Of a DNA stretch of 64,000 bases, positions 1 through 64,000 are shown piece after piece (the first letter of the stretch is position 1; each line of letters opens with the position of its first letter). The stretch comes from a virus. Taxonomy: Duplodnaviria; Caudoviricetes. The DNA lies in the IMG/VR virus record IMGVR_UViG_3300029928_000006, positions 1 to 64,000 of that record; one strand, written 5' to 3'. The notes beneath the pieces were generated by a model. The model made no database searches. It was not told the origin of the DNA and saw only the letters and a program-made list of their open reading frames with translations. The position numbers and the translations under genes are program-made.

Positions 1-81
1 CCGTTATCTTTAGCGAGACAAAACCAATAGAAAGGACCCATAAAGAGTCTGGCTTTACGGTGATGCTTAAACCGTACTTAT

Positions 82-344
82 TGCCCTATGGTGTAATGAT
101 AGCACAGGAGGCTCTTTGGTGGAGCTCTGTTTGGAAACATACAGATGAACATCCCGCTAATTCGGTGAACGTCTCATGTAGATAACGCCGAGCTAGGTTT
201 AAATACCGAGTGTAGAGACTTTATACGGGATACCTAAACGAAAGCATGGTAAAGACAAAGTCCAGCCAACAACAGAAATGGTCGTAGCAATACGATGTTG
301 GAAGAACCCTCTTAGTCTGGGTTTGAATCCTAGTGGGGTGACTA
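82..344 (+). tRNA. Amber-suppressor tRNA (anticodon CUA, probably Gln-charged), split by a group I intron; exon 1 82-115, exon 2 305-341 (+CTA in place of CCA)
   Basis: Joined exons form a full cloverleaf. Acceptor TGCCCTA(82-88)/TGGGGTG(334-340); D stem GTGT(91-94)/GCAC(102-105); anticodon stem GGAGG(107-111)/CCTCT(308-312) with 7-nt loop CT-CTA-AC; T arm CTGGG-TTTGAAT-CCTAG(317-333); discriminator A341. The 5' end resembles bacterial tRNA-Gln. Confidence 0.88.
116..304 (+). mobile_element. Group I self-splicing intron (189 nt, no ORF) in the tRNA anticodon, between positions 35 and 36
   Basis: Exon 1 ends in U and the intron ends in G. P1 GGCTCT(110-115)/GGAGCT(121-126) places a U-G pair at the splice site. 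P3 ATCCCG(151-156)/CGGGAT(226-231); P4 TCGGTG/CGCCGA; P7 GAGACT(215-220)/AGTCC(259-263); P9 CAACA/TGTTG with a TCGTA-GCAA-TACGA hairpin. Confidence 0.9.
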
Positions 345-362
345 AATTTAAAAACATAAAAC

Positions 363-974
363 ATGAATATAGGATCACATAATTCTTTAAGCTATAAGTA
401 CCCAGAGAAATGGTGGATGAGACCATTCCATTTTGTTGCTAAATGTCAGAACGTTGACTTTATACAACAATACAATCTTGGGGTAAGAGTATTTGACTTA
501 CGTATAGCTTTTGGTAGTGATGGCTTTGTACAAGTAAAGCATGGGTATATGGTATTTAAAGTATCAAGTCTATACCTAGATAGCTTCCTTAAATTCTTAG
601 ACGAGAAAGGAGATTGCTATCTACGTGTAATACTTGAATTTAATTCAAAGCCAAAGGATATAGATTACCAAGAATGTAGATTTAAACAGACATGCGAATT
701 CTTAGAAAAAGCTTACTCTAATATAAAGTTCTTTGGCGGTAATAGGAAATACGACTGGAAGGTTATATATGAGTTTAAGAATAAGGATGTTCCTACTCTT
801 GTAGATAGATATTCGAGTACTACGTCATTATTTAAGAGCGATAACAAGTTTTTAAGAATTGTAGATGATATCTGGCCTTGGTTATATGCAAGGCTAATGA
901 ACAAAAAGAATTTTGCAGAGTTTGATAAAAACTCAAAAGATTACTTATTTACAGATTTTGTAGATATGCAATAA
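363..974 (+). CDS. PI-PLC X-domain-like phosphodiesterase (203 aa, TAG-free)
   Basis: N-terminal GSHNS, GVRVFDLRI and VKHG motifs match the two catalytic His positions and the DLR strand of PI-PLC/GDPD TIM barrels. Confidence 0.7.
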   Translation: MNIGSHNSLSYKYPEKWWMRPFHFVAKCQNVDFIQQYNLGVRVFDLRIAFGSDGFVQVKHGYMVFKVSSLYLDSFLKFLDEKGDCYLRVILEFNSKPKDIDYQECRFKQTCEFLEKAYSNIKFFGGNRKYDWKVIYEFKNKDVPTLVDRYSSTTSLFKSDNKFLRIVDDIWPWLYARLMNKKNFAEFDKNSKDYLFTDFVDMQ

Positions 975-979
975 ATACT

Positions 980-1813
980 ATGGAGTTAAAATTTAAGAGA
1001 CTTACGGACGATGCAGTCCTCCCGATTCGCGGTACAAAAGGTTCCGCAGGAATAGATTTGACCTGCAATAAGATCGAAACAACGCTTAATGAGGCAAATC
1101 AGTTAATGTTAGTATATCATACAGGCTTAGCAGTTGAAATCCCAACTGGATACGTTGGCCTGTTGGTTCCACGCTCTAGTATTTGGAAAAAGTCATTATG
1201 GCTTACTGACTCGATTGGGGTGATAGACGCTAGAATATTGAAGTTATATACAGAAATAACAAGGGAATGATAATTGGTGTCTCAAAACAGGGTGAATTGC
1301 TGGAAAAGCCTGAGGAGGTCGATCAGCAGCCAAGCTTGGATAGTAATATCCTTGAAGGTTCAGAGACTAACAGCCGAGTCTTACGAGATAGTAATGCTGA
1401 CACGAGTGCCCTGCCCAGTAATGGTGAAGATATAGTCCGAACTACTGATAACTAAAGAAACAGTAGAAATACAAAGATAAAGAGCTTTGTAAATTAACAA
1501 TCCTCAATTGTTGGATTATAGAGGAGAAATAATGGCGTTTATGAAAGCCACAACAGATGTTGTACCTGCTATATACAAGCAAGGAGAACGATTCTGTCAG
1601 TTAGTCATCGTCCCAGTACCAGATTATACTATAACAGAAGTTGCCGACCTTTCAGAAACAGATAGAGGTGCCGGTGGTTTTGGTTCAACTGGAACTGGTA
1701 CAGATAAGGAAGTTAGCGCAGCTACGGGAGCTGATGGTAAGGCTAGCGAACAGCCACAGCCCGCAAATTAGCCAGCGGCGGCACCAAGTAGTGCTGAGGT
1801 AGAGAAAGGGTAA
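980..1813 (+). CDS. dut: Trimeric dUTPase, 183 aa after splicing (exons 980-1231 and 1514-1813; one TAG=Gln at 1769)
   Basis: Motifs AGIDL, PRSS, GVIDA|DYRGEI (rejoined by splicing), RFCQLV and RGAGGFGSTG. Ends at TAA 1811-1813 if TAG is read through, or at 1771 if not. Confidence 0.92.
1232..1513 (+). mobile_element. Group I intron (IA-like, 282 nt, no ORF) in dut motif 3
   Basis: Core elements GAATTGCTGGAAA, ATCAGCAGCC, GTTCAGAGACTA and GAAGATATAGTCC; P3 CAGGGT/GCCCTG. U at exon end, terminal G1513, and removal restores GVIDADYRG in frame. Confidence 0.9.
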
Positions 1814-1833
1814 GCTTGATTTCTCTATATAAA

Positions 1834-1864
1834 GGGAGTTACTCAATTGAGTAGCCCCCTTTTT
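1834..1864 (+). terminator. Rho-independent terminator after dut
   Basis: GGGAGTTACTC-AATT-GAGTAGCCCCC stem (one mismatch) followed by a T tract. Confidence 0.7.
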
Positions 1865-1888
1865 GTGTTTAACGTTAATACTACTAAA

Positions 1889-2941
1889 ATGAAACTAATC
1901 AAACAACAATTAAACGGTATATCGATAAAACAGGCTCCATAGGTAGGTACTAGAACACCGAATATACTTATGGGGGAGCATTAGGGTGAATATCTTCGTG
2001 GTGACATCATGGATGCTAACGCTGTCATACAGGCGTTCGATGAGCTTAAAGATGGCGTAGATGATAACCATGATACCCTTAATGAACTTAATGAAGAGAT
2101 TAAGACCAATGCTACTACTATTGACGGTGCTATTACTTATATACACAAAGTAGAGGAGGAATCTAAATCAAGAGACGATGCGGCTACTAAAAGCTTAAAT
2201 GACGAGATTAGTAGAGCTACTGCTGCAGAGAAGGCTAACAAAGCTAGAATCGACGTAATCGATGGTGATTCAGATACAGAAGGCTCGTATAGAAAGGCTG
2301 TTAAAGATTTGATTAATGGTGCCCCTGAAGCATATGATACCCTTAAGGAGATCGCTGATAAACTCGCAACAAACGACGATCTTCATAAAGCTATACAAGA
2401 CGCTATAACAGCGAAGGCTGAGAAAACTGCTCTCACTGCAGAGGTAACTCGTGCTACAGCAGCAGAAGAGGCTAATGCCACTGCTATTGCTACAAAGGCT
2501 GATAAGACCAGTCTTGACGCAGAGGTAACAAGAGCTACTGCTAAGGAGAAAGAAATTTCAGATAGCGTAAGTAAGGAAATCAGCGATAGAAAAGCAGCTG
2601 ATGCCGCATTGGTTGTAAAGACTGACTACGAGGCAGATAAGGCTACATTCGCTAAAAAGACTGAGATCCCCACAAAGGTAAGTCAGCTTACTAATGATGC
2701 GAAATACTTAACATCATATACTGAGACAGATCCTGTTTGGACAGCGGCAAAACCAAATTACTACACAAAAACAGAGATTGATGGTAAGGGCTTTTTAACT
2801 GAACATCAATCACTTACTGATTATGCAAAGAAAACAGATCTTACTAGCAAGGCAGACTCTACAGATGTAACTGCATTGCAAACAAAGATTGCTGATCTTG
2901 AAAAGCGCGTTGCTGCCTTGGAGGCTAAGCAAACTGCATAA
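1889..2941 (+). CDS. Fibre-like/coiled-coil virion protein (350 aa, 2 TAG=Gln near the N-terminus)
   Basis: ATG1889 is in frame with the track ORF at 2009 through two TAGs. Repeated AEVTRATAAE/DEISRATAAE units, plus IPTKVSQLTNDAKY and ETDPVW segments typical of Bacteroidota phage fibres. Confidence 0.7.
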
Positions 2942-2946
2942 TAATA

Positions 2947-3101
2947 GCTAGGTCTTAATGAAAGCATGACGGGGCTCGCTACCCCGCCTAGCACAACCCT
3001 CTAGGTGGAATATACTAGAGCACATGTTTAAACATTTATAGCTGCAGAATTCATGATACAGCCTTTAATGGCACTGCAGCACTATTGGGTAGCACGCCCA
3101 A
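2947..3101 (+). ncRNA. Candidate structured intergenic RNA, starting with a tRNA-like acceptor plus T-arm element
   Basis: GCTAGG/CCTAGC enclosing CGGGG-CTCGCTA-CCCCG, then CTCTAG/CTAGAG, the ATGTTTAAACAT palindrome, GCTGCAG/CTGCAGC and TTGGG/CCCAA hairpins. Confidence 0.35.
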
Positions 3102-3127
3102 ATTGTTAACAATCAAAGAAATTAAAT

Positions 3128-7527
<4,400 letters not shown>

Positions 7528-7528
<1 letters not shown>

Positions 7529-7848
7529 TGAAGATAGTGAGATAGAATATATTGCCACCAAAGGGTTTTTTGGCAATTAATTTATTTGGTTATCTATTCT
7601 GCAGAAAAGGTGCAGTCATTGACCAAAAGACAATTAATCATGAGTCTATCCATACAGAATAGATGAAAGAGATGTTGTATATACCTTTTTATATATGGTA
7701 TGCAATAGAATGGCTAGTTAAGTTATTCTGTAAAGGCAATGCGTATAGAAACATATCATTTGAAAGAGAGGCATACGATAATCAAGGTAACCTTGAATAT
7801 TTAAAAACTAGAAAACATTACAGTTGGTTTAAAAGACTATTTAAATAA
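7528..7848 (+). CDS. Small zincin-like (HExxH) protein (106 aa)
   Basis: TAATG overlap with the upstream stop. INHESIHTEQMKE (Q encoded by TAG) and a downstream FEREAY motif. Confidence 0.75.
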
Positions 7849-8357
7849 TGTTTGATATAGTAAACAATAAGATACAGTTAAGTACAGAAGATTTGGCTAT
7901 ACCACCATTTAGAGACTTCTATAACAATGCTAAAGATAAACAAGATGCGTTGAAGAAGATAGAGTTCATCGTGTGGCGTTATAAATGGAATAGCCCATAT
8001 GAGGCTTACCCTGAGAAAGAACGTACATGGAGAGTAGCTAAAGATGTGCTTAATGATTAGAATTATAAACCTGATGACACTGTAAAAGAATTAGCAAAAA
8101 GGTTCCAGGAGTTCCAAGAGACTCCTGCTACCCGCTTGCTTAAATCTTCTAAAAGTGCAGCAGAGGGCATTATGAACACTATGGATAGCTATGCTGAAGA
8201 AGAGCTTGATATAGATACAGCTAAGAAGCTTTCAGCTATATTGAAAGATGTTAGCGGTATTATCAAATCTCTGGATATGGCTACCAAGTAGGCAAAAGCA
8301 GAACAAGTTGAAACTGGTAAGGTCAAAGGTGGTGGCGTTATTGGTATGTATGAATAA
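7848..8357 (+). CDS. Conserved protein upstream of TerL, candidate terminase small subunit (169 aa)
   Basis: TAATG overlap; open through 2 TAGs to TAA 8355-8357; helical, ending KVKGGGVIGMYE. The TerS call rests on position only. Confidence 0.5.
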
Positions 8358-8362
8358 TTACT

Positions 8363-10657
8363 ATGGTAGACTTTAATTAGAAACTTCATAACACAGATAA
8401 GTTTAGATAGGCTGCTATTTTCTTTGAAGAGCATGGGTGTTATACGTTAGCACCTAGAGGTACTACCGATTATAATAAATTCTGGGATCAGGAAACTAAA
8501 CGTTGTTTATACGGATATACTGCTCCTGATGGAGAGGGTATAACTGGTTATAATTATTTCTACTTAAACTACAGTCCTATCATGAAGCTTAATGAAACAG
8601 AGTATATTGATAGGGAAGGCAATGTAAGAAAGAGGCGAGAACGTAGATTAGAGTTCCCTAACTTCTGGGATTACGATTACTATTATTACTGTGCTATAGA
8701 TGATGCTGAACAACAGGGCAAACATATGGCGGTGATTAAGTGTAGACAAAGGGGATACAGCTTTAAAGGTGCATCAATGCTTGTACGAAACTATATGTTA
8801 ATACCCGGTTCAAAGAATTTCGCAATAGCTTCAGAACAGAAGTTCTTAGTAGGTGACGGTTTGCTTACAAAAGCTTGGTAGATAATGGACTTTCTTGATA
8901 AGCATACAGCCTGGGCTAAGCAAAGACTTGTATCAACACGTATGGAAAGAACATCTGGTTATAAAATAACCGACGAGTTTGGTAAATAGACCGAACAAGG
9001 ATATTTATCAAGCATAACCGGGATAACCCTTAAGAATGACCCAGAGCGTGTTCGTGGTACTCGTGCTAAACTTGTACTATGGGAGGAAGGTGGTAAATTC
9101 CCAAACCTATTAGATGCATGGCGAATAGAACAACCTTCTGTAGAAACTGATGATGGTGTAGCATTCGGTTTAATGGTAGCTTACGGTACTGGTGGTACGG
9201 TTGGTTCAAGCTTTGATGGATTAAAAGAGCTGTTTTATAAACCAAAATCTTACAATGTACTTAGCTTTCCTAATATATGGGACGATGGCAGAGATAACAC
9301 AGAATGTGGGTTCTTTGTACCAGCTTATTCTAATCTAGAGTCATTTGATGAAAATGGTAATCAAAGATTCATGGATAAGGATGGTAATAGTTTAAAAGAT
9401 AAAGCTATAGAAAACCTAATAGAACAACGTAATAAAGTAAAAGATGGAGGTGCTAGTTAGCAGTCTATAGATAGATTTATCTCAGAGCGTCCTATAAAAC
9501 CAGCAGAAGCGGTACTTGAGCTAGGTAAGAATATATTCCCTAGAAAGCTTTTGATGGATCAACTAACTCGTATACGTACGAATAAGAAACTTCAAAGTAT
9601 GAAGCATATAGTTGATCTACAGTGGGACGGTAAAGGTAGTGTTGAAGCTATAGAAAAGAAGAGTGGAGATATAACAGAGTACCCACTTAAGAAAGGCGAT
9701 AAACCGCATGGCTCTGTAGTAATATGGGAGTATCCTGTTAAAGACCCTCCTTTGGGTTTATATATCAGTGGGTGCGATCCCTTGTGTTAGGGGCATCATT
9801 TATGATGAAAATTGGGTAAAAACGGTGAAGGTCTAGAACAGAAAACACCGTGCTAATCTTGTAGATTACGAAAGGCTATAAGACAGTGTAACGCGTAGGA
9901 GATGAATAAATATAATTCTCCCAAGAGTGCCCGACACTATTTAGTGATAATGTACGCTGAACTACATGGGGACATGTAGAAGTTAAGATAAAAAGCTTAA
10001 CGATAACAAATTGACGACCACGACGATAGCTTTACAAACTCATTAGGCTCTACATTTATATTTAAACGCGTACGAGCAGGAGAAGCTTGGAACGATGTAA
10101 TAGTAGCAGAATATTCTGGCCGCCCAGATACAGCGGAAGAATACTATGAGAATGTGCGTAAACTGCTAATGTTTTACAACGCACGATTATTATTTGAGAA
10201 TGAGCGTAAAGGTATCTATCCTTACTTTACGAATAAACATTGTGATTACCTACTTGCTGATTAGCCAGATAAGATAATATCTGAGGTATTTAAGGATAGT
10301 AAAGTACAAAGAAGAAAAGGCTGTCATATGACAAAATAGATTAGAGCATATGGAGAAGGCCTTATATTAGAGTGGTTACTGGATGAATATGAACCAGGTC
10401 ACCCTAATGTAGAAAGAGTATACAGCGAACCTTTAATAGAAGAACTTATAGAGAATGATGGTGTGCGAAATGTAGACCGTGTTATTGCTCTATGTATGGT
10501 TATGATATACAGAGAAGAACTATATTAGTTAAAGGTGTCGTCTGCTAAAGAACAAAATAAATAGGTTGAACTCTTCGAAGTGCCGTTATTTAGTAAACAA
10601 TGGTTTGAAGAAGATAACAGCGCAAGTGAAGACGGTATACCGATATTCACATTTTAA
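8363..10657 (+). CDS. terL: Terminase large subunit, 687 aa after splicing (exons 8363-9782 and 10014-10657)
   Basis: Walker A region KCRQRGYS, Walker B LVLWEEGGK, YGTGG coupling motif, nuclease GCDP-Y-DHDD rejoined by splicing, and FENERKG; multiple in-frame TAGs. Confidence 0.93.
9783..10013 (+). mobile_element. Group I intron (231 nt, no ORF) in the TerL nuclease motif
   Basis: Splicing joins CCC-T and AC-GAC to give P-Y-D. P4 CGGTG/CACCG; P3 TTGGGT/GCCCGA; variant P7 GCGTA/TACGC; GGAGA/TCTCC insertion helix; terminal G10013. Confidence 0.85.
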
Positions 10658-10660
10658 TAC

Positions 10661-13132
10661 ATGGAAGATAACTTATACAATTCAGCTTTCCCTAGACAAA
10701 AGCTACCGCTTTCACAAAAGAATAAGAAGTGGCAAGAGGATTGCGTTAACTATATTATAGGTGAAGGTAACGTAACGTCTGGAGGAAATAGTACATCATA
10801 TTACGGAGAGCTGTAGACCTATTATAATTTATATAACAGCATCTTCGATGAAAAGGATTTCAAAACGGTTACAAATCCATTTAAGGTCGAGGATGGTTTC
10901 CCTGCTACTCCTCATGATTTTAACATCATAAGACCTAAAGTAGACTTACTAATAGGCGAGGAGACGAAGCGACCTCTAAACTTTAGAGTTATCAGAACTT
11001 CTCAATAGGCTACTTCAGAAATGCAGGAGAAAGAAAAACAAATGATTCTTCAGTACATAGAAGCAGCTATCACAGCTAGAATGAGTCCTGAAGAACAACA
11101 ATAGTTCCAAGAATAGTTGTAGTCTGGCGAAGTAATGCCACCTGAGGCTATAGCCAGATACATGGATAAGGATTATAAAGATATTGTTGAAAACACAGCG
11201 TATCATACGCTTACATATTTAAGAGAAAAGCTTGACCTAGATAATGAGTTTATCAAAGGTTGGAAAGACGGGTTAATCTCAGGTAGAGAAATCTATTACG
11301 TTGGTGTACTGAATGCAGAGCCATATGTAGAAAGAGTTAACCCTATATATTTCTCTTACGATAAAAGTCCAGATTTGGAATATATCGAAGATGGAGCTTG
11401 GTGCTGTAGAAAGATGCGTATGCCAATTACAGAAGTGTACGATAGATACTACGATAAACTTGAAGAGAAAGATCTTAATAAACTTGAAGAGCTTATAGGA
11501 TCTACACCTGGTAGAAATCTTGGTGACAGGAGTCCAGTAGATATGGGTATACAGTTACGTATATATGACAACCCAATATTCGAGGGAGCTGGTAAATCTT
11601 TGGTAAACGTTTGGCATTGTTGCTGGAAGTCGTTTAAGAAGATATACTATGTTACTACAGCAGATGAAACCGGGCAGCCTTAGATCAATATTGTTGATGA
11701 AACGTACAAACCAGTAGGTACAGAGATTAGCGTAGAACCAGATTGGATTATAGAGGTATGGGAAGGCTATAGAGCCGGTAGCGACCTCTACTTTGGTATA
11801 CAGCCTATAGAGTATCAGCATGTAAGTATAGACAACCCTAATAGCCAAAAGCTCCCATATTGCGGAGCTATTTATAGTAACACAAATAGTAAACCTAGGT
11901 CGTTGGTTAGTATTCTTAAGCCATTACAGTATATGTATATTGTACTGTGGTACAGGCTTGAATTAGCTATCGCTAGAGATAAAGGTAAGGTGTTACTATT
12001 TGATATTACCTAGATACCTAAGTCTATGGGTATTACGCCTACAAAATGGCTTCATTATTTGAGCTCTGTCGGCGTATCTTTTGTTAACCCTACAGAAACA
12101 GGCTGGGGTAACAATGAACGCGATGGAGGGCGTGCAGCAGCGTTTAATCAGTATTAGGCAATGGACCTCACAATGTCTAATGTAATAGCTGAATACATAC
12201 AGTTAATGGATAAGATTGAAGAGCTAGCTGGTACAATCTCAGGTATAACTCAACAACGAGAAGGATCTATTTCAACATCAGAAATGGTTGGTAATGTACA
12301 ACGTTCTGTTGTTCAAAGCTCACATATTACAGAGCCATTATTCTGGGTACATAACCAGTGTAAGCGTAGAGTCCTCAATATGCTTTTGAATACTGCTAAA
12401 GGCGCCTGGGAAGATACTGGTAGACAAAAGCTCCAGTACATCTTTGATAATGGGGAGCGTGCATTTATAGACATTACTCCTAAGTTCTACTATGAAGATA
12501 TGGATGTATTTGTAAGTGATACATCTAAGGATCTTGAGAATATACAGAAGTTACAATAGCTTATACAGCCTGCTATGCAGAATGGCGCTAGCTTGCTTGA
12601 GGCAGCAGAAATCCTTACTAACGATAACTTCAATATTATTAAGCAAAAGCTTAAGGATATGCAGACTCGTCAAGAGTAGATGCAACAGCAACAGCAAGAG
12701 GCAGAAGCTCAGCAGCAACAGCAGTTACAGCAGATGCAGAATGACTCTAAGCAGCAAGAGCTTATGTTGCAGGAAGCGCAGATGGATCTTCAGAGATACC
12801 AGATTGATCAAGATAATCAGACTAAAATAGCTGTAGCCCAGATTAATGCTTATCGTGGTGTAGAAGATATGGATCAAGATCAAAATGGTACCCCAGATGT
12901 TATAGAGCTTGGGAAGCAAGCTTTGGAGCAGCAAAAGGTTAATCAAGAAGCTTATAATAAGCGATATGAGGCTAAACAAAAGCGTGAGATTGAAGATCAA
13001 AAGATTTAGCTTGAGAAGGATAAGATGAAGCATGAGTCTGAACTACAAAAGCAGAAAGACGATGCCGCTATGCAAAGGGAAGAGCTTAAATCTAGAACTG
13101 CTTTAAAAAATAAAACATCAGGGGAGGCTTAA
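10661..13132 (+). CDS. Portal protein (823 aa in code 15)
   Basis: Starts FPRQKLPLSQKNKKWQEDC; directly follows TerL; single frame interrupted only by TAG; Gln-rich C-terminus with TAG inside poly-Q runs; ends at TAA. Confidence 0.9.
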
Positions 13133-13134
13133 TC

Positions 13135-14082
13135 ATGAAGTTCGACAACAAATCATTCCAAGAAAAATATGAAGCGTGGAAGAACGGTGCTGACTACTGG
13201 AAAGATATACGTGGTATCAACTTAAGTGGAGATACTTGGGTTGATAACCAAGATATATATGAAGACCCTTAGATTAAGCAACGTATAAATTCAATTGTTG
13301 ACTACTACGATGATTACCCAGCTTATAAACATGGTAAAGGGTCTAACAACGATTATATCAACGCCTTCGTTCATAAGATGGGTCCACTAGTTGGGCGACA
13401 GCTTGGTAGATATGGCTACGGTAGAGAAGCCTATTACAACGTAATGAGACAGCTTGGATACGAATCTAATTACGGTAGATCGAACATAGCTAGACGTTAG
13501 CATAATTATGGAGGCGTCGGATTTAACGGGAAGAAATACAATTCATATAAATCAGATGAGGACTTTGTAAAAGACTATGTTAGACTGATGCATAAACGTT
13601 ATCGTTCTGCATTAAAGGCAAAGTCAACACAAGATTATGCTAGAGAGCTTAAACGAAACGGATACTATACTGATACACTTGCACATTATACAAGCCAGCT
13701 TAGAGGTATGGATTCGTTAGCAAAAGCTGCATTTAATCATAGGTACAGGAACCCAAATATGTACAACTACAATGTTAAGTTTAATGACGTTGTACAAGAT
13801 TATAATGACGCGAAAAACACCGTGACACCTAATTAGCCAATAGTTGAGGTTCCGGTTTCTACTAGAGTTTAGGCTCCTGTGGTTCCGTTTACTTTAAGCA
13901 AAGAATAGGTATAGGCTCAACAATAGCAGTTTGTTAACCAACAAAGGTAGAAAATGTATGACGCAATCACAACTCCTGCGCTTCCGAATATACTAGACTT
14001 ACTCCCATAGAACAATTTTGGCAAAGATGCTTATGGACAGAAGTTCTGGTAGCGTAGGGGTAATAATCTTAAATTGAGATAA
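13135..14082 (+). CDS. Protein with a GH73 (FlgJ-like glucosaminidase) peptidoglycan-hydrolase domain (315 aa)
   Basis: QLGYESNYGRSNIARRQHNYGG and downstream DYARELKRNGYYT resemble the GH73 catalytic Glu helix, NxxG and GYxT motifs. Confidence 0.7.
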
Positions 14083-14084
14083 TT

Positions 14085-14666
14085 ATGACGCAGATAGAAA
14101 GTCCTAAACGAAAGATGTAGAAGAGAAATGACTATCAACGTCATAAGCTTCTTCGTAAGATTAAACGCAGAAATAGGAATAGAGCTAAAGCTGACTAGGA
14201 GGTAGCTGAGAAATAGCTGAAGAAAAAGCTGAATCTACCAAGATTTAGCGACGGCAAAACAAGGGAAGTATATAAGTCTAATATTCATTTCAATAATGAT
14301 GATGCAGCAAACGGTTATGGTTCAGATTATTATAATACGTATAAAGATTTGCTAAATAAAGCCAAATCATCAAACAGCCCTAAAGATTGGCAGAATGTAA
14401 TTAATCTTGAAAATCATATTAGGAATTCTCTGAAGTATTTACCTATAGTGTCTCCTTTTGTAATTGGAGCAAAATTCGACAATTATAATTCTGGTAAAGA
14501 CATACACATTAAACCATCTAAGCGTGGTACATTTACTAAAGCAGCTAAACGACATGGAATGAGTGTACAGGGATTTGCTAGTAAGGTTCTAAGGAACCCA
14601 AGTAAATATAGTGCAGCTATGAGGAAGAAAGCTAACTTTGCACGCAATGCAGCGAAGTGGAACTAA
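14085..14666 (+). CDS. Basic putative internal-head protein (193 aa)
   Basis: Lys/Arg-rich N-terminus with 3 TAGs. The C-terminal GKDIHIKPSKRGTFT...KKANFARNAAKW is a motif I recall from crAss-like virion proteins (not verified by search). Confidence 0.6.
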
Positions 14667-14668
14667 TA

Positions 14669-14703
14669 ACATTATCGGGGTTCGACTCCCCGATAGCGTA
14701 CAA
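14669..14703 (+). other. tRNA minihelix-like hairpin (12 bp plus a canonical T loop)
   Basis: ACATTAT-CGGGG-TTCGACT-CCCCG-ATAGCGT-A-CAA; 7+5 bp geometry with one A-C mismatch; no D or anticodon arm. Confidence 0.55.
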
Positions 14704-14742
14704 TTAAACATAAAATATTAACTTAGTTATAATATTATAATT

Positions 14743-15954
14743 ATGGCAAGAAGAAAGAAAAATCCATTAGGTGATTTTGAAGACGCTTTATCCTCTTTGG
14801 GATATGGTAGCCAGGAAGGTGGCGATAGCGTCACAAATATCGACAATCAAGATGTGGTTGATACGGTATTAGATGACCCTAATGATGATATTGATAATTT
14901 AGATAATCCAGACACTAATGATGTGGCTGAGGATAAAGACAAAGATAAGAATGAACCTGGTGATCCAAATGCACATGATGATAATTCGGATGTACCAGAT
15001 AATATTTTAAATAATAACACGTCCACAACAACTGATGTTAATGGCGAATAGGATGATGTTGATAACACTGTTGACGACAACACTGTTAACGATACTGATA
15101 CTAATCAGAATGTAGATCCTGGAGAAGCTGAACAAATCGGGGCTTTCTTTGACGCGTTCGCCGAAGCAAATGGTTGGTCTGTTGATGATGACGAAAAACC
15201 TAAATCTGTAGAAGATCTCGTAGAATACATCAAAGACGTAGTAGACGAGAACTCTACTCCACAATATGCTGATGATAGAATCGCACAGCTTGATCAGTAT
15301 GTAAAGAATGGCGGCAGATTTGAGGATTTCTATCAGACACAACAGAAGTCTATGTCTTATGATAATATCGACATGGAGGACGAATCTAATTAGAAGGCAG
15401 TTGTTCGCGATTATTACAAATTGCAAGGTATGAGTGACGAACAAATTAATCGTAAGATTGAACGCTATGAGGATGCCGATATGCTTGAAGACGAAGCATC
15501 CGATGCAGTAAGCTACCTTAAAGCATATGAGCAACATCAGCAAGAGATGTTATTACATCAGTAGGAAGTTCAAAGACAGCAGCAAGAACAACAGGCTGCA
15601 TAGTTTATGAATGACCTTACAACTAGTATAAACAACCTTACAAACATTAGAGGTATAGCTGTTCCAAAGGAGGATAGGAAAGCCTTATATGACTATATTA
15701 CTAGAACCGATGCTGATGGTCTAACACAATATCAAAAAGTTTTTAATGGTAACCTTATTAACAATCTAATTGAGTCAGCTTACTTTACAATGAAGGGAGA
15801 TTCTTTACTTGGTGAAGCACAACGCAATGGTCAGACATCTGCTGCAAATAAACTTAGATAGATGCTCAAACATCAAACTAAAAACCATACATCATATAAT
15901 GTTGGGCATGAGAAACAAACTCAAGCATGGGATATCGCGTCGAAATACCTATGA
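14743..15954 (+). CDS. Acidic scaffold-like protein upstream of the MCP (403 aa)
   Basis: Asp/Asn-rich N-terminus, coiled-coil C-terminus, 4 in-frame TAGs, ends at TGA; position before the capsid gene. Confidence 0.7.
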
Positions 15955-15972
15955 TGAGAAAATTAAACTATT

Positions 15973-18882
15973 ATGAATAATACAAGTTCTTTATTAAATA
16001 ATCTTCAGCTCTACCGCGGTAAGCGTTTCGCTGATTTGGTAGACGAAAACATGATCGCTAATGCAATGCTTACAAAACCTCATGAAGTAGCAGGTTTATT
16101 GTCATTAGTGTTTGGTACAAAAGATGATGGTATTTCAACTACTATCGATTTGTTAACTGGTGGTCTTGGTTCAACCATGACTATCGAAAATAGAGAGTAC
16201 GAGTGGTCTGTGATGATTGATGCTGATCACGCTGTTAATATCCGTTACGCTAAATGGAATGGTAAGGAGATTACTCCTGCTTCTATTGCAGAGGGTTTGA
16301 CTCCTGGTATTAATCAGACTCCTATTTACCTTGGTTTGGAAGAGAAATGGTTTGGTGAGTTACATAGCGCGTAAACTGTGCCACTTTATACAGTAATGTA
16401 TACCGAAAAATCCAGAGAATTGCTGGAATCTCCTAAAGAATTTTATACCCTAGAGTTATAAATAAAATTATAGATATATGAATAATATAGAAAATGGACA
16501 ATCAGCAGCCGAGCAAAGCTACTAGATGAAAGACATACCGGGATGGGAAGGTCTTTATGCATGAAGGTCTCCGTGTTGACAAAGTAGACTTGAAGGTTCA
16601 TCGACTAACCGCTAACCACGGTGTAGGGTCAAGTGACCCGAAGTACTGGAAACCCTTTCTTTAGGGTTGTGATATAGTCAATTCTTCATCGAAAGATGAA
16701 GCTGCTAGCGAGAATGCCATAGCTAGCGATTCGGAATTAACGACTCCGAGTGAATAAAAAGCCAGGCGCTATTTTGGCATTTGACAATGTAAACTTCCAG
16801 GTACGTGTAAACGGCGTTCCTTATCAGGATGGTAGCACATGGGTGTACGAGTGTTATGTAGCAGAAGGCTTCCAGGGTTCTTACATTCCTTGTGAGTACT
16901 TGCTCCCAGGCCGTCAGGTAGATCGTATTGGTTCTGCATATGAGGAGTACAGTGATGAGGCTGATATCATCAACTATCAGACTCCATTTAAGATGCGTAA
17001 CAGCTTGATGACTATGCGTCTTACTTACGATATCACTGGTGATGCTTACTCTACAGTATTGGCTATCGCTTTGACAGATCCTGAGACTGGTAAGAAGTCT
17101 TATTTGTGGTCTGATTATCAGTATTGGAAGGCTCTTCGTGAGTGGAAGAAGCGTGAGGAGAAGCAGTTGCTGTTTGCCCACTCTAACCGTAATGCAGATG
17201 GTACTTATAACTTGAAGGGTACTAATGGTCGTTTTGTTCCAATTTCTGCAGGTTTGTTCGAGCAGATTGCTCCAGCTAACGTACGTTATTATACAAAGCT
17301 TACAACTGAGTTGTTTGAGGATTATTTGTTCGATCTTTGTTACAACATCATCGGTACAAACGAGCGTAAGTTCGTTGCCTTGACTGGTGAAATGGGTTAA
17401 TTTCTAGCCCCTTATAATAGAAATATTATATAGCAAATCTATTTAATTGCTGGAAACTCTATTAAAATAATTAACTTAGATTAAAAATATTATGACGAAT
17501 ACATAGAAGTTCGATAGAAAATCAGCAGCAAAGACTTTACATAAACCATGCAAGGGTTTTGAATTTAGGTATATCGTATATATAGATGGCAACGTCTATG
17601 ATAGATATACTAAAAAGCTAGTTAAAAATAATGATGGTAAGGTTACTCTTATAGGAATAAATAATAAAGAGTACGCTATGCCAGTATAGAAAATAATAGA
17701 TTCTACATTTTGTGATCTAGACTTAACAAAGTTCGATAAAGTTAAAGATCATGAAGGGTATCTTATAAACAAAAACGGTAGTTTATATAATACGAAATCT
17801 AAACGATTTGTATCAACGACTATTAAAAACAGATATATGAGGTATAATGTAGATTGGAAAAGAAGACTGGTACACGAAGTACTAGCAGATCAATATATTC
17901 AAAACCCCAATCATTACAAAACTGTAGACCATATAGACTGCAATAAAATAAACAATAGTATTGTAAATCTAGAATGGGTTACTATGGAAGAAAATAAAAA
18001 GAGAGCTTATGATAATGGCTTAGATTATGTAATTAAAACTCTAGTGACGTTTACTAAAGGTAATGATTCTTTTACTCTATTGGGACTAGAAAATGCTAGT
18101 AGAGTATTCAATATTAAAAAATCTTGCTTATGCACAATGATAAGCAGATATGGAAATAAAGACATGGTTATTCCAAGTGGATCTATGAAAGGTTATAAAA
18201 TAACTACATAGAAGTGTAAATGTAATGTTCAACGACTATCCGATAAGGAGTAGGATCCAAGCGGATCCGATATGGTAGACATCCAATTAGGATGAAGATA
18301 TAGTCTGGTCCCTTATGAAAGTAAGGGCTCGAAAGAGGTTTAGTTTAGCGAACTAAATAAACACAAACGATTAGAGAATTCGACCGTATCCTCAAAGAGA
18401 AGGCTGCTAGCTTTAATATGATTGATACACACTTTATTACAGGTTCTGGTAACGAGTTGACTCTTGGTGGCCAGTTTACAACATATAAGATGACTAACGG
18501 TATTGAGTTGACTGTTAAGCGTTGCGCTATGTTTGATAACATGGAAATGTTCCGTCAGCTTCACCCATTAACAGGCAAGCCATTGATGTCTTACACATTC
18601 TTGTTCGTTGACCTTGGTCGTCGTGACGGTCAGGCTAACATCGTTAAGGTATGTCGTAAGGGTCGTGAGTTTGTACAGTGGTGTACTGGTGGTTCTGTAT
18701 TGCCTAACGGTTATGCAAATAACATCAATACAATGCGTTCTAACAGTCGTGATGGTTATCAGGTACACTTCCTTGGTGAAGAGGGTATCATGTTAAGAAA
18801 CCCACTGTCTTGTGGTATTCTGTACTGTGATGCTGAAGATCAGGAATCTATTGCAACTGAAAACAGAGCAGCTGAACTCTAA
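15973..18882 (+). CDS. Major capsid protein, 510 aa after splicing (exons 15973-16356, 16762-17397, 18370-18882); TAG-free
   Basis: Splicing gives EKWFG|PGAIL and TGEMG|IREFD. Position between scaffold and ring genes, size and strong codon bias fit the crAss MCP. Confidence 0.88.
16357..16761 (+). mobile_element. Group I intron 1 of the MCP gene (405 nt, no ORF)
   Basis: AATTGCTGGAA, AATCAGCAGCC, GTTCATCGACTA and GTGATATAGTC core; P3 TCCAG/CTGGA; GGGTC/GACCC helix; U at exon end and G at intron end. Confidence 0.88.
17398..18369 (+). mobile_element. Group I intron 2 of the MCP gene (972 nt) carrying an HNH homing endonuclease
   Basis: AATTGCTGGAAA, AAATCAGCAGC, GTTCAACGACTA and GAAGATATAGTC core; GGATCC/GGATCC helix; frame restored at ATT 18370. 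Confidence 0.9.
17492..18295 (+). CDS. Intron-encoded HNH homing endonuclease (267 aa in code 15)
   Basis: VHEVLA...VDHIDCNKINNSIVNLEWVTMEEN HNH motif with a NUMOD4-like segment before it. TAGs at 17504, 17687, 18209 and 18251; ends at TGA. The start codon and the extension beyond 18211 are inferred. Confidence 0.8.
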
Positions 18883-18901
18883 TATTAAATATTAAAATTT
18901 A

Positions 18902-18944
18902 CAATGTTCAACCCCGTCCTTAACTGGACGGGAGCTTGGCATTG
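18902..18944 (+). promoter_or_regulatory. Long hairpin after the MCP stop (stabiliser or attenuator-like; no U tract)
   Basis: CCCGTCC-TTAACT-GGACGGG, extended by CAATGTT.CAA/TTGGCATTG. Confidence 0.4.
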
Positions 18945-18964
18945 CAACAACTAATTGAAAAATT

Positions 18965-19717
18965 ATGGTAGTTGAATTAAAAATTAGAAAGAAAAATCCC
19001 TGGGCTGGATTATTGAAGTATAAACATTGTTTTGATTATATTGCTCCATATTATACCAGATCTGGGTCGATATACACAGGCCTAACACCTGAGGATGAAA
19101 AGAAATTCGAGAAGGAGCTTGGCTATCCAGAAGGCCACCTCGCTAAAACTTCACCATTCTGGAACACATTCTGTGTTAAAGTTGGCTCAAAGAGTACAAT
19201 CCTTGACGACTCTTTCCCACGTCAAGCTATGATTATTAAGTTCCTTGAAGGACATAAGAGAGTAGCTACATCACTTGATAAGCTTAATGCTGGTAAGGAT
19301 TATTTATTGATTAACCGTCAGGCTGAAGCTATTGAGAAGAATAAGATTAATAAGCTTCGTAGAGATGCTATTATAGCATTTGGTAAGTTGTCACTTGAAG
19401 AGATGCGCAAGTGCCTTAGATTATTTGGCGTTACAGCTGATACAATGTCAAATGAACTTGTAGAGTCTACATTGTTCTCATTAGTTGACAAACAGCCTAA
19501 GAATTTCTTTGATAAGTGGGTTAACAATAAGACAAAGGAAACTGAGTTCTTGATTGAAAGCGCTATTGCCAAAGGTATTATCCGTAAGGATAGAACACAG
19601 TATTATTATGGTTCAGAGATGCTCGCTGATTCACTGCAGGACTGTATAGCATATTTGGACGCAAAGAAAAATCAAGACTTAAAGATCTCAATCATGAATC
19701 AGGTTGAGAATAAATAA
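18965..19717 (+). CDS. Conserved crAss-like protein after the MCP (250 aa, TAG-free)
   Basis: Intact ORF with capsid-like codon usage; function not recognised. Confidence 0.75.
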   Translation: MVVELKIRKKNPWAGLLKYKHCFDYIAPYYTRSGSIYTGLTPEDEKKFEKELGYPEGHLAKTSPFWNTFCVKVGSKSTILDDSFPRQAMIIKFLEGHKRVATSLDKLNAGKDYLLINRQAEAIEKNKINKLRRDAIIAFGKLSLEEMRKCLRLFGVTADTMSNELVESTLFSLVDKQPKNFFDKWVNNKTKETEFLIESAIAKGIIRKDRTQYYYGSEMLADSLQDCIAYLDAKKNQDLKISIMNQVENK

Positions 19718-19731
19718 TAAACTAACGACGT

Positions 19732-20454
19732 ATGACGCATAGGGATATTTATACTAAGTTTATGATTGGATATGATAAGGCCAACATTACCTCATCATAT
19801 CCATCAATGACTAAATACGAGATTGCTACAATACTCGATAAGGCATACTTAGCTCTTATAGCTCAAAAATACACAGGAAATAATACAAGAAGACAGTCTT
19901 TTGAATCGGATATAAAAGCAATTGAAGATTTATAGCCACTGATTAAACAGCTTGTTATCACCGGTAATAAGCAAGGGGACAACTGTTATAAATTTAGTAC
20001 TGCAAGTGCTAAAATTTAGTATATAGTTGATCTATCGTTAACGATATAGAATAAACCTACGTCACAAGATGACAGCGATCATAACATTATTCCTGTTGAT
20101 ATTGTTAGTCATGAAATAGCCAAACGATTTAAATCAACAATAAATAACATGCCTTGGATAAATGAGCCGGTTGGATGTGTAGAAGGCAATTCTATATTAG
20201 TATATGTCGATCCATATATAGCTAAGCTTAATAAAGATTAGAGTACACTGGATGTTAGATATATACAAACACCTAAAAAGTTTACAGTAGGCTCAGGTTT
20301 ATCTGAAAACGATTATGACTTTGGGGATACAGTTTTCGAACTATCCGATTCAATGGCAGAAGAGTTAATTAATTTGGCTATAATTATGTCTACTGAGATT
20401 GTGGAATCTAGTAGATTAACAAGTAAGATTAATACTAGACCGCTAGAATCATGA
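19732..20454 (+). CDS. Head-tail ring/adaptor protein (240 aa)
   Basis: SFESDIKAIEDL, RYIQTP and ELINLA motifs shared with the next two genes; TAG read-through; ends at TGA. Confidence 0.7.
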
Positions 20455-21218
20455 CAAAAGAATAGACTAGACAATTAGGTATTGAGTTTGAGCGTAGATT
20501 AATTGAAATTAATCCTGCATTTGCTAGGGAGGCTAAACTTGATACTGATACTATATATTCGATCTTAAGCGAATATTAGACGCAGTATGTAACTACTGCA
20601 TATATTGCTGAAGACCAGATTCAAAGTGGTACTAGGCAATCTAAAAGAATTGGCGATGTTATTAAATCTATGACAAAGCACGAGGTGATTAAACCTTAGC
20701 TTGCTAATCCTGACTCCGATACATATTCAAATACATTTAGGATACCTTAGGATTACTACATGTATGTTAGAAGTAATAGCATTGTAGATAAGAATTACAA
20801 ATCTGATAAGAAACTAAAAGAACAAGCTATAACACCAAACGTTAGTATCAAACAAGATGACGTCCCAAATGTTATATCATCGTTCTATAACAAGAATGGT
20901 ATTATCGCAAATCCTTTAGTTGTATTAGAAAGCTTAAACTTTGATAATCAATACATAAAGGTTATACATGATTAGTACACAAATATAGTAGGGCTTGACC
21001 TAGTATATTATTGTTACCCTTACAGATTTAATTTGACTAAGTTTGATGATAAAGACATGTCCTTTGGTGCTACACATAGTTATTGTTAGCTTCCTTTCGA
21101 TTGCTTCGATGAGCTTGTACAAGGCGCTGTAGACATGTATATACAACAGTATAAATACAAACTAGCTAGTAATTCTAGTAAACAACCACGCAAATCTAAT
21201 TAGGAGGATAATCAATGA
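20451..21218 (+). CDS. Head-tail ring/adaptor protein paralogue (255 aa)
   Basis: ATGA overlap; EFERRLIEI, LDTDTIYSIL and ELVQGAV motifs; interrupted only by TAG. Confidence 0.68.
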
Positions 21219-21910
21219 CGTATATAAATATACTCGAAAACTTCGAAAGAGAGATAAATAAATTACACGACGCAGTAGGCAAACCATCTACTGACGACTC
21301 TTTATTCTGGCTTAATTAGAGTGTAGCGAAGTTTGTTAAACTTAGATTTAATAGAGATCCTGTACATAGTACATCTTACGAACAAAACGAGAAACGTAGG
21401 AATGATCTTATTAACTTATACAATAAGAAAGAATATACATGGTTAGACATGAATAAAAATACTGATGAACCATTATATAACTCTTACGAAATAGAATACC
21501 CTGATAATTTTATGTTCGCACTTAGTGAAGACGTTGTTATTTCAGATAATAATAATGAGCATAAAATGAACACCTGTGTATTTGAATGCACAGCAGATAG
21601 TTTTATGTACAGGGTTACAAACAGTTTGACCGACTTCCATTATAGGTATCATAGAGCTAGGCCTCTACGAGTTAGAAATAACAATGGTTGTTCACTCCTT
21701 ACAGACAAGGAGTATAAGATATTTAAGTATACTTTAGGTTATCTACGTAAACCAAAAGAGATTACATTAGATAGACCATTTGAAGAGTATACAGACTTTG
21801 AGGATGTTATTATGCCAGAGATAATTAAAATGGCAGCTTAGATGTACTTGGAAAACAGGAAAGATGAGCGCTATAAAACGATTACTTAGGAAGTAATAAC
21901 TCAAGAATAA
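21215..21910 (+). CDS. Head-tail ring/adaptor protein paralogue (231 aa)
   Basis: ATGA overlap; SYEQNEKRRNDL, YLRKP and EIIKMAA motifs. Confidence 0.72.
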
Positions 21911-21988
21911 TAATTTTAACGTGGAAAGCCCAGCTGGTTAGGTCCAGTATTATTATATTAGGGTGAGTAGAAAAAATTAATTTAAATT

Positions 21989-23134
21989 ATGATTACATAT
22001 GTAAATTCCGTTCTCGTATCTAATAAGAACGGTGATAAGCTTGCTACTGCAGCAGAGTTGGCCGGTAGCGCAAATAAGGATGATCTCAAGAAGTTGGTTG
22101 GTAAGTTCGTATTTATGAACTGCGACCAGGCTAAGCAGGATGGTTCTGAAATTACCGATGTTTACGAACTTGATACAAACGCTGATCGTTTTAAGGTTGG
22201 TGTTGTAACTTCTAATAGCACACAGAGAATTGCTAAGGATGGTTCTGTTGTATATATGCCAGTTGTAAAGTGGTCTAATATTATCAATGTAGCTGACATT
22301 AAGTCTGTAACAAAGCTTGATTACAAGGCTGATGCAGAAGATCAGATTACCATTGATTTCAGCAAGATCCCAGCTGAGACATTGGATATTTTGGCAGCAG
22401 GTGGTTGCCCTGTAGTGCTTCGTCTTACTTTCAAGGATATGCCTACACGCTTCCGTAAGTGGACAGAGTCTTATAGCTACGTTACCAATCCTGGTGATGG
22501 CGTAAAAGAGATTATCAATGGTCTTATCAAAGACATCGTTCGCGCTCCAAAGCGTCAGCGTGTGTACGCTAAGTATGATGCCGGCACAGATGAAGCAGCA
22601 GCTAATAAGCTCGTTCTTACAGCCATGAAGTATGATGATGACGAGGCTGCTAATACAGAGAACGTTTACGCTAAGGTTCGTTTCGATGCTAACATGTACT
22701 GGATGAATCCTCAGGCTCCAGGTTGGGCTTCTAACAACAAGTATGAGACTGGTGCCACATTCTCTAAGAAAGAGGGTACTACATATCCTGCTACAGCTAA
22801 GTTGGTACGTGATAGAGAGCGTTCTTCGTTAGACTATCAGGGTGTATTACATCGTTGCTGCTGGTTTGATCCTCAGCCTGCAATGGTAACAAATCTCGAC
22901 AACAAGTACGATGGTATTACTATCGAGTTTGAGAATGTTTATCATACAGCTGATGATTTGACTCGTAGAACTAAGCAGACTGTTGAGATTTACGCTTCAC
23001 AGAATGGCGAAGTAATTGGTTCTGATAACATCGCAGGTGGTCTTGTAGCTGCATTGCAGACTATGATTTCCGCTCGTCAGAACATTGCTAACCCAATTAG
23101 TAATGCTAACGCATACGACGAAACTAAGTTTTAA
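21989..23134 (+). CDS. Probable abundant structural protein (381 aa, TAG-free; possibly an auxiliary capsid protein)
   Basis: Intact ORF, MCP-like codon bias (cgt, aag, gct), followed by its own terminator. The specific role is a guess. Confidence 0.6.
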   Translation: MITYVNSVLVSNKNGDKLATAAELAGSANKDDLKKLVGKFVFMNCDQAKQDGSEITDVYELDTNADRFKVGVVTSNSTQRIAKDGSVVYMPVVKWSNIINVADIKSVTKLDYKADAEDQITIDFSKIPAETLDILAAGGCPVVLRLTFKDMPTRFRKWTESYSYVTNPGDGVKEIINGLIKDIVRAPKRQRVYAKYDAGTDEAAANKLVLTAMKYDDDEAANTENVYAKVRFDANMYWMNPQAPGWASNNKYETGATFSKKEGTTYPATAKLVRDRERSSLDYQGVLHRCCWFDPQPAMVTNLDNKYDGITIEFENVYHTADDLTRRTKQTVEIYASQNGEVIGSDNIAGGLVAALQTMISARQNIANPISNANAYDETKF

Positions 23135-23141
23135 TTTATAG

Positions 23142-23173
23142 CCGGGGTGGGGTCTATCCCATCTCGGTTTTTT
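23142..23173 (+). terminator. Rho-independent terminator
   Basis: CCGGGGTGGG-GTCTAT-CCCATCTCGG followed by TTTTTT. Confidence 0.8.
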
Positions 23174-23195
23174 GTTTTAAAACACATATTATAAT

Positions 23196-24491
23196 ATGCA
23201 AAAAATTAGAATTGGTAACGATGTTAGACTTAATATAACACTTAAGGGCTCACGTGTATATAATCAGTCTAGCATAAAGCAGCTCAGATGTTATTTGATT
23301 AATACTGAGTATGAGAATCTGAAAACAGATTTTCATGAGTGTAAGAATGAATATGTGCTGCATAGATGTGGGTGTCCTACGTATCATGTAATGCCATTTG
23401 GCTACCATCCTCGTCGTCCAATGCAGCTGTTTGATAAACCTGCTCCAATCGATCATAAGAAGCCATTTATGGAGTGTGATAACTTTATCGCTCCTAATGT
23501 CCCAGGGGAATGCATGTACTTAGCACCGTCTAAGGTAACATCAAAAGAAAATGGTGCTATCGTTTACTTCCCAGCAAGGGATCAAAGAATGCTTGGCATA
23601 TATAGGCTTGTAGTTTGTGTTGTTATATTCGAACCCGGATGGGGCAAAACAGAATTAAGGACATACACTATAGACTATGGTTCAGTATTAGAGCTTGTAG
23701 ATAACGAAGAAGGTGTAAGTGGTGATATAACTATAGACGTAGACACCGACTCTACCAAATACAACAAAATACTTAAGATAGAGCCTATTAATGATACGCT
23801 TACTTGTGTTGATGGAAGCATAACTAAACTTGGGGACAACGATTACTATTCTAGACCATATAATATTAGAGTATACTTGGAGAACGGTAGCTTTGTATTA
23901 TACGATCCAGATAATTGGCCTTACGAAAAGCTTACATTTACATCTAGAACAGAAAAAGCTGTTACAGTTGACGCAAATACCGGAACTATAAAAATAAACG
24001 CACTTGCATCTGGTACTTGCCCTGTAACCATTACGTCTGCAAGCGGAAATGCAACAGCAACATTTAATGTTGAAATCTATGGCGGCGACTATAATTATAT
24101 AGGGTTTGCTCCAGTTAGACCTTTCCCAAAATCAGACGAGGATGATTCTTCGATTGGATTTGATAGAGATGATGATTCATACGAATCTGACAGCCAAGAA
24201 AATATTACCGGAGTTGGAGCTGATGAGTTAGATTTAAGTGATCTTGAAAAGGTTAAGGATTTGACTATCCCAGTTAATGTTAAAAATACAACCGATGGCT
24301 ATTACTTGTGGATAGCATCTACCAAACCTATTGCTATGGCTATAGACACAAATGGTGAGAGCTATGCTACTAGTATTCCTTTAACGGCCGCACAGTTCTC
24401 TAGTAGAGATAACTTGTATTACTATGCTTGTCCAAATCCAGTAAAAGCTGATACTACGTTTGGTTCTTACATATATGTGAAATTTAAATAA
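23196..24491 (+). CDS. Virion protein with an Ig-like (Big_2-like) domain (431 aa, TAG-free)
   Basis: LTFTSRTEKAVTVDANTGTIKINALASGTCPVTITS resembles a bacterial Ig-like fold; IRIGNDVRLNITL N-terminus. Confidence 0.6.
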   Translation: MQKIRIGNDVRLNITLKGSRVYNQSSIKQLRCYLINTEYENLKTDFHECKNEYVLHRCGCPTYHVMPFGYHPRRPMQLFDKPAPIDHKKPFMECDNFIAPNVPGECMYLAPSKVTSKENGAIVYFPARDQRMLGIYRLVVCVVIFEPGWGKTELRTYTIDYGSVLELVDNEEGVSGDITIDVDTDSTKYNKILKIEPINDTLTCVDGSITKLGDNDYYSRPYNIRVYLENGSFVLYDPDNWPYEKLTFTSRTEKAVTVDANTGTIKINALASGTCPVTITSASGNATATFNVEIYGGDYNYIGFAPVRPFPKSDEDDSSIGFDRDDDSYESDSQENITGVGADELDLSDLEKVKDLTIPVNVKNTTDGYYLWIASTKPIAMAIDTNGESYATSIPLTAAQFSSRDNLYYYACPNPVKADTTFGSYIYVKFK

Positions 24492-24498
24492 TAAGACT

Positions 24499-24903
24499 AT
24501 GGAATTTATTAACGAAGTTTCTAAGGCTACGCAATATAACACCTAGTAGGTATCGGTAAGGAATGAGGATATAAAAGTATATGGAAAGCTCGTATCTGTT
24601 TCTACAGAGAACGTAATAGCTGATGCCGGTCAAATTTGGGATGATAATCTTAAGAAGAATCAGTAGGATATAAATACATCCACATCTAATAAATTTGGCG
24701 AATACTTACCGCTTGCTGGCGGTGCTATGACTGGCCCAATAACTTATGATGATACTACTAAAATAGATCATGACGAAATAAAAACTCCGTTAGTTAAGTC
24801 TGACAAATACATTCTTAACGATGGTACAGAGTCGCAGCTTTTGGCCGGTGATGGTAGTACAGCCACCCCTATAGCTGACAATATAATAAACAATTTAGAA
24901 TAA
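24499..24903 (+). CDS. Short fibre-module protein (134 aa; absent from the track)
   Basis: ATG24499, three TAGs including a tandem TAG TAG; YLPLAGGAMTG fibre motif; ends QLLAGDGS...INNLE-TAA. Confidence 0.75.
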
Positions 24904-24910
24904 CAAAACG

Positions 24911-26077
24911 ATGGCAAAATATCTTGATTTAAATGGATTAAACACCCTCTGGGGTAGAATTAAAACAGAGGATGGCAAGCGTATAGAGTCTACAGAAAAA
25001 GCCGCAAAGAATGGTGTTGCAACATTGGACGCTAACGGTTTTGTGCCACTTGTACAACTTGGTAACATCGATACAACTTTTATTGAAGTAGTAGAAACTC
25101 TTCCTACAACTAATATTGGGAAACACTTATACCTCGTTGTTGATTCTGACGCCTCTGGTGTTAATCAGAACAAGTACGCAGAATACGTTTACACAGGAAC
25201 CCTTCCTATCAATAGTACTAATAAATACGATGCCTCTAAGTGGGAGAAGCTTGGCGATTTCCAGGCTAATATAGATTTGAAGGACTATGCTAAAAAATCT
25301 TGGGCTATGAAGGGTATAGGCTTAGATACTGATACAGATTCAGTTACTATCAGATCTATGTCGATTACAGACACTCAGCTTGATACTGATACAATCAAAG
25401 CTGCAACATCTGAAAAAGCTGGTGTTATGGCAGCTACAGATAAGAAAAACCTTGATAGACTTATTGCTGATACATACCCATTTAGCATCGGTGGTATTTC
25501 TAATACATCTGGTGGTACACTAGAAAAAGGTACTACTAAAACATTTGATATTAACTGGTGGTATCATAACATTGATTACAACCCAATCAAATCTCAGGTT
25601 CTTAGTGGCGGTTCTTTAACAGGAAATGTTACTGTAGCAAACGGTACGACTAAATATACTGTATCTAATTTAACAGATACCACTAAAGATAGTGCTAAGA
25701 CATTCGCATATAAGCTTACAGCCGTGGGCGGTTCTACTACAAAAGATGCTACTACTTATGTAACATTCGTTCACAGAAGTTATGCTGGTGCTGTAGCCGC
25801 TTCTAAGACATCTTTGACTGCTGATGATATCAAAGCTCTCACCAACACTGCTGTTATAAATAGCAAGTCTAGAACAGTTTCTATTACACAGAACAACCAG
25901 AAGATTGCTTATTGCTACCCAGCTTATCTTGGTAACCTTACTTCTATTAAGGATGGTAACGGATTCCAAGGATTTGCAGGCTATACAAAATCTACAGTCG
26001 ATGTTGATGGTGTTACTTATAATGTTTACTTGCAAAACGTGGAAGCTACTTCTACTGGTAGTTACACTTTCGCTTAA
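24911..26077 (+). CDS. Fibre protein (388 aa, TAG-free)
   Basis: KYLDLNGLNTLW start, KNGVATLDANG and AATSEKAGVMAATDK fibre motifs, beta-rich C-terminal domain. Confidence 0.75.
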   Translation: MAKYLDLNGLNTLWGRIKTEDGKRIESTEKAAKNGVATLDANGFVPLVQLGNIDTTFIEVVETLPTTNIGKHLYLVVDSDASGVNQNKYAEYVYTGTLPINSTNKYDASKWEKLGDFQANIDLKDYAKKSWAMKGIGLDTDTDSVTIRSMSITDTQLDTDTIKAATSEKAGVMAATDKKNLDRLIADTYPFSIGGISNTSGGTLEKGTTKTFDINWWYHNIDYNPIKSQVLSGGSLTGNVTVANGTTKYTVSNLTDTTKDSAKTFAYKLTAVGGSTTKDATTYVTFVHRSYAGAVAASKTSLTADDIKALTNTAVINSKSRTVSITQNNQKIAYCYPAYLGNLTSIKDGNGFQGFAGYTKSTVDVDGVTYNVYLQNVEATSTGSYTFA

Positions 26078-26104
26078 TATTAACCTTTTAAAATTTAAAA
26101 AGAT

Positions 26105-37200: not shown

Positions 37201-38829
37201 GGCACATCTTCATTTTTAACATCTTCTGATGGGACTTGTTTCAGTGACTTACATTATGAATCCAGTTAGAATGATCCTGTTACACAAATGATAATACGTC
37301 CAAGTTTATTGGGTACGTATTTAACTAACCTTAGGCAGTAGGTATCCCCATATGGTGGTGCAGCGTTTATCAATAGACTGACAAATGTATACTACGGTGA
37401 TGGAGATTACTTTAAGTCAGCAGGTGATTGGTGTACTGTATTTAATGGTGATTGCCATGTAGAGACGTTTGAATATACATCAATGCATAAAATATACGGT
37501 GCTTACACACAGGACTCAAAAGATAATTTACAGTTCCCTGGCACACATATGATAACATATTCGATTCCAACAGAATCTAATATATGGGATAAGTTCCAGT
37601 ATGGGTGGCAGTTCAGTGTTAACGCAAAAGATAATTATGCTTCATTTATACAGTCAGAACCTTGCCAGATAACAGAAGCGTATGTACAAGAGGATCCTCA
37701 GTATGTATACAATTCTGTGTATAGTGTTCAAAACACAAGCACTCCATTGTCTATATATGATGACTTAAATAGCGAGGATTACAATAAAACTGTAGATACC
37801 AGGGTTTATTATTCTGACCTAAAACAGAATGATGAAGTCATAGATAGTTGGGCAAGATTTAAAAGTTCTAACTTCATAGACGTAGATCAACAGTACGGTC
37901 CAATTACTGATATATTTACATTTAAGAACCAGCTTTTATTCTTCTAGGAGAATGCTGTTGGAGTACTGAGTGTAAATGATAGAAGTGTAACTACTGATAA
38001 CTCTGGGCAGGATATAGTACTTGGTTCAGGCGGTGTTCTTTCTAGGTATGATTACTACAGTAATACGTATGGAATGCACAAACAGCAATTCTGCGTAACA
38101 TCTACAACTGGAGGTCTGTATTGGTTTGATAGTCACAATAATACTATTTGTACATTTGATGGACAGCGTGTAATACAGTTATCAAAGCAAGGGAAGGTAT
38201 AGATGCTTCTAAACAAGTATAAGAAAGACGATAGCTTCCATATATACTATGATAATAGATACAACGAAATAGTGTTCGATGTGCTTTCCGATAACATGCA
38301 AATAAGCTTTAGTGAAATGATTGGCAAATTTACATCGTTATATACTCTTCCTTTTGAAGGATGTGCTTAGTTTATGAATGGTGGGTACTTAATCAACACT
38401 AACGATATGATAGATGTATTCCAATACGATTGTGTACAAGATAGACCAATATCTACAACAGGACAATACTTATCAAGCTATTTAAAATACGTTGTAAACC
38501 AATAGCCATTAATAACAAAGGTATTTGATAATCAGTAGATTGTTACAGCTGATGATTTGTAGGATAAGCCAATATACGATACAGACGACTACTTCTCTAA
38601 AAATCATAGTTATACGTGGGCTACTCCATTAATATCATCAGAGAGTACATTAAGTGGGCAAATAACACTACGAGAGAATAATCATAAATTTGCGATACCT
38701 AGAAGCGGAGGATTATTTGGAGGAAGAATAAGAGGTAATTATATGACTTGCGAAATATCTAACGATAGTCCAAATCCCGTAACGTCGGTATAGTATATTA
38801 TAACCAAATATAGATAGTCATGGAGTTAA
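34201..38829 (+). CDS. Tail muzzle / stabilisation protein (P22 gp10-like; 1,542 aa)
   Basis: NSFAGGLNSD start, SLRRNEIYRYGIVLYDKYGQASPAKWIADIRTP, DSWARFKSSNFIDVDQQYGPI and GRIRGNY; one frame interrupted only by TAG. Confidence 0.85.
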
Positions 38830-39569
38830 AACAAAGAAAAAGAATAAATAACCTGCCTAAATATAATACTGGTATGGATTTAGCTGGCTCTGTAAAAAAT
38901 ATAGGCGGCGACATTACTGGGTTTAAAACTTAGATAACATCTCTCCCGACAAAGCAACAGCTAGCTAATATGAAGCTACCTGGATAGTCTGGGTCTACTG
39001 GTGCAAAGAACATATCAAACAGAGTATCATAGGGTACTATTACATCTGCAGTTAATGGAACTATCGGTGTCATAAACGGTTATAATGCTATGCAAGACTC
39101 CGTTAAGAATAGTGGTGAACTTATGGCTTAGTCTGGACAAAGAACAGATTAGGCTTTTGGCGTTAATTATCAAGCCTATAATGATATTGACGAATCTAAT
39201 GCAATGGATGACATAAGTAGTTCAGTTAGAAACAACACATTATCTATGGTTGGTGCAGGAGCTGGAGCAGGAGCCGCAGTTGGTTCTGTATTTCCTGGAG
39301 CAGGTACTCTTATAGGAGGTGCAGTTGGCGCTGTAGCAGGTTTATTTGGTGGGTTGTTCGGAGGTAAGAAAGCAAGAGAAAGACAGCGTAAGAAGATATT
39401 TAACGCACAGCAGAACGTAAACCTTATAAACTAGGTCAATAGGTCATCTGGAGCAACATAGGGCCTTACACAACAATATTATCTCGATAATGGCAATACA
39501 TACGATGATGTATTATATGCTAACAGAGGAAAAGATTTAAGAGCAAGAAGATATGTTAAAAGAAAATAA
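38820..39569 (+). CDS. Cargo/ejection protein with a glycine-zipper membrane segment (249 aa)
   Basis: GAGAGAGAAVGSVFPGAGTLIGGAVGAVAGLFGG; first gene after the muzzle. Confidence 0.7.
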
Positions 39570-41244
39570 AGTATGGACGCCTAACGGTTATCAGGTCGGT
39601 CCAACAAATAGTCTAGTTGGAAAAGGAGAATCAATTATAGACTATACAAATGGTACAGGAACTCTTGTAACAAAAGGGAAAGTTGGCGTTGATAATTAGC
39701 CAAGCTCTGTTAGAAGAGATGATAGTAATGTTATAGCTGGTAATGATACAGATTGGAGCAATGGTAGAAAGTTCTCAGAACAAGTTGCCCCATTAACAGC
39801 TTAGCTTTAGAAATACAATAAGATAGAAAATGATATGGGAAAGAGTGCTAAACTCAGCTCTTTATCAAAACAAACGGTAGAGCTTCAGAGAAGCCAATTA
39901 GAGCGTGCTAAAGCCCCTATTTTGCAAGCCATGAAGAATATTACCGATAGGCAAGAGAAATAGCATTAGATCGAAGATTACGCGGCTTAGTACAAGGCAA
40001 ATTGTGGCAAAGATAGATTTGATGGGGGTAAGAGTTTTTGGAGGTCATATACAACTGGAGGTAAGGGTAAAGTATCTAACCTCATGCTTGATGCTGGATA
40101 TATGTTACCAGCTATGTTGGAAACGTCTATGCTTAACCATTGGCGTAGGGAAAATCCTGTAATGCCAAATATTTATGCAGCGAATAGATACGCCCCTATT
40201 GCATTACAAACTATGGCTAGCAATAGAATGTCTGCTAACCCTATACTTGAGAATTTGTATGCACAGGATAGATAGGCTGCGTATAACTTAGCAAATGCCG
40301 GAGGTTACACAGGAGGACAGAGACAGGCTAATAGAACAGCTTTAGCATTAGGTAACCAAAGAGCAATAGCTAATGCCCTTATGGGTGTGCAGGAAAAGAA
40401 TATAGGCTACAGGAATGCGTATGCTGAAATGGCTGCTAGACTGGGGGATAGTGAAGCTAGTAGATTACAGCAAGCTAATCAATATGGTTGGGAAGCTTAT
40501 AATAGAGCTCATGGAGCTAAGACTAAAGGTATTGAAACCCACTTAGCTAACCTCGGTCTTATTGGTCAGAAATGGTTATCTCAACGTATTAAGAATAAAC
40601 AGTACGGAGATATTCTTGATATATATCAACAAGATGTAGATAATAAGAACGCTGCATTAAAGGCTTTATATGGGGGTAACGCAACGCCTACTAATATAAG
40701 CAATACTAAGAATACAGGGCTCCCTACCACTACAAACAAATACAATATACTTAATCAATATTTTACCCCGGATGGATTTGGTGGTTAGAAATTTTCGATA
40801 ATTAATCCATATACTTACCCAAGTAGCACTCCAACAAATCAAAGAATTGGTAAATACGGAACAGCGCCTGATCTTCTCCCAACTAAGGCTAGTGCAGATA
40901 GACGTAGACTGGCTGTTGTACCAAATATATTTAATAATCCAACTATGACTTCTGCAGAAATGGGGCAGAACCCTTCAAGAATGATGTTTAATTCTAATTT
41001 TTGGGTTCCTACTACAAATTATGATCCGAATGGCATTGTACTATATAATACGCAAAAGGAATTAGATGAGGCTAATGCTATAAATAATGAATTGATAAAT
41101 GCGACGTATGCGGACTATATGCCTGGAGGGCGGTTCTATAATCAAGGAGCATCAGGTGTATTGTTTAATAATAACGATGATAGACTTCCTGGTTTTATTA
41201 TGAATAAACGTAATAGGAAATACATTTATACTGGAGGGGAATAA
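39553..41244 (+). CDS. Cargo/ejection protein (563 aa)
   Basis: One frame joining track ORFs 40084, 40381 and 40945; Gln/Ala-rich coiled coil; ends at TAA. Confidence 0.7.
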
Positions 41245-41246
41245 CA

Positions 41247-42617
41247 ATGATAGGAATGTACGATGAGCCAGTAGCAGTCCCAATTATAGACCTACTGGAT
41301 AGCAGCATGATGTCATAGTACATAAGTGCTGCAAGAGAACAATATAATCAGGCTATATAGGAATAGAAAGAATTTGCTAAAGAGTTTGGAGATCTATATA
41401 GCCCAAGCGCTAGTCTAAATAAAGCTTATTATGATTAGACTAAGGGAAGAATTAATGCAGGCCTTAATTACCTCTACTAGAATGGTATAGACCCACTTAG
41501 ATCCGCAGAAGGGAGAGCCTATATAGCTAAGATTGTAAGGGAAACCCCATATGCTCAATTAGCTAATTGGAAGTCTGATGCAGAAAATATGAGGACATAT
41601 AACAAAGCTGCTGCGGCTTTAATGGCTGAAGGAAAATATGATAAAGACTATGCCAATTGGATGCTTGAACAACAAGGACTTGCACCGATGGAGAAGTTTG
41701 ATCCATATAGTGATAGAAGGTGGACAGCTCTCAGCCCAGCTTAGTATGAAACCTTAGACCAGTTTACAAAGCCTTATGGTGATGCTATTAAACCAGGGTT
41801 ACTTAATAAAGAAGCAGTAGAAGGATTAGGACAACAGTATGACCCTAAGAACGATTACCTTGGTATATCGTACCAATAGATTGATAAAGCAGCTAATAGT
41901 GCAGCATAGGCCCTTAAAGCTACTCCACAAGGTAAGTTTGAGGTAGAACGTATTAAGAGGCAAATGGTAGCCGAAGGATTAAACCCAACTGAAGCAGACG
42001 CAGATAAAATATTTGCAAGTAGAATCGCACAATCGTTTAGACCTAAAGCTGGTATATAGACGATGGATGCAAACAAATATGCTTATGCTGATTACGCAAA
42101 TCAACTTGCTAATGAACTTGATGCTAAGAAGTCGGCAAGGGATTTAGCAAATCAAAAAGCAATGCTTAAAGAACAGTATAAATATGGAGCTGCCGGAGGA
42201 AAGGGCTCTAGTAAGCTCTCAATATTTGATATAGCTAGAGCATACCCGAAAACATCAGCAGGGCTTAATGTAAATTCTGATTTATCAGCGGATGGTGTTG
42301 CTTTGGATAAAAATGTTAAGGTTACAAAATATCCTTCGGTGAAAGGCAGTTCTAATTATACTTAGCTAGATTTTAATACCGGTGATGTTCCTACTTTCTA
42401 TTAGAAGAAGAATAGTGACAAAATGGTTTATCTTAGTAACGCAAAACCTAAACAAATAACTGCAAAAATGCTTGGAGGCTTACAGTATGTTCCAGAATAT
42501 GGGAGATATATGATAAAGTGCCAGATATTAAAAATTGGAGGTGTTAAAAAGGCTCCTCAAAAAGGCAAAGTAAACGAAGTATGGATTGAAGCTACAGAAA
42601 CTGTTAAACATAAATAA
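41247..42617 (+). CDS. Putative cargo protein (456 aa)
   Basis: ATG41247 is open through TAGs to TAA 42615-42617; position in the ejection-protein cluster. Confidence 0.65.
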
Positions 42618-42619
42618 TT

Positions 42620-45600
42620 ATGGCAAATAATTTACAATATATTTTAAGACCAGACTCTAGTACACCATAGTCTAGAGCTAACGCAGCGTTTAGAAAACTA
42701 TCTTCAGATTTTAGGTCTGGGTTAAATAGAATTGCGCAGAGACGTTAGCCACAAAAGCCAAATTATATATCTAGAAGGTCTGGGTCTAGATTAGAAATGG
42801 ACAGAATGCCTCACGGTAGTTGGTATAAGCCAACTGCAAGGACTAGAGAAATTGAGGAGGATGCTGCTGCACAGTACGATTGGGATAGCAAGATAAATAA
42901 AATGTATCAAGATCGTACTGCTTAGAGAGAGCGTGAACTGCAGGAAGAACGAGATGCCGAGCTTAAAGCAGAAGAAGAAAAGCGTAAATAGGAACAAGAA
43001 GCGGAAGAAAGAGCTGAACAAGAAGTAGACAATTACAATAAGCAAGTTGATGATAAGTTTGAATATACATTTGGTATTCTTAACAAATTGCCATATACTG
43101 GACAGGTTTTAAAATTCGCAAAACTTTTATATAAAGCTTCAGACGCATTAGGCTTATTGTCAAAGAATTCTAGCGATGGTGGTATCACTGAGTCTCAAGG
43201 TAGAATAGCTTTAGCTAAAACAAATAAAGAGCTAGCAGACGCATACCAATATACTACAGAAATAAAGACATTAAGAGCGTACGAGGAGCAAGATTTCGTA
43301 GATGGAACAGTAGACTATAATAAGCTGTATAAGACTATAGTTGACAAGTATAACAACTATAAGAAATTAGGATATACTGAACATGATATAGCTGAAATGG
43401 CTAGAGCTTACGAAAACAAGTTCAAAACTCCTAATAACACTCCATTAGCAAAAGAAAGATAGGCTCTTGAAAAGAAACTTGGTGCAATAACAGATTTCGA
43501 TTACACGAAAACATTGTCTCAGAAAGAGCAAGAGATAAATGGATATAAAAAAGACCAAGATGACGAAATAAAAGATGAGACCGAAAGCTTGTATGGCGAG
43601 AATAAATTCTTTGGCTTAATCCCTAATAAGGTGCGTAGAAAACAATTCTGGTCTACAGTTTGGAATGTCAGTGATGAAGCAAAGAAACTATCTGCCGTAT
43701 CTGGTGATTTATCATGGAAAGACCCAGATTATTATTTATGGAGTCAGCTTCCACAGTTTGGGTATTCTGTATCATCTGGAGCCGGTATTGTTGGAAGTGC
43801 TTTAGAGGGAGCGGCTGTTGCGGCTGGAGCTGTTGGTTCAGCTGTAGGATCCCCAGCTGCTGGTATTGCTGCTTATACTGCTCTTAATACACTTGCAGCA
43901 CCATTTAATTATCAAGGTGGACTAGGAGAAAACTATCAGGAAATAGCTTCCAAATGGGGCGATAATATACAAGAGAACCTGCAGATCTAGTTTAAAGGCA
44001 AGGATTTATCTAAAGTTCCATCTATTGTAGCTTTACAAAAACAAGCTATAGCAAAGGCTAAGGCTAGTGGTTTATCTGACAAAGAAGCAAGGGAGTTCTA
44101 CGATATCAACAATAACATTGGCCTTGGAAATGTCTTACAAATGTTTGGATCTGGACAGATTACAAGTAATGACATTAGACTTAATAAAGCTAAAGTCGGT
44201 ACTTCGAAAGGTCTCTTGCAACAGTTTAGAGCTGACAATGTAAGAACCATGAGTAGTACAGCTATACAATATATGATCTCAAGCGTAGATTTAACTAAGA
44301 GCGCCGGTAAGGTTGTTAGTAAAGCTTTCAGTGGTGTTGGTAAATCTGCTGTAGCTAGGAAGATCGCTAATACAGGAGCTGGAAAAATTGTATCAGAAGT
44401 AGGAAAATCTGCTACTAGGTTTGCTAAAGATGTTAAAAAATATCAAAATTCATTCGTTGGTAACGCTGTAGACAAAGGTGCTCAATATGGGCAGGATGTA
44501 GCTGATGTTATCGGTGCTGGTGTACTCGGAAGAGGAGTCGGAAGAGTAATTGGAGCTGTAGCAGGTGGTACTGCAAAAGCTGCGAAAGATGCCGTACTAG
44601 ATGTTATGCCCGAAAAAGCCAAAGAGGGGATATCTGCATTTGCTGAAGCGGCTTTTAATAAATTTGCAGCCTTAGGTAAATTTGTAGGAGCCGATAAAGT
44701 TAAAAAAGCAGCTTTAAAGTGGGCTGTAAGGAATCCAGTTTCCGCTGATGTTATAAAGCAAATAGCTACAAAATATGGCTATAAGAACGTTAAGGCTAAT
44801 CTTGTAGATAAGCTTTCGGAAGCAAATGAAGAGTTAGCACAGTACATAAATAGTAAAAGAGACTTTGCTAAAACCTATGGTTATGGTACAGGCGATCTTT
44901 CAGATATTGTATGGGATGACTTTATGCTTGGTGGACAAATAGCTAGGTTTTATTCCGCAGCAGCAGGTATAGGTAACTCTGAATTGTATGATGATGCTGA
45001 AGCTGTAAACAACTGGAAAGGCGGATTCTTTATGGGAGGTATGAACCCAGTTGGAGCAGCTAACTTACTATTCTCCTACAATAAAATCAAAGCTCAGACA
45101 ACCACTAATGCAGCTATACTTGGTAGCACTATAGCCAATAGGGAGGCAGATAATAAGAGTAGAGCTAATAATCAGGTTCTTGTAGACATGGTGTCAAAAG
45201 GCCATTATGAGGAGTCTATGAATACTCTTGATGACTTACAAGCTAGGGATAAGAGAAGAAGTGATCGTAGTCAAAGATTAGGTAGCGATATCTTCTGGGA
45301 AAGAAAGAAGGAGAATCTAAACTTAATCTATAGACTGGTTAATGATAAAGTATTAAACAATCAGCTTGAAGCGCAGGGTATATACAAAGATACTCATGAG
45401 TATAATATAGCCGTTGCCGATAGAGCTAACCTCTTGCAACAAAGATTAGAAAACCAGCAGGAAAGATCTGAAAGAAATACTTCATTGCACGCTTTGTATG
45501 CACAGAAGATGTATCAAGACCAAACTAATCACATGGAAGAGGAGCTATCTTCAAGAAATATGGTTGGTGATGCTATACAGGCAGCAGAAGCGAAACAGCA

Positions 45601-48600
45601 GAAGATAGATGACTATGTTAATAGTAAGACAAAAGAGGGTGACTCATAGGAAGTTATAGATTCTTACAGAAGGGAAGCAGAAGATAAGTATAAAGACTTT
45701 ACTAAATAGTATTAGAGCGATTTAAAATCGACAAGACGTAGTAATATTCTGTCGTTTAGTTAGTCTGTAAATAGGCTACATGCATTACTCGACCTAAAAG
45801 CTTAGATGAGCACCCTTGATGATTGGTTTACATTCACTAAGGATAAGTTAGGTATATAGACACCTAGACCAGATGCTAAATTTTTAGCTCAGAATATAGA
45901 CAAATAGATAGCTGATATAAAAACGTAGATAAGTAAAGCAGATAAAGACTTTAAGGCTGACTCAAATGACGCTGAGGCTCTAGCATATGTGAATAACGCT
46001 ACAGATGCGATAGGGTATGGAGATAGCCAAATTATCAACGAAGAGAAATATCAAGCTATTTATAATGCCAACGACCAGCTTATACAAAGACAATTATCAG
46101 CAATGACGGATGGAGTTATTGAGGATAATGGTAGATATGTATACAATCCTGATGAATTTAGATACAGGAGAAAACAGTAGGCATTAAAGCTTTCACTTGG
46201 TGATAAATATCAAGAAAAAGAACATGAAGTAGCTAGCCCGAAAGATCCAAAGGACTCTTATTTAAGGAAGAGAGTTAGTAAGATAGCTGAAGCTCAGGAT
46301 AACAACTCTGCGCTAGAATGGATGCTCGCAGATATTGGTTCTGGTGACGCTGTAACAAATCTTAATGATGAGGTATTTGCACAGCAAGAAAAAGAAAATA
46401 AGGAAGACTTCGATCAAATAGACAAAGAGTATAAAGCTGCTATGAGCGTTAATGATAATGCCACTCAGCTTACTAATACTAAACAACAAGATAATCCATA
46501 GGAAAGAGAAGAGCTTAAAAAAGAATTAAGCGAAAACGAAAAAGAGTATCAGCGTAAGAAATAGAAGACGAGAGAGCATTATAGGAAAAAGCGTAGGGCT
46601 CGTAGAAATAAGATGAGAGCCTCATTCTTACTTGGCTTTGATGAACTTGCTGTACAGGCATTTAATGGCCTTATAGAGAATGCTAAAGTTGGTTTTTACA
46701 AATTTGAGCAGTTCTACAATGACATTAATGAAATAATGCAGCAAGAAGGTGAGCAAAGTGGACCAAGACTTTTAGCTATTGCCAAAGCTATGTATATTCG
46801 TCATTATTTGACATCTACGAAAGCTGAAAAAGCTAATATGAATAGACCTATTGATGTACAGTCTTTCGGAGCGCAGGTAGCTACGCACACATCTTAGGAT
46901 ATAATGTTTAATGGGTACAGGGATGCCCTTAAACAACAGCAGGATAGAACGTTGGTTAGTAGTTTCCACGCTTCTATTGCATACGATGAGTATGGTAAAC
47001 TACATGTATTCATTAATCCTCGTGAAATAGACAGGCTTAAGGAAGAACTACATTATAACAATATACGAGAAAGCATAATAGGGAAATCAAAAGATGATAT
47101 TATATCGTACCTTTTAAACAACGCTGATAGATTTAACAATATAGACTTTACTAATATTGTAAACGAAATATTTAAACAGGATAACACTGATGAGCTATTA
47201 CAAGGTCTTACATATTATTTGACATCAATAGATTCTAACGTATCTAGATCCCAATCTTTGTATGATTCGGATGCTATTAGACAAGCCGTTCAGGAAATTA
47301 TGTTAGGAAAAGATTCTACTGAATCTATAGATAATTTTAATGGACTGAGAGGATTACCTGAGACAGTATAGTACATACAATCCATTAGGGACAGAATGCT
47401 TAATAACGGAGAGTATAAAGTGCTTGACACAGATATTCCTGTATATGGGTTCGATGAAAACGGGAATGGTATCCAATCACAAGCTGATGTTGTTTTAGTT
47501 AGCAACGATGGTCAAATAATAATCATTGACGTAAGGAATTCATATGTGCCGAATATGGAGCAAAGGATGAAATCTGGAGTGTTTGCGTATCGTTCTGATA
47601 AGACTATGATGCAGCAAGAACAGGAGCATATGAAGGATATTAACGTCGCATTATACGACCTATTTGGTTCTAATGTGATTGGAACATATGTATTCCCATT
47701 TGTTGTAGATAGACGTAATAATTACATAAAAGCTGATCGAATATTCAGTATTGATTAGATCGACTTTAGTAAACCAGTTACACCTTATTACAACAAATCT
47801 AACGAAGATATTTCTAACGAAGTAGTTAAGCCATTACAAGATAAGGTAAACGAGGTAACTGAAGAATTAAACTCTGTATTATAGCAGATAAATGACATCA
47901 CTGGCGAAAGCAATGAAACATAGTCTTATGATATATTCAAAGAAGGCTCAAATAAGGCAGAATTATTGCTTCAGATGAGAGATCTTTACACAGCCTTAGA
48001 AGATGTCCAGGCGCAAAAAGAAAGTGCCTCAGAACGCTTAGAATAGCTTAAAACAAAGAAGGTATACACTGATACATCTGTAGAGGAGTATCCTGAGGAT
48101 TACTTTATACATGATGAGCCAGATCAAGATTACGAAGCAGGGCTTGCTTAGGTTTATGAAACATGTAAGAAACTAGATACTTTGCTTAGCTAGATGACAG
48201 ATTTAAGAGTCACCACAGCTGATGAAAGAGCTAGAATAAATGAGCTTATATATGCCGTATATGACGCGCAGACTGCAATAGATTAGTTCTACGGCAATGA
48301 ATAGTTCGATACTAATAAAGTTATATCTGAACAGAAATTAATAGCTGCAGCGATAAATAAATTAGTTTCTAATAGCCTTATATACGGAGATGCTGCTAGC
48401 AAGGCTACACAGTGGTGGTCTACATAGTTTGCTTCTAATGTAGGTAATGCTGCGTATACATATTTCAACAAGATTAAATCATATCTAAACACATTTGATA
48501 ATGAGTTTATGAATAGCCTTGTTGGTAATAGGGATTTATAGAGGTTCTGGTCAGGCATATTCAATAATCAGTTCGCTTTTATAGTTAATGCTGCAGATAA

Positions 48601-51600
48601 CGTTAAGACTGGTAATAGTACATTAGATGCTACACTGCAAGATACTGTATATGATGCTAGGGATTTTATTCAACAGTTTAATAATAGATTCCCTGTAGAT
48701 CCAAATGAGACAGAGACGTTTGATCCAAATAGCGTAGAAAGTATAAATAACATCGACGATCAATGGAGGGAGCTATACAGTGATACAACTAAGCACTTCC
48801 CTGCATTTAGAGCTATGTTAGACCCTCATTATTTCTCTATAGCCCTAGATCCTAATCTTATATATCCTGGGGAAAATGGTAAGGTTGGATCAGCTGAGTT
48901 AGTACTTAGAGGTGATGATGTATAGCTTAAGGTTACAGATTCAAAGGGTAGAGCTATTTATATGACTTTTGACCAAGGCAATGACCAAGGACCAAAAGGA
49001 ATCGACCCTAAGTATTTTAACAGAAAGAAAGCTGCAGACGCTAGATTTGTGCAGAAAGTTAAATACATGTTACAATACATGAAAGCACATCCTGGCTATC
49101 ATATAAACCTCACGTTAAGTAGATCTAAAGGATCTATAGAAAATGGTAAAACTCTACAGCCTGTTACAAAGTTTTTATTTGCTGGTACACTGAACCAACA
49201 TGACTTGTATAACATTACGTGTGATAAGAAGAATCGTATTGGATTCCTTAAGGCTACGTTAAATGTAAATACCGGAGATGTAACAAAGATGGTGTTTGGT
49301 GGACCTAAACTCAATAATCCAATCAGCGGCTTTGATTTGGAGTATGTAAAGAGAACCTCTGTAACACAGTCTGGTAACATGGTATACTTCTACGATACTG
49401 GGGAAATAGAGAAGACTGTACAAAGTAGATCAATAGGTGTACCATTGGTGTCACCTAAGTTCACAGCCGGCGTTGGAGGACAAGCTAATAAAATAGCCGA
49501 TCTAATATGGTACAGGGTTAATCAAGGTCAAACGATGTATCAAGGATATTCTATAGAGGACTTACTTAAATAGGTGCTTTACATTAAAGATGATAATAAA
49601 GTACTTGATGAAAAATTCAACTCTATAGAAGGTATGGTTACTCTTGATCCTGCAAATAAGCAAGTGTTTATAGGTAACTTAGCATATCCTTTAAACAATC
49701 CTTAGGACTATACCGCTTTGTATAATGCTTTATGTGATATGTATATTACAAAAGATTCGGGGTTTGTACAGTAGAATATGTCAGACTACATACAAAGTAG
49801 CAATAATTCTGTGTTAAGCGAACTTAAGAGTAGGTTTACTTACGACTCATCATTATAGAAAGTAGATCTCCCAAATGGACTTACATTTGAAAGAGAAGAC
49901 TTTATGCATGATAATGGTAGAGGTACAACAGGTCTTGGGTATTTGCTTAGGAATGGGTATTTGGTGTCTGCTGCAGCAAAGTTAAACCCACCTGTTATAT
50001 ACGTGGATGATGTACAACTTGTGCAAGATTCTCCAAAAACAGATTCTACTACGGTATCTAAAGTTGTGGCTAAGCAAACTATTGAGCAGGAGCAGAAAAA
50101 GGCTCAAGATAGCTTCTTTGATCTTTTCCATCATGAAACTAGCGAAGAAGAGTTCGAACAAGTTAAAAGAACTGAAAGTCCATCGTTTGCTGATGCTGTG
50201 ACAACTTGGGTACAGAAAACTGTAGGTATTACCCCAGAATGGGTTAAGAAAGAAAAGCTTGACACTGCGCCATTTAAATCTGGTAACGTTGTTCTTGCTG
50301 AATGTTTGGCAAATGGTATTAGGCTATCTAATTCTGTTCCATACACAATTGGTTTCCATGAAGCCTTCCATAGAGCATTGGAGTTACTTGTAGACGACTC
50401 TACAAGGCAAGCTATGTACGATGCGTATGTGAAACATAATGGAGCTTTAACTGAAAGAGAAGTAGCCGAAGGTCTTGCTGACTTATTTACCGATTATATG
50501 ATGGGTACAAAAGATGCTAGGTAGATTGGCAAACAGGGATGGATTAAGACTACATTGAAGAAGTTTGCTACAAGATTGTGTATGATGCTGAAATATCGAG
50601 GAGACTATAGCACTATTGCAAAAATGTTCGAAATGACTAGGTCTGGTAGCCTCAAAGATAACAAGGTAATGAAGTCTGCAATCGATAGATACCAGTAGAA
50701 GTTTGGTGGTAACTTACACTATGAAATCAATGGTAAGCAGTTTAACACAATAGCTACAGCGTCTGATAAAGAGCATATGGCTAGAGCACTTGCTTACATT
50801 ATAGTTAATTCGGCAAAAGATGCATCAGCTATATATGACGCTGTTAATCAAAGCTCAGAGTTACCTATTAAGTATATACCAATAAAAGTTATAAACTATC
50901 TTTCTGGGGAGCCTGGATATACCAAGCCGATCCTTAATGCAGAGTATATGACCACAAATGGTATTACTTAGGCCCAACAGGCGTTTAGGGAGGTATTTTA
51001 CGCTACTCTTGATGATAACGGTAAATTAGTATTCCCTAATTTCAGCGCTATATCTAAAGAGGTATAGAAGTACCTTACAGAGATAATGGACGCTTATGAT
51101 GGTAAATATCAACATGATGAGGATATAGAAGACAATGACGTAGTTGAAAACGATTATGGTAAATCCATAGAAAGATATGATAGGTAGTCGTTCGAATTTA
51201 ATAAGCTTGATTCTGTAAGTAAGCCAGTTAAATTTTTCTTTGCTACCATTCCTTATTATAGGTTTGATAATAACGGTAATCTAACATTAGATCTCACTAA
51301 GAATAAATACGGCGTTCCGACATTTATGCCTATACAGCAAGTCTATAATGTACTTGTAAGTAAGCTAAACGACGTTAAGAACCCGGAGGATTTGATGAAG
51401 AGGTTACAACGTTTATCTACACAATCGCCAATGTATAAAGCTATATTTGATAAATTTGAGCGTTTGTATAACTCTGTATATAAATACGATTCTGAAGGAG
51501 AGCTTAGAAGCGTCGACTATGATAAAGAATCTGTTATGGTATAGATATTTAGCGCAATCAAAGGTCATGAGCATAACTTTATTATAGGTAGGTCGTTTAG

Positions 51601-64000: not shown

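Follow-up and report, generated by a model that had tools for sequence, protein, structure and literature searches.

Group I introns that lie in the tRNA genes of bacteria have four classical settings, all of subgroup IC3, which the text of Williams' survey designates Leu.3Ug, fMet.2Ug, Ile2.5Ug and Arg.5Ug (Williams 2020, bioRxiv 10.1101/2020.01.27.920355). The genes concerned, as given there and in the corresponding sections of a 2014 review, are tRNA-Leu(UAA), tRNA-fMet, the Azoarcus tRNA-Ile and the Agrobacterium tRNA-Arg (10.1101/2020.01.27.920355; Hausner 2014, PMC3984707). The survey extended these four settings to 21 in bacterial genomes by adding 17 new classes, and its passages on these classes speak of neither phages nor suppressors; they give a cut-off of 18 to 20 bits for tRNA introns, because Rfam's curated score misses such introns. 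The 2014 review placed every phage group I intron then known in protein genes (Hausner 2014, PMC3984707), and group I introns also interrupt protein genes in the Delta/Suoliviridae group of crAss-like phages (Yutin 2021, PMC7886860). The tRNA introns of Lak phages were called "enigmatic" in passages that report their prediction with the eukaryote mode of tRNAscan and a test against Rfam and leave the class unnamed; for baboon Lak phages these passages report one intron, in tRNA-Tyr(GTA), and make no mention of a split suppressor (Devoto 2019, PMC6784885).

Some recoded crAss-like genomes have clear TAG or TGA reassignment and no detectable suppressor tRNA (Yutin 2021, PMC7886860). Missing suppressors are likewise reported in a 2023 Crassvirales review (PMC10136315) and a 2025 Zeta paper (PMC12386605), and still in a 2026 preprint (10.64898/2026.08.21.746148). 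The causes suggested are that the host supplies the suppressor, that the tRNA has diverged strongly or that the assembly is incomplete (PMC7886860, PMC10136315, PMC12386605, 10.64898/2026.08.21.746148). The locus described here is a well-supported phage amber-suppressor tRNA gene split by a group I intron, which would thereby occupy a class of host gene new for tRNA introns and a position outside the classical sites. The literature covered, which is an incomplete sample, contained no account of a suppressor tRNA split by an intron.

The window we analyzed is the first 64 kb of the 90,074-bp contig IMGVR_UViG_3300029928_000006, which is approximately 87% complete. Its portal protein shares 89.7% identity with the one from crAss-like phage cr124_1 (Burzaovirus, Suoliviridae). 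The plus-strand arm requires TAG to be read as sense, mostly as Gln. When TAG was treated as sense, ORFs of at least 100 amino acids covered a fraction of 0.97 of the window, up from 0.59, and the longest ORF grew from 659 to 4159 amino acids, which bears out the claim that the genes downstream of the tRNA need UAG as a sense codon. Glutamine was the commonest residue opposite the 11 TAG codons of the portal gene (19/51 across five relatives, and 7/11 in cr131_1). In-frame TAG is almost nil in the minus-strand arm beyond 64.7 kb, and its rarity there points to the usual split between a standard-code early arm and a recoded late arm.

Two tRNA halves lie on the plus strand near the start of the window, on either side of a 189-nt intron (positions 116 to 304), as the original prediction had it. 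Both exons were delimited with ARAGORN on the in silico-spliced sequence. The 5' exon (82 to 115) supplies tRNA positions 1 to 35: the acceptor strand (82 to 88), U8 (89), the D arm (91 to 105), the anticodon-stem strand GGAGG (107 to 111) and the loop nucleotides C32, U33, C34 and U35 (112 to 115). Positions 36 to 73 come from the 3' exon (305 to 341), with A36, A37 and C38 at 305 to 307, the stem strand CCUCU at 308 to 312, the variable loop at 313 to 316, the T arm at 317 to 333, the acceptor strand at 334 to 340 and the discriminator base at A341, after which CCA is not encoded. The predicted start of the gene at position 82 therefore holds, and its predicted end at 344 overshoots by 3 nt. 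When U115 was joined to A305 in silico, ARAGORN called a 72-nt tRNA(cta) with a canonical cloverleaf and the 7-nt loop CUCUAAC, which is also the loop of the intact homologue MT836720.1. On the native window DNA, ARAGORN called no tRNA, even when introns of 0 to 400 nt were allowed; the CUA anticodon is present only after the group I intron is removed, as had been proposed.

The intron starts UUGGUGGAGCU, ends GGAAG and lies between U35 and A36. Its splice sites are placed at U115/A305 by the agreement of P1 pairing, the junction in MT836720.1 and the intact locus in cr124_1 and cr7_1. The uninterrupted homologue MT836720.1 has exactly the predicted junction, GGAGGCTCTAACCCTCT, in an anticodon arm that reads GGAGG-CUCUAAC-CCUCU, and moving either boundary by 1 base loses the match. 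In cr124_1 and cr7_1, an intact tRNA(CUA), annotated as tRNA-Gln, occupies the syntenic locus directly upstream of the dUTPase gene. In RNA, the spliced junction would join GGAGGCUCU to AACCCUCU. The U115/A305 join had been presented as the only U/G-compatible one; the join stands, but its exclusivity does not, because ARAGORN also accepts 113/301 (anticodon "aag") and 116/304 ("ctt"). We rejected these two joins, which leave a P1 of just 3 bp each and are contradicted by the intronless allele of MT836720.1. Brute-force U/G joins with ARAGORN as the splice-site caller gave several alternative anticodons per locus and were also rejected; splice sites were instead set from the pairing in P1, from alleles without the intron and with the covariance model. 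Apparent "tRNA-Stop(tta)" ochre suppressors obtained from model-defined ends were tRNA-Leu(UAA) genes with one-base boundary shifts.

The split tRNA is the sole credible CUA suppressor in the 90-kb contig. Elsewhere in the contig, ARAGORN gave just a tRNA-Lys(ttt). Two CUA tRNAs appeared among 36 ARAGORN matches to the contig at a very low threshold, and we set them aside as noise on account of their mismatched stems. As the contig is approximately 87% complete, another suppressor could sit in the missing part. The expectation that such a gene would be invisible to ordinary tRNA scans proved correct, as ARAGORN is blind to it on native DNA and Rfam is too at its gathering score. That split genes account for "missing" suppressors, as was also proposed, is plausible, since the GenBank record of Bohxovirus PV686213.1 has a comparable split CUA tRNA that is unannotated as a tRNA. 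Two other tRNA-like features lie beyond the window on the minus strand of the contig: a tRNA-like gene at 68741 to 68824 with good acceptor and T arms and an oversized anticodon loop, and an ARAGORN "permuted tmRNA" call at 84563 to 84914.

The 15-mer TGCCCTATGGTGTAA of the 5' exon occurs in IMG/VR in 52 tRNA-Gln(UUG) genes, 1 tRNA-Gln(CUG) gene and 46 intact tRNA(CUA) genes, and its presence in tRNA-Gln genes marks the suppressor as a derivative of a Gln tRNA. Its homology to tRNA-Gln(UUG), its U35 and the alignment of Q opposite TAG lead us to infer that it would be charged with Gln. The intact code-15 suppressors, including those of cr124_1 and cr7_1, are the same Gln-derived tRNA and read TAG as Gln (PMC7886860; Borges 2021, 10.1101/2021.08.26.457843); their genes are continuous and found by tRNA scans, whereas the gene in the window is split and missed. 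The acceptor stem of the split tRNA has three G-U pairs, including U1-G72, and its D loop is without GG. The tertiary pair 19:56 is G:C in 13 distinct family members, A:U in 4 and mixed in none, and in the tRNA of the window G19 and C56 are both replaced, as A19 and U56. Anticodon-stem pairs also covary across the intron (alignment columns 3/291 and 4/290). The paired A19/U56 change and this covariation argue for selection on a folded, working tRNA.

The Rfam Intron_gpI model (RF00028) matched positions 106 to 284, with 27 bits and an E value of 7.5e-5 on 600 nt. The match that the prediction had led us to look for is therefore present but below the Rfam gathering score of 50 bits, a score that 0/11 related loci reached, and for this reason the case for a group I intron rests on comparative structure and covariation. 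Our own covariance model, R1, scored the intron at 205.9 bits. To assess the fold, we used a set of 12 distinct sequences of the subtype, taken from contigs of viruses and metagenomes, for which P1 to P9, including the P3/P7 pseudoknot, were written out. All of the group I parts that had been named for this intron (P1 with its U-G pair, P3, P4, P7, P9 and the terminal G) were recovered: over 54 pairs in 12 sequences, 98.8% of the 648 cells pair, compared with 34 to 40% when the partners are slid. Compensatory changes were seen in 12 pairs, and 0/500 shuffles scored as high. A 15-sequence alignment across subfamilies, analyzed with RNAalifold, gave P1, P2, P3, P8, P9 and the anticodon stem, and 19 of its 27 pairs are kept through changes on both sides, the pairing of P1 guide and exon among them.

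P1 (110 to 126) pairs the exon sequence GGCUCU (110 to 115) with the guide GGAGCU (121 to 126) over 6 bp and has the U115-G121 wobble at the splice site, and this U-G pair is kept throughout both sequence sets (12/12 and 15/15). The guide tracks the exon, as CUCU with GGAG, CUGU with GCAG in tRNA-Tyr and CCCU with GGGG in two metagenome copies. In the split suppressor tRNAs at L255 (10310 to 10511, minus strand) and L261 (2785 to 2986, minus strand), loop position 33 is C and not the near-universal U, and the guide GGGG keeps P1. P2 (127 to 144) is capped by a GAAA tetraloop (134 to 137) and has compensatory changes in 4/6 pairs. P3 (151 to 156 with 226 to 231) has them in 5/5 pairs across the 15 sequences and encloses P4 (162 to 167 with 186 to 191) and P5 (171 to 174 with 180 to 183), which are both invariant, and P6 (193 to 198 with 205 to 210), which has one compensatory pair. 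The P7 pseudoknot (215 to 263) pairs G215 and G217 to U220 with A259 to C263 around a bulged A216 and is the presumed guanosine-binding helix. Its pairs form in 12/12 sequences and never vary, and the support for P7 consists of this pairing and a match to the Rfam consensus AGACU...AGUC. Within the P7 span lies P8 (233 to 234 with 248 to 249, and C239-G244), with a GAAA loop at 240 to 243 and a CCUAAA...CAUGG motif that we liken to a tetraloop receptor. P9 (266 to 271 with 296 to 301) opens into a three-way junction and is invariant within the subfamily and compensatory across subfamilies; its branches are P9.1 (273 to 274 with 279 to 280; GAAA loop), with 1 compensatory pair, and P9a (282 to 286 with 291 to 295; GCAA loop), with 3. 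All 12 subfamily members have the terminal (omega) G304, and its position is fixed by the intronless allele. For P10 we saw by eye at most 3 bp (G118-C308, G119-C307 and U120-A306) and do not claim this helix.

Taken together, P3, P6 and P8 covary, and a conserved core of P3 to P8 with the P3/P7 pseudoknot can be drawn; P4, P5, P7 and P9 are invariant within the subfamily, so that covariation is silent on them there. The minimum free energy fold of positions 110 to 309 had a z-score of -1.14 and placed a wrong hairpin instead of P7, and such a fold is uninformative for a pseudoknotted ribozyme. L2 is GAAA, L9.1 and L9a are GNRA loops, and the IC3 contacts of L2 with P8 and of L9 with P5 are Azoarcus features. 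The 189-nt intron may share the compact P2 to P9 layout of the Azoarcus IC3 intron, and its placement in IC3 is tentative. Judged by its sequence and comparative structure, the intron is an IC3-like group I intron without an ORF.

The intron resembles the IC3 introns of bacterial and plastid tRNA genes in being small and ORF-less, in its place in the anticodon loop, and in its U-G pair in P1 and final G, as well as in its P2 GAAA loop, its receptor-like P8 motif and the J6/7-P7 string GUAGAGACU. It differs from them in that its host gene is a phage-encoded stop suppressor and that it sits after U35, a site that would be "4Ug" in Williams' numbering as set out in that text, and not after position 33, 34 or 36. 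The site does lie outside the four classical settings, as the original prediction stated, but it is not unique to suppressors, because tRNA-Tyr(GUA) introns in gut Clostridia metagenome-assembled genomes (MAGs) and in phages also follow U35. These belong to the same family (110 to 155 bits with R1) and occupy the same position, with CUGU/AAA exons and a GCAG guide in place of CUCU/AA(C/A) and GGAG; unlike the intron of the window, they interrupt ordinary sense tRNAs, mostly in bacterial genomes. The introns described by Yutin and colleagues occur in the same phage group and are of the same ribozyme class, but lie in mRNAs and leave the decoding machinery untouched (Yutin 2021, PMC7886860).

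We searched for further copies in phages, metagenomes and bacteria. A junction pattern, CUCU/U...G/AA(A/C), found split suppressors in 21 IMG/VR contigs, a pattern for the core added more than 118 loci to these, and a subtype-specific 22-mer was present at 13 metagenome loci on 12 contigs. Every locus of the window's intron subtype (18/18) is in a CUA tRNA, which shows a guide adapted to that loop and not regulation. Model R1 recovered 111 family members in 100 phage loci; in silico splicing of its members gave tRNA-Tyr(GUA), tRNA-Asn(GUU) and tRNA-Lys(CUU), all split after U35, and members are also found in many tRNA-Leu(UAA) genes of the classical type. In MAGs of gut bacteria, the core pattern further occurs at more than 120 loci. 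Among the 80 that we examined (L272 to L351, mostly Clostridia), 27 were tRNA-Tyr(GUA)-like with CUGU/AAA exons and the guide GCAG, and 0 were CUA. Prevotella phage Lak-B1 (MK250020.1, approximately 412033 to 412357; L004, 1501 to 1825) has a homologous tRNA(CUA), with CUCU/AAA exons, into which a 245-nt intron related to that of the window is inserted at the same place; the record is unannotated there, and the same copy occurs in three IMG/VR contigs (L123 to L125).

Sequence comparisons separate the history of the intron from that of its host genes. Between the window and L252, the introns are 97.4% identical and the tRNA exons 52.8%; for L134, the values are 97.9% and 84.9%. The tRNA and intron together are 95.8% identical to those of L035, compared with 72 to 84% for the neighbouring genes. 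Intron identity so far above that of exons and neighbours fits recent lateral spread among different suppressor tRNAs. The polymorphism is that of a mobile intron, which is absent from cr124_1, cr7_1 and MT836720.1 and whose identities are discordant with those of its host genes. We found no endonuclease ORF within the 189-nt intron. Suppressor tRNAs of other phages hold, at exactly this U35/A36 site, a group I intron of approximately 1 kb with a different core and an HNH ORF (L133, 1132 to 2103; L070, L127, L128, L131, L135 and L136; and L271). The last of these is Bohxovirus PV686213.1 (65192 to 66245), in which the HNH intron splits a CUA tRNA and the only annotation is "hypothetical protein."

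Several loci have peculiarities of their own. An A, and not G, precedes the 3' exon in L120, L271 (approximately 2540 to 2560), L147 and L176 (...UUUAAUA/AAC and ...GUAGUACA/AAC); these copies may be dead, may use a terminal base other than G or may have a mis-set boundary. Family members lie at most a few kilobases apart in L156 (four copies) and in L159, L167, L170, L187 and L129 (two each), and from this clustering in single contigs some phages seem to carry several intron-bearing tRNA genes. In L111 (approximately 30 to 150 of the stretch as oriented), the 5' half of a Gln-like tRNA runs straight into a second, complete tRNA, an arrangement that recalls the "tRNA inside a tRNA intron" of Lak phages. 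The genome of cr4_1 is a recoded Suoliviridae genome, and a gap in its annotation (L267, NC_055893.1, 68693 to 68934, minus strand), where R1 gave 56 bits, may conceal a split suppressor, although we recognized no flanking tRNA halves there.

The reading we favor, and consider likely to be correct, is that the locus is a working gene for a Gln-accepting amber tRNA(CUA), split between U35 and A36 by an ORF-less IC3-like intron that is a mobile passenger. The original prediction went further and saw in the split anticodon a switch of the genetic code, in which the rate or regulation of intron removal would time the mature suppressor and, through it, the TAG-rich late and lysis genes. This timing idea found no support, and we regard such a switch as unlikely. 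The unspliced precursor cannot decode, but this would be true of any split gene. The gene is the sole credible CUA tRNA in the contig, and recoding is restricted to the plus-strand arm; yet sister phages whose genomes share this recoded layout use an intact tRNA at that locus. Group I splicing requires guanosine and Mg2+, which makes a link to the state of the host conceivable, and G110 and G111 are contested between P1 and the top of the anticodon stem, which could slow folding. The 189 nt, however, show no regulatory feature beyond a compact ribozyme and no sign of regulated splicing, and the intron bears the marks of a mobile element: it moves among unrelated suppressor tRNAs, its site is also used by the HNH-bearing intron, and its relatives are found in ordinary tRNAs for Tyr, Asn, Lys and Leu. 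Moreover, small introns of this type in tRNAs, such as that of Azoarcus, self-splice efficiently in vitro at 37°C (PMC13168695), which also speaks against a switch. That the intron has been co-opted as a timer or host-state sensor, with its rate set by guanosine nucleotides, Mg2+ or competition between P1 and the anticodon stem, seems to us similarly improbable; if it were so, the rate of group I splicing would govern the level of mature suppressor and, with it, when the TAG-dense lysis and late genes come on.

It is very unlikely that the gene is dead, with the suppressor inactivated by the insertion or by later decay and another one located in the unassembled 13% or in the host. The incompleteness of the contig, the low Rfam score, the three acceptor G-U pairs, the D loop without GG and the related copies that have no G before the 3' exon would fit such decay. 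Set against them is the fact that substitutions in the 12 relatives are overwhelmingly compensatory, in intron and tRNA alike, and that in the window the loss of G19 is matched by the change of C56 to U56. Neither the U-G pair of the 5' splice site nor the terminal G varies within the subfamily, all 18 subtype loci are in CUA tRNAs, and at the split CUA loci checked (14 of the subtype included) nearby ORF cover gains when TAG is read as sense. We give equally little credence to an intron that is useful in some other way, either because occupancy of the homing site shields the tRNA from the endonucleases of co-infecting phages or because the excised RNA has a role. An HNH-endonuclease intron does target exactly the same site in other phages, and the ORF-less intron is better conserved than the flanking genes in the comparison with L035, but recent lateral spread and ribozyme constraint explain this conservation equally well.

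Our preferred reading of the intron is thus that of a mobile and in essence selfish passenger, which would home to the CUCUAA(C/A) loop of phage suppressor tRNAs. What counts against the passenger reading is that the intron is without an endonuclease gene for its spread. A passenger can still be co-opted, and the absence of the intron in relatives leaves room for a regulatory effect here. For a working gene with a passenger intron, we predict the following course of events. The precursor would be transcribed from the front end of the plus-strand arm in which TAG is recoded, and the intron would fold, with P1 formed by nucleotides 30 to 35 of the anticodon arm and loop and the guide GGAGCU. Guanosine would attack after U115, and the freed 3'-OH of U115 would then attack after G304, so that CU would be ligated to A and the anticodon made whole. 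The tRNA would be finished by RNase P, by trimming of its 3' end and by addition of CCA and, once charged with Gln, would read UAG in late, structural and lysis genes. The 189-nt intron is predicted to be self-splicing, and we infer that its splicing would be constitutive and not regulated. The alternative code of this phage would then hinge on a ribozyme step, and the same arrangement conceals the suppressor from annotation. It offers a concrete, checkable answer to at least part of the missing-suppressor cases, in which the gene would be there with its anticodon split by a group I intron. A tRNA-intron covariance model combined with exon matching would be a remedy for the annotation of recoded phages.

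Downstream of the split tRNA, a 203-amino-acid ORF that is free of TAG (363 to 974) precedes the dUTPase gene. This ORF is missing at that place in cr124_1, cr7_1 and L035, and it adjoins the split tRNA in L209. We considered it as a free-standing homing endonuclease and rejected this, as it gave only a subthreshold PI-PLC-X match (21.3 versus 23.1 bits) and no PHROG. The dUTPase gene (980 to 1771) is itself split by a second group I intron at approximately 1235 to 1457, with an Rfam score of 53.6 bits, above the cut-off; at the gathering score, this dUTPase intron is the sole Rfam match in the window. The two halves of the gene, 980 to 1270 and 1508 to 1771, correspond to positions 3 to 71 and 71 to 129 of the Pfam profile. 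In cr1_1, a similar stretch adjoining the dUTPase gene is annotated as an intron-encoded HNH endonuclease.
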